The position numbers were made by a program, and so were the translations under genes. A DNA stretch of 64,000 nucleotides from Curvularia clavata. Lineage: Eukaryota. The number at the start of each line of letters is the position of its first letter. Position 1 is the stretch's first letter. Positions 1 through 64,000 of this stretch are shown here, piece after piece. Under the pieces are notes generated by a model, which saw only the letters and a list, made by a program, of their open reading frames with translations, had not been told where the DNA came from and did no database searches. The stretch spans positions 1,984,001 to 2,048,000 of the forward strand of contig CP089280.1 in NCBI GenBank assembly GCA_023920165.1, given 5' to 3'.

Positions 1-2607
1 CTCCAGGGGTGCTGGTAGTTGCCACATGGTCTTTTGCAAAGTTGTACACTCGTTGAATCAGGATCCGGGCCTCTTCGTCATTGCCCTCCATCCAGTAGTT
101 GTCAAACCAACTCTTGAGAATGTTAACAACACGGAACCTGATTGGCTTCTGTTTCTTGTCTACCCAGTGCTGATAGTCTTCTTTCGCTAGACCATGTGGT
201 GGTTGAATACTCCATCGTTTGACAAGCATCTCGAAAAGCTCGGAAGCGGTGGTGAAGGAGCGGTAGGTAAGTAGGAACGTGTTGTTAAAGGCAGGGTCCA
301 AACGGTCGTGGCGGGTTAGTTGTTCAACAAGACCTGCCAACGTACCACCCTTGAGTTGAGGCGGCGTCGTCTTGTGGTCGTAAGAAATCTCGCCTTCGTG
401 GTCCAGCTTGAGGAATTCTGGTGTTTCTTCAACGGTCTGCTGTGGAAGAACCGGCACTTCACCAAAGAAGTCCTTGAGCTTCTTGTTGCTGTTGGCTGAA
501 CGGATTGGTTCGACTTTCGTGTCATCATTGCCAAGAGAAGACCCTGCGCTGTATGTGTCCGCCTTAGGCATGTTGCCAAGCAACGGCCTTTCGGGTCCAG
601 ATGGAATGCGAGCATGGCTAGGTAGTTCGCTGTCAGTGTTTCTCCGAGGATCTGAACGGCTTATGATATCATCTAACGGTATGTTCTCGGATAGGTTTTG
701 CAACACAGCGTACTGTTGGGTGCAAGTCGACTCTAGCTCTCGAGCGACGGCTCGTACGGCGTTGATCCGGTCCTCGAGAGAGTCACCTCGTAGCTCAGCC
801 CATTCATCTCCCAAAGGCGCGGCTACTCCTTGGGACGCTATCACAAGCTCAGAAACTACATCATAAGTCTTCTGCTTCTGTACGCTGAATTCACTGAGCT
901 GTGATGCTTGAGTATCGGCGTCCAAAGATGCGAGGTTGATCTGTTCAATGGTCGACATCCACGGCCGGCATGCTTCGAGCACCTTGCCTGCCGCATTGCA
1001 TATATTGTCGCCTATCTCCTGATGTTTTTGGCGTGAGATGACGGTATCCCGTACGACCAGGTGCTCATCCAAGCGGCGGATGCTTGAAACAATCAATCTC
1101 TTGACGTCCTGTAGTCTTTCCAGGACACGAGAGTCCAGCTTGAGAGTCGGCTCAATGGAGGAAGGTTCTTGATCTTCAGAGTCGGAATACATCGAGGTGT
1201 TGACATCCCGAGAGTCTGCACCATTGTTTTGCCAGTTGCCACCAATGTTGCTGCCGACGACAAATCCAGGCACAATGCGAGGTATTTCTTCTCCTCGCTG
1301 CTGACGGGCCACGTCCACAAATCCAAAAACACCATTCATCACGCCTTCGGCCTCTTTTAAGCATTTTGAGTAGGAATCTGGTGGAGGAAAGTCGGATGCA
1401 GCAATGTGCGAAGACAGTACGAGCTTTGAAAATCGTGACATGGTTTCTCTGAAGTGAGGGTAGAGCGCTTTGTTAGTGGATATGATGGAAGGGTTGCCAG
1501 AGTGGTTGTCGGTTGTTCCCGAACCGGCTGCGAGCAACAACCGCAGGTGGTCCGAAATGTCCTCAGCTCGCTTGACAAATTCGGACCTGTCGCTGTTGTT
1601 GATGGCTTGTTTGTATCGCTCAACTGCGCGCCGCATATCCTCGACCATTCTATTCCAGGTGAGAGGGACTGGGTTGACATCATCGTAAAACTTTCGTGAT
1701 TGTGTATGGGTGCCGTTGAGTCCGGGGCTGTGTGCAAAGGACGTGGCCGTCGTACCGGCAGGGGGCATTGCAGCAGACGCAGCAAAGCTCATGCTGCTCT
1801 GGTCGTAAGACCTGCTGTGGTAACCCGCGTTCATGGACTCCATGGAGGTAGCAGATGAGAGGCCACCAGACAACCGCTGTCTTTGCTGTAATGAACAGTC
1901 AGAGCGCGCGCGCTTACACAAACAGAAGGGGGAGTAGAGTAGAGCAGACTAACACTTACACGAGAGCTATAAGAGCCCATAGTTCCTGGGCCTTCGAGGT
2001 CGGATGCGGATGTTTCGTCATCTGTATCTTCCATGTTGTATCCAGAGCCTGAAGCCAGAAGCTCGGCTGGTGGTCTCGACATCTCTGGGATGAAAACATC
2101 GGTGCGGTTGCGTGGGCCGCTTTCGTTGGTAGCGGGTGACTCCAAGGGCAGCTCCATTGTGCTAACGCCGGTCAGGGTGTTGAAGTAAAACAGTCTTCCG
2201 TCTGGCGTGGCTTGAGGTATCCAAAAGGCCGCCTCTTCCTCCTGGTTGGGCGGACCGGTATTGCGCTCGATGGGCAGTATGGTGTCGTTGCCGCCGCTGA
2301 GGGAGCCATCGTCGGAATAGTCGCCCTCTGCGCCGCTGGCGGAGCGGGTGTCGTCGTCGGCGTCGGCAGCGTCTCGATCCTCTTCGATTTCCTCACTGGG
2401 GCGCTGGACGACGGCGCAGTAGTTGCTGGGGAACCAGCCACGAACACCGTGGATGACTCCGTCCCACCATCCGCTCTCGAGCTGTGTGATGACCTGGATT
2501 ATGTCGCCGGTGCGGAAGCTCAAGCTGGTGCGGTCGTCGGCCTGGTAGTCGTATAGGGCGCGGACGTACATGCCGCCAGCGTCGGTGGTGCCACTGAAGC
2601 CGTTCAT
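1..2607 (-). CDS. CDC25: Ras guanine nucleotide exchange factor Cdc25 (SH3, WW, RasGEF_N); 3' part runs off the window start
   Basis: SH3 motif YVRALYDY...GWWDG...GWFPSNY and WW-like FWIPQATPDGRLFYFNTLTGVST. Intron 1886-1959 (gtaagt...cag). The downstream exon is open to position 1 with RasGEF_N text (GGTLAGLVEQLTRHD, FLLTYRSFTT). The start codon is uncertain and an upstream extension is possible. Confidence 0.9.
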
Positions 2608-4806
2608 GGTGAAAGGCGCGACCGGTTCGAGGGGGGACGGTATAGGAGAGCAATAACGACGTCCGCACACTCGGGTGCGAGATACCCCTCTACTGCAACC
2701 CGGGATAAGAGCAGAAGGGGTCGCAAAGTGGGCCGCTTGATCTTACTACAAGGCGGTCGTTTTCGAGGGTTGGGTAGCCCGTGTGCTCTGGCCGGGGGTG
2801 GGTGAGGGCATGCAATTGGGCTAGGGGCGGGACCGGCATGCGAATGAGGAGCCTTGGATTCGCGCCTGACAGGGCAACACAGCGAATAGACTCTCACGAC
2901 GGGCTCTTGCACGCTGCTCTGATTGTCGTCGAAGGGGAAGAGAGCTCGGGAGCGAAAGAAACTGCAACACCAGGGCGGGTCGCTGGGCAGGCGTCGTGAG
3001 CGGTGGAAGGGCCCCCCAATGTGGGGACAATGCTGCTACAGGTCACGTGGCGAGCTGGGTTATGGGATAAAAGCAGCTAACCATGTGTCAAGCCCCGGGG
3101 CCCATCCTCTGGATACAGTGCTCGCTCGCTCGCTCGCTCGTCTACCTACATACTACATACATACATACATGACACCTACGGTCCTATTCATGCACGCCTA
3201 AATGCGAAGCCGGCTTGTAGCCGATGTTGTGCATACGCACAATCTATCCAGATGGTGGTAAGCGACAAGCCTGAGCCGGCTGCATCTTCATGACTTTTGT
3301 CGACGCCGGCTCCGATCCAATACGTCGCGTAAGCTTTGCTATCTGTCAGACCACACCGGTCTGAAGCATGTCTATACACACATCAAAGTAGTCTCGTCGA
3401 CTTTGGCCAATAATGGCCTGGCAGCGTCATGGTGCCAAACCCCGCCACCGCTCTGGCTGGGTATGCGAGATGCACCCTGTGTGTACGCGGCATGCAGGTG
3501 CCGAGCGAACAGCCCGACGAGAGAGGGAGAAAGCGGGGACCTCAGGCGTTCCGTACACATGTCAATTCATCTAGAACACTGTCTGACTCGTTGCCTATTT
3601 TTGCTCTATGCGCTATGAAACGTGGTCTCGGGGGACGGCAGGGAGGGAGTTGCCTCTTTTGCGGGCTGATGCCGGAGCAATTGACGGACGGTACCACCTG
3701 TGTGCGACCATTCAGTCGTCGACTTGCAACCCTGGGAGACTTGACCCTTTGTTTGTGCGGCATCGTTACTTGCAGCTGCATAAGCCGTCAGGAGACACCC
3801 CATGAGCTGTGCGAGCCTGGCCTGGTGAGGCTGACATGTCAAGGCTGATGGTGCAGAGGGTGGTGCAAGACTTTGAGCTGCAAAGCAAAAGTCAATTCAA
3901 GAAGGCTTTAGCGGTGACTGACACGAGCATCATCTCATCGTCGAAGGCGCCATGGAAGGTCGGAATGATCATGGCGGAATTACTAGTGGCCGATACCATT
4001 CTCAACTTTGCTTAATGTGTCGCGTGGAAGCGGAAGAGTCGACTTCTGGGTTCTGCGACGCTGGGCCGGCGAGGTGTGTGGGCCCTGGTCACCCACCCAA
4101 TTCATCATGATACTGCCCGTCACTTTGGGAGGTATCAAGGGTGTTGAGAGGTGACGGGATGGCAATAGCAGATGGAACTTTGGTCCATGCTAAGCACGGC
4201 GCAATTGCGGCAACATTGCACATGTAAGGGTCTCGGTAGGTGGACTTTGTGCAGCATGCCAAAGCAACGCGTGTTCATGGCAAAGGTAGCGCAGCACATC
4301 ACCAAGCATGCGGTCAATCGTCCGGCTGGCAATGGGACTAAAAAGGTTCTAGTCGTTTGCCTTTGTCGTGTTGAAATTGCCTCACGGCGCAGACGGATGG
4401 GTAGTGGCCCTATGGCGTCCGTGTTGTGCGAACACAGACCAGGTAATGCCACATGAAACCTCGACCTTGAAGCCGCGCTGCGCTTCTAAAGCATTACGTG
4501 AAGCGTTCTAGCGCGGGGGTGCTTCAATCAGAAGCGACGCATGCCCCTCGTTGACACGGAGGGGTTTATCAGCGAAGCAGCACAAGGCATGTGTCGCGAG
4601 GACCAAGGCTCGCCGGCGGATGGTGAAGGCGACGACGGGACACGCCGTTTGGCAGAGGGCGGCCGACGCTATGTGCCTCTAGGATGCAAGCACATCCCCG
4701 ATGCGAGCGGGGCATCCTAGCGGACGCTGCTTCGCTGCTGCTGCTTACCCGAAACCCAGGCAGAGGGGTCCTGGTATTGGCAATGATGGTACACAGCAGA
4801 AGATGA

Positions 4807-4845
4807 TGGTGGTGGTGGTGGTGGTGGTGGTGGTGGTGGTGGTGG
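4807..4845. repeat. (TGG)n/(CCA)n microsatellite, about 13 copies, with degenerate flanks
   Basis: Direct reading. It lies in the 3.8-kb intergenic region between the divergent CDC25 and amdA-like genes. Confidence 0.95.
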
Positions 4846-6410
4846 TAGTAGTGGTCGTCGTCGTCTGACCCAGGCCCCGGGACCCTCGCCGCCAAGGGTC
4901 GATGCGATCGCGAAGCCGATGTAGATGAGCAAAAAGCAAACGTGTATGCTCGCGCAATGGCTGGTTTGGATGGGCTGTTCGGCGACGCCCTCTTTGCCGT
5001 GTGCTGCATGTGTGGACCAGACTAAGCAGGCATAGTGGGTCCGGGGAACGGGATCATGGCCCGGAGGTATGGATAGAGTTCCAGGAACGAGTGAGGGCAG
5101 CCGACGATCGTCTCGAAATTACTCGTAGCCACACAGCAGGCCATGGTGCGAGTCTGAGGGCTGCTTCTGGCGTCATCTTGTTGGCCCCGTGTGCGAGGGG
5201 CAGCCGCACGCCGCCCCCCCTTTTCTCTAATTTACTTTCTTTTTCAGTGTGCCGTCGTCATGGCGCAACAGGCCTGGTCAGCGAGGGGCAGGGCATGCGT
5301 ATCTTGACGACGAGAGGGCGTGTTGTTGGGGGATGGTGCCAACATGAATGGCGCAGGAACGCAGAATGAGGCGGTGAGGCTCAATGCGCTCGGCCTGCAT
5401 CTGAGAAGTGGCGCCCCAGCAAACTACTCACTCAAGAGGTAAAAGTCGGCTGGCCATTCTTACCGCCTCTTTGCGATGTCGTGCCACAAGTGGTGGATGC
5501 AGAGGGCGACTCCGCTGCCAGCGCGTGGTACGGCGAAACCATGCTCCGGAAGAGGCTCTTGCGAGCAGAATCATTGGACAGGCGTCTGCCATGTTGCAAT
5601 TGGGCCCAGCCCGTCAACTAAGGGAGCACCCGGGGAGCAGGCGTAACTGCATGTGGGCGGCAGACATGGACAAGGCGTTGGGGGAGGGGCTGGAATGTGT
5701 GCGTGTGCGGCAGGGTTCGATATTGCGAGAGGGAGGGGAGCAGAGTGGGAGTGCGAGTGGGAGGGGGAGGGGGAGAGCAGAGGGCGACGGCGGCAACGGA
5801 GGGAGGGACTCGAGGGGGGCGGGCAGGCAGGCAGGGCAGACAGGCAAGAGCGACTGCGCTGCCATTGTGGCCGGGCAGGCGGAAATGGGCAGCGATAAGT
5901 ACAAGCAAATATAACGTGGGATGCAGCGAGCGCAATCCATCAACAGTTGGCCTTGGATTCGCTAGCGCTGTCATGCTGGACGTAATTATTCGGTCCCGCG
6001 AGGAGATCACAGGGGATGGCTGGGCTGGTGAGCCTGCTATTTGGCGGACTGTGCGCTGTGCCTTTCCCCCCCATCTCTTGTGATTTTGGACGGCTGCCCC
6101 TCTTGGTCTCCTTATTCCGCCCTCGCGCAGCTCGCCTCCATCTCATCTTCCATCCAGCCCGCGGCTTCCATCATTGCCCTCGCAGCCTGACGGCGACGAC
6201 GCCCGTATACTGTCCTCTGCCACCGGCCACTCCGGTGTTGTACTGCTACTTGTATGCAAACGCGCGGCATGAACGAAGAGCACAGCCGCTGCACCACGCC
6301 CATCAACACACTTTAACGCCCGCCCGCGTGCGCCGGCCGTTCCATCTCGACTTGCATCGGACTCAAGCTGCTGCATCTGCATCTGCCCGCTGCATCTCAT
6401 CTCTGCCGAG

Positions 6411-9024
6411 ATGGCGTCCAACTCGTCGCCCGCCGGCCGCAAGACGGGCGCGCCCGAGAAGAAGTACAAGTGCCAGTTCTGCAACCGCGCCTTCAGCCGC
6501 AGCGAGCATCGCAGCCGCCACGAGCGATCCCGTAAGTGCATTTCCCAGTGTCGCCATGGAGCTCTCCCTGTTTGGAGCGGGGTAGCTGTTTACTGATGCG
6601 GGACCGTCGCGCCGTGGTCGCGCTGCGGGGAAGATACTGATCAGTGTTGCTAACTGCCCCTCATCGCAGACACCAAAGAACGCCCCTTCAAGTGCCTCAA
6701 GTGCCGCAGCACCTTCGTGCGTCGCGACCTTCTCCTACGCCACGACCGCACCGTCCACGCAAAAGATGGCGGCGCGCCCCTGCCCAGCGAGCAGAAGCGA
6801 CGAAGCACCACAAAGGCTGCCGATGCCGGGCCCTCGAAGCCGCCCGCCGTCGACAATGCCACGACGCTCGAACGCATTCAAGCCGACAATGACGCCATGC
6901 ACGACGACGACGACCTCAATGCCGCCGCCATGCTCATGACCGACTTCCATCACAAGGCCATGGCCAGCCAGGAGCCCGAAATGATTCCTGAGCACAACGA
7001 GCCCGTCATCTCCCCCACCGGCCCGCCCATGATGGAGCCCGTCATCCCCTACACGGCCCCGGGCCAGAACATGCTGCCCCAGATGCCCTGGAGGGACTCA
7101 ATGGTTCCGCAGTCTGAGCCCAAGTCGTCCCCCACCGCTCATTCGGCTTTTACCTCGGCCGGCGCCCTCGGCTCCCATCCTCACCAATTGCCTCCCCTCA
7201 TGGAGCGCACCATGTCAGGCAACGACAGCCTTGCACCCACCTTCTCTGCTATGAATGGTGGCAATGGCCTCGGTACACCGGGCGCTCTTTCGCCCTACCC
7301 CTCGATGATGGGTCCCGTTTCGCCAGTCGACTATCGCAAGTCGCCTGGCCCCAACCAGGCCTTGATGATGACCCGGGCTCCTCAATTGGACTCGGAAGAG
7401 CAGTGCGCGAGGATCTACGAAAACATCAAACAGTATGACAGTGAGAACGCGCTTCTCGAGACATTCCATCTGCCCAGCCTCAACACCCTAAACCGTCTGT
7501 TGAAGACTTACTTTGATCTGTTCCACCACCACCTTCCCTTCCTGCATCCCGCCACCTTCAACCCCACCGAGGTGTCGGCCCCACTGCTCCTTGCTGTGCT
7601 ATCGATAGGAGCACTGTACATATTCGACCAGGACCAGGCATACATGCTCCACATTGGATCAAAGGTTCTCGTCAACCAGTTCCTGCAGAACAAGGAGAAC
7701 TTCAGTTCGCGTAAATGTCCCCTGTGGACAATGCAGAGCACGCTACTAAACATGATCTTCTCCAGCTGGAGCGGTGATCCAAAGGGTCTCGAGTGGGCTT
7801 GCTCAATCAAGAGTCTTTTGGCCAACATGGTTGCCGGAAACAGATATGAGCTCAAGCTTCGGTCAGATGCGCGTGAAGGCGCCCAGCCGAACCATGAGGA
7901 ATGGGTTGTTGACGAGCAGTGCCGCCGAACCTACTACGCAGTCTACATCTTCTTTGGTCTGCTTACTCTTACCTACAACCACACGCCTGCCATGGGCTTC
8001 AATGAGTTCGACACATTGGAGTTGCCATCCTCCGAATCCCTCTGGACTATGGAGGTTTCGGACGATGATGCCTGGCGTGAAAGCCTCAGCTCATCCAAGA
8101 TCATCACTTTCCGCCAGGCCCACGACAATCTCTTCCAAGGCGAGACTGCGCGCTACAGTGCTTTTGCCACACGCGTCATGATTAACGCTTTGTTCCTTGA
8201 GGTGTGGTATCACAAGCGCAGCCCGGAAGCTCTTCAGGACGTCGTTACCGAGTATAAGCTTCGATTGGCTCTTGAGACTTGGGAGAAGTCACTTGAACTG
8301 TGTGAGCCCGAGACCGTTGTGGTTCAGCTGAGCGCTCCACACAAGGGACACCCACTCATCTTCAATGCCATGGCCCTGTATAGGAACACTCGAGCTCGAC
8401 TTGTCGTTGATCTCAAGTCTATCCAAGAGGCTCTGCGCTACCACGACTCATACGAAGTCGCTGCCGCCATGACCAACGCCCGCGACAAGGTCCAGCGCTC
8501 ACCAGAGATGATCAAGGTCATCCAGGAGTGCTTCGATTGCATCGAGGTCGCTGCCGTGCAAGGAATCCGCTGGGTCGCACGTACTTCAGCCACCAACTGG
8601 AGCATTGAGCATCCCCTGACCGGCATGGATCTGATGGTAATCCTGACCTTGTGGCTCTACCGCTTGGAACACGACGAAGAACCCGCCACCGAAGAAGAAC
8701 TAGCCATGTACAACAAGCTGCGCAACCTCTTCGACGACGACTCGGTAGACGTCTACGGCGCCAAGCTAAGCTCCACTGTCGCTCGACTTTGGGGTAGTAT
8801 GATCGACGAAGTCGTTGTTTGGGGGTAAGTTAATTCCTGCAAATGTCCCATGAAACTTGTCACTAACTCTGCATAGTATCACTAAGCTCATGGGCGAAGC
8901 CTTCAAGCTCCATTCACAGGCCCTCGTCGGCTATGAGGACGCCATGTCCTCTCGCTCTGGATCTGCTACACCATCTATGGCGGCTGGTGGTGTTCAGGTC
9001 CTTGAGATGCAGATGGCCTACTAG
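6411..9024 (+). CDS. amdA: C2H2 zinc-finger plus fungal-specific TF domain transcription factor, AmdA-like
   Basis: Two C2H2 fingers (YKCQFCNRAFSRSEHRSRHERSH / FKCLKCRSTFVRRDLLLRHDRTVH) joined across intron 6532-6669. Fungal_trans region (YFDLFHHHLPFLHPATF). Intron 8825-8876, stop TAG at 9022-9024. The gene name is from recalled similarity and is less certain than the domain call. Confidence 0.8.
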
Positions 9025-9876
9025 GCCCGATCGACTCCGCTTACGATCTGTCTTGATTTGTTTTCCATCTCTCTTTTCATGTCACCAAAGTTTTCTTATT
9101 TGCTACAGTCACCTCCTTGCATCTGGGAGCATGCCATGGAGTTTAGGCGCGCCGAGCATCATTACTCTATTTCTAGTATCATTTTTGCTTTCTCAAGATT
9201 AGGGTAATTCGGCGCACAGGGGCAGTCGTTCAGATTGCGACACACCTGAGCATGTGCTCTATTTGTTTGGCATCCTTCTAATATCTTTCCCTCGCTCATA
9301 CCCATCGGCATTTCTGGACTAATGGAGGCTGGCCCCAGGTGTGTTATCGCTCTGCTTTGGCCTTCGCTGCCTGCGTTGGCCCCGCCGCATTTCTGCTAAT
9401 ACCGTGTGTTTATTGCTGTTCTTTCTCTATTTTTTTTTAGTCATGGAGCTTTTGGGATTTGTGTGCATATACCATAGTATTTATGAAGCGTCCGTGTGCG
9501 GCGACAAATGACAGAATGGAAGTAGTAGACTGACTATGTTGAGTGGGTAGATTATGATTTTGAATATTATTACTTCATGAACACGATTCCCTTGAAGAAA
9601 ATCAGGTGAAACAGAGCCAGCCTTTCAGTCCAATGTGTTTCAGTAATGCCAGCAAAGGTTGAGTAGTGGATTGGGTGAGGCCACTAATCGATAATGGTTA
9701 CCCACGGACCACGCTGCAGAACTAGCGCGAAAGAGCTCCAGTTGAACTTTTCCAAAAATTTCGAGGCCCAGCTACACCAGCCCGTCTGCTCGCAGCTGCA
9801 CGCATTGCCCAACACACCCACACGACCCCTCTCTTCGCATATTTTTCTTTTTGAAACACAATCGCATTCAGTCACA

Positions 9877-10603
9877 ATGTCGAAAGAAATCGAAGAGAAG
9901 AAGCTGAAGAAGGAGAAGAAGGACAAGAAGGAGAAGCGCGCCGAGAAGGATGGTGTAACCAAGAGCAAGAAGGACAAGAAAGAGAAGAAGGTTAAGGGCG
10001 ATGTCGAAATGACCGATGCGCTCGAGGCCGAGCTGGAGAAGGAACCAGAAGTCTCCATGGTCAATGTCGTAGACGGCGCATCCAACGATGACGAGCCACG
10101 CGGCGCCCTCGTGCCCTTTGCATTCCCGCTGGCCGACAACGACAAGGATGTTAAGAAAATCCTCAAGACAGTCAAGAAGTGTATGTATATGCCATGCGCT
10201 CCCACCCACGCACCACCCGCTAACTTGTCCCCCTTTTACAGCCGCCAAATCCAAGACTCTCCGCCGCGGTGTAAAAGAAGTCGTCAAAGCGCTGCGCAAG
10301 TCTGCCGCAGCTGGCTCCCTGAGCGACCCCTCCGCCATCGTCGTCATCGCCGCCGACATCTCCCCCATGGACGTTATCGCGCATATCCCTGTCCTCTGCG
10401 AAGACCACAATGTGCCGTACATCTACATCAAGAGCCGTGCACAACTCGGCGAGGCGAGCGCGACAAAGCGACCTACCAGCGTGGTTATGATTGGCAAGGA
10501 TAAGATGGGTAAGAAGGCGGCAGAGGGCGATGACGAGTTTGCAGAGGCCTACGCCGAGCTGGTCAAGGTGGTGAGCAAGGCTAGCAAGACTGTTCGAAAG
10601 TAG
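9877..10603 (+). CDS. NHP2: H/ACA snoRNP subunit Nhp2 (L7Ae family)
   Basis: Lys-rich N-terminus. LRRGVKEVVKALRK...VVIAADISPMDVIAHIPVLCEDHNVPYIY...LGEASATKRPTS. Intron 10181-10241. Confidence 0.93.
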
Positions 10604-12752
10604 TGCTTTTGCGAACGGACTTGTGTGTTGTGCGTCAAGTGGAAGAGGTTTTAGAAGGAGGTTTTTCCATTCCGTCATGTCCTCGATGTACTTGTTGATC
10701 CAAAAAAACACACACAAAAGAGAATTTGGACAAAGGGACGAGAGGGAGTTTATGGCGTTGTACGTTTTTCACGTTTTCCTCGACCCGACATGGTTAAGTT
10801 TGGCTGTGGTTGCAATTGCATGTCATTGTGTATTCTAAAGGCTTTGACTGCGGGAAGGGAATAAAGATGGGACTTGAAATATATCCGTATACCATTAAGA
10901 TCTTTCTGTGGCTGGGTGTCTAGCTTGCATGCACGTGTCTTCTAATATCTGATATAAGGGTCTGCTCTTTTGAATGTCGTCCTTGCTGCTTGCTGTTGAC
11001 AGTAAATGTTCGGGTTATGACATGAAGTTATGAAGTACTTCCCGTTGCAAGTGGTTAGTTGTCTACGGCTCCGCTTATACACGACTGACGTTGGGCGCAT
11101 CATTAACGTTGCTTAAAATACACGACGAATGTATTATACTTGGGTTGGCAACCTTCGTCAGCCGGCTTCTTATGACTCAAACATTGGTTTAATGAACACT
11201 GCGACGTATTCATGCTCTTGGTTTTGGTGGAGTATGACTTTTATTCAGACTTGCAATTATGGACACCATTATAGTACTAACGCTTACAGGACACTTGTAC
11301 GTACACGCTATGTATGAAACTCTCAGCGAAAGATGATATACACGCAGCGTATATAGACATACGAATTGTTCAGTAGTTATAGCGAGTCCTAGGAAAATCG
11401 AATGTGAAGCAGCGGAGACAAAAGGCATCAGTCAACTCCAGCATACCAATCTCAATGCATAAGTGAAAAACTAAATTCAGCAACAGTCCCCACAGGCTAA
11501 CAGCGATGCACCCACCACTCGAACCCGTATGATCGCTGCCCAGGTCTCACACCAGCCACAGCAGCCCGAGCGATGTGCTACAAGGGAGTCGAACATGCCG
11601 TTTCAACCGCTCTACCCACCTTTGCGCCTTGGCTATAAACGCCAATAGTCTTAGACGAAAGCCACCGCATGCAAAATGTAGTGGAATACAGGATACTGTC
11701 TGATTGTTCCATCAATGCCGCTGTATGAGTCTGAAGCTATAGGAGGAAAACCTTGTGGGTGACATGCATTGGTAGCAGACGCTGCTCTTACTACGCGGCT
11801 GTTGGTTGGGCTGGCAGATGTGTAACCGGATGGTGCCTGCCTCCGAAAGAAATCAGACGTGGTGATCAACATACGTGGACGCGCCGTTGCGCATGGCCAT
11901 GATTTGTGGCTGTGAAAAATTGGGAAGGGTAGGCATGCGATATCTTGAGTTAGGCATGTAGTCGAGTTGATATGTAAATATCATGGTTTGTTCTTTTGCT
12001 GAACTTGACGAGCACCACTATCCACCTTATGATAGTTCTTTGGCTGTAAAGTGCGATCGCATCAAGTACCACTGTTTGCATCAACAGTATATTTAGTTGA
12101 TCGTTCGAACATATCCCGCATCGATTTGTCCGGTCCTTCCACCGTAGACAAAAGCAACTCGCTTGCCGGCGTTGCCCCCTTCCCAATCGCTCCCCTCTGT
12201 TGCATTACAAGCATCACCAGCCTCCGGTCGTTCAAGAGCCCAATAAACTTTGCTAACCGACACGGATCGGCATGCCTATCATTGTTCCGACTGCCGCCAT
12301 GGTCAAAAAAAATCAAGCTTCGACAAGCATCCTCGGACCGAATCGTTAATAGTAGTTTCATCCCCAGACTTGTGACGCGAAACACCCCCTTTGAGTATCA
12401 CGGCCGTCTCTAGTGATATTTGGCCGGCGGACTCGCTGGCGTGAGCCACATTCGACGAACCATATCCCCACGGAGTAATTCATGGTAAGCAAGCACGGCC
12501 ACAGTTGACTACTTTTGCGCTGCCAGTTCGAACGTATCGCGCCGAAACTAGGGCCCTTTTGCGCCAGTAGGGAACTGCCGCTTCCCAATGGTGCACGACA
12601 AGGGAAGGAGAAGGAAAAGAGTTCGGTACTGAAGTGCAGACTGTGTTAGAATGCTGACATGCGTCACTAACATCTGTCACTGCGTGAAGGTCAGCCGTGT
12701 TGTTGTTCGGTCCGAGAAGATGAATGTAATAAATACATCACTACAAGAGTGA

Positions 12753-12759
12753 TATAAAA
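12753..12759 (+). promoter_or_regulatory. TATA box of the small secreted protein gene
   Basis: TATAAAA about 190 nt upstream of ATG 12947, followed by a putative 5'UTR intron (gtgagt 12845 ... cag 12930). Confidence 0.5.
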
Positions 12760-12946
12760 GGTAGTTGGTGTCGTCTGCTTCGTATCATCAGAACAAGCTT
12801 CATCTTCTTCAACAACCGACTGTCTTTTTTGCTCCTCACCTGGTGTGAGTCCCTTCGCTTCTCTCTCTATCATATCATAGTTTTGATAGGCATCCTTTTC
12901 TTTCTAAATCTTAATTCACCAAACCCCCAGTTCATATATATCCAAC

Positions 12947-13504
12947 ATGAAGGCCTTCACCCTCCTCGTCCTCATCGCCAGCGCTTTGGCCGCCCCAGCA
13001 AACAAAGGAGGCTGCGGAAACGCCGCTGGAGCCGCTGCTGGAGGAGCAGCCGCCTGCACCAAAACCAGAGCCGACTTGGAAAAGGGCATTCAGGACAACC
13101 TGAACATCCAAGCCCAAGAACTCGCCGGGTACGTTTTCTTCCCCCACTACCACCCCTTCATCCTCACTAACATCGTCTCCAGTGTCCAAACCCTCCAAAA
13201 ACAAATCGGCACCGCCGACTTCAAAACCACTCAAGCCAAAGTCCTCAAGATCCAACAACAAGGCATCGACATCCGCGTCAACAACCAGAAGCTTGCCAAG
13301 CAGATTAACAGCACTGCCTCTGCGGGTCTCGACATCGTGCAGGGCGCACAGCTCAAGGAGATGTCGCAGGTTCAGGGGCTGACCGGCACGGCGGCAACCG
13401 AGAAGGCGGATAAGGAGACACTGGCGACATTGGTACAGGAAGTCCAGGATGGCACGAAGCAGAACCAGAAGAATTTGGCGGATGCGAAGAGTTCAAAGTG
13501 CTAG
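12947..13504 (+). CDS. Small secreted protein (about 167 aa after splicing), unknown function, candidate effector or cell-surface protein
   Basis: Signal peptide MKAFTLLVLIASALAAP. Helical Gln/Asn-rich body with 3 Cys. Intron 13129-13182 (gtacgt...ctaac...cag). Confidence 0.85.
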   Translation: MKAFTLLVLIASALAAPANKGGCGNAAGAAAGGAAACTKTRADLEKGIQDNLNIQAQELAGYVFFPHYHPFILTNIVSSVQTLQKQIGTADFKTTQAKVLKIQQQGIDIRVNNQKLAKQINSTASAGLDIVQGAQLKEMSQVQGLTGTAATEKADKETLATLVQEVQDGTKQNQKNLADAKSSKC

Positions 13505-14201
13505 AATGGGAAACAGTGAGAGCTAGTATGGGAAAAGGAGAGATGGAGGGAGTATCTGTCCTGGTGACGCTACGAGGGACTGGTGATGGAATAGGAGTGG
13601 AGATGGCATGCGCCGCAAGGTGTATACCGTAGACGTTTTGTGTCTAATGATATGTTTGTTCACCATTTTGTCTGCTTTCATCTTTGGGGTCGTGCCAAGG
13701 GGCATTATACACCTCCGATATCCTCGTAATGATAGAACTCGATGCTTGTGAAAACTGCATCCATCTATGCAGCAACATTTTCGTGAAACTGATCTAATAG
13801 CAAGCGGAGCCTGACTCCTATACCTGCCGCTATTTGTGAGCAGACAAAACGATGACTACAAACCCTGTAAAGTCAGCCACCTACAGATCCTGGACCTAGT
13901 CTAGCAAGACAGCTTTTGTATTATTATTGAACTATGCATAGCATACAAAGCCAGCGCTTCTCATAGAAAATCTATTGTACAGTAACCCTGATGTATTGCC
14001 GTTGACGGGAAGTCATCATGATTATGGGACGAAGCCCACTTGTTGTACGCCCTCGCTATGCATACCAGGCAGGAAAAAAAAGGCTAAGAAATCCGCAAAA
14101 TAAACCTTTCGAAGAGGAAGTAGATATAAGCCATATTGATGCAAGATGTATCTCTGCATTTTTCATGGGTCGTGTATGAGATGCTGGGTCATCATGCATC
14201 A

Positions 14202-17200
14202 TCATGCATCATCATCAAGCTCGCCTTCGGCGTCAATATCCTCATGACCGTCTGCATCCCTGCTGGCGTCTCTCATCACTATGTCCTCGCTTGACTTTCC
14301 AGTGGTCTCTGGAGTTTGTTCAGCGCTTCCTCTAGGTTCTGGAACAGAGAGCTCTTGAGTGCGTCTTTCAGTGGCTGTGGGACTGTTGTCCACTGCGTAG
14401 CCGGACTTGGCTTGGCCTCCTTGAGAGGGCTGGTCGTCCAGGGAATTCTGAACTGTGCGATCATGCTGCTCCAAATTCTCCAAAATCTGGCTATTGGTAT
14501 CCATATCTGCTGCGCCAGCGTCTACCACGCTCATGTCACCTTCCTTCTCCGTGGCAGAAATCCTTTCGGTGTGCTGTGTAGTACCAGCTTGCGATGCAGA
14601 CTGCCTCATGTTGTGATCCATTCGCAAACGCTGCTTCTCATAGTGCTTCTGCTTTCGCCTGACATGCTGGGTAAACCAGTCGTGTTCTGTGTCGCGCAGC
14701 CTGTCGCCGAATGCGCCCCAGAAGCCTGGAAGAGTAATGTAGCCGCCGCCAACAGTTTTTTCCACCGCGCCAACAGACTCAAGCCAGTTCAAAACGAGCT
14801 GAATCTCGAAGAGCTCAGTCGAGCCCTCTGGGCAGTGAGATTGAATATCAGCTGTCGTGGCACCAGCCATGAAAATCAGCGGTTGTAATACAAGATTCAG
14901 GACATGGTACCACCATGGCCATGTAATGTGCTGACCGTCAATGCTGCTCCAAATGGGAAGCAAAGCATGTGGATCGTGCTTTCCAGGAAGAGGAGGCTCA
15001 GGCAAGGCTTGCCATGACGTAGTCTCCTGTTGGTCGTTGGGTGAGGTAGAACAGGCCAGCTTTCTCAATGGGTTGCCGAACTTGTACTTTTCCGTAGGAA
15101 CGACATGAATGTCCCAGAACATGCGACTTCTATCGATCGCTCTGTGGTTGTACCCACCCTCACAGAAACCCCATACTGATAGCTTAGGGTGAGGGCTTTG
15201 GAATTCGTTGTTGGTAGGGGGTAGTTGAGGAATGAGCTTGACTGTTCCCTCACTGACCATTGTCATGATGGCTGCGAAAGTGCAATCTGCTTCACACCGT
15301 GAAATATTGTAAGAACGCATATCTGGATCTTCGCTTACGAAAGCAGCGTCCATCTTCTTCTTGACTTGGACTGCGGTCATGAAATCCTCGAGCTGAAACA
15401 ATCTCGCATACTTCTTTGCCAGGGCTTGCGTGAAATTGAAGTTGCGTCCCGGCAGAAGGCGCTTGAGCTTTCGCATCCTGATATGTTGCTTTTCCACAAA
15501 TTCTCCAACGACATTGACCAGTGTTGATTCACCTATCTCTTTGAACTTCTCGTGTGCCAGATTCGCGTCATAATGAACCTGTGGGGTTGCCGTGTTTGCC
15601 CGGATCCATGACCTTGCCTTGAGGAGCTTATCTTCGGACGACCAGGTAGCGTTTCGCGATCGATGGAGAGGGGCTGTGAAGGAATATTGCAATTGGAGCA
15701 TCGTTCTTGTTCGATCCGCTGTAGTGGCTTTGAACCAGCTCACACGATCCAGATTCTCGTAGCGCGATTCCTCAATAGCAAACTGCTGCAATGCCTCGCG
15801 CAAAATTGGAAGGGTAAGTTCAGGATAAGCGCATCTGCGTGTTGCCCATCGTACGAGGCCTGCCCAGTCGTGTGTCTCGGGATCCTCGATAGCAGCAACT
15901 TTACCGGCCTCGTAAGCTTCCAGGTATTGTGATTGGAAGGACGTAGCGAGTTCATTTACTTGCTTAGCCATGTGAATCTGTACCCATGCCCAGAGTTTGC
16001 GAGCCCTATTTAGATCAAAGTTTTTGTCGTTTGCGTAAACACTCTGGACCAAGCCCCAGTCCATCGACCCATCTTCCCCAGACAATGAAGATGCGACCAC
16101 GAAGGTGAAGAAGAGCTTCTGGAACTCATCCAGTTGATCAACAGCTTTAGAGTATTGGCTTTCGTTATGTCTGTTGACCTGCATCTTTTTCTTTCCACGC
16201 CGTGAACGTGATGGCTTTCTAGCCCTTGGACCCCTCCTGGGTGGCTGGTAAATTGGGTCGTTCTGATCACCCGTAAGGCCGGTAAGACGTTCAAGCAATG
16301 TTGGAGGTGGACCAGGTTTGCCTCGCTGGACCGTTCCAGGACCCTGCGTCTTGGCCTTAAGACGCGCTTCGCCATAACTTCCTTCGCGGCCGTTCTCCAC
16401 TTCTGAGCCAGATTGTGCGTCTTCGTCTGCGCTGAGCGGTGGTGTACGTGTCGTATCCTGCAACCCAGCGGTGGTTGTAGATGTCACGCGGGCCCTCTTG
16501 TTGGGAGGGTGGTCCAGAGGAACGACAATCCTTACACGCTTCTTGGTATTCTTGACGGTAGCGGCCGGATCGAGGGTCTCTTCATCTGGGAGTTCAGATG
16601 TATCTTCCTTGTCTTGAACGGGCCCTGCAACTGGCAGCGAATCGTGGGTTTGAGCATCATTGTCGTCATGCATCTCTTGCACTTCCCAATCGGCCGGCTC
16701 ATCTTCACTTTCTTCGTCCTCGGATTGCTCTCCGATTGGTACTGGCTCATTTTCTGGCACAGGTACAACAACAGGGCGTGTCCAGACGAGTGAGATCTGT
16801 CCAGTATTGTCGGTGGCTGGGGCGTCGGGTTCGCCATCCTCCGCACCGTCGGACTCCTCACCAAGCGTCGCGATATCTGCAGTATATAATGGAGCCCTCC
16901 GAATGTTCTTGCTTTTGTCATTTAAGCTTGCCAATCTCGCACGCTTCGTACGCGGCGCACCGTCGGACTCTTGAGGCTGCTTTGCAAGTGCTTGTTCAAC
17001 TCGAGCATTCTGGACTCTGCGAGCCTTAATTTCCAGCCTCTTCTGTTTGTTCCATTCAGACCGTCGGCGCTGTTTGGCTTCATTGATTTGCTTTTCGAGG
17101 TCAGGATTCAATCCGCTGAGGACGACACTCTCATCTTTAGGAGCAGCCTGACTCGGTTGGTAGGAGACAACTTCGCCAATGAGATCGCGAATCTCTTCAG

Positions 17201-20200
17201 GGTAATACAAAAGAGATTTCTCAGAAATGCGGGCGGTGTACTCCTTCTGATTAGAGTATTGGGCCATGTTGTACGCCAACTTCAAGACCTCTGGGCTCCT
17301 TTCATTCAGGTGTGCGTATGTATACATCCTTCTAGTGGTCGTTCCTGGAGTGTTCTTGTTCTGTGAGGCGAAGCTCCAATGCTTCAAACCGAATTCTGGA
17401 CGGGTAGCCATAGTTCTGAGAGTCTGGTTGATAGTACTAAGGGAAGGCTCTTTGATATTTGAGTGCCGCTCTCGCCACAACGTAAGGAATGGCCGCAGAA
17501 TTTCACCACCGCCAGGGAAGACGCCGTTGCAGCGTTTGATAATGTCCATAATGACTTTCTCTCTGAAGCGGCGCTGACTTCCCACTTTTCCGTGTTCCTT
17601 GCCCTTCGTTTTGGTGCCAGGTACACGTGGCACGGGGGCTTCTACAATGGCGCTGTGAATACCGTCACCAAGAGTCTGATTATCATCTTGATCAGAAGTC
17701 GAAACTGTCCCGCTATGAGCAGCGTCTGAAGTTTGTGATGGTGGACGTGTCTCTGGTGTTGGGCTAGCAGCATAAGGGCTCTGATACGGGGAAGCACAGG
17801 GTCGCTCACTCGCGTTGATGGGCACCCAGCCGCCTATCTTGCGTGCCACTGACGGAATTGGTCGTGGGGACTGTTTCCTTGTTGAATCAAGGACAGCCTG
17901 GGGCGCATGTCCGCCTTCGCCTGGGTTTAGAGCCGTAGCTGCATCGTCATCCTTAGCCTTGTGTTCAAAACCCACCGCGCCCGTTACAGGATGCATTGTC
18001 AGCTCTGCGGTGTTTTCATGATTGGATGGTAGTTCCTCGGGTTCAGCTGAAACACCTTTGTCGGCTATAGAAGGTGGCGGGGTGTGGTTCTGAATATTGT
18101 GCTGCATTTCGGTCTGTGGTTGCTCTGATTGCGCAGCACATGAGGGCTGTTTTGAGATGGCCGCCTCTTCCACATAGTGAGGTGTCGTTGTTCTCGTAGT
18201 ACCAGGAGCATGCGGCGTATCATCTTGATCAGTCAGTTGTTCGGGAGCCTCATCCGCAACGAACCAACTCATCTCCGCCAGACGGGGTAGCTTGAATGTC
18301 GCCATTATCGCCTTCCGCGGCCGACCTCTGACAACTTTTTGCCTCACATAGGGATTGAGGTAAATTCCTGGCGATGATCGCCTCTCATAATTATCGAGCG
18401 CCATCCGAGCTGCATGGTCGAGTCGAGAGGAATTAGGAGGTATGTAGATCTTGAGTGCGGGCCTCGACGAAGTCCCAGCCTCCACACGGGGTGAGGCAGG
18501 CTCTTCAATTGATGGATATACGCCCCCAGCTGACTGGGTGATAATTTCCCCATCCAATGAGTCCATGTGGCCGGCAGCATCCGGAAATGTTGCAAGCGAT
18601 GAATTGGAGAGTGAAGCTGATTCCTGCAGAGCCGTTGCTTCTGTACGCCGCCTTTTCGTAGGTACTGGGGAAGCCACTGGAGTTCCGGTCTTTCGCTTTT
18701 CCGAAATACTGTGAAGTGGAGAATCTCTGAGAGAGTTCGGTTCTGCAGTGGTAGGTCTTGACTCTTCATCCACGTCTTGATTGTTCTCGGGTTCATCAAG
18801 CTCTCCAGGTGTTTCTTGAGTAGATTGAGCTGCCTTTTTGGGCATGTTTGATGTCGAGGCTTTGGCCCTCATCTCGTCCATATACATAGCGATGACCTTA
18901 GAATCTTCAAGAGCAATCCCCTCATCTCGCTCCTGACGAAGACCTTCGATAAGATCTTGTGGTAATCGACCATGGTCCTTCCAACCCAACGCTTTCCTTT
19001 GCTGCTTGCTGAGCAAAGTGGGCTCTTTGCAAGATCTTTTCCCTCGCTTCTGTTCCTTCTTGACCAATTTGGGCAGCCCGCGCTCTTCTCGAATCTTATT
19101 CTCTTGTTCTATGCCCAAGCGCCCTCTTGCTGGCATGCCAGCCGCCACACGCTCCTCTTTTGTCATTAGAGGTACACTGAGCTGGCGCCTGGCCCGGTCA
19201 TGCACAATTGTGTCTGGTAGAGAAGTTGGATCTCCTGTCATCTCACGGTGTGCAATGATTTGTGCCTGAACTTTTTTGGTCAACCGAGCATTAGGATCCA
19301 GCCCCAGCGATATCTTCTCCTCTGACGTTAGCGAAAAACCCGAGGTCTCCATTGCCGGGCTTGAATCCCTAGTTACTTGGGCAAGCTTCTCTTTAGTGGC
19401 TTTTGACAACTTCCTGGGCCGGCCTAATGGACGTGGTGTTTTCGGTTTTGGCACAGTGTTGTTAGGCTTTTGGTAGCTGATCTCTTGTCCGAGCGCATTA
19501 TCCCACCGGGGACCATACTTGCGCTGTCTCACGACAACTGCATTTGCCTCAGACAGTGTTGCGGAACCGGATCCCCATACCAGATCGCCTGGCTTGATGA
19601 CGGGGAACCCCCAAGCGTCAACAACTGTGCCGTTTCTTGCAGGATTCAACAGCGCACCAGGCTCAGTATTAGTGACACCTTCCCAGTGAGCGTATTGAAG
19701 TTCTACAGCCTTTTCGAAATTGTTATATGTACGATAGACATAATGAAGAAACTTCTTTTCATCAGTGACACCCTGATCTCTGATGACGGCCAGATGTCTA
19801 ATGTGAGACGGTTGTGTTTTCTCCCATTCGTTTGTTATGCGCGTGAAATAGGACTCCATGGGGCGTCTCCAGAACTGTCCAACAATCCGGTTGCGCAAAG
19901 TCTCAGCATCCCACCCACGTGGGCCACCCAGCGCGACAGCATTGAAGACTATGTTGGGAAGAAAGTGGTCCGGTGTCCATTGCGGAGGTATGACTTCAGG
20001 CCTGTCAATCGCAGATGTATTGGCTTCGGAATTGGCAATGGCCTCGAAATCATCTAACATATCATCTTCGAGGTCTTTCATTATGGAATCACCGTCGGCG
20101 CTTTCGTCTAGCGGGTCTGTGGCGAATTCGTCGCCGGGATTGATTGTACGCCGAAATCCCAGGTTCTTTAGATCTTCTTCCCGTGGTGCACGCAGCACCT

Positions 20201-21618
20201 GAATGCAGGTGATCCAAGCGTCATCAGATGTCTTCTTACGAATTCTGCGTCGCTTGATCATTCCGCTCTGATCTAACCGAATGAGGGCTCCTTGTGTAGC
20301 CCGTTTATTCCATGCCGACATCGGTACGCCCTGAGGTGTATTAGCAAGAGATTTGCAGTTATTCAGTTCAACACACTAACCAATGTCTGCCGCATCGTTC
20401 GCGTGGGGACAATGCCTCCTTCCCCCACCTTGTTGTATAGCAATTGGGCAAAGCTTCTGACCACAAACGTACCATCTTCATGGTATACGTCTTCCACAGC
20501 GCTGGACTGAATGAAAGCATTCTGAGAGACGAACTTTGTGTGAATACAAAGACTAGTCCGCATTTTGTTGGCTTGGACAGGGTACTTGGATATGTAGTTC
20601 TTGCGAGCTAGCTCGTCTGTTCGATGTGGCACTGATCTCTTGTCCTGACCACTGACAGCTATGAGCTCAGGCTGGGTGATGCCAGCTGGACCACGAGCGG
20701 CAATGAGTGAGAGTAGCACAAATTCCATGCTTGGGACCTTCTTCACATCAATACCATGGCCGGTTAATGCCTGCCAGATTCTGCCCTGGCTGGTATAAAC
20801 ACGGGGCGCAGTAATGCTAGAGTTGGGCTCATCAAAGATTGCTACTGTAGCACATGGGGCTTCTGACACATTGTGAGGTGGTCGACGTGCAGATGGTGGG
20901 GATATAGCCTGGCCCAGTAGCCTCGAAGGTTGTTTTGGGCCATTCTCTTTTTCATGGATTCTGTGCCGCAAGGCTTCACCTAGCCCGCCCAGAGTCTTCG
21001 AAGGCTGTACTTTCTTGGTTGTGGACGCACTCGAGTCCTGCCCAGACTCTGCTGCATGTGCATACCCGATTGTGCCAGTCTCATGCAGTTCAGCTGCCTC
21101 GAATTCAGAGAGGGTGTAGTTCCGAACCTCAGCTTTGTAGACGATGCGAATGTCAGGATGGCTGGTGAGCCACTGCCAAGTGCGTTCATAGAAGCTGCGA
21201 CCAAGACCGTTTGTTGCAAGAGACGCCGCGTCTTGGTCATTGGCATTAGATTGCGCATCATTTTGACGCTGACTATAGAAGTTCTGAACGAAACGACGAA
21301 AATCTGCACTACTTGCACCTGTAGAATATTAGTGATTGATAACTAGTGTAGTTAACCATCATGCATGCATGAGACAATAAAAAGCAAGAAAAACAAAAAG
21401 AGAACTTGTCAGGAAGACAGCCTCTATCAAAATACTTGGAACATAGATCAAGATGAGGCGAGTGTGGTTGAAAGTGATAATGGTAAGCCACACAAACAGA
21501 GGCTGGTGCAATTTCAAAGTAAGGACAAAGCGTGCAGCGAGTCATGCATACCTTGAACGCCGAGGAGAGCAATTTCTGAGAGCAAAAAGTCTAAAAGCTC
21601 GTCCAGGCCAGTCGCCAT
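14202..21618 (-). CDS. TFC3: RNA polymerase III transcription factor TFIIIC B-block-binding subunit (Tfc3/Sfc3), about 2380 aa
   Basis: N-terminus MATGLDELLDFLLSEIALLG. B-block domain FVLLSLIAARGPAGITQPELIAVSGQDKRSVPHRTDELA. C-terminal Tfc3-like region (ARSWIRANTAT, LLPGRN). AT-hooks (GRPRK). Introns 21319-21551 and 20331-20380. Confidence 0.88.
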
Positions 21619-21705
21619 GGTATCTCACCCGTCCTTGTGCTACGAATGCATGTAAAGGAGAAGACGGTGAAAAGCTGCTAAGGCATATCCAAAGGTGGCG
21701 GGATA

Positions 21706-21885
21706 GGGTTTCGAACGCGCGCTGCGACAGGCAGATCGGGTTGGTCCGGGAGATGTGACTGACGCTAGCTGACGACAGGGCAATTCGGGCACGCAGAAGT
21801 CTGCGTATTGGGGAGGAAGGCCAAAAAAACCAAGTCGCATTCGTGGGCGGCCGGCTGCAGTTGTCAAGGGCGAGTTTCGAACGCG
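21706..21885 (-). promoter_or_regulatory. Two B-box-like elements (GTTCGAAAC) within an identical 12-bp direct repeat in the TFIIIC subunit promoter
   Basis: GTTTCGAACGCG at 21708-21719 and 21874-21885. The reverse complement matches the B-box consensus GTTCRANNC. Confidence 0.55.
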
Positions 21886-22233
21886 TACAGGTCGTTGTCG
21901 AATCGGTAGATTTTCTGGCTGGGTTTCTGGTGGGGTCCTGCGAGTGCGAAAAAAGAGTCCAGAAGACCGGGACTGGCTCCCCGCATCGCGTCTTGGCATC
22001 TTGGCCCGCGCTCACGCTCTCACTCGCTCTCACCACGCGTGTGAATGCTTGCTTGTTGTTCTCGTGGCATGTGCAAGGAATGATATAAGAGCCTATTCCT
22101 GCTCATTTGGAGTTTTGCTGACTTTGGTTGCGTATGCTTCTCTCTCTCCAGACTCTGGCAACTGAGCTTGAGGCAGAGTATTTCGGGCACCAAAAAATGG
22201 TTGTTCTTGGCCGCTGTTATACTAGCATACGCC

Positions 22234-23253
22234 ATGTTCTTCAACTCACCCTTTGGGGCCTCTACATCTAAGCCCGGCCATGGATCCATCATTGTCGACC
22301 TGCTTTATCAAGACAAACCAGTCCTTAGCACTGTCTCTTACCAATACCCACTCAAGCTAGTTGCACCAGACCCCCTGCCACCACCGAGCCATGACGACGA
22401 GGAAAATAGCAAGACCGGGCCTCCAACGCCAAGCCTGATACACACAGTCTTCTTACTCACTTATGGAGGTGGCATCATCGCCGGAGACAGTATAGATCTT
22501 GATGTCAAACTAGATACCAAGACCCGGTTGATCTTGTTGACCCAAGGCTCGACTAAGATCTTCAAGACACCTCGGCCAGAGCTGGTCTCTCGACAACACA
22601 TGACGGTACATCTCAAACACGATTCTGCCTTGGTCTATCTCCCAGATCCTGTCCAGCCCTTTGCACACACAGCTTTTGCACAGTCTCAGATTTACCATCT
22701 TGAGAAGGAACAAGGCAGCATGTGCGTATGCGATTGGGTGACTAGTGGTCGCTCCGCACGTGGCGAGAACTGGGACATTTTTGAATACAAGAGCCGGAAT
22801 GAAATATGGACGCTTGATGAAGCAGGAAAGAAAAGACTTCTTATCCGCGACAATCTGATCCTAGACAAACATGGCAGAACCGGAATGCCACTTGCCTCTC
22901 GCATGGATAACTACTCCGTCTTTGGCACAGTGATTATTCGAGGCCCAGTATTCTCATCACTTGCCAAGTTCTTCTTGGATGAATTCGAGGCACTGCCGCG
23001 TATTGGGGGTAGGAACTGGGGGGATAGCGTACAGCCCGAACTCTTACCACACGAGCAGAGGCGACATGGAAGACAGCAGAGAGAAAAGGCGGATGGTTTA
23101 ATATGGAGCGCGGCAAATGTCAGGGGCTTTGTGCTGGTCAAATTTGCAAGCAGAGAAGTCGAGGGTTCGAGGAATTGGCTAAGGGACATGGTCAAGGAAG
23201 AAGGCTCGTTGTTAAGGCATTTTGGAGAGCGAGCCGTCTTGTGCTTGAAATGA
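22234..23253 (+). CDS. ureD: Urease accessory protein UreD
   Basis: YQYPLKLVAP, LLTYGGGIIAGD, LLTQGSTKIFK, LPDPVQPF, DWVTSGRSARGENW. Intronless. Confidence 0.93.
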   Translation: MFFNSPFGASTSKPGHGSIIVDLLYQDKPVLSTVSYQYPLKLVAPDPLPPPSHDDEENSKTGPPTPSLIHTVFLLTYGGGIIAGDSIDLDVKLDTKTRLILLTQGSTKIFKTPRPELVSRQHMTVHLKHDSALVYLPDPVQPFAHTAFAQSQIYHLEKEQGSMCVCDWVTSGRSARGENWDIFEYKSRNEIWTLDEAGKKRLLIRDNLILDKHGRTGMPLASRMDNYSVFGTVIIRGPVFSSLAKFFLDEFEALPRIGGRNWGDSVQPELLPHEQRRHGRQQREKADGLIWSAANVRGFVLVKFASREVEGSRNWLRDMVKEEGSLLRHFGERAVLCLK

Positions 23254-23603
23254 GGGGGTGCAGAATGAACAATACCATGTTGAGCAAACAATTGGCATAA
23301 AGAGAGTCTATAGAGCCGGTCATGACTAGGCCACAGTAAAACAGCAGAATGCACTTGCCTGAGACATTGCGTTGTCTAGCCCATGTGTTGGCCGTCTTGA
23401 ATTGGCGAGACGAATGCAGGACGGCCACGGCTGCCCCACGCGGGCGCCTGGCCCAAGCACCTCGCTCGCCGCACCGAAAGTCGAGTGTGACGTGCATAGC
23501 CGCCTCTTCGTGTGCGTGCAACGTTGCCAACCGCGTCTAACAGCAAGACACCGGATCCTATGCTACACCAAACCCCTATCCTCGTTCTCTCCTCGTCGCA
23601 AAC

Positions 23604-26566
23604 ATGAGCGGCAGGCTCGTTGCGGGCCGCCTTACCACCCTCGCTCGCCGTACACCGCTCCTCACTCCACGCTTCTACACAACACATTCACTCCCGGCCG
23701 GCGGTCTCCTACGAAATGAAGCCGGCCTCAGGCTGGTGAAGCGGCGCCCGTGGCCACTGGGCAGCTATGCACTGCACAATGTTCCCGCTACGCGATCGAT
23801 ATCTTTTGCGAGAGTGATTCCCAAACTCGTGGGCAAGTTTGCGACTGCGGGTGCCGCTGCAGGAGGGGCCGTTATTGCTGGTGCCTCATACCTTCAGTAC
23901 CAGGCCGGCCGTATGTATCCATTAAAGCCAAGACCTAATACACGATAAAACACTAACAGGCAACAGAGGCAGGTACCTTTGCACTCGATCTCTTCCACCG
24001 AACAAAGGACAGCGCCACTGAGCTTGCGGGCGGGGCCATCGACACGGCCAATGGATTCTTCGATCAGATAGAAAAGGGCTTCAAGTCGACAAAGGAAGAG
24101 CTCGAAAACGTACAATATCCCGAATGGTTACAGCGAATACTAGCAAAGGATGAATCAGGCGGCTCCGGAGGCAACGGTAGTGGCAGAGGCCCAGAAGAGC
24201 CCAAGCAGAATGGCTCGGGTGCTGCTGCCGCTGGTGCATCGGGCGCTGCTGCTTTTGGATACTCGCAAGATGATGACGACGATGACGATAGACCACAGGG
24301 AGAAAAGATTGCACGGGACGAACAAATGATGATGCTCACTAAGAAGATGATTGAGATACGGGGATTGTTGCAGACCGTTGGCCAATCCGAGTCGCTGACA
24401 CTGCCGTCCATCGTTGTCATCGGATCGCAATCTTCGGGAAAAAGTTCAGTTCTTGAGGCTATCGTTGGCCATGAGTTTCTTCCCAAGGGACATAACATGG
24501 TTACTCGACGACCAATTGAACTCACACTCGTCAATACCCCTGATGCGCGCGCCGAATATTGCGAGTTTCCTGCCATTGGCCTGGGCAAGGTGACAGACTT
24601 TGGTCAGGTTCAAAAGACATTGACGGACCTCAACCTGGCTGTACCGGCCAGCGATTGTGTGTCCGACGACCCCATTCAGCTAAGGATATACTCGCCAAAC
24701 GTACCAGATCTCTCGTTAATCGACCTGCCGGGATACATTCAGGTTGTTGGCCGGGACCAGCCCCCGCAGCTCAAGGAGAAGATTGCCCAGCTTTGCGAAA
24801 AGTATATCAGGGCTCCTAATGTCATTCTCGCCATCTCAGCGGCCGACGTGGATTTGGCTAACAGCACCGCACTGCGAGCATCAAGGAAAGTGGACCCCCG
24901 CGGCGAACGGACCATTGGCGTCATTACAAAAATGGATCTTGTAGATGCCGAACGTGGCGCCAGCCTGCTGAATGACCAGAAGTATGCTCTTCGTCTGGGA
25001 TATGTTGGCGTGGTGTGCCGTGTACCTCCTGGTGCTGGTGGCTCCAAGCTCTTTAGTCGTGGCAATGGCAATATCTCAAACGCAATCACAAAAAACGAGA
25101 ACGCATACTTCTCATCACATCCCGAGTTCTCTGAACGATCAGAGCTCGCTGTAGGCACGCAGAACCTCAAAAAGAAGCTCATGCTTGTGCTTGAACAGAC
25201 AATGGCTGGCAGTCTCAAGACGACCAGCGAGGCTATTCAAAGGGAGCTCGAAGAGGCCAAATACGAGTTCAAGGTTCAGTACAACGAGCGACCTATTAGC
25301 GCTGAGTCATACCTAGCCGAATCACTGGACGCTTTCAAGCATTCATTCCGCGGCTTCACGGAACAATTTGGTCGCCCACAAGTCCGAGATCTGCTCAAAC
25401 ATGAACTGGACCAGCAAGTGCTCAACATACTTGCACAGCGTTACTGGAACAGGCCTTTCGATGACCTCAACGTTCCCTTCCCAGAAAGCGATCCTCTTGC
25501 CAATCTTGCAAAGGCAGACATAGACGGCGAAGACCAGATCTGGCGAATCAAGCTCGACAGCTCCAGCGCCGCCCTGACGAAGCTCGGTGTTGGACGTCTA
25601 GCTACCAACGTAGTTGCTAGCGCACTTCAGGCTCACATTGACCGTCTCATCACAAACTCGCGCTTCGCTGCGCACCCCTTTGCTCGACAAGCCATCACAG
25701 ATGCCTCGAACTCTATTCTAAAGGACCTGTCCTATGACATTTCCGATGAGCTGGAAATTTGCATCAAGCCATACAAATACCGCATCGAAGTTGAAGACAA
25801 CGAATGGGCCAAGGGCCGTGAGAACGTGACTGCCGTACTCAAAGAAGAGTTGAAGGTTGTGGAGGCTGCGGTCAAACAACTCGAGGACCAGGTTGGTGGC
25901 CGCAAGAAGGTCAGGGACGTTATGTCTTTCATCGACCGTGTGCGAAGTGGTCAGGTTGCTCTAGAGGGCGATGGTGTTGGTGGTGCTGGTGGCTTCAGCT
26001 CAGCGCTTCTGGCCAAGGGTACGTACCATAGATCCTCTGTTTGAACGCAGCATACTAACGATTCCACAGGCCGTGAAGCAGTCTTTCTCCGTGATCGTAT
26101 TGACGTGCTCAAACTCCGCCTTACCGCCATCAAGAGCAAGCAATGCGCCAACAAGAAGAACAAATACCACTGTCCTGAGGTCTTCCTTGATGCTGTCGCC
26201 GACAAGCTCACCACGACCGCCGACCTCTTCCTCGACGCGGAACTGCTTTCCAAGTTCTACTACATTGTAAGCCTTTACCTCACCTTCTCTCCCATCCCCC
26301 TTATCTAACATCTCTTCTTCTCGCAGTTCCCCCGCGAACTCGACGCGCGTCTAGGCCGCGGCCTCTCACAAGAAGAAATCGACCGCTTCGCAAAGGAAGA
26401 TCCAAAGATCAAACGTCATCTCGATGTCGTCCGCCGCAAGGACTTGCTCGAGCACGTGCTCAAGGAGATGGAGGGCTTGCGCCAGTTGGAGCAGCGCGAG
26501 AAGCGTATGATGAGTCGTCGCGAGGAGCGTGGCGATCGCAGGAGGAAGGGCTGGAGTATGTTTTAG
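23604..26566 (+). CDS. MGM1: Mitochondrial dynamin-like GTPase Mgm1/Msp1
   Basis: Arg-rich presequence. LPSIVVIGSQSSGKSSVLE, DLPG and TKMD motifs. Introns 23911-23966, 26019-26069, 26267-26326. Confidence 0.95.
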
Positions 26567-27126
26567 ATCTGATTTAACATGACGAAAGAATGAGAGAAAG
26601 AAGAAGGGTGGGATTGGGACTATCATGATGATGATGACGATTATGATGGGAATGAATTGCGCCTTTTGTTGTTGGCTGTTCTTCCCTCCCCTTCTACTTC
26701 TTCTTATTCCCTTCTTCTTTGCTCTATTGTGTGCGCGTTGTGTACATTTGGAGGACTTTTATAGACTGTATGGCGCTAGGGGCGTATATGTACATGGGTT
26801 CCCTAGAAAGGAGAACGGGGGAGGAAAGGGAGAGGACAAAAAACTTCGCTTATCCTTATTGAATGCTGTTTCTTCTATGTCAAGCCATAGCTTGTCTTGC
26901 GCTCCGTGTGGGTTTTCTGATGAGCTTCATCGGTTGCAGAACGTTAATAGTGATGCCGTCGAAGTCAGGCCGAAACAGAGAACCGGTAGCTATTGCATTT
27001 GAAAAGCATTCAATTTTTTTTTCATTCAGCCTAGATATTCTTTCACATTATCATGACCAATAAGGGGTATCGTCGAAAAAAGTCTACAAAACGAGAAAAA
27101 CAAACGTGACATCTCAGCGGTCCTCT

Positions 27127-28587
27127 TCAGGGCCACGCACTCCAGTGCCGTCTAACATCCCAGTTCAACTCGGTCATACCCTTCAAATCATCTCCGTTCA
27201 AGTATCCTACACCCTCCTCAACGAGCACATTCCAGATGCGATTGCGCAGGCCAATAGGCCACTTTGGCGCGCTCCAGTATCTCGATTTGAGGCCTCTTTG
27301 CTCAGCGGCGTGGATCTGGGCGCGGACTTTTTGGAGTTGGGCTTCGGAGAAGTGGCCGAACCAAAGCCAGCCAACGGTGGTACCAAAGTTGACGGAAGCG
27401 TAGTAAGAATTGGTGCTATCAAAGTGGGATGTGGGTGTTGTGCCGACGGTGCCTTGGCCGTCGCGCTTGCTGGTGGTTGTGGAAGAGGAAGATTCCTCGA
27501 CCAATTTGTCTAGGGGTGCATCAAAGAAAATATCGCGGTACGTGGAGTTTGCAGTGATGAGGTCGAAGGGTGCGTTTCCCGTGGCTACAATGGTGATGGC
27601 GCCAGAGACGACGGATGTACCGTTATAGTATGTCAAGTATCCCTTTTCTCGTAGTCCAGAGATTTGTTCTGATACTACGGGGAAGATTTCATGGCCGTCG
27701 TTCTTGAAGTCGACGAGTAGGACAAGGGTTTGCGAGGGCTGGGTATCAAAGACTCCGTTTTTGATCGTAGATGGGGTTGTGAATTCGCTCAAGGCATTCT
27801 TGTGATCGAGCATTGCCGTTAGTGGGTCGACGTACATCGATCGGAAGGTATTGTTCTGTGTCAGGGCATTCGTATTATGGCCAACAAATAGGTTGCCGTC
27901 AAAGAGCCAGACATCGGCTTCGACGCCCGTACAACCCCAGTGGAGGGCGTCGTACAGCGGAACTCGGCGCCAGTAATCGTTGTGCGAGTGGCATGGCACG
28001 GGTGTCACGTCACGTGTGATATCCAGTAGATGCGCCTGGTCGTACTGATTCCAATCCAAGCCTGGTAATGCATGGTCATCCAGAAACACGGGTACGTAAC
28101 CCAGCAACACATTGACAATGTGGAGTACGCCACTGAGTGGGTTAGTTTACCGAATGTGCAGTTATGAAAGAATGACGGAGTAATGAAAGCGCGAATGCGG
28201 GGCAGTCTTCTGTTGCACTTACAAGAAGATGACAACCAACAACGGAATGACAACACATGCTCTGGCCGCATGCTTCTTCTTTACCCTGTATTTCTTGTGT
28301 TGTTTCTTTTCGTCTGGCAGTCGCAAGCGACCCAATACATCGTCGGTGTGCGACTTTCCATGCCGTCTCCTTATGCTCATTCTCAACCTTTTCCAGAAAC
28401 CGGGTCGCGGGGCTATCTCGTCGGCAACGTTGTCTTCTTCATCAGAAGTGAAGACCGTGTCATCACCATATTCCGGTCCATGCAGGGAGAATGGGAGTGC
28501 AGGTTCCTTGGCGAAAGCAAGGTCTGGACTGGGAGAGGAGTGGCGCAGGAGAGGCTGGGTGGTGAGTGGTCGCTGTGTTCCCGCCAT
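27127..28587 (-). CDS. AIM6: Aim6-like PLC-like phosphodiesterase family protein with one transmembrane anchor
   Basis: PVPCHSHNDYWRRVPLYDALHWGCTGVEADVWL and LVLLVDFK. The hydrophobic segment spans intron 28133-28222. Confidence 0.8.
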
Positions 28588-29877
28588 GTCAGGCACGAGC
28601 CAATTGCCGACGAGGATCTTACAGGATCTGTCAACCAGACTGGGACCCTGAACGTGGGGCAGATGCGAGTAGTATCGATTGTGCAACGTCCCTCTTACTC
28701 TTCGTCGCTGTCGTTTGTCTTCAGCGCAATAGTAAAGGGGACTCGGGGCCTCTAAAAGTGTTTGCGTTCCAAGGAGAAAACCCTGGTTTTAAGACACCTT
28801 CCTGTTCGATGGTTGGCCGATGGCGCTTTGGATGTTCCGCTTGGGGGGTCCAGACTGCCAGTGGCTGCTAAACTGGGGCAATGCACGTCCTCCGTGCCTC
28901 GATATGAGCCGCGTACAGATGCAGGGACCGCAGCTCTCGACTCTCGCTAAATACCACTTGCTGGGTAGCAGGAGTCGCAAGACTGCAGGGAGGATTTGGA
29001 AACTGGTGTTTACAGGAAACAAACCGGGCGTCAGAAGCTTCTTATTGCGAAACAGGGAACGACAAGGCCTGGGTGTGCGGGATGTTTGGGTTGCTAGATA
29101 GGAAAGGGGATCTGCAGCAGCGAACTACAGCGTCGCAAGTGTGGTACGTTGTGGAGAAATGTAAGGCCGTCTGGAGAGCGAGTACGAGCACGCAACCTCA
29201 GCTGCGTTGCTGATTGGCCCGCGAGAGAAGGAGTTGGATACAGGGTGAGCAGAGAGCAAAGCCTCAGGTGGACATGTAGGCCAGCAGGTGATCACCATAG
29301 TTATACGGTAGAGGAGCACGTTTCTCAACTTAGTCGACTAGTGGACATGGCCGAGGCACACATGCTTTAGGTGCGCGTTTGTCAAGCTGATGGTGAACGG
29401 CGAGTCGGTCCGAAAGTCTGTCGCAACCAGTTCCAGATGATGCCCCTAGTCGCGAAACAATGATGAGTTGAACAACTCCGACGACCCAGTGCCCGCTTTG
29501 GACTGGGTCCATGTCTGGCGCAGGGGCGGATGGACATCGTGTTGCGGCATTTTGGACCTGGCCATACGAGCGGCAGGCCACCAGGCCTATGGGAGCGCGC
29601 TCCGCGTATATGCGGCGTTTCGGTGGCATTGAATGTCGTAAGCCACAGCAACCGGGCGGTGCCCATTCGACCGTCAAGCCACAGGCAATATTATTCGCAA
29701 ATGCACCATGCAATTTCTTGTGCGTTGGAGAGCGGGGGTTGAAGCTGTGGCCGCGTAACACCCGTTAAGCTTGCCAAGGATCCCGAGTCCCACTTTTTGC
29801 CAATCCCTGTCGCAACTCCGCAACTTTTTTGCGACCACGGCCAGCCGTCATATGCCAAATAACACACGCTGCCCAAA

Positions 29878-30920
29878 ATGCCTCACAAGCACAAGCGCAC
29901 AGAAGAGGACGAGTCGCAGTACGTCATACGCCCCTACCCCTCTCTAGCATCTTACCCTTGTCCCGCCACTCCTAACACAACCCGGACAGATTCGACCTTC
30001 CACCTACAGTCCAAGCCGCACCTCTTACTGTCGGTAAGGCGCGCACATTCAGCAACGCCCCGAGGGTCAAGAAGCGAAAAATACCCCAAGTCGAAGGCTA
30101 TGGCGCAGACGATACACCCAAGGCCTTCCAACGCCTTATGGCCTTTTCCCAAAGCGGACAGAAAAGGCGTTCAGGCCTTGACGATGGCGCGGTGAAACCC
30201 AAGAAACAGAAGAAGCAACAGCCGGCAACGCAAAAAGATACAGACAAGGATGAAAAGAAGAGCACGACTGAGGAACAGCCAGCGCAGCCCGCACAGCCCA
30301 CACCTGTACTCAAGATCCAGCCCGGAGAATCCTTAGCGGACTTCCGAACACGTGTGGATCAGGCGCTACCACTGTCTGGTATCGCAAAATCTGGCAAGAA
30401 GATTGCTGGCTTGAGCGACCACAGGGTCACCAAGCATGAGCGGAGACTGAAACGTCTGCAACAAGGATGGAGAGAGGAGGAAGCCAGGTTGCGTGAAAAG
30501 GAAATGGAGAGAAGGGAACTAGCAGAGGAAGAAGAGGACGAGCTCGAAGCCATGTGGGAGGACAAGACGGCTGATCTTCCAACTAAGAGAATGGTAGACG
30601 GCAAGAAGAAGAAGGCCAAAAAGGGCAAGCGCAAGCTGAGAGTCGGAGAAGTGGATCACGATAGCGAGGATGAATGGGAAGCGCTTAAGAGGAAGAGGGA
30701 GGAAAGGAAAGGATTGCACGACATTGTTCATGCGCCTCCAACATTTACAAAGACACCAAGGGAGATATTCAAGGTGAAGAACGGAGCGGGCGCAAAGGTC
30801 GCAAATATACCCAATTCAGCGGGCAGTCTAAGGAAACGAGAAGAGCTGGGTGAAGAGCGTCAAAAAATGATTGCTGCTTATCGCCAGATGATGGCAGCGA
30901 AGAAGGGCGAGACACAATAA
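29878..30920 (+). CDS. Conserved basic coiled-coil protein (MPHKHKR..., DDTPKAFQRLM), possibly CCDC137-like and nucleolar
   Basis: Intron 29919-29989 joins MPHKHKR to the 30138-30920 frame. The protein is Lys/Arg-rich. The family assignment is inference. Confidence 0.75.
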
Positions 30921-31601
30921 AATCTTGACATCTGGGCTACGAACCAGACATCATCGTTGAAATCGTGCATACCTCTTGTCAGCTATTAAACCCTAATGAC
31001 TATGCGTGTTCCCTGCCCCACCTACTACTCATAATCATAAAAAACATCTCGAAAGGTGTGCATGACATGCATATCAGCCATGCGCCTAATCCCTCCAAAC
31101 AAAGTCGAGACACGCTTAGAATATCGTATATGCATCGGCCTAGGCCATTCTCTAAACCATCATGCCACCAGCGCTCCGTCCGTCAGCCCGCGCTGGCTAT
31201 CTTAGCGCTCGCCAGACCCGGGTTTAAACAAGTGGGCCACGTAAGCTGCGGACTCAGCTAACAATTATCCCCATTGTCCTTTCGTTGGCTGGGGTTCTTT
31301 TCAAAGAAGCTAGGTTGATAGGTAAGGGGACTATGATATAATGAAGTCATCACGGCATGGTTTTGTTTCGTGCTATGGCGTCGTTGCGGTAACTCTACTA
31401 CCTGGTTGTTGCTTGTTGCTGTTCCCATCAGTAGCTCACCAAGAGAAACAAGTAACAATGATGAGTTCTTAAAGAGGATTTTTGTCTAAGGATACAGAAT
31501 GCCCAGTCTATCGATATTGACCTCCTGGATCCATCGTTTGCCAGTGTGGTATTAGTCTATTGTTTGCGCATACATTGGCGTACAGCGATAAAATCATGCG
31601 C

Positions 31602-32733
31602 TCATGCTGCAGCCTTGACCGGCTCGCCTTCTTTGATGTCAAGCTTCTCTACACCGTCAACAAGCTCGGCGCCATTGGCATCTTTAGCCACGGCGGGTGT
31701 TGCGGCATCTTTTGAGTCAGCTATAGCGGCTTGTTCGTCTGTAGCGGTTGTCTCTGCTTTTCCAGTGTTGAGACTTGGCTCATCTCCACCCCACAGATAA
31801 ATCTCGCTTTCTCCAATCATCTTGCCAGCCTTTTCCCATCTCTCTTTCCTTTGTTGTCTCCTTTCGGCAACAAGCTTGTCGAGGGCAGGCCAGTAGACAG
31901 CGTGGTCGTACTTAAAGTCCACGTCTCCTCCGGCCGCTTTCATAAGCTGGGAAGCGGGGACGTGGTTGGGAAGGGGCTCGTTCGATTTGATCTTGGACTT
32001 GGTGACGGGATCGATGAAGGGGTTTACCAGCTTAAGGAATGTGTTGACATACCATGGGACTATTGCAGTGTCAGTAAACACAGCGAGCCTAGCCAAGATG
32101 GCACCTACCATTTGAGAGCAGCGCTCTGCCAAGTCGCTCGGGGTAGTGGTTCTGCAAGATATGGAGGACCTGCTTTGCCAGTCCCACACTAGGGTTTCCC
32201 CCAGCTGAACTGTTCTTAAAATCAATCAACAGTGCCAAGCCTTCTTGACCTGGAGGGTGAACATCGATGGTACGCTCCAACATGTACACCAAATGCTCCA
32301 CTTGTTTGGGCGACTCCTTGGTGTTCTGATTTTGCGGAAGTAGGTAGAGACATGGCCTTCCCTCAACGTCAAACCCTAGCAAGACTTGCTTGCCGGTCGC
32401 ATTTTCCTCAGAGATGTAGTCGGCAGTCAACTTGTCGGTGCCAAACTCACGTCGCCAGATCAGCGTAGCGCGTAGGCGTTGTGTAGCTTGCTGGACATTC
32501 CACTTGGAAGCACGGAGATATCGGAGTAGGCATTCGCGGGTAAGCCACATGCGCTCATCGTCGGTAATAGGGGAGGTTTCAGCATTGTTTGCCGAAGTCG
32601 TGGACAACGAGTCCCAGGTGCGAACGTCGGCAAGAAGCTGGTCGTACTTGGCCTGTTGATCGGCGGTCAGGGCGGGAGCAGTGGGAGGCTTACAGCCAGG
32701 GGCAGGCTCTGCGAAGGGACCGATTGCTGACAT
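31602..32733 (-). CDS. PDR16: Sec14/CRAL-TRIO phosphatidylinositol transfer protein Pdr16-like
   Basis: WLTRECLLRYLRASKW, ENATGKQ, ILQNHYPERLGRA, PFIDPVTKSKIK. Intron 32060-32108. Confidence 0.92.
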
Positions 32734-32926
32734 TTGGGAATATTTACAATATGAACCGAGTGACTTGGGATCGTTTGAAATTAACTGATATAGAAGCGAA
32801 GAAGAGGATCCCCAATTGCGTTGTTGAGGTTGGAGTCAGCACTGGACAACTTTCTAAGAAACATAGTGGACCCTTGAATGCATGTTGATCCCTACCGCTA
32901 AGCTATCTCCATCCTAGCCCCACTCT

Positions 32927-32940
32927 ACGCGTCTACGCGT
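32927..32940. promoter_or_regulatory. Tandem MCB (ACGCGT) elements upstream of POL12
   Basis: ACGCGT at 32927-32932 and 32935-32940, about 70 nt before ATG 33010. Further ACGCG/CGCG cores lie near 32954-32973. Confidence 0.65.
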
Positions 32941-33009
32941 CTTCCAGGTTTCCACGCGCAAAGTGCTTTCGCGCTCAGCATCACATACCATCCCGAATCC
33001 GCATTCACA

Positions 33010-35243
33010 ATGGACGACATAACGACAGAACTCACCGAGCGCTTCGAGCGCTATTGCGGCACCAAAGACGATGAATTCCCCGCGGATGTCCTTGCCGAAT
33101 TGCAATCCATGTGCAGGTTATACTCCATCTCGCCCGAGGAATTGGACTTCAAATGGCAGGCATACAACATGAAGATGGGCGGAGAAGAAAACAAGATGGA
33201 TGTGAAGACTGCACAAGATTTCAAGAAAACTATACAAGACGCATTGGAACGAGAGAGCAGGGGGAAAGCAGCGCAAAGAAACGAGGCCAAGCGGGGCCAG
33301 CCAACACCAAGGGCCAAGGGTGGGGACATGTACGATATGTATGTCCGAAGACAGCTGGGTTACTCATAAGAGCGTACTGACTGAAAAAGGCTGGAAGGGC
33401 TGGTGCCCAACACACCACGGCAGGGTGCCTCAAGCGGTGTTAATGGAAGCACGGTCAAACGCAAGGCGAACTTCCAGACACCGGGAGGCAAAGCGAACAA
33501 GGCACATGAAATGAGCTCACCTGGAGGCTTCATGACACCAAAGGCTGAAGCGGCAGGCGGACCGTAAGCATTCGAACAATACTGCATGAGTGTTTTCTAA
33601 TTATTGTTCAGTGTCTTTGACTTCGCCTCCCGTACCAACGCGAACGACATTACAGAACAATTCATGCAAGGAGACATTGCTATCCCAGAGCCCCCCTCAG
33701 AAGAACCCAAAGAACCCCGCATCAAGCTCAAGGCCAATACCGACATGTCCAAGTTCTCATACCGGACCATGGCAATGAAACTCTCAGAAGCGTCGGAGGT
33801 ATTAGATGACAGGATTGATGAGTTCCGTGACATCCTCAGAGAATCTTCAGGTCTGTACGAGAGTGCATTCGGAAATCCCAGCTACCCATCGCCTAGCGAG
33901 ATCATCGCTGTTGGGAGGATAGCGTGTGACACGACCGAAGGCAAGCTCAATCCGGCGTCCATTGTTCTTGAAGGCTCGCGAAGGTACGGTTCAGGGCATC
34001 GCGTACCGCTGAATGTTGAAGGACTGCAGTCCTACAACTTCTTTCCTGGTCAGATTGTTGCCGTACGCGGCACAAACGCATCGGGTGACTCTCTTGTGGT
34101 CTCTGAGGTCCTCCCATTACCACTTCTGAACCCGCCCGCTACCAAGCCAGAAGAGCTTGATGCCATTAACGCACGATATCTTGATACACCCGACTCTGAC
34201 CCAGACAACGTTCGACCGTTGACTCTAATGATTGCGTCTGGACCCTATACCACGGATCAGAACCTTGATTTTGCACCTTTGCATGCTTTTCTAGACAAGG
34301 CTGTTGAAGCGTATGCGGACTCCATCATCCTGATTGGCCCCTTTCTTGACGCAGAGCATCCTCAAATCCGGTCAGGCGATTTCGATGCACCACCAAGTGC
34401 GAATCCAGATCAGGCGACTATAACTGATTTGTTCCGACACCACATCTCCAGCGCCCTTCAAAATTTCCATAAACGTGTACCAACATGTAATGTTCTCTTA
34501 GTACCCAGTCTGCGCGACGCACATCACCACCATGCTGCTTTTCCACAAGATAAGTTCATCAAGAAAGAACTCGCCTTAGGCGCCGCGGGGAAAATGGTGC
34601 AGTGCGTCACGAACCCGATGACTGTCAGCATGAATGAGATGACTGTGGGGATGTCTTCAATTGATAACCTTGACATGCTTCGAAGAGAAGAAGTCGCGGG
34701 TGGCAAGGCGCGAGCAACGAACCTTTATGAACGATGTGTTCGCAACTTGATCGAGCAACGAAGCTTCCTGCCACTATTCCCACCGACTGGGAGAGAGAAG
34801 CAACTTATGCCCACGTCGATCGAAGAGAAGGTGACGAAGCACGATGCTACAAATGGTGAACGGAAAGAAGGCGAAGAAGCGGACGAGGAGCAAACGCCTA
34901 GCCCATTCCTCCCACTTGGCACCATGGTGGACACCAGCTATCTCAAACTGGGCGAGATGCTGAATGTACGACCTGACGTATTAATTACGCCCAGTGTGCT
35001 ACCGGGTACAGTTAAGGTGGGTATTCGATGGGAATTCGGTAACAGAACATGCTGACAGACAAATAGGTCGTTGAGTCCGTGTTGGTAATCAACCCTGGTA
35101 CATTGTCCAAACGACGTGCCGCTGGAACATACGCACGCATGATTGTTCAGCCTGCTGTCATAAGTGAGGCAGACAGGCAGAAGGGGGTCGCTGTGGCGCA
35201 CAAGCTTTGGGAACGAACAAGAGTCGATATTGTACGAATCTAG
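33010..35243 (+). CDS. POL12: DNA polymerase alpha-primase subunit B
   Basis: YRTMAMKLSEASEVLDDRIDEF, AVGRIACD, FFPGQIVAVRGTNASG, ASGPYT, GPFLDAEHP, PDVLITPS. Introns 33339-33389, 33564-33611, 35017-35066. Confidence 0.95.
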
Positions 35244-35873
35244 GCATTTTTTGCTGCATTGCAACATGTCGGCCAAAATGAATATATATGATAACGGCTG
35301 TTTCTGTGACTATTTTTTAGCGCAAGACGTAGCAAAACCTGGACTTGCATGCCTACAAATTCCCGTTATTGATCATCATGACTTGTGCCTTCACCTGGGT
35401 TTTGCGTAGCAATTGATGTGGTTTATGGTTTCCAAAAAGCACATGACTTCGCGTCACTTTTGCGATTTGGCCGCTAGCTGGACGTGCTCACTTGCGCACT
35501 TTAGTTCATTCACCAATACTGTCTCCATACATTAATAAAGAGCCGCCAGAAGTGCTCTTGACGACTTGAACACCTTCACCAAGAACACTCAACCCAGTCA
35601 AGCAAGATCTAGCAGCATTCTGTGTACTCACATGCAGATATCATCTGCCAATTGCGGCAACCAGACCTGCTATACCTAGTACTGGTTTGCGGCCTGGCTG
35701 GTTAATTGCTCAGCTTCAGGCGCACAGATATCAAATCAACAAAGTGCACGAGCGCTTTCGTGCCTGACCAAAGCACAGCTCGTCGAGCCCCTACATCTCG
35801 CCGTCACACAGGCCGAGCTACCCTACAACAACAAATCTCTGCCGACAGGCCGGAAGAAGACGTTGACCCACTC

Positions 35874-38483
35874 ATGCCACCCAAACGCAAGACTACTGCT
35901 ACGGATGATGGCGCGGCGGTGGGTAGTTCTGAGAAAAAGACAAAGGCTGTCAAGAAGGGCAAGAGTGCAGCACCGGACACAGAGACAAGTACCAAGACAG
36001 GTATGTAGGCGAAATTTTCTCTCCCAATACCCAAATTCATACCTGCTTGCATACATTCTAGTAGTGCGATCAGAGAGCAGGCTGCAGATTAACCCTACTG
36101 CCGCGGCCCTAATGCTAACTCCGAGGCCTGTGGCTGATGGCCAAGGGACCAATGGTGGGCTGGCGGCGGGGTCGGCCAATTGATGTCTCGACACTGCGTC
36201 ACAGCCTACCCAAGATCCCGCCAGTCCTACCATTCAACCCCCGATCTGTAATTCGAGGCGCGCAACGGGAACTGCAACACCTTCTGCACTTTCTGCCACT
36301 TTTCTTTCATGCCCTCTCATTCCTTTGTTCTGCCCTGAACCCCCTCGTATCACTCGCACAACTACCAGCAGCCCCGCGACCGTTGCGCTTCTCAAGCTTG
36401 CATTCAGCACCCAGACTTCGTCATACTGCGCGCTAACACAAAATGCCGACAGTATACAGCTCTCAGCAAAAGGCTGCCATTCAGCAATTCATAAACTTCA
36501 CCCAAGTCGACCGAAACTCGGCGATAAGGACACTGAAGAGTCATGGATGGGACCCGCAGAGCGCAGTGAACGCGTAAGTTTTGTCTTCTTTTTTTGTTGT
36601 AGCATGTTCTAGCACAATCGTCGCAAAAGACGATCCATGAATATGGGCATAATAGAGTGCCCAAGCAATTTCGACCGACCCGCGAACCGGACCGCCTTGA
36701 ACACGCTGGTTCAAGCTCGCAACAGACCCAGGGAGATAAACCAAAACTGTCAACGAGTGAACACATGGAGATCACACGTATACGTGTGCGAATAAATGTC
36801 TCTGAGAAAATCGGAACCTAGAGCGTGCCGCAGCACGCCTGGACGGTTTACCGCAGTACGATCAAGGCTGCCATATGTGGAAGAGCAGCTGGAGTAGTCG
36901 CGAATGACAATATGTGGAAGGGGAGGCACAAAACAAGATCGCTGCATCATGGAAGTCCCTTTCCATGAACCTTTCGCCACCGCCGCTCCTTTCAGTCCAT
37001 GTACACAACGCTGTGATCTCGTTCTACCTACCCTCCGGCCACAACAAACCGTCAAACAAGTTTGTCAACCAGTCTTGCGTTGATCAGCCGAGGCATATAC
37101 AGGGTTTGCAGCAATACAAAAGGCCTCGAGGTGTCTTGGCGGCATAACGCAGTCTGCCATGTTCGGTTCCTCTGAGGACAGAGCCAGACTGCTTGCAGGG
37201 CGTAACAGACGACACCGTATCAGCTCCACTGGATCTGGCTCGAGCTCCGGTTCCAAAGCTGAGCTACTCTTGCCAGTGTACAAGCAAGTCCCCCATGAAA
37301 GCACTCCTTCAAGCGCCAATGACCCAGGGTCCTCCGTGTCCTCGTTGCCGGCTGGATCCCACACCTTTCAGCTGGAACAGCAACGGCTGCAGTCTGAACA
37401 CCTCAGTCAGGTCTTGTACAGCAGGCCTACTCTTCTAAAGCTTGCCGACTCGTCGCATGATGACCTCGGATCTACTCATGATATCCACTCAGAAGGGCTA
37501 GGTACTTCATCAGCCACGTATCCCGCTATGTGCACTGCTACAATCCCTGTTGAGGTCACGTATCTGCCACAGCTCAACTTGCTGAAAATACTGGGCACTT
37601 CCATGGCAACCACGGAAGAGTTCGTGTCGCTCACCCCTGATCATTACTAACCAGCGTCTCATGCAATTTCTACTATCAAACTTTTTGGGCTAAAATGATA
37701 GTTGCTAACACACCGTCTTGTAGGTACTATGGTGGTGGTGGTACCCCCCAGCCTTCGTCTGCATCCAAGTCTGCTCTCAACACGCTGTTTGACAAATACC
37801 GAGAGGCTGATGCTCAGGACAAAGACATTGTCGGAGCTGAGGGTACCATGAAATTCTTTGAAGACATAGGGGTCAACGCGGAAGACCTGGACGCCTTAGC
37901 CACTTTTGAGATTATCCAGGCACCGACCATGGGCGAAATGGGCCGCGAAGGTTTTGTCAAGGGCTGGTCAGAGCGCAAGTGAGTCACATGGCATAATCGT
38001 TTTCGTGAGACGCCAGCCAAGTTCTGACTAGAAGACAGCTGCGATACTATTGAAAAGCAAAAGGCGTACATTCAAACCCTCAAGGATGACCTCCCCAAGA
38101 ATAAGGACCTGTTCACTCGAGTCTACAAGTACACATTTCCCCTCGCAAGGGCCCCAGGCCAAAAAGCCGTTGCCCTCGACAATGCAGTCGTATTCTGGGA
38201 GTTACTTTTTGCATCAGAGCTGTCGGCAGTTAAGTGGTCGACTGAGAAGACGCCGTGGCTAAGCTGGTGGACCGAGTTCGTCAACTCTGAATGGAAGAAG
38301 AGCGTCAACAAGGACATGTGGAACGAGACACTCAAGTTTGCACAGCTCACTCTTGAAGATGAGTCTATGGGTTTCTGGAACGAGGAATCCTCATGGCCTT
38401 CAGTCATCGACGAGTTTGTGGAGTGGGTCAAGAAGGAGAAGCGGGGGGATACCAAGGAAGAGATTATGGAGGAGGAATACTGA
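35874..38483 (+). CDS. DCN1: Dcn1 (defective in cullin neddylation) NEDD8 E3; the short form starts at 36443, with a putative upstream exon at 35874-36000
   Basis: UBA-like exon MPTVYSSQQKAAIQQFINFTQ (36443-36573). Intron 36574-37723. PONY/cullin-binding domain (LNTLFDKYR, SVNKDMWN, SSWPSVIDEFVEW). Intron 37979-38038. Confidence 0.9.
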
Positions 38484-39175
38484 GCATTTACTGGGCTTAT
38501 TCACATTAGTCTTTCAGCGATTTGAGTCTCTCTTCAGCTGCCTAGCGGGGAGTTGGGGTGAAGGCGGCTTGCGCATCAGACGGCGGGTTTACTCGATACA
38601 TGATTAGGATCTTCACGGGAGCATAACGCCTTTGCGAGTCTTCGCGGTAGCCCAAGGTCACCAAACCACCCATAGATATAGTAGCTGAGTATGAGCAATA
38701 TACCGGCATTTTCTATTGGCCAGTGTAGAGAGGTGAGCATGGCACAATATGTGGACGAATAAGCCACTTCTAGGCTGTCTAGGGTTTTGCAGATGTGGGT
38801 CCACAGACCGGATGGAAGCATCCATCTACAACATGGCATGCATACGTTTATGGAATTGTATCGGTGGTAGATAGCGAGGCAGGGACTCAAGCTCTTGAAT
38901 GAGGAAAAATGAATGTTTGATCGCCAATGAGTCAGCGATGTGCATAATTTGGTGAGGCTCGCCAGATGGTCACGGCCTTGAGGGTGTGTTGCGCCACAGG
39001 TGTGGCTAAGGCAGCTCGCTTAGGTTTGCTTAGCGTCTTAGCAGAGCCAACAGTGCCGGGCTTGATTTTCGCAGCACCTCGACAACGTCCCGTTCCTCAC
39101 GACAACTAACCACACAGCAGTCAAAGTGCGTATCCCATGGCCTTGCATTGTTGCTACTGTACTGACTCTATGTAG

Positions 39176-39910
39176 ATGGTCGCCGCTAAGAAGCACGTCC
39201 CGATCATCAAGAAGCGTACGCCGGCACCTACCTCGATGACCTCGAAATTTCGCGACTGACGTATCCATTCACAGACCGCAAGCGCTTCAACCGCCACCAG
39301 TCGGACCGCTTCAAGTGTAAGAGACATTAGGAAATGGGTATCGAAGGAACAGGATCTGACAATGGGCAGGCGTTGACCCATCATGGCGCAAGCCCAAGGG
39401 TATCGACAACGCCGTCCGCAGGCGGTTCAAGGGCCAGGCTGCTATGCCTAAGGTACGACTGCCACATCCACCCGATTCTGCGAAGGACGCCTTTTATTTC
39501 GCTGCCGATATTCGCGTTTTGGAGCAATATGGAAATTTTTGGAGGACAAGGGCTGACGGAATGACTTGCAGATCGGATACGGCTCCAACAAGAAGACCCG
39601 CCACATGATGCCCAGCGGCCACAAGGCTTTTGTCGTCAACAACGGTAGGCTATCTGTCGATTGTCGTAGCACTTGTGGATGTTGACTAACGATTTCAGTC
39701 GCCGATGTTGACCTTCTCCTCATGCACAACAGCACCTTCGCCGCAGAGTATGTTTGTCTGACGAGTCGTGCATCACACCACCCCGCTGACAGCATTTTTA
39801 GGATCGCCCACGCCGTCTCAGCACGAAAGCGCATCGACATCATTGCCCGCGCAAAGCAACTCGGTGTCAAGGTTACCAACGGCAAGGCCCGCGTCAAGAC
39901 CGAGTCGTAG
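39176..39910 (+). CDS. RPL32: 60S ribosomal protein L32 (eL32)
   Basis: Spliced translation [41 protein letters not shown]...[11 protein letters not shown]...[16 protein letters not shown]. Five coding introns plus a 5'UTR intron at 39126-39175. Confidence 0.96.
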
Positions 39911-42342
39911 AAGTGTGTGGATTTACTTTGGGGCGGGGCATACAAGGCGTCTCTCTGATTAGTTACGATCTCAATGGGAAGGCTTTTCATCTTCTTCGGC
40001 TCACAGTACCCTTTGATATGGTACGAGGAGAAGCATGCACTTCAAAACAGCATTGCGACATGCTACCACGGCATGACCCAGGACATGAAAGGACAGAAGC
40101 CGTAGGAATGCAATGAAAAACGAGCCAAAAGCACCAGGACGATTTTTTTTGTTCGAGTGACGTAGGAGAGTGTGATGTCGATCTGGACTGAAGACCTTGC
40201 TTGCAGAATACAAGTGCATAGGCCGAACATGGGGGTTGGTGGTCACTTTGTCAACCCGTCGTTTTCCTTGGCAGGTCGGGTAGAAGACTGTATGGAGCGG
40301 GTATACCTCGTGGACTACCGTGATGCCCTGCGCCAAGCATCGAATGAGTACTGGCTAAATTGCTTTCTTTCACATGCTCGAGATCAAAGGCCAGCCATGT
40401 TGGGTGCTTTGTGATTACACTGCATTGTTGTTGCTGAGCGTAATCAGCCATAGGTTTGTCAACGCAGCCATCGGGATTGGGCCAAATATATTCGGCGAAT
40501 AGGACATTGGCTAGCACGACAATGACATAAGTAAAGACGCACATGGCCCATTCCGACGAGACGGAAAGACAAGTCGTTATCAGGAAGATCATGTGTTTTG
40601 TTCTTGGAGCCTGCTCGCTCTGCATAAGCCTGGCGAGGGGTCGGCTGAAGTGGCTGGCATGTTTGGGTGGGTGTCCAGACACCACCGTCGTACACAGAGT
40701 TCAGCTTGGCCCAACCTCAGCGCCCAGCGCGCGGTGGCCGAGTCGATGAGATGAGATCAGATGAGATGTGACGGTCAGTGTGTAGGCGCATGGATGCTGA
40801 TAAGGCAGTTTGCGCAATCTGTAGTCCTATTATACATGTACGTACGAATCGCCGTTAGCCATGGCATAGGGGGGCTACACCGGAGCCGCAATGGCGCTGG
40901 GCAGACAGGCTTGGCGGCGTCGCACGTCCGGCAGCCGGAGCTTCCAGAAGGAAAGGGTGAATTAACCTTGTGGGCTGGCAAGGCAAGCTTTTGGCTTGCG
41001 ACATGCGACGCTGGGCTGCTTCGGCCTTGTTTGTGGGGTCTGCCACGTTTTTATGGAGTGTAGAAGGTCTGACGACGACGCGCAAGAGACGGGGGAAATT
41101 CAAGGGGCGCACGACGACATTGATTTGGGTTTGATGTACAAGACTGGGCGTGCAACCAGTGAGCCCGACTGCAACACAAACAGGACAAAGTCCATGGGTG
41201 TTGCTGTTTCTTTGCGCCGAGAACAGACGCGTGTTTCTTGTTTTCTCGGGTTTCCCTCGCTACCGGGGCGCGCGCTGAGGTTCCGCGGCCTAGTCCGGCC
41301 CACTCAGTTCCTTTCTTATCCGCACACCTCAACCCAGCATCACACCGCCATGGAGCTGCCCTCTGTCTGTGCCTGCCCGGCCACCTTGCACAAATGTGCG
41401 CACACTCTCTCCAGCCCTGCCTGGCCGCTGCTCTCGAGCAACCGCCTAGTTTGCCATGATCCGTCCACGCATGGCCGCCAGCCGACGTGATTGGCGCGAA
41501 GCCGCCCTTTATCGATGCACCTGCGACACCGTCAGGTAGGGCACAAATGCGGTCTCATACATGCAACCACCGCGATCAGCATATTCGTGATTTCAACAAG
41601 GCAAAGAACCGGACAACGTGTCCCGCTGGCCGCAGCCCATTGAGGCAGTGCTCGCGAGGGCCATGACGGCGCCTCCCTTGGTTTTTCCTTACTCGTCTCC
41701 AATTGCGATTGGGGGCGGCGTACCGACTACTCAGGACAGCAGCTTGCTTAGGTAGATGCTCATATGATTCTGACTGTTAGCTCCCCCGGCCCATGACCCG
41801 CACTGCTACCCACGGTAGGTCGAAGCGCAACCAATTTCCTCCCGTCAGCCTGGGAAAGATTTTCAGGCCAGCACTATTTTAGTTCCCGTGCTTCAAATAT
41901 TTGGTCACCCCAGAACCTTTGTTTCGAGAATCCTCCTTTCACGCCCAGGTCAGTTCAAACAAGCTCGAAGGCTTTGCCTCGCTCCTTATAGCGACACAGT
42001 CGTGCTTCTGCACGCAGTGATTGGCAGTCTTCGGCTCGTTACACAAACTGAAAAAATCGCCAGCGCCACAACTGGTTTATAGCATTACACTTTCACCTGA
42101 CCTCCTCCTTTCACCTCCAATTCAGCTACTCGAGTCCCTCCCCTTGGCCATTGTCAATCAACAATAATCTCCTCGACGAACAAGACAACAAAGGAAAAAC
42201 CTTGCTCAAAAGGCCCCCTTCTCTTCGAGCATTTGCCGCCCCCGGATTCCAGGACCCACAACTACTGCCGACTGTCCCCGGAGGACCACACCACAGCAGT
42301 GAGCGGGACCATTACTTCTTCCATTTCACCACGACAACTAGC

Positions 42343-43245
42343 ATGGCGCCCAACCTCTTAGTTGCTACCCAAAAGGCCTTTGCGCCACACAAGTGGTTCA
42401 AGTCCAACAAGGCCGACCTATCCAGAGTTGTCGAGGAATGGACTAGTCCGGTACCTGGCCAATACGAGAGCATTCCCGGTCGAGGCTGGTTCTTGATCGC
42501 GACCCTCAAGGACGAATCAAAGCCAGAGCACAGTGAAAAGCCAACTGTCAGGGGATCTGATGGGAGGAAATACATCCTGTTGGAGAGGCCTATCCCCCTC
42601 AAGTATTCTCATGCACTCGGCCGCTACTTTCTAGAGCCAGAATTCGAAAAGCGCAAAAAGACGGTCATGATCAAGGACGACAAAGGCAAAGAAGTCCGAG
42701 CCGGTTTCTTCCGTGTTGACGATGTCGCCTGGGTCAAGTGTTGGGACGAGCACGACACTTTTATTCCAGGCAACGCCAATGGTGCTGCCGGCTACCAACG
42801 CTGGGTTCTGGACGCGCAAACCCACCAGTTCAGGCATATGCTCAAACGCGATGACCCAAATTACATCCGGTCTCGAAGAAACTCGCCTGCTCGCGATACC
42901 GACAACCGCAGCCAAGAGTCCGTCAGCACAGAGTTCCGCAGTAGTCGTCCTGGCAGCATCAAGAACGGCTTCAGCGTCGGTGGGAGCACCCGGACCAGTA
43001 GCATTCGCTACCAGCCCTCGACACCTACCTCCAACGCGCCAAGCCAACGGCCCTCTAGACAAAGCAGTCCCAAGCGCAGCGATAGCATTCCCCTCGAAGA
43101 GGCCAAAGCCGCACTCAGACGCTTAGCCCGCGAGCATGAAGAAGCCGCCGCCGCCCTGGCCCGTTCCCGCATGAAGCGCACTGACTCCAAAGACCGAGTC
43201 GAGCAAATCGAACGTGGTCGCGTTTCGGAGCGTGTCGGAAACTGA
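42343..43245 (+). CDS. Hypothetical protein (about 300 aa) with an aromatic N-terminal domain and a Ser/Arg-rich tail
   Basis: Long intronless ORF with coding-like composition. I recognise no domain. Confidence 0.7.
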   Translation: MAPNLLVATQKAFAPHKWFKSNKADLSRVVEEWTSPVPGQYESIPGRGWFLIATLKDESKPEHSEKPTVRGSDGRKYILLERPIPLKYSHALGRYFLEPEFEKRKKTVMIKDDKGKEVRAGFFRVDDVAWVKCWDEHDTFIPGNANGAAGYQRWVLDAQTHQFRHMLKRDDPNYIRSRRNSPARDTDNRSQESVSTEFRSSRPGSIKNGFSVGGSTRTSSIRYQPSTPTSNAPSQRPSRQSSPKRSDSIPLEEAKAALRRLAREHEEAAAALARSRMKRTDSKDRVEQIERGRVSERVGN

Positions 43246-44443
43246 ACAAAAAGTATTTTTGTATTCACTGTTGATTGGGGCCGTTTTCGGTACCCTTGCG
43301 GATATATATATGTCTATATATATATATGGGGCGTTACAGGTATGGGCAACAGGGGCGGATAAGAGAAGTCGGTGTGTACCTGTCTACACGTGACGTTGCT
43401 CTCTCTCTATATCTGCGCTCAAATCACGACGTCATGGCTTTTTTTCCCTTGCCTTTCTTTCTTGGTTCTAGAGGTATAGGTTTCTTGTTTGCTTGTAATA
43501 ACTACTCTTTGCATGCCTTGGTTTGGGCGGTTTTCACGATATCACATGAAGAGTTTCTTTGGTAGCGATACAGATGGGGTTTAGATTACACGGTACATTT
43601 AGCTCTCAAGAGCGTGGTTTTTTTTTCTTGCTAGACGTTTCTGCTTCTTGCGATCTTTCTGGCGTACAAGTTTTTTTTTCGACCCGGGCTGAACGCTAGG
43701 GGAGAAAGTCAAAAGTAGAGTTTTATACCCCTTCTTCTCTCCCTACACTTTGCGGTTCTTTTTTGCCTAGGTAGATGGAAGTAATGGGAAAGAAAAGTAA
43801 TGTTATCTTTGTGTATTTTTCGGACCCCCTGGATTCTTAGGGTCAGATAGAGGGATATCACATTGTCGGCTTGTAAACCCTTGAGTCCTTGATGATGTTT
43901 TCTTGATGCTAGCCAACTATGATGTTAAATAGGCGTGTTTCGCAGCCACCCTAGCCTCTCAGAATTGTATAGTGACGGGTTTTGCTTGGACATGTAGATG
44001 ATCAAAGTCACGTGTGTAGTCAGGTCACCTCGTTGCTCGTCTCTATCTGATGAATTGCATGGACACAACTAAGATAGTAAAAACATTTACTCTTCTATAC
44101 CCTAGCAACCGGACTAGAGTCCTATCTCCTGAAAGAAAAAGTGCTGTGAAGCGAAGCAACTTTTAAATTACAGGCTATTCAAAAGCACACAGACTTCACT
44201 CCACTATCAAAGCGCACACAGAGAGTATATAACATTCGAGAATGTATTTTTTCTATAACCCAAGAAAACCTATTAGGAAATCCGATCTAAAAGAATGAAA
44301 GTCTATTTTGCCCACACAAGCATTACCGAGAGAGCGTCGTCATGATGTCGTCTATCCTAACCCCTCTCCCACTCACCCACTTATGAAACGAGTGATAAAG
44401 TGGGTGAAATGAGCGAGGGGGCAACTCCCCAAGAAAAGATCGT

Positions 44444-47050
44444 TTACTCATCAGAGTCAACATCGTCCTCAGACTTCTCCTCTTGCTCCTTCTTCGCCTT
44501 CTCCTCCTGCTCTTTCTTCTCTTCCTCTTCCATTCCGTCACACATGCACTTGAACTTTCTGCATGATTTGTTAGTGTGTATTCTATGTAGCTTGTGTACA
44601 AATTCTTGTGTGAGGACTTACTCTTCAGTGATCTTCTTGCAGTAACCGCCAGTCCTCTGCGCGAGCTTGCAGACTGTCTGGCAGTTGCTAGGACCACTGT
44701 TCTTGGTGCATGGCTCAACTAGGCTTTACTGCGTGCGTCAGTTTAGAAGTGGGAAAGAGAAGCGGCTAAGTTGGAACACCTACACCTCGTTGAACTGACG
44801 CTTTTCGTTACCAGAGTCAAGTTCGTCGTCGTCATCTTCCTTGTTCTCGGCGTTCTGGGGACTGGTGGAGGGTTTCTTCTCCTTGGGGACGGCGTCCTGG
44901 TTTTGGGCAGCATCGGGGCTCAGGTTGTTGGGGTCGAGGGCGTCCTTGAGATCAGGGACTCCTTGGCGCTTGGCCATGATGCCGTACCAGTTCTCGCCGT
45001 GCTTCTCATTCTTGCCATCCTTGGACTCAGACTCGTGGTTTTGGCGAGACATGATACCGTACCAATCCTCGCGGTGGCCCTCCTTGGACTCCTTAGACTC
45101 CTTGTTCTCGCGCTTCAGGACGCCGTACCAGTCCTCGCCGTGCTTCTCGTTCTTACCATCCTTGGACTCAGACTCATGGTTTTGGCGAGACATGATGCCG
45201 TACCAGTTCTCACGGTGGCCCTCAGATTTCTTGGAGTCTTGGCCCTCTTCAGACTCATGGCTCTGGCGCTTGCGGTAGTTGAAATCGTCGTCCTCGTGGT
45301 GGCTCTCCTTAGACTCCTTTGTCTCTTTGGTCTTAGACTCCTTTTTATCGCTGTGAGGCTTGCTATCCTTGGAGTCCTTGGATTCCTTAGATTCCTTGTT
45401 ACCACGCCTCAGGATGCCGTACCAGTTCTCGCGGTGACCGTCCTTGGATTCCTTGTTCTCACCGTGAGACGCACCGCTCTTGGAGTCCTGGCCCTCTTCA
45501 GACTCATGGCTCTGGCGCTTGCGGTAGTTGAAATCGTCGTCCTCGTGGTGGCTCTCCTTAGACTCCTTTGTCTCTTTAGTCTTAGACTCCTTTTTGTCGC
45601 CGTGAGACTTGCTATCCTTGGAGTCCTTGGATTCCTTGGATTCCTTGCTACTCCGCCTCAGGACGCCGTACCAGTTCTCGCCGTGAGACTTGTCATCCTT
45701 GCCCTCCTTGGACTCGTGGTTCTGGCGAGACATGATACCATACCAATCCTCGCGGTGGCCCTCCTTGGACTCCTTGTTCTCGCGCTTCAGGACGCCGTAC
45801 CAGTCCTCGCCGTGCTTCTCGTCTTTGCCACCCTTGGACTCAGACTCGTGGCTCTGGCGCTTGTCCATGATACCATACCAATCCTCGCGGTGGCCCTCCT
45901 TGGACTCCTTGTTCTCGCGCTTCAGGACGCCGTACCAGTCCTCGCCGTGCTTCTCGTCTTTGCCACCCTTGGACTCAGACTCGTGGCTCTGGCGCTTGTC
46001 CATGATACCGTACCAGTTCTCGCGGTGGCCCTCCTTGCTGTCCTTGGAGTCCTTGTTCTCCCGCCTCAGGACGCCATACCAGTTCTCACGGTGACCGTCC
46101 TTGGACTCCTTGCCCTCAGACTCATGGTTCTGGCGCTTACCGAAAAAGCTGCCAAAGTCACCCTCCTCCGAATCACCTCCCTCCGAGTTTCCCTCCTGGC
46201 GCTTGCCAAAGAAGTTCTCTTCATCATCTCCCTCGGAGCCATTTTCCTGGCGCCTGTCGAAGAATTTGCCGTAGCCGTGGCCTTCGGACTTGTCCTGGTT
46301 GGAGTCTCCACTCTGAGGCTGTCCCTGGGGCTGCTCCTGGTGCTGCTCCTCATGAGGCTGCTCCTGGGGAGAGTGATCCTCAGAGGGGTGACCCTCAGAA
46401 GAATCATCTCCAGAAGGGGGGCCCTGGGAAGGTTCTTGTCCCTGCTCGTGAGATTCGCCCTCAGAAGGATGGCCCTCAGAGGACTGTTCCTCGGAAGGCT
46501 GCTCCTCGGTAGGACGGTCACCAGAAGGTGGGCCACCAGAAGGGCGACCTCCAGAAGGAGGGCCTCCAGAAGAGTGACCCTTGTGTCCGTACTCATCAAA
46601 GACGTCGAGATCAACGTCAAATTCCTTGCCAGGCCGGCGTCGCGAAAGCTTGGTCCGGTCAGTCGAGAACTGAAGCGCCGGAACAGCAGAGACTTGAGGC
46701 AGTTTAACAGCAGCAGATGATGATGATGATGGCGAAGGCGAAGGAAATGGCACCGGTGATGCTACAGCATCTTGCCTGCGAATAGGCAACTTGAGTGAAT
46801 CCAAGAGGCCTGCCTTGGGAGTGGCAGATGGCTTCACAGAAGAGGAAGAGGAATAGTGCGGCTCGGAACGGTAGCGTGCATCAGTGGGATGGTGCGGTTC
46901 AGCAGAGTACTGTGGCTCAGCAGAGTATTGCGGTTCGGCAGAGTACTGCGGCTCAGGGGTGTAGGCCGCCTTGGATGGCTCTGGACGGGTTGGCGCCGCA
47001 TTGCTCACGAGAGCAAAGGTGGACACAACGACGGCTGCGGTAAAACGCAT
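44444..47050 (-). CDS. Secreted Kex2-processed repeat protein (KEP) precursor with a C-terminal CS-alpha-beta defensin-like domain
   Basis: Signal peptide MRFTAAVVVSTFALVSNA. Twelve E[ND]WYG[VI][LM] units closed by KR, RR or R. Downstream exons 44723-44622 and 44558-44444 (intron gtaagt...ctaac...cag at 44559-44621) give C-x8-C-x3-C-x9-C-x9-C-x-C plus an acidic tail. The first intron's exact boundaries are uncertain. Confidence 0.85.
45731..46000. repeat. Apparently perfect 135-bp tandem duplication (45-aa two-peptide module) inside the KEP gene
   Basis: 45731-45865 reads identical to 45866-46000. Confidence 0.85.
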
Positions 47051-49175
47051 CGTGATTAAGTTGTTGATTAGTCGGTTGTATAATTATAGGGAAGGATGAG
47101 TGTAGTATTAAGGGATAGTTGGTAAAGGAATGTTTGTAAAAGAAAGGCGATGGTGAGATGGTGAGTGATAGCAGGTGAGGATGGCGGCTTCATATAGTCT
47201 TTCTTTCGACAGCCTCGTTGTTTTGTTTTACAAGATGCTTGAGCCGTGCTTGTGCTTTGCGTGCGTACGAAGTCCCTTCACACCGGAATTTGTTTCTGCA
47301 TGAACGCCGATCGTTGGATGCGGTGCTAAACGGGGTCCGTCAAGTGCGCATTCGTACACCCTGCGAACATTGACTAGCGCTTGGTCCTGTGTTTGAGGGA
47401 TTTTGTTAACATCAATGTTGCTGGGAGATGTACGAGAAAGGGGTATTGTTGCTGGTTGGATTCTTCCAACTTGGCTGTAGTTCCCTTTGCAATTTCCTTC
47501 GCATAACTGTAGAGTCTCAACAATAATTACAACGAGCCAACGTCGAACTCTGAAGGCTAGTGTAGAAAGGATACGGAAGATCAACGTGAAGATCGAGATC
47601 CAGGGTCAATCTGCCCACCTCGCTAATGCATTGAAGGGGGCTATGATACACACGAATGCGTGTACTCACAGTGTCTGGTGAAAAGAAACCTGGGGAACCG
47701 GTAGGTCATGGCTTTTGTATGACCAACACCAACGAGTAAAGCGAGGCGGAAGTAGTAAGAGGGTGGGGAAATGAAGAAAAGAAAGAAGCCTAAACGTTTC
47801 TCCTTTGCAAGACAAATGGACGGACGAAAAAGAATGTTGTCGAATTTCCGTTTCTCTTCGCCATATTGGATTTTACCGCAACGTTGCGTGTATATTGTAC
47901 ACAACCAGGTGTTCCAGATCATTTCACCAAGTCCCAGTCTGACGTCAATTAACAAACAATAAAAGCCAATAACCTAACGCATGCATTGGGACTTGCGGCA
48001 TTGCACACTTCCCCATCCAAGGATGATTTCTGGCCCCGTGAAAGTACGAGAGTTACTGCAGCTATGCATGGAACATGTCTCTGCATGCAGCCCAAGAAGG
48101 AATTCATCCGGCGTTATGACGAACCGAGGGTGCGGCTCTCAGAATAGATGGACGTCGGTGGACGCATCCGCGAAAAGCAATTGAAAGGAGGTGCCGGTCA
48201 GTGGAACAAAAAGAACCATCACTGGGCGTTGCAGAAGAGGCGTGGACTATTTTGTTTAGCGCTGTGCAAGAAGGGTAAAGTGAGGTGCCTCATAGAAGGA
48301 GCTTAATTCCTAGTAGTTCTGAAATAGGTTTACCTTGCCTGAAGCTTGTGCAATACATGCTTCTAGACTTGTGCTCGGCTTCAACTACACGCAGGCTTGT
48401 TGTAACTCTGTCCGACACAACTGACCGCCGCGAAGAGCTCGGACTGTCGAGTTGTGCGTGCGAGATGGCTGTTTGGAAAAGAAATAGCGGAATATGAAAT
48501 CTTACACTGCATGAGGTTAGCTTCTGGCGTATTAGGACTCCGCTAGGCAAAGTGATAGTTGGAGACATTATCCTACGTTGGGGTAGCAGTAAACTACACA
48601 ATCACGGGCGAAGACACACAGCCAGTGGGGAAGGTCGCGACCGCGCGGATGAAGCCGTTGGCGTCCACATCATTATTGTGGTCTCGATTTGTTTTTTTCT
48701 GTGCTTGGAGCACGGCCGCACAACTGCTACAGCTCCGCTACTCGCCAGAAAATCGTCATAGGCTGCTGATTCGTCTATTTGTACTCGCCGGAGCAGGGTT
48801 CTGGACGTCCGCGGAAACGTTTAGAAGGCGCCTAGAAGGTCTGTTGAATGTGGATGTAGTGACCATTGGTGGTGATGCCAAAAACAAAGGCCGGTACGCG
48901 CAAAAGCTCACTGGCGGATGGATGAAGGCTCAACGTAACCAGCTACTTGACCGACTTCGTCAGTGCAGATGAGTTCGTGTGTGGTGTCAAGAAGATCCTA
49001 TTCATTGCTGACGTCTGCTTGAATTAGTTTTTGTCAGCCGGAGTTCTATGGGCTCACCAAACTTCGTTCTAAAAGAGCAGTCTCAACTTGTACGTTACAA
49101 AGTGATACCTATTGATACAATGAAGCCGAAAAAAGAAACCCAACCCCTCATTTGCTGACCAGTACTGAAAGCAGT

Positions 49176-51968
49176 CTATGCAATGTAGGCGTATAGCCCG
49201 TCATCCTCCCTCTCTAAGAACTCCTTCTCAATCAGCCTATCGATATTCCTCTTGATACCGCTGACTTCCAATGTACCCCTATTCCTTGTAGCCTTGATGG
49301 TCTCGCTGACCAGTTCGGCATGGCTAATCCTCTTTCTCGCCTTCAGAATGCGCACAATGGCGGCCTGTGTTTCGTAGTTTCGGTCCGCAGCAACACGTTC
49401 GTGTGTTTCCTTGTTCTCAGCCGCAGTTTCTTTGAGTTGAACGGTGTTGACCTTGATGCGGTATTTAGGGTCTGTGAATGAAGAGTTGATAGTGAATGTG
49501 TCGGTTTCATTGATGTCACGCCCTTTGGGATGTTTCGTCAGAGGCCGTACTTTGGCACAGGCAAGAGATTGTAGTGTGCGGTTGAGCTCAGCAGGCGCTG
49601 CACTTTGTTAGCAGATATATTGGAATAAGAATTTTGCACAACTCACGTAGACCAGTGGCCTGCTTGAGATATTCGTAATCGATATGCTCATCGTCTTTCC
49701 GGCCATTGAACAACAAAAGCACTATGGCCTGGAATGATGAGACTACCAGTTCTTTGAGCCCTTTAGGAAACCTAGCCTTGACTTGGCAATGTGCGAGTGC
49801 ATGTTTGAACTCCAGTTTGCGACCAGTGTGTTTGACCTTGTAATGCGCTTCAAACTTGTTGATGGCAGATTGGATCTCAGGAGGTAGGATGACGGGAACG
49901 GTGGGATAAGTTGGCCAGGCCGATGCAGAAAGAACGCTGACATTCAGATCAAGGTCTAGCTTTTCGTTGCGTTCCTCACTGATGTTCTTGTATGAGCTCA
50001 TCTCCTCTCGTGACAATTCAATGTCTCGGAACATTTGTTCAAGATTGGCGGTGAAACCAGCACCGCATTCTATAAACTGTCAGTATGCATGTCGCATAAA
50101 ACTCCCCGGCTGAAGAGGACTCACCAATCTTAAGCCTGGACAACATGCTCCTCTCGGCATCTGCACTTGCACTTCTGCCCATCAACAGTCGCCGTGCCAA
50201 GTCCTTCTTATAAAAGGCCTCGAACACAGCCTTGCCGTGTAAGAAGCGGAACAGATCCAGAACTTGGTCGAGTTGGCTATTGACTTCGGTGTCTTCGTCA
50301 AACACATCATCTTCTTTGTCGTCCTCAGCCTCTACTTCAACAGGCTTCTCTGCCTTTCGGCTGAGCTGGGTTGGTATTGCTTTGGCACCTCCTCTTAACA
50401 ACATGTCGACGTACTTGGCAATCATCTCACCGGTCTTGGAGTTGTCTGTACCCCAGCTTGCACTTGTCTTCTTTGTCTTGTTCATGAATTTGTCAAAAGC
50501 CTCGCGCAGTCCATGACCTAGCTCTTCGTCTCGATGAAACGAGGTTTTCCATATGGTGTCTAGTTGACGCTTCAATGACAACAATTTTACCACCATGTTG
50601 TCTTGTTCTTTTTCATCGAACACGATTGCCGTGCCCTCGTCTTCTATCCATTTTGTGAAGCCGGGTCGTAGGTGCGAGCCCATCTTTCGACGTTCGAGAA
50701 GTGTATAAAGCAACTCAAGGTCTTCAACGGCGTTCGTCTCTAGGAGATCAGCCAGGTCGTCTTCGTTTGTCAATCGCGACTCTTTCTTCGTTATCAGATG
50801 GTCTTCCAGCAGCGTGAGGAGTTCCCGTTTGGTTGTGTTAGGAAGGCTGAACATCTCTACTCGCTTCATTTCACGGTCCATGAGAGCCCTTGAATTGCGG
50901 ACGTACTCCGGCAGCGACTTTTCTGCGCTCTCTGTCTCGGCCCATTTTACTATATATTCCTGACTGATTTCCATCAAGCGCGGCTCAAAGTGACGTGTGT
51001 AGACCTGCATGTCGTGGAACATATTGACTGTCTTGGAAAACGTTTCGCTGTCAAGGTCGCCGCCTGTCCGATCAGTGGCCACGAGATCGCAGGCACCATC
51101 AACAATGCGAGTGTTCAGTTTGCCGTGTTCGAAGATAACGGAACGAAAGAGGCTTATGCAGATTTCGCAGAGGGATTCGTGTCTTGGAAGAAGGTAGGCA
51201 CGGTCGAGGTAGCAGAAGATCCAGTCCAAGTATTTCTGCCAGTGGGTTAGTTTGTTGGTATATGTTGTCGTCGGTATAGCTTACCATTTGACTGTTCCAT
51301 GTAGCCCAAGCCTGCAGCGTCGTCCGCAACACATCAACGCTGGTTCTGCTCAGGCTGTCCTTCACCTTTGCCTTTAAAGTGCCTCCTACATAGTCCTTGC
51401 ACTTGGCTATCAGGCGCTCTTTGATATCCTTTGCCATATTCTGCCGGCAGACATTCTCTACGCCCCGGTATAATTCCTCCAAACTAAAATCAATGTCGCC
51501 TTGCTCGAAGATGGTGTCCAAGGCCTTTTCGACCTTCTGCCATGTCTGATCTAGAAAGGTGCGGGGGTCCACCTTTCTGATGGGCTTGAAGTTCTTTACT
51601 ACCAGTCGCTTGGGACCACTGTTGGCATGCATGTTGGGTGCTGCCTTGCGCATTCCGTTCCGTTGACCGTTCATCTTAGCAGCGTTGTTATCAGGGCTCG
51701 CGGTGAGATCGACTACGTCGGTATTGCTCGGCATGACCGACTTCTTGCTTGAAAAAGTATACATGTCGGCCGTGTTCATGGTGGTTATTGAAGGCGGGGA
51801 AGTGGCAATCTCTGTGGTTTCTATGGGAGAGCTGTCTCGTCGTGTGCGTTTGCTCGTGGGCGATAACGGAGCTGCAGAAGCAAGATTTGGCTTGGCTTGC
51901 GTGTTGAAAAGATCCTTGATCGTCTTGCCTGAATGCTTCCGTTTCAGCGCACTTGGATTGGCGGACAT
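49176..51968 (-). CDS. CUL4: Cullin-4
   Basis: SLEELYRGVENVCR, IAKYVDMLLRGG, FEAFYKKDLARRLLMGRSASADAE, C-terminal neddylation domain TQAAIVRILKARK. Introns 51236-51284, 50070-50124, 49598-49646. Confidence 0.95.
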
Positions 51969-52742
51969 TGGGCGAGTGTGGGGAGCGCAAAGGTTGCGGA
52001 GTTGTAAGTGTTAGAGCCGCAGCTGCGTCCGAGGCGGTTCCGTTAGTGACGTATCGATAACAACTGCTAGAGCACCTCGACTGCTTACGCGACCTCAGGC
52101 TTGCGACTGTCTGTCAACATGGGGGATGCTACATGTATCTGGTGATGCTGCGGCTGTTTTTATCATGGACACTATATCTCGTGGCGTAAAGCTGTCACCG
52201 ATGATTGGGGGCTCAGCTTCGGTCTACACCCAAACCATGTCACTGCGTAACTGTCCATGTCAACTGTCAGCAGTGAAGCCACACGCACCCACTACAAAAG
52301 GCGCCGACAGACCAATCCAATGCCGGCATGTATACGGAGAAGGCTACAAAGTCGTACATATTATTCGCAGAGGAGTATGCCTTGCTGGCTCCCTCTATGC
52401 CATTCCGATGCTAGCAGTCCGCGGCTCTGAATCTAAACCCAACGCCGAAAAAAGACCGTACTTTGCACAGAAGCAAGGAGACCTTTTGGGGACTTTGAAG
52501 CTATCTACATAGTATGTCCATGACAGTGTTGGCACAAAGGCGATTTCACGGCGCACAAGTGAAGAGGATGCGCGGCAGCGTCATGTGCACGTGCGGCCCA
52601 AACCTGGGACTAAAAGTGCTCGGACATACAACGCGTCTCCCATTGCTGTCCCCGCCTCCACCCCATCGACCGCAATTGTCGCGCCACTTTCTTCCACCTC
52701 AACGCCACTAGTCGTTATATCACGTACACGCGCGCGGCCACC

Positions 52743-55700
52743 ATGAGCGCGACTGCATCGCCCTCAGCGGTCGACCAGGTCGAATCTACTGCCACGCGGC
52801 GCAAGTCTGGACGCGTATCCAAGAAGCCAGACCGGTTCGCGCCAGGCGCAAGCCCAACCACCACCAAGCGGAAGCGCGGAAACGATAATGATAGCGGCGT
52901 AGACGCGAGCGAGTCCTCCGAGGAAGAGTCGGACCAGAGCAGCGAGGATGAACCCGACGAGGAGGAAATCAGAGAGCGTAGGCGCAAGAGGAAGTCCACA
53001 GCTGCTGCCCGTAAGCCAGCAGCTAAGAAGCCAAAGACCAATGGAGATAGCGTAAGCCTGGCCATTCGCCCGGCCACCAACGCGACAAGGAAGATTGCCA
53101 AAAGACCGCGAAAAGCACCAATACGCAAGAGCACGCTCCCTGACGAGACCGAGGGCCTATATGGTATGTCGTGCGAGCGCATTGGGAGCTTGCACCAGCT
53201 AACGCGCCATAGCCGACGTGTTCGCCAGTGGTGACCGCCTTGAAGATGTGGCCGCCCGATGGGCAACCCGATTCAACGAGCACGAGGCCAAAGCTGTGGC
53301 AGAGATTATAAATCTAGTATTGCAAGCTTCGGGGTGTGACTTGCGGATAAACGAGGACGATGTGGGAGACCCCGACAACGCACCCAATCGCGTGGCCGAG
53401 ATTCAAGAAGAATTCCAGCAGGTGGGTGACACACACAGTGGTCTTATGCAACTCGGCGCATGCTAACAAGGAGCAGTACGAAGTCACTGAATACCCTCTG
53501 ATTGCAAAGGCAAAAGACGGTGGTGGCAATGCGTTCAGAAATGCGCTGCAAGGTTTCTTCGTGACCCTCGTACAAACTATTGCAGAATCAGGCCTCATGT
53601 ACGAGAGCACGGAGATTTTAGAGAACATCTCAGTCTGGTTGGGTGCCATGTCCTCCACAGGCAACCGTCCATTCCGACACACAAGCACAGTCGCTTCATT
53701 AGCCATCACCACGGCCCTGGCACAGATCGCAGCAGACTTAGTAGAGAATACAGCTAAGCGCGTCCGTCAGAGCGAAGCCGAGGCCAAGAAGTCAAGAGTA
53801 AACAAAGAGCGTATCTCTGCGGCACGAAAAGAGATCGAGGAGTACAACCAAAAGCTGGAGTTTGTCAGGAGTCAGCTGGATGACTGGTTCGCCGCTGTCT
53901 ACGTGCATCGTTATCGGGATGTCGATCCTAAAATCAGGGTCGACAGCGTGGTAGCGCTGGCCGACTGGATCATTGCCTACCCCGACAAATTCTTCGATGG
54001 AACTAAGCTCCGCTATCTTGGTTGGGTGCTTTCAGATCCGAATGCGTCCACACGTATCGAGGTGCTGCACCAACTTGCCCGCTTGTTTCGAGATGAGAGT
54101 AAGCTGGCCGGCTTGAAGACATTCACTGAGCGCTTCCGACCACGTATTGTTGAAATGGCCACTCACGACGCCGAGATCAATGTGCGTGCCGCAGCAGTTG
54201 ACTTGCTGGACACTCTTCGAGAAGCCGGTTTCCTTGAGCCCGATGACATCGACTCAGTTGGAAAACTCATTTTTGACTCCGACGCAAAGGTTCGTAAGTC
54301 CGTGGTTGGTTTCTTTGCCGAGAATGTCAACTCTGCATATGAAGCAACCGTAGAAGAGATGGGAGGCGAAGAAGCGCTGAACGAAGCATTGGCGCCACCA
54401 GACGAAGAGGATGAAGAATACCATAACCCACGACTTGAGTGGCTCAAGCTAAAGTGCTTGGTCGACCAACTGCTCTCATACGACGAAGACGAAGTTGAGC
54501 TGCCTTCGCAAATCCAACGCATGTCACCTGGTACAGAGCTGGGACTTATCGCTGCCGGCGTGGAATCGCGGGTTTCACTTGCTGCTCAAGCCCTCTACGA
54601 CGCTATTCCAGAGATTCGATCATGGGAGGTTCTGGCCGGTTATCTCCTATACGATCATTCACAAACTGTCCAAGGGGACAGCGAAGACCCTGAGACTATG
54701 CTTCGCCAGACCTGCCAGCTTGAGGAGAGACATGAGACGGTTCTCTTGGACATTCTCAACTCTGCGGTACGAATCCGACTCCAGCGCCTCGCAGAGGTGT
54801 CCAAGGACAAGAAGAGGACTAAGACACAACGCGAGAGCGAGAAAGAGGACCAAGCAGACATGGTTCGTCGACTTTCGTTGCTCATTCCCCAGCTTCTGAA
54901 GAAATTTGGCGCCCTTCCTGAGGCTGCTGCGCTATGTCTTCGATTAGAGCGCGAACTCAGCCTGGATGTCTTCGAGGAGCTTCGACAGAATGGAGCCCTC
55001 ACTGCGTTACTCGACGACATCAACAAGCAGTTCCTCACTCATCACAACGAGCGGGTGCTTGGAGAGGCTATCGGCTCCATCCTACACGCCAAGGGAAGCG
55101 AAGAACTCAGAGAGACGGTTGACCTCAAGGTGCAAGCGCTATGGGATGATCTGATCAACACATTCGATGCACTTCGGCGAGGCAAGGACTTTTCTAAGCG
55201 AGGCAACTTGGACCAAAACGTCCTTCGTGGCCTTTCCAACGTTGTGCTGAAGATGGCACAGTTGGTGACTGTTTCAGACGCCTCCGTACTCGACCACATC
55301 GCCGCTCCTGCAAAGACAAAAGCCAGGGGTAAGAAGGCGGCTCTCGACACGCCACCAATAGACTCAGTATTGCAAATACTGGAACGCGGCATTCCGGTTG
55401 AAGAACTGGACGCAGAGGTCGAGGAGGCAGACGATACCCTCGTTCGTCACGCAATGTCCATCATGCTCATGTACTTCATGTGGAAATGCCGGGAGTGTAC
55501 TACACATGTTGAAGAAGGCGCCACCATGCCTGATGATGAGCTCATGGCACTTGTAGAACGGAGAGACACTTGCATTACAACGTTGATGAATATCATGGAA
55601 AGCCGAAAAGGCACAGACGAAGTCCGCCTCGATGCAGCAAATCTGCTTCTGGATATTTACACCATGTTCTGCACACTACGGGTCAAGAAGGGAAAGATGG

Positions 55701-56389
55701 CAAAGACCCCTAAGAAGACACAAGGTCGTAATTCAAGTAGCGCCAACGACGACTGGGAAGCTCTTTGCCGCGATATCGATGGTAACACAACAAAAGCTAT
55801 CTTACAAATCCTTACGGCGTGGGAAAACCACCTAGCCAAACTTACCAACAAGCGTCTTGAAGAGCCAGATGTTGACGACGACCCAATTGATCCTGACGAT
55901 GAACCGGAGAGTGACGAAGAGGATGCCGCCGACGAGGGTGCAGTATCGGACAAACAAGTGCGAGCCATTCTAGCAGAACAGTCGCTCGATGCATTTGGCG
56001 GTCGCATCGTACACGCTGTGCTCGTTGGCGCGCTGGACGGAGATGGCTCAGGCACAGTGCGCAAGCGGCTTGAACGCAACAAGACGAAGCTCACACCCAC
56101 ATGGAAGGAAGTTGTGAACCATCTTGATGCAGTCAAACAGCGCAAGGTGGTGAAGAAGGGGGTGAAGTCGAATAAAGAGACCACAAAACCAGCCAAAAGC
56201 AAGGAGATTGTGGACGTTGATAGTGACGAAGACGAAGAAGAGGCAGAGCATGAGGTGCCTGGCGATGAGATCGAGGACGAGGAGATGGCAGATGGCGATG
56301 AGGAGCAAACCAATGGTGTCCAGGAAGCAGGGGCGAATGGCGAGGGAGACGGAGACGGAGACGGTGAAGAGAGCATTCTCGGCGATTGA
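52743..56389 (+). CDS. SCC3: Cohesin subunit Scc3/Psc3 (STAG domain)
   Basis: RPFRHTSTVASL, VYVHRYRDVDPKIR, LRYLGWVLSD, FTERFRPRIVEMA. Introns 53164-53212 and 53422-53476. Confidence 0.95.
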
Positions 56390-56970
56390 ATGGTTTGACA
56401 CGAGCGCAATGCATGTTTGTTTGTTGTTCATTTCACTATGATTGCAGGGCATATTTCGGGGCTCTGCTGTTCTTCTACCAAAGCCACGGCTACAGCATGG
56501 CGCTTCGGCGTTGTCACGACGGATATGGTTCAGGCCAGGACTGGTAGATTTTTGTATGGATTCATCGCTGCAACGTCACTTTAGTTCTTCATTTGAGCTG
56601 ATAAGTGACATGAGCGCTTAACAGCAATTTACTACGTTCTTTCTCGTCAAAACTTGCCTATGCGAGACATGTGGTGAGTAAAGGCGTGGAATCCAGCAAA
56701 GTCTTGGCACCCCCAAAGAAGGCAGTGGAAATTCTGCGCTAACCCTAGCTTCCCGCACAGACCAGCACACACAATACGCGAATTATCGGCAGCCACCTTT
56801 GACGACTTCGACAAGCCTACGCACGCCCGTTCACCTCCGCCGACAACAGTCAACGCTGTGAGTAGCTCTCTAGACACTGTCGGAAAATCCATCGTCAGGA
56901 CAAAAAAGACTGACTCGAAAACCAGCAACAAAGACAACTCTCTGTCAACCCCCCTCCAACTACACACAAC

Positions 56971-57466
56971 ATGTCTCACGAGTCTGTCTGGTATTCGCGC
57001 CCTAGGACCTACGGCAAGGGCTCTCGCGAGTGGTACGTCGCACATTTCCCGGAAGCCCATCTTATATACGATTGAAACGATCCCCCCGGGGGGCATTCTG
57101 CGTACCATGATGGACGCTTCGCTCGACTGGGGAGGTTGTGGAAACGAGGGGAACATGGATTGGGGGGCATGGGTTTTTTTAAAAGGACAACGGAGTGTTT
57201 GGCTAACACAGTACTCACAGCCGCGTCTGCACCCACCCTGCTGGTCTGATCCGCAAGTACGGCCTCAACATCTGCCGTCAGTGCTTCCGTGAGAAGAGCG
57301 CCGACATTGGCTTCGTCAAGGTACGTTTGTTGTCTTTGCGCTTTGCAACCAGACACACCCACACACACGTGAGGTGGGAAGGATGAGCTTCGTGCTTCCC
57401 CGCCCAGCAAGCTGTATGTGCGTACAAGGAGAGGATGCACGACTAACTTTTGACCAGCACCGATAA
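56971..57466 (+). CDS. RPS29: 40S ribosomal protein S29 (uS14)
   Basis: [56 protein letters not shown]. Introns 57033-57220 and 57321-57457. Confidence 0.96.
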
Positions 57467-57914
57467 ATTCCCTTCCTTTCGATCGGAGTAGGAGGCGCAA
57501 ATTGACGGATGGAGATGATTACTTGACGATACGAAACTGCACCTCGGGGGGTCCCTGGAATGTTTTTTTGGAAAGCCATGGAAAAGACAAAAGGAGGAAG
57601 CTTTTGACATGGGGCGCAAGGTCAAAAAAGGACAGTGATGAGAAAAGAGACGGTCGGAAGGGTGAGGGGGCTCAATATTTTTTTTTGGTCTCCCTCTCTC
57701 TCTCTCCGGCATGTGCCTTTCTTTTCCATGCGCAGAGGCAAAGGTTGCTGCTATCCGGTCCTTGATAACACGAAAATCCAAATCCTCAATTCACAAAAGA
57801 TGTTTGCTGTGCTTGTGAGGTGTGAATTGTCATGTTGAAGATCTGTCTTGTTAGATTACTCGTACTGTATAAAGACGGGGATTGTTATGTAAAAGCAATG
57901 AGCTAACGTGAAGG

Positions 57915-57938
57915 TATATATATATATATATATATATA
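57915..57938. repeat. (TA)12 microsatellite
   Basis: Direct reading, between the convergent RPS29 and MVP1 genes. Confidence 0.95.
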
Positions 57939-58367
57939 CGCATGTACATGTGTGAAAACGTCAAAATGACGGACAGAGACAGACATACAAATTTACAACC
58001 TGAAGACCCAAAATACCATGGCAGCAACAGAAGATGGACAAGGAGAAGAAAGGGCGTCAATTCCTCCGCCATACTACTCTTATACTGCAGCCGCCCTATC
58101 TCTCTATCTCTCTCTTTCTCATCATGGTATCAAACAAAGCTCCACAGACGTCTCTGTCTCTTGCACACATTACTCATCCTACCAAGCGTTCGACTGAACA
58201 AGAAAAAACAACAAGAACAATGACAACAGGTATACACCCTTTCCATCTCTTTCCCCTTCAACTCATGTTCACATACGACATTTGGCATCATCTCACTTTG
58301 CTTTCCTCGTCTTCTCCGGCCTCTCATCAAAGTCAGCCCCAAAAAGACAAGAAAAAAAGATGCAACT

Positions 58368-60801
58368 CTACTCAGCCGCCGGCATACTCTCCACCTCTTC
58401 ACTCAGTGCACGCCAATTATCTGCCTGGAGCTCAGCGTATTTGACGCGTTCCTGGGCCCATTCCTGATGGAGACGCGAAATATGGTACTGAGACTTCTGG
58501 AAGAAGAGGAGCTCGTCGCGAATGCATTCACGAATGAAGACGCCGCGAGCATGTTGTTGGACGATGGATTCTTTGTCCTGTTACTCTTATTAGAAAAAGA
58601 TTATCTTACATGTGGATTGGGTGGGGTTAAGGAGAACAAACCTTGAAGATTGCCTCTTCGACTTTCTCGGCCTCGCCGGGCTTAGCGTCTGGCTTGTTGC
58701 GGATATTGCTGAGTTTGGTCTCGTTGTTTGCGATTCGTTTTTCGAGTTGTGGGATGTTGTCCTTGGCGTACTTGTCTCGGCGATCGAACATGTCTCGTAC
58801 GCTGACGAGGGTGTCGCGCTGGCGCTTGAGGTCTTCGAGAACGCCTTCTTCCCATCCCCTGGCTTCGTCTTCAAGTAATTGTCGGCTTGAGTCGAGGTGA
58901 CGTGCGGTGGCGTTCAGGCCCTCGTTGAGCAATGGTATGTCGTTTGTGTCTACAGCGTATGTGTCACGGCTTGATTCTGTGAGGCCGCTGAGGGCAGAGG
59001 AGAAACGCAGATATTCAGCTGCCATGCCTTCATTTCGGCGGCAGAGGCGCTCCATCATGCTACAGAGAGTAATGTAAGTTTCGGCACTACGCCGGACCCC
59101 TGACCGGACTGTATCAAAAAGTTCGGGGAGCGTCTTTGGTAGGGAGTCTTCAAGATCCGGAGGAAGGGGCTTGCCAGTGAACTCTTCTTGCACAGAAAGG
59201 TTTGCTTGTTTGCGCCATACAGCGAGTTCCTGCTTCTGGTCAGTACGATTTACGCCTTATCGGCGCTGGTAAAGCCTACCGTAGGTACAGTCAGAAACAT
59301 AACAACCAGTTGCTCCTGGCTGAGCACCGGATGCCGCACCAGGGCGTTGGTAAACCGAGCAAGACCTTTTCTTCGCTTCTCCAGGAAAGTAGCATCGGCG
59401 GCTATTGGATTACCATTGACTAAGGATTCTCAATATTCACCATGACCATATCAAGGGGAATGACTTACTGCCAACTCTCTTTGGGGGCAACAATGGTAAT
59501 TGTCGAAACGGATACCGCTTGTGCAGACAGTCCAACAACCACACAAAATCACTGTAACGACGAACAACCTTTGTTGTGCGCCGCGAGCTAGCGACTTCAT
59601 AGTTGCGGTGCTGGAACATGAAAACACCTTCCTTCTCCTGGAGGGCCGTGATGGTAATGACCTCATCGTTGCCAGTCGCGCCGGGCAATCGTCCGATTGA
59701 CGTGCCCAGCTCCGGTGGCCCATTGGAGCCTTCCCCTTGACGCGTAGGTGCACCAAAACCATCTCCTATGCTGGGAGTAGCAAAGGGCTGGTTCGCGCCT
59801 CCATTGTACCCACCCCAGCCACCTTCGCTGCCCAGCGAACTGGGCTGAACCGGTTGGTGATTTGAGGAGGTGGTGGTAGAGTGCGTGGTAAACTGGCTGG
59901 TGGTATGTGTTGCACCAGGGATGCTGGAACCGTTGGTCTGATTTTGTGCAATTGTGTAATTGGAGTGATTATGGCCCCTATGTAGGTCGGGACTGCCCCA
60001 GGGATCCGCCTCTGGGTCTCCGAAAGACTGTTTGCGCATGGGCGCACTGGACCTGGTTACAACGGGCGATTGCTGTGCTTGCTGTTGCTGTTGCTGCTGT
60101 TGTTGTTGCGGCTGTTGCTGGGTCGGTTGGCGCTGAGGTGCTGGAGGGGTTGCAGGCTGGGTGTCTTGGGGTGTTGGAGGAGCAGCGGCGGCAGCGGCGG
60201 CGGCGGGAGGGTCGCGTGCCTTTGTGGATTGGGGGAGGGATACGGTGGGTACGGGGAGATCTGGCAGCCGGTCAATGCTGGGGCACATTTGTGAATTATG
60301 AGAAGATGACTGCTAACACTCACTCCGCTTCCTCTCGTCAACGCTATCGAGAGTGATGTCCTCGTGCTCTTGGGCCAGCCCAATCAAGGCATAGACAACA
60401 TTGAACTCATTCCTACCGAGCTCGGCGGCGCCGCCAGGAGGCAGCACAATCTCGAGGATCTTGGACTGGGCGTGTGCGGGAATATTGCTCTCGGCCAGCA
60501 GCTGCTTCACGCCTACAAGACTGACGCCATTGCCCTGGCCGTGGCCAGCGTCGAGCAGGGCGTCGAACGCATCAATGTACGAGTCCGGGACTTCGTCGGC
60601 CGGGAGCAGCGATCGGACGAGAGCGTCGCGGGCTTGCTTCTTGGGCGTGGGAAAGCCCCAGGGCGAGTCCGAGTCGCCCAGGTCGTCTGCGAACAAGCTA
60701 TTGGAGTTGGCCGGCCTGGTGCCCGCGGGCTTGGGATCATCGTCGAAGAGCGACGACTGTTTTGCGCGCGGGGACGTGTCATCGTCGCCGAAGAGAGACA
60801 T
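58368..60801 (-). CDS. MVP1: Sorting nexin Mvp1 (PX-BAR)
   Basis: MSLFGDD N-terminus. PX motif [15 protein letters not shown]...[31 protein letters not shown], followed by a BAR region. Introns 60261-60323, 59420-59468, 59230-59279, 58578-58641. Confidence 0.95.
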
Positions 60802-61370
60802 GGTGGCTATCTACCGTCAGGCTGCGCGCGGTCGATGGAGAGTGGGCGGCTGGGGTCGCACTCGAGATTCAAGCTGCCCACGCGCGATGATAACATGGAG
60901 CTATGATGCCGCCTTGCAAGGAACCCACGACGCCTCCACCACACATCCCGGCCCAAGCTCTATCGAACCCGCCACCAGCCTTATCAACTCCCTTGGCATT
61001 GCATTCAACACTGCAATATTGCGGCAATGGCACTCAAAAAAGCAAATAATTTATTGAAATGACTTGCTGCTTTGCTATACACACATGCGGCGACAAATAC
61101 GCCATACTTGTCCTGAATCAAAGAGCCTGACCTCCAAGTCGGCGGGTATCCAATCCCTAGAACAAACATAACAAATATCCAAAAGATTCCCTTTTTTAAG
61201 CTCCTGCTGCGCCGTCGTATGCCAATGCTGTGTGTATGTGGTGTGACCAACCACAATTCCAAAACTCGTCCTGCTTAGTGCGCCAATCAACATAGTGGGG
61301 TATATAGTATGTGCTATCAACATGAGAAATATAAACAAACATGCAAAGAGAACAGCCGCCCGAGTCAGAG

Positions 61371-63811
61371 CTACCTGTCATGGTCCGTCCGGTTGTGCTG
61401 CGGCGGCGCACTAAAGTCGACTATGGCCGTAGTCTCATCTTGCGCCACGCCTGTCGCTTGTGCAGACGGTGACCGTCGCACCTGCGTTCCGGGAGCCTCA
61501 ACACTGTTGTTTGGCTGCTGTTGGATTACAGGTGAGAACCGGATGCGAGGGTTGCGTTGTGAGTGAGGTGACGATGTAGAGAGGTGGACCACTTCGCTCG
61601 AATCGGTCGCTTCTCCCTCGGTCGCTGTACCTGCTCGCCCAAGCTGGTTGCCGGCGCTAGTAGACCCTTCGTCTTGCAGGGCCTCTTCTTGTTGCTGACG
61701 GATGATGTCTGGAGACCACGTCTGCCCGCGAGGTTGGGCAGGTATAATGGTGACAGGTAGTTGCGTCTCGAGTTGCGATGCGTTCTTCTTTTTGGACCTG
61801 AGTCTCTCGCTTTGCTGCGCAGCAAAGGTGCCAAGCCGATCTCCCAGAGCCAGTCCGTTGTACGTGCGGGGTGGAATGTTGGCAGCCACATCGTCAACTC
61901 CGAGCGGCTCGATGACCTGGCCCCGCTGCAGCTCCCGCGGCGGCGTGCGTCCCTTTCTGCGGAAAGGATTGCTCAAGGCTTGCCACTGCCATTTGCTTTG
62001 ATTGGCGTTGACAGGTTCCACCTCGGCTCCCTTTTCGGGGTCTTCTGGGTCTGCGGGCTGGTTTTGCGGCTGTGGTGGTAATGTCTGTGGTTGAGGTTGT
62101 GGTTGTGGTTGTAGTTGAGGTTGAGGTTGCGGTTGCGCTTCGTAGTGCTCTGCTCGACCATCTGCAGGAGCAGGCTGGGGCATTGGTGGCGTCTCACTAA
62201 TTGGATGATAGCGTACTGTATATACTGTCGAATCGGCGCTGGTGGTGTCTGTCCTGCTAACCGGTGAAGAAATGACAGGGACCGGAGGTGGGGTATGCAC
62301 GCGGACGTAGGAACGCGAGCTGCGGTCTCCACGTGTTGCAGATGCTGATCGTCGTGCGACTGGGGGCGGGGCAGGAATGTGGATAGTGCGCCTCTTGCGC
62401 GCTTCTGCTCGTGGGGATTCCGTCATCTTTCGTCCAAATCGCTGGGCAATGTTGTTGAATCGAGCGGCATGGCCTGAAACGAAAACACCCAGGCTACCAT
62501 TTCCGTTTCCTTTTCCGTCACCTCCTCCTCCTCGGCTGTTTTGCTTCTGATTCTTCTCTGATGGTTTATCCTTGCGCTTTGAAGGCCAGCTGTGATCGGA
62601 TGGGCTGTTGTCCAGCATGTCGTCTCCGTCGTAGATTTCTCGTCCCAGAATTCCATCTTTTCTTTCTTCTCTTTCTAGAGCTTCAATTCTTTCTACCCAT
62701 TCCCAAACAATGACACTAGCAGCGGCAGCACCGACCCAGCGGAAGTAGTCTCCCCAGCCGGCAATGGTGTAGTTTGCAATGTCAGTAATGAAGAAAACGA
62801 CGGGCGTCAGGATGGCAATGATGGACAGAAGCGAAATGACGCTCATGTTCCACATCATTGAGTGGTAAAAGGCATATCGTCTCTTGGTAACGGCGTAGTA
62901 CATGACCCAGGCGGCGTAGAGCATGCTAAGCGATAGCTGAAACAGGTAACTGAGTGCGGGGATAGCGGTGTCGAAATGAGCGGGGCGGCGCGAGTTCTCG
63001 TAGGGGCCGAAGCTGTTGAGGCAGCTGAACAGAATGTCGAGTAGGATGAGGGCGAATCCGACCCATTTGATGATTACTTTTTCCTTGTGGCGTGGGAATA
63101 GGCGTATCAGCGTCTGGACCTGGGCGAGCCAGAGGAAGATGTCGGATACGACGCGCGAAACCTTGATTTCCATGCCAGCGACGACCTGGTCGCGGAGTTC
63201 CATGGCATCGATGAAGCCGTCCTCGTACTGGCGTTCGGCAATCTTGAACGTGTCTGCAGTGGCGAGGGTGAGGGATATGGCGACGGTCAGGGCTGCGGCC
63301 TTTTGCAACCAGGGGCGGCTGCCGACTCCAATGATGGATCCTCCTCCTGTCGCGCCGCTGATCATGCCGCGGCGTCCCATGAGGCCTGAACGTCCAGAGG
63401 CGTTGCCGACGAAGAAGGTGCGCGGCGTGATGATGAGCATGATGACGAGCATCCAGGCGATGACGGTAGCGGCGCCCGTGGCGTAGGCCTGGGGGGTGAT
63501 GGAGGCATGGAAGGGGTCGCGCATGTCGGCGACGCTGGTGACGCCGTTTGTGCCATCTTCGCCGAGGCCTGAGGAGGCCGAGTTTGTGCACAGGGGACGG
63601 AAGAGGGCGCTCTGGTCGAGGGTGATGGTGTTGCCGGGCGAGATCTCAATGGTGCCATGGGCGGGGAGTTTGTACGAGGGACAGTGCTAGACAGCATGTT
63701 AGTCGCGTCGGCGACGATGGCAGAGCAGAGGGGGCTTACGTAGGGCGTCGTGGCATCGGGGGCGCGGGTGTCCAGGAGAGAGGCCCTGGGCGAGGACCTG
63801 GCCTCCCACAT
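61371..63811 (-). CDS. palH: pH-response 7-TM sensor PalH/Rim21
   Basis: Multi-TM region with RPWLQKAAAL, FLWLAQVQTLIRLFPRHKEK, VWEWVERIEALE and a long cytosolic tail. Intron 63687-63739. Confidence 0.93.
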
Positions 63812-64000
63812 GCTCGGTCGGGGGCTATACTGGTCCAGCAGCAGTGGATAGGGGATGGGAGGGTCCCATGGGTCTTCAGGCGAGCGGCATCTGGGGATGG
63901 GGTTGCGGTGCGGAGAGTCTTCTGGGGGCGAGAGTCGAGAGTCGCGAGTGTGGGTTAAGCGTCGAGGCCAAGTGGGAGTGGGCTGGGCGAAGCTTGAGGG

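Follow-up and report, generated by a model that had tools for sequence, protein, structure and literature searches.

The mRNA observed at this locus encodes a 758-aa repeat-peptide precursor, and a defensin module with six cysteines sits in its spliced 3'UTR. Our leaning is that an ancestral gene encoded precursor, propeptide, KR site and defensin in succession, and that the defensin part is now uncoupled, a silent but intact leftover. In the spliced RNA of the public assemblies, a stop codon precedes the module and the module's frame differs from the precursor's, so translation of the module in this fungus is probably rare or else absent, the module then being a silent relic. The locus lies in a stretch of 64 kb, analysed as a whole and called the window here, and is laid out as follows.

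44784 to 47050, minus strand: exon 1, the repeat-peptide precursor ORF, from translation and RNA contig joints.
44798 to 44965, minus strand: acidic spacer, 56 residues long and outside the repeats, with KR (44803-44798) as its last two residues, from the list of in-silico cleavage fragments.
44729 to 44783, minus strand: intron 1, 55 nt, with a gtaggt donor, a CTGAC branch-like site and a cgcag acceptor, from an RNA joint and the sequence.
44724 to 44725, minus strand: hypothetical alternative acceptor AG (aAG), computed to give a 60-nt intron, Cys exons in frame and an 827-aa product.
44719 to 44721, minus strand: TAG at which the precursor frame ends once the mRNA is spliced, closing the 758-aa protein, from computed translation.
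44622 to 44728, minus strand: exon 2, whose first 10 nt complete the precursor ORF and whose other frame (codons from 44725) holds Cys1 to Cys4, including CxxxC and GGYC, from RNA joints and translation.
44559 to 44621, minus strand: intron 2 (gtaagt..ctaac..cag, 63 nt), of phase 2 relative to the Cys frame and placed within the c-loop, Cys4 lying before it and Cys5 after it, from the RNA joint 44558/44622 and the sequence.
44444 to 44558, minus strand: Cys-frame part of exon 3, with the CxC pair (Cys5, Cys6), a Glu/Lys/Asp-rich tail of about 30 residues and TAA 44446-44444, from translation.
44259 to 44443, minus strand: remaining 3'UTR, with RNA contigs ending at 44259 (X1), 44295 (X9) and 44310 (X2).

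Read from the genomic sequence, the precursor ORF starts with an ATG at 47050, runs for 756 aa to the residues QFNEV and closes at TAG 44782-44780; the end of exon 1 at 44784 is fixed by the RNA contig joints in X1, X2 and X9. The N-terminus carries a hydrophobic segment that, judged by eye, is signal-like. In-silico cleavage at KR and RR released 19 fragments, and the motif W-Y-G-[IV]-[LM] occurs 12 times. The pipeline used to find Kex2-processed repeat proteins (KEPs) counts proteins with at least four KR/RR fragments, according to the available part of PMC6339444, and at least four repeated-motif fragments between KR or RR sites were found here, with the secretion signal judged by eye only. 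The best explanation of this ORF is a putative secreted Kex2-type repeat-peptide precursor, whose gene would extend from 47050 to about 44259 on the minus strand.

The acidic spacer in front of the Cys module appears propeptide-like, resembling the acidic, basic-ended propeptides of fungal defensins as the accessible text of PMC4165938 describes them. Its KR site sits five residues before the end of the 756-aa ORF, a position that is sensible chiefly if a functional part follows, and this was counted against uncoupling.

RNA-derived contigs from four runs were aligned, namely X1, X2 and X9, which come from three studies, and X14. X14 is the sole run recorded as RNA and covers 44828-44990 only, short of both junctions; the RNA label of X1, X2 and X9 is a guess, their RNA nature being deduced from intron-less joints. 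Each of X1, X2 and X9 has one contig from which both introns are missing (3/3 runs reaching them), with 0 differing letters. The joint 44728/44784 skips 55 nt with GT..AG ends on the minus strand, and the joint 44558/44622 removes intron 2, each in 3/3 runs that reach it. Such contigs retain the dominant path only, and a minor in-frame isoform would be invisible in them.

Because the 55-nt intron 1 is removed, the Cys frame falls out of register with the precursor and a TAG follows soon after the junction. All three RNA assemblies that span the junction show the precursor frame gaining two codons and ending at TAG 44721-44719, a stop that precedes the exon 2/3 junction by 97 nt. When exon 2 is entered at the CAG acceptor, each of its three frames meets a stop within 15 nt; the Cys frame is out of step with the precursor frame and has TAA 44728-44726 in front of it. 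None of the three assemblies carries the Cys module in frame within a secretory precursor, and neither an ATG nor a signal peptide belonging to the module itself was found in the exon frames. The original prediction had read the Cys exons in frame with the ORF, giving no intron for the join between ORF and Cys exons, and held that transcripts ending translation at 44780 and never including the Cys exons in frame would refute it. The 55-nt intron 44783-44729 in the RNA contigs breaks this register, and the precursor terminates at the TAG with the Cys exons out of frame, which is close to that outcome. Editing of UAG to UGG stop codons occurs in other ascomycetes; it was rejected here because read-through would stay in the wrong frame.

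The acceptor used by intron 1 was compared with its neighbours. The observed CAG lies 9 nt past the A of the CTGAC branch site and the AAG 14 nt past it, and the distance from branch A to acceptor is 10-11 nt in 5/6 neighbouring introns, which were inferred heuristically. The closeness of the CAG distance to those of the neighbours was counted in favour of uncoupling. AAG is a weak splice acceptor.

Once intron 2, verified in RNA, is removed, the coding pieces 44725-44622 (exon 2) and 44558-44447 (exon 3) form one frame that brings together six cysteines with spacings of 8, 3, 9, 9 and 1. This is the arrangement Cys1..Cys2-X3-Cys3..Cys4..Cys5-X1-Cys6 by which CS-alpha-beta defensins are defined in the available part of PMC5234102. 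The 756-aa ORF with its QFNEV end, the two downstream Cys pieces, the canonical signals of intron 44621-44559 and the six-Cys spacing were all recovered as the original prediction had given them, and the intron is spliced out in 3/3 runs that reach it. Intron 2 falls between Cys4 and Cys5 and separates the first two bases of a codon from the third; micasin-type fungal defensin genes carry a phase-2 intron in the c-loop, as stated in the accessible portion of PMC4165938, and their phase-0 intron in the helix has no counterpart here. The CxC pair comes into frame with Cys1-Cys4 only after the intron 2 splice. The module is undecayed: its frame is open, none of the six Cys is lost, and the codon bias and the two splice signals are intact. 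This lack of decay fits ongoing selection equally well as very recent loss, and it was counted against uncoupling.

The query of the Pfam scan was the exon 2 piece only (35 aa, four of the six Cys), and it matched three families of one clan, all below threshold: Gamma-thionin (E 3e-4, 21.4 bits, cut-off 25.1), Defensin_like (E 0.02, 16.1 bits, cut-off 25.1) and Defensin_2, the arthropod defensin family (E 0.024, 15.0 bits, cut-off 20.4). A model of the exon 2 peptide, again with four of the six Cys, reached a pLDDT of 79.5 with a strand at 3-7, a helix at 8-24 and a strand at 28-32. Foldseek comparison of this fragment model with the PDB gave nothing at E <= 0.001 (best E 1.5), and a wide VIA-align search gave a best Z of 3.0, to generic beta-alpha-beta units. 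The PDB sequence search returned no significant match; the CS-alpha-beta entries were BmKDfsin3 (E 0.77) and Lqh3 (E 7.2). In a protein atlas the best score was 0.81, to Gamma-thionin clusters and then scorpion toxin clusters, to be read as a lead only. Codon usage scored +25.5 for the Cys frame against -43.0 and -47.5 for the other two frames, the core score was attained by only 1/114 intergenic windows, and GC3 in the Cys frame was 0.69, equal to that of the precursor ORF. By these values the Cys frame is a coding frame, or was one until recently. The degenerate pattern C-x8-C-x3-C-x6-GGYCKK matched the Cys module alone in the window and none of 100 shuffles, and a chance origin of the Cys pattern is unlikely.

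As a coding unit, the module has the look of a genuine defensin of the CS-alpha-beta type. The part of the original prediction that stood is the defensin-type unit itself, with its six Cys, Pfam clan matches, phase-2 c-loop intron, codon usage and a KR behind an acidic spacer; the part that found no support is the co-delivery of linear peptides and defensin from a polyprotein, the module being out of frame in 3/3 RNA assemblies.

Under the favoured explanation, the module at the 3' end would descend from a fungal CS-alpha-beta defensin gene and would still show its order, with an acidic propeptide-like spacer, a KR site, a six-Cys domain with a phase-2 c-loop intron and an acidic tail. Uncoupling would be recent, through a minor alteration close to where exon 2 starts or through a new acceptor, and the working product would consist of linear peptides only. 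That fungal defensin pseudogenes exist is documented in the available part of PMC4165938.

Less probably, the tandem acceptors of intron 1 act as a frame switch, in which CAG is mostly used and gives the precursor only, and a minority or condition-specific use of AAG (60-nt intron) gives signal peptide, repeat peptides, acidic propeptide, KR, defensin and acidic tail in one product, in essence the polyprotein of the original prediction. Joining at AAG keeps the frame exactly and would yield 827 aa, with complete six-Cys spacing and 76 residues past the final KR; at the genomic level, before any splicing, the ORF and the Cys exon are in the same frame. Ongoing selection would naturally explain the intact Cys frame, its coding-type codon usage, the KR and the propeptide-like spacer. 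The stop of the dominant form, 97 nt before an exon junction, is an arrangement linked to NMD in Neurospora (PMC7746235, in the part available, citing Zhang and Sachs 2015), and this position is a hint that the exons beyond the stop did not originate as UTR; in such a switch, the ratio of the two splice forms might perhaps be adjusted by NMD of the common form through its spliced 3'UTR. However, the AAG join, 5 nt downstream of CAG, is absent from all three assemblies crossing the junction, and AAG lies behind a well-placed CAG at a locus where 5/6 neighbouring introns use an acceptor 10-11 nt past branch A.

Other routes into the Cys frame are improbable. A gtaacg donor at 44811 paired with the tag acceptor at 44720-44719 is in frame (816 aa), and a -1 ribosomal frameshift just before the TAG, after the Ala codon, would reach the Cys frame as read from the sequence. 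However, the gtaacg donor is weak, two other AGs precede the tag acceptor, the KR site would be lost in the join, no slippery heptamer was seen by eye at the TAG site, and no join of this kind is present in the contigs. It is very unlikely that the Cys pattern is a chance feature of the 3'UTR and was never a defensin: every Pfam match is under its gathering cut-off, the PDB sequence matches are non-significant and a loose CxxxC..GxC regex occurs at three other places across the six frames of the window, but a 35-residue piece matched three families of one clan, CxC emerges in frame only upon an RNA-verified splice, the phase and position of intron 2 agree with fungal defensin genes (PMC4165938, available part), codon usage is on the side of the Cys frame and the strict Cys pattern was found in 0/100 shuffles.

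Searches for relatives returned no homologue of the precursor in the protein collection, either for the whole protein (8000 candidates scored), for residues 560-756 among proteins of near length (1155 candidates) or for residues 690-756 among shorter proteins (4 candidates). A phmmer search of exon 2 against 1.84 billion representatives gave three matches at E <= 1e-3, none of them defensin-like; all were multi-repeat proteins without the Cys framework and were set aside as spurious. One metagenome locus matched the degenerate Cys-exon pattern, and it was dismissed as chance, the contig looking prokaryotic and the match lying outside the coding frame. The named neighbour genes in the 64-kb window are housekeeping genes, and a Pfam scan of 54 ORFs across it found neither DUF3328 (UstYa-type) nor tyrosinase; that scan covered stop-to-stop ORFs of about 100 aa or more, so that a short-exon gene could escape it. 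A dikaritin-type RiPP precursor of the ustiloxin or phomopsin kind was rejected because no DUF3328 neighbours were found among these ORFs.

Our literature search found no architecture joining Kex2 repeat peptides to a CS-alpha-beta defensin. If the module is translated, even rarely, one precursor would merge these two otherwise separate fungal systems, and a 5-nt splice choice would govern both. If the frame switch is true, a single gene with its one secretion signal would supply roughly a dozen linear WYG peptides together with a disulfide-bonded defensin. Should the module be silent, the locus would offer a clean case of a complete defensin domain turned off by a splice-frame change, yet transcribed and spliced, and it would show that reading an ORF track can point to fusions unsupported by mRNA.

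Class II plant defensins are CS-alpha-beta proteins with eight Cys and an acidic C-terminal propeptide that is a vacuolar sorting signal. We take the module, with its cationic core and acidic tail of about 30 residues, to be similar to them in layout, although they belong to another kingdom and have eight Cys. The Gly-Gly-Tyr-Cys at Cys4 would resemble that of plectasin and insect defensins.

The precursor resembles the KEPs in the available part of Le Marquer et al. 2019 (PMC6339444) in its signal-like N-terminus and in its numerous short repeats, every one closed by KR or RR, but it differs from them in having no homologue in the protein collection searched. The word 'defensin' is absent from the main text of that paper.

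With the fungal defensin-like peptides (fDLPs) of the micasin and plectasin kind (Wu, Gao and Zhu 2014, PMC4165938, as covered in the accessible text), the module shares the six-Cys pattern C..CxxxC..C..CxC, the phase-2 c-loop intron and an acidic pro-region with a dibasic end. Unlike these, it has no signal-peptide exon of its own, lies behind a repeat-peptide region of about 750 residues, lacks the helix intron, carries a long Glu/Lys/Asp-rich tail and is out of frame and untranslated in the observed mRNA. Two-domain fungal defensin precursors in the available part of the same paper (maglosin, beauvesin2, manisin, pochlasin2, as well as asosin) are comparable in that one secreted precursor would yield more than one peptide after removal of a spacer propeptide; these precursors carry two defensin domains, whereas the partner here would consist of linear Cys-free peptides and the join is out of frame in RNA. 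The fungal defensin pseudogenes described there, pochlasin-pseu and the pyronesin pseudogenes, likewise hold defensin-derived sequence that is no longer expressed complete. Those had lost exons or Cys, whereas the module here is complete, transcribed and spliced, and is disabled by frame alone.

In the genomic sequence, the end of the precursor ORF and two Cys-encoding pieces with a gtaagt..cag intron between them were found as the original prediction had described them. The pieces constitute the Cys frame, a six-Cys defensin-like reading frame across exons 2 and 3:

44725-44622, minus strand: first piece of the Cys frame, with four Cys, CxxxC and GGYC
44621-44559, minus strand: intron 2, gtaagt..ctaac..cag, between the Cys pieces
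44558-44447, followed by TAA at 44446-44444, minus strand: second piece, with CxC and then a Glu/Lys/Asp-rich tail

In unspliced genomic DNA the precursor ORF and the Cys exon lie in one frame, which is probably why the ORF track suggested that they were continuous; this continuity is interrupted by a 55-nt intron 1.

A search of public sequencing runs with the stretch 44250-45250 returned 22 runs, 12 of which contained at least half of the sampled words; RNA is on record for only one of the 22, and the others are RNA by guess. Contigs of four runs (X1, X2, X9 and X14) were aligned to 44200-44990. One contig each in X1, X2 and X9, which come from three studies and carry two organism codes, spans the 3' end of the gene with zero differing letters. 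These contigs skip 63 nt at the joint 44558/44622 and 55 nt at the joint 44728/44784, both with GT..AG ends on the minus strand, and the shorter side of each joint is 107 nt, except for the second joint in X9 (54 nt). It is by these intron-less joints that the contigs are recognized as RNA-derived. Intron 2 is therefore spliced as originally drawn, and an additional first intron, 44783-44729, which had been left unspecified, is spliced as well. In these three runs, at 44881-44934, the 3'-end contig stops at 44900-44904 (X1, X2) or at an adapter at 44837 (X9), and a separate contig upstream has lower k-mer depth in all three (30.9 vs 3.0, 8.2 vs 2.3 and 13.4 vs 5.8). The contig change near 44900 could reflect 3' bias, a graph branch or an internal start, and contig depth cannot rank the gene parts. 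X14, a root metatranscriptome and the sole run on record as RNA, spans 44828-44990 only; 163 nt of its 178-nt contig are identical to the 3' coding part of the precursor, which shows that this part is transcribed in an environmental sample, with too little sequence to name the habitat.

Splicing of intron 1 alters the frame. The last base of exon 1, 44784, is the second of codon 756, and exon 2 starts at 44728; the spliced precursor frame finishes this Val codon, reads two more and terminates at TAG 44721-44719, giving a 758-aa protein. When exon 2 is entered at the CAG acceptor seen in the contigs, all three of its frames are closed within 15 nt, and the Cys frame opens only behind TAA 44728-44726 inside exon 2, with no ATG before its Cys residues. 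The Cys module is thus untranslated 3'UTR in every CAG-acceptor transcript, and the observed mRNA does not encode the proposed polyprotein of repeat peptides and a defensin.

The precursor ORF itself runs on the minus strand from ATG 47050 to TAG 44782-44780 (756 codons) and begins with a hydrophobic segment that is signal-like by eye. In-silico cleavage after KR/RR yields 19 fragments. The motif W-Y-G-[IV]-[LM] occurs 12 times directly before basic KR/RR sites, and two smaller kinds of repeat have the endings FFGKR and FNYRKR. At 45230-45660 (minus), two almost identical Ser/Lys/Glu-rich units of 46 residues with the FNYRKR ending are interspersed among WYG units, and three units ending in F-F-[GD]-[KR]-R lie upstream of them; from these units, the precursor would yield three or more families of peptides instead of a single one. 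The Tyr-x-Ile/Val spacing of the WYG cores presumably resembles that of ustiloxin/phomopsin-type peptide cores. After the last repeat come a 56-residue acidic non-repeat spacer, KR (44803-44798), five residues and the TAG. The precursor matched no Pfam family at E <= 10, and no homologue was detectable in a 5.8-billion-protein collection in any length class searched; judged by sequence, it is an orphan. A 657-codon stop-free frame lies antisense to the precursor at 44747-46720 (plus), and several other long frames overlap its ORF; these look like by-products of a repetitive, stop-poor composition and not like genes.

The putative layout (signal, repeat peptides, acidic spacer, KR, a six-Cys domain interrupted by a defensin-type intron, acidic tail) looks like that of a precursor built to set free a defensin behind the repeat peptides, a product that the present mRNA does not encode. 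On balance, the defensin part was probably joined in frame originally and became uncoupled only recently; it would now be carried as a silent leftover that is still transcribed and spliced.

The main alternative, which we regard as possible but doubtful, is a frame switch in which the choice between two acceptors lets a minor isoform go on producing the fusion. To join the frames as the predicted peptide requires, splicing would have to use a hypothetical AAG acceptor at 44725-44724, 5 nt downstream of CAG; by computation, the intron would then be 60 nt long and the product 827 aa, 76 of them following the final KR. Another computed option, a gtaacg donor at 44811 with a tag acceptor at 44720-44719, gives 816 aa and deletes the KR site. 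Neither join was present in the X1, X2 and X9 contigs, which drop rare variants. Measured from the A of a CTGAC branch-like site in intron 1, the CAG acceptor ends 9 nt downstream and AAG 14 nt downstream. For comparison, introns of neighboring genes were inferred heuristically between Pfam-supported ORF segments; five of the eight segment pairs tried gave six candidate introns, none RNA-verified. The distance from branch A to intron end was 10-11 nt in five of the six, placing the observed CAG at the usual distance, and splicing passed over AGs that lie 2-7 nt past the branch. AAG is an intrinsically weaker acceptor and lies downstream; any use of it would be expected in a minority of transcripts. 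The frame switch is favored by a module without any decay, although recent loss accounts equally well for this, by the KR site five residues before the ORF end, and by the stop of the dominant form, which precedes an exon junction by 97 nt; in the part of the source consulted, such stops are associated with NMD for Neurospora (PMC7746235, citing Zhang and Sachs 2015). That the donor at 44811 or another recoding route brings the module into frame is very unlikely.

Least likely of all is that the Cys pattern arose by pure chance. The frame joined by the RNA-supported intron 2 has the computed Cys spacing 8-3-9-9-1, the CS-alpha-beta framework originally recognized, and intron 2 is in phase 2 and falls within the Cys4-Cys5 loop (c-loop), a phase and position shared with micasin-type fungal defensin genes (PMC4165938). 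The strict degenerate Cys-exon pattern occurs at this site alone in the window and in 0/100 shuffles; a loose half-motif regex also matches three other places, so the half-motif alone is insufficient. In a codon-usage test for which six Pfam-supported ORFs from the window served as training set, the Cys frame scored +25.5 over 73 codons vs -43.0 and -47.5 in the other frames, and the 42-codon Cys core +3.6 (coding windows, mean 13.8, sd 7.9, n=71; intergenic windows, mean -11.2, sd 8.1), a score reached by 1 of 114 intergenic windows. The GC3 of the Cys frame (0.69) equals that of the precursor ORF. The suggested profile search, made with exon 2 alone (35 aa), returned defensin families, namely Gamma-thionin (E 3e-4, 21.4 bits, cut-off 25.1), Defensin_like (E 0.02) and Arthropod defensin (E 0.024), but all were sub-threshold, as expected because exon 2 is two thirds of the domain. 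A protein atlas placed the exon 2 peptide nearest Gamma-thionin and scorpion-toxin clusters (scores 0.75-0.81, a lead only), and two of the non-significant rows that made up the PDB sequence search were CS-alpha-beta peptides. The exon 2 model, of a fragment and not the complete domain, is strand-helix-strand (pLDDT 79.5), and structure searches with it gave generic beta-alpha-beta units only. The locus thus carries what looks like a genuine defensin-type coding unit, and this unit is transcribed. No homologue of the exon 2 peptide was found among 1.84 billion representatives. The sole metagenome match, on a 1568-nt contig (L001 516-593), was a chance match out of the contig's coding frame; the pattern's specificity of ~43 bits (degenerate six-codon-class pattern) is borderline for the metagenome collection.

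The neighbors are housekeeping genes of the ordinary fungal kind (PalH/RIM21, cullin, SCC3/STAG, a Mvp1-type sorting nexin, DNA polymerase alpha subunit B, a dynamin-like GTPase and a fungal-type transcription factor); the nearest downstream is a 397-codon open frame without a Pfam match at 42052-43245 (plus). None of the 54 ORFs scanned in the window encodes DUF3328, tyrosinase or another peptide-modifying enzyme. This makes the precursor look like a plain Kex2-type repeat protein, and a clustered RiPP is disfavored.

In the open-access literature we found no description of a precursor combining repeat peptides with a defensin; the papers retrieved included work on an unrelated Cys-rich mushroom protein and on engineered plant constructs. 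The WYG motifs were found neither there nor in four supplementary text files of the survey of Kex2-processed repeat proteins (KEPs; PMC6339444), the main text of which does not contain the word "defensin". In the part of PMC4165938 consulted, fungal defensin propeptides are acidic and terminate in one or two basic residues, which the 56-residue acidic spacer and KR of the precursor fit. The multi-domain fungal defensin precursors in the same part carry two defensins and no repeat peptides.

Follow-up and report, generated by a model that had tools for sequence, protein, structure and literature searches.

The fungal precursors known as KEX2-processed repeat proteins (KEPs) lose a signal peptide, are cut by Kex2 after dibasic sites and are trimmed by Kex1, with pyroglutamate forming at peptides that start with Gln and with occasional cleavage after a single Arg (PMC9769878). 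Few KEP peptides have been assigned a function, and no phenotype was seen in the single knockouts described in PMC10589705, PMC9769878 and PMC7329392. Kex2-flanked peptides also occur fused to other domains, namely a glycoside hydrolase (PMC9769878) and a chitin-binding profile (PMC7329392). Candida Ece1, the candidalysin precursor, and Ustilago Rep1 are likewise single Kex2-cut polyproteins that yield many peptides; Ece1 carries one active cargo and its companion peptides are needed for the secretion of that cargo (PMC12153327). The CS-alpha-beta defensin framework, C1..C2-x3-C3..C4..C5-x1-C6, is also a known kind (PMC5234102). The known fungal defensins come from small precursors, VdAMP3 being about 4.9 kDa (PMC8670511). 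We describe here a gene whose predicted product joins a KEP-type repeat array to a defensin-like end.

The window (the whole 64-kb stretch of DNA that was analysed) contains a minus-strand frame, 47050-44780, in which 12 WYG units are arrayed from 46132 to 44966. All 12 units carry the core H-[RG]-E-[ND]-W-Y-G-[VI]-[LM], nine of them closing with KR or RR and three with SR-Q, in agreement with the original prediction. The residues H(-4), E(-2), W, Y and G are identical in the 12 units, and the remaining core positions exist in two states: R (7) or G (5) at -3, N or D (6 each) at -1, V (5) or I (7) at +3, and L or M (6 each) at +4. The predicted combination of a variable N-terminal part with a fixed aromatic end is thus real, and the core Y and G vary only silently. 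Before KR or RR the cores read WYGVL (n = 5), WYGIL (n = 1), WYGIMD (n = 2) or WYGIMA (n = 1); the three SR-Q units read WYGIMS-R-Q.

Two further units of 43 residues each, also foreseen in the original prediction, end in HHEDDDFNY-RKR. The first is a K/E/S-rich unit at 45515..45652 (minus strand), and the second, at 45266..45403 (minus strand), lies inside a 249-base duplication. Across the 12 WYG and two FNY units the first residue is Q in eight, E in four, S in one and G in one, so most units do begin with Q or E (12 of 14). After trimming, the units of the array (44966..46132, minus strand) would be 18-35 residues long, and each piece between dibasic cuts has a net charge of about -2 to -4. 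WYGVL and WYGIM types mostly alternate along the array. The array has grown by tandem duplication with periods of 75, 135 and 249, and recent duplications account for part of the likeness between WYG units.

The units do not follow directly on the signal peptide, as had been supposed: about 290 residues intervene and the array starts at residue 307. The intervening stretch consists of an N-terminal pro-region, residues 19-267 (46250..46996, minus strand), with 6-residue repeats and S/P-rich and E/Q/S/G/P-rich segments, and of a 15-residue and a 20-residue acidic unit (46133..46249, minus strand), both ending in FF-G before KR. The pro-region has RR sites at residues 92, 138 and 267 and its final segment ends in FF-D, giving three FF-D or FF-G segments before RR or KR upstream of the WYG array. 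Downstream of the array, an acidic spacer of 54 residues with a net charge of about -10 (44798..44965, minus strand) ends at the last KR; it occupies the place of a defensin pro-peptide and may act as one. The pro-region also contains an 18-base repeat in 3.6 copies (window 46893-46956, minus strand) that encodes a 6-residue Tyr/Pro/Glu unit. This repeat is 36 bases longer in run X10 of the public sequencing runs described below, three of which carry an insertion of 12 bases at 46352.

The clustering of the motif is specific to this gene. A DNA pattern for WYG[VIM][LM] matched the 32.4-Mb genome 23 times; 12 matches fall inside 1.1 kb of this gene and the other 11 are scattered singletons. The reversed pattern, used as control, gave 14 matches genome-wide, and we conclude from these distributions that the array is not a product of chance. 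The six frames of the window contain no WYG motif elsewhere, and a protein search found no paralogue in the same genome. Tachykinin-type peptides end in FxGLM-amide or FxGxR-amide; mimicry of this type was considered and rejected, the WYG units having W instead of F and no Gly for amidation. A stop-free plus-strand frame of 657 residues, 44747-46720, rich in L, V and G, was also rejected as a gene because the introns sit on the minus strand, and it appears to be the antisense shadow of the biased codons of the repeat.

The original prediction took the protein to end at 44780. This apparent stop falls in an intron, since two introns are spliced out in contigs of public runs, and the resulting protein has 827 residues. 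Exon 1 encodes residues 1-755 and two bases of codon 756 (44784..47050, minus strand; open reading frame plus the splice donor from the joint 44723-44784). It is followed by intron 1 (44724-44783, 60 bases), exon 2 (44622..44723), intron 2 (44559-44621, 63 bases) and the coding part of exon 3 (44444..44558), all on the minus strand, and both introns have GT..AG ends and a branch site. The spliced frame stays open up to a stop 115 bases into exon 3 (44446-44444), and the 3' untranslated region (44277..44443, minus strand) extends at least to 44277, the end of contig 13 of run X15. This 608-base contig begins at the last WYG unit, crosses both splice junctions and ends at 44277, following the window without a mismatch.

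The splicing evidence comes from contigs of four out of 20 public runs that contain the stretch, aligned to window 41800-52300. None of the runs with the stretch is recorded as RNA; introns of the neighbouring cullin gene are removed in three of the four aligned runs. At the 3' end of the WYG gene, CT..AC joints are found at 44558-44622 (runs X5 and X15) and at 44723-44784 (run X15), so that among the joints listed the exact intron 1 joint occurs in one of four runs and the intron 2 joint in two of four, with variants of the intron 1 joint in X5 and X15. Neither 3'-end joint is present among those listed for runs X1 and X10. On visual inspection, intron lengths are unchanged at the variant joints in X15, where one junction codon differs conservatively and another silently. 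An intron-retaining form that lacks the defensin-like domain may also exist.

The runs that contain the stretch bear five organism labels and come from eight studies, and their contigs supply all the comparative evidence available here. Pieces from the four aligned runs range from more than 99 % to less than 90 % alike, and joints within the array skip or repeat units. These differences may reflect strains or related species with varying numbers of units; a collapsed repeat assembly would look alike.

The defensin-like domain revealed by splicing went unnoticed in the first reading and is the best clue to function. All six cysteines of the protein lie after the last KR, at residues 761, 770, 774, 784, 794 and 796, with a spacing of 8-3-9-9-1 and GGYC at the fourth cysteine. 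Exon 2 holds cysteines 1-4 as C-x8-C-x3-C-x9-C, and exon 3 supplies the C-x-C of cysteines 5 and 6 (44548-44540) followed by a 31-residue E/K/D-rich acidic tail. This arrangement follows the CS-alpha-beta framework. A gamma-core is defined as GxC-x3-9-C and is present here as GYC-x9-C, spanning intron 2. The piece after the last KR has 76 residues, starts with Gln and comprises the six-cysteine framework and the acidic tail, with no KR or RR site between the two. The domain is weakly cationic, with a charge of about +1.7 over 47 residues without the tail and about -8 with it.

Searches were also made with exon 2 alone, which holds four of the six cysteines. Its Pfam matches are to Gamma-thionin (E 3.5e-4, 21.2 bits, below the cut-off of 25.1) and Defensin_2 (E 0.021, 15.2 bits, below the cut-off of 20.4), and no further Pfam family matched. 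Exon 2 is the best of five Gamma-thionin matches in the genome (E 0.09 genome-wide), and by eye the remaining four show no such cysteine pattern. In the six frames of the window, this domain is the sole match to the pattern C..CxxxC..GxC. A structure model of exon 2, a half domain with the last strand outside it, has the order strand-helix-strand and places CxxxC in the helix (pLDDT 80, pTM 0.41). Fold searches with this 33-residue half-domain model were uninformative: they gave nothing at E 0.001, with a best Z of 2.8 and no defensin among the rows listed, and a PDB sequence search with exon 2 gave a best E of 1.4. An Atlas comparison with exon 2 returned CS-alpha-beta families only, every score being below 0.8, which makes it a lead only; the repeat region returned a single unrelated row at 0.77.

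By the sequence criteria examined, the WYG precursor is a KEP. KEPs are recognised by at least three motifs flanked by KR or RR, and here nine of the 12 WYG units and both FNY units end dibasically. The first 13 positions reach a hydropathy of 2.6 in 9-residue windows, with negative values after that, suggesting a signal peptide at about residues 1-18 (46997..47050, minus strand). No transmembrane segment is predicted by hydropathy, the highest 19-residue mean past residue 20 being 0.68. The precursor has 17 dibasic sites. A kexin-type gene is also present in the genome, where an 850-residue frame that carries subtilase motifs gives one P_proprotein match (E 4e-29). These features support the KEP reading of the original prediction. 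Shared with described KEPs are the predicted signal peptide, repeats flanked by KR or RR, several repeat types and Gln starts (PMC6339444, PMC7329392, PMC9769878), together with the lack of a DUF3328 neighbour that is reported for 78 % of catalogued KEPs. The terminal CS-alpha-beta domain sets the precursor apart from them.

We compared this combination with KEP catalogues and the literature. The conserved motifs that PMC6339444 names in the text examined do not include the WYG core. Its main text does not mention the word defensin either, and its online sequence table may list the WYG protein. No defensin or thionin profile name appears among the 7878 KEPs in three supplementary files of PMC7329392, whose pipeline excluded proteins with a segment of more than 100 residues; the WYG precursor has one of 128 residues. 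The motif itself gave no match in the supplements of these two catalogues, where the rows and files examined give accessions or a web link in place of sequences. KEPs and the CS-alpha-beta framework are each known, and the literature searched yielded no example of the two joined within a single spliced gene; nor did the full-text literature yield a paper on a fungal WYG peptide with Kex2, with subscription journals mostly outside the coverage in both cases.

Homologues were sought by several routes. Word-index protein searches with residues 255-756 (8000 candidates), a 200-residue repeat stretch compared with longer proteins (260 candidates) and the final 180 residues of exon 1 (101 candidates) found none, phmmer over 1.84 billion representatives gave 0 matches, and no exact match to the unspliced protein exists in the protein collection. 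Among metagenome contigs, the protein-based search gave 20 pattern matches, none of them confirmed, and the exon 2 pattern gave 0. The low complexity of the queries and the exclusion of near relatives make all these blanks weak evidence.

With plectasin, eurocin, micasin, VdAMP3 and copsin, the fungal CS-alpha-beta defensins and defensin-like peptides, the terminal domain shares six cysteines, CxxxC and CxC, Gly before cysteine 4, a position behind a dibasic site for release, and a Gln start. It differs from them in ending an 827-residue polyprotein instead of a small precursor, in its acidic tail and in its weak charge. Class II plant defensins, whose C-terminal prodomains are acidic, also have a prodomain after the defensin, and the best Pfam match here is to the plant Gamma-thionin family; they have eight cysteines as against six here and no repeat array. 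In these plant defensins the prodomain protects the producer (PMC11840293). Ece1 and Rep1 share the many-peptide layout; here the cargo has a disulfide-type defensin framework instead of an amphipathic helix, the companions are near-identical repeats, and a sequence relation to Ece1 or Rep1 is not expected.

Taken together, these results make it very probable, as far as sequence can tell, that the gene encodes a KEP-type polyprotein with a signal-like N-terminus, a repeat region and a defensin-like end. Processing by Kex2 and Kex1 is likely by analogy with described KEPs. The precursor would probably be cut into about seventeen short peptides and one small defensin-like protein. Single-Arg cleavage in KEPs is only occasional, so the three SR-Q sites could be cleaved or stay intact. 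From Kex2/Kex1 biology, cutting would take place in the Golgi, basic residues would be trimmed, and N-terminal Gln would cyclise to pyroglutamate. Each defensin-like peptide would be exported together with 9-12 WYG, two FNY and three FF-ended pieces.

We hypothesize that these products work as an antimicrobial package, the acidic peptides with aromatic tips escorting or presenting the defensin-like peptide; this is a tentative reading to which we give slightly less than even chances. The linear acidic peptides with their aromatic hydrophobic tip could escort the defensin-like peptide through secretion, and the acidic spacer and tail could keep the weakly cationic domain inert until cleavage. 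Alternatively, the linear peptides may form an extracellular film or complex that holds the defensin-like peptide at the hyphal surface. The Ece1 companion peptides and the Rep1 peptides would be the analogues for escort and film. That the defensin-like peptide targets competing microbes is the least certain step. The analogies behind the package are the Ece1 companions (PMC12153327), VdAMP3 (PMC8670511) and the prodomains of class II plant defensins (PMC11840293). Counted against it are the weak cationic charge of the domain, the lack of a dibasic site ahead of the tail and the view in PMC5234102 that antimicrobial activity may have been lost in many fungal defensin-like peptides. Moreover, 12 conserved aromatic cores seem more specific than mere escort would need.

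It is conceivable, if speculative, that the gene encodes a one-gene cocktail in which a CS-alpha-beta defensin is released with about ten times as many conserved WYG peptides, which would potentiate or deliver it or signal in parallel. Strains would then differ in this ratio through their number of repeats, and the defensin might be switched on or off through intron 1 splicing. A KEP-defensin fusion points to a specific assay, namely microbial competition in the presence or absence of the companion peptides. The range of places in which to look for fungal defensins would grow as well: screens for small secreted cysteine-rich proteins would miss this domain because it lies at the end of an 827-residue low-complexity precursor and is split by two introns.

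One alternative explanation for the conserved cores is that the WYG peptides act as linear signals, whether autocrine, developmental or between organisms, and correspond to the variable 'address' and conserved 'message' of the original prediction, with the aromatic end binding a receptor and the defensin-like domain as a passenger or itself a regulator. The sequence pattern is such that they may act in this way: five core positions are fixed in all 12 units while the spacers vary, most units start with Gln like detected KEP peptides (PMC9769878), and some fungal defensin-like peptides regulate growth rather than kill (PMC5234102). We nevertheless consider this explanation unlikely, as no receptor gene is found among the neighbouring genes, the peptides are long and highly charged compared with known fungal ligands, and the fusion to a defensin framework is left unexplained.

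It is also possible, with a distinctly low probability, that the peptides are structural amphiphiles that assemble on the wall like the Ustilago Rep1 repellents, the cysteine domain anchoring or capping the layer. Each unit pairs a charged N-terminal part with a hydrophobic end of five residues, FF closes three segments, and Rep1 peptides form amyloid-like fibrils (PMC9769878). However, the hydrophobic stretch is short, and the peptides carry a net negative charge and are likely to be highly soluble.

The WYG gene sits among housekeeping genes, a context that bears on the idea of modified peptides. It lies between an orphan gene of 300 residues and a cullin gene, with genes for Scc3, Mvp1, PalH, Dcn1, DNA polymerase alpha subunit B, a Sec14-like protein, Mgm1 and UreD as neighbours, and with ubiquitin hydrolase, AAA, transporter and dehydrogenase genes beyond the window; 38 frames were scanned for families, 12 of them without one. 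None of the 17 UstYa/DUF3328 matches in the genome lies within 1.6 Mb, the nearest on the contig being about 1.67 Mb away, and none of the 22 tyrosinase matches lies within 0.5 Mb, the nearest being about 0.54 Mb away; the UstYa search was made exon by exon and its counts are lower bounds. This housekeeping context and the lack of any DUF3328 or tyrosinase match within 500 kb make the proposed role as a substrate for Trp/Tyr cross-linking unlikely.

A dikaritin-type RiPP precursor, with Y-x-I cores cross-linked by DUF3328 enzymes encoded elsewhere, is improbable for the same gene. The precursors of the dikaritins ustiloxin and phomopsin share the KEP layout, and in seven of the 12 cores Y-G-I follows E-[DN]-W, close to the EDYXI core of those precursors (PMC6339444); the genome does have UstYa matches. 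Yet W stands between E-[DN] and Y in all seven, and the neighbours are housekeeping genes. The distances to UstYa and tyrosinase contrast with an average DUF3328-KEP distance of 3.09 genes (PMC7329392), and the best UstYa pair has a repeat precursor of its own within 1 kb. Long charged leaders and the defensin tail are further differences from dikaritins.

A diverged alpha-type mating pheromone precursor is very improbable. In its favour, a Ste2 receptor gene is present (G000:C4:501495-502398), no other precursor in the genome gave a repeated match to either Dothideomycete consensus (one listing covering 100 of 879 matches), and YG plus a hydrophobic residue is common to the WYG core and PYG[LM]P[IV]G (PMC6339444); PMC10569646 and PMC8661429 offered no applicable synteny for locating such a gene. 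Against it, WYG[VI][LM], without cysteine, fits neither PYG[LM]P[IV]G nor the two-cysteine consensus (PMC6339444), none of 21 pieces has A or P at position 2 and thus no XA or XP follows the cut sites, the units have 18-35 residues as against 9-14 in mature pheromones (PMC10569646), and precursors described lack a defensin tail. By the features examined, the WYG precursor is neither a dikaritin nor an alpha-pheromone precursor.

Several further observations were made at neighbouring and distant loci. The orphan neighbour (window 42343-43245, plus strand) has no Pfam family, belongs to a cluster of three unnamed members and is spanned by long contigs of the X1 and X5 runs. The cullin gene (window 48985-52118, minus strand) has three introns confirmed by the joints 49597-49647, 50069-50125 and 51235-51285. 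At window 12947-13504 (plus strand) lies a small protein with a signal-like start, probably one intron and no convincing Pfam match. Elsewhere in the genome, a second repeat precursor (L051:7662-8432, plus strand; G000:C2, about 297.7-298.4 kb) has a signal-like start and about four 41-residue, Tyr-containing repeats between KR sites. It lies within 1 kb of the divergent UstYa/DUF3328 pair that is the best in the genome, making this locus a candidate dikaritin-type cluster. Ten UstYa loci were surveyed, three with 10 kb around them and seven with short flanks, and a precursor was seen at one.
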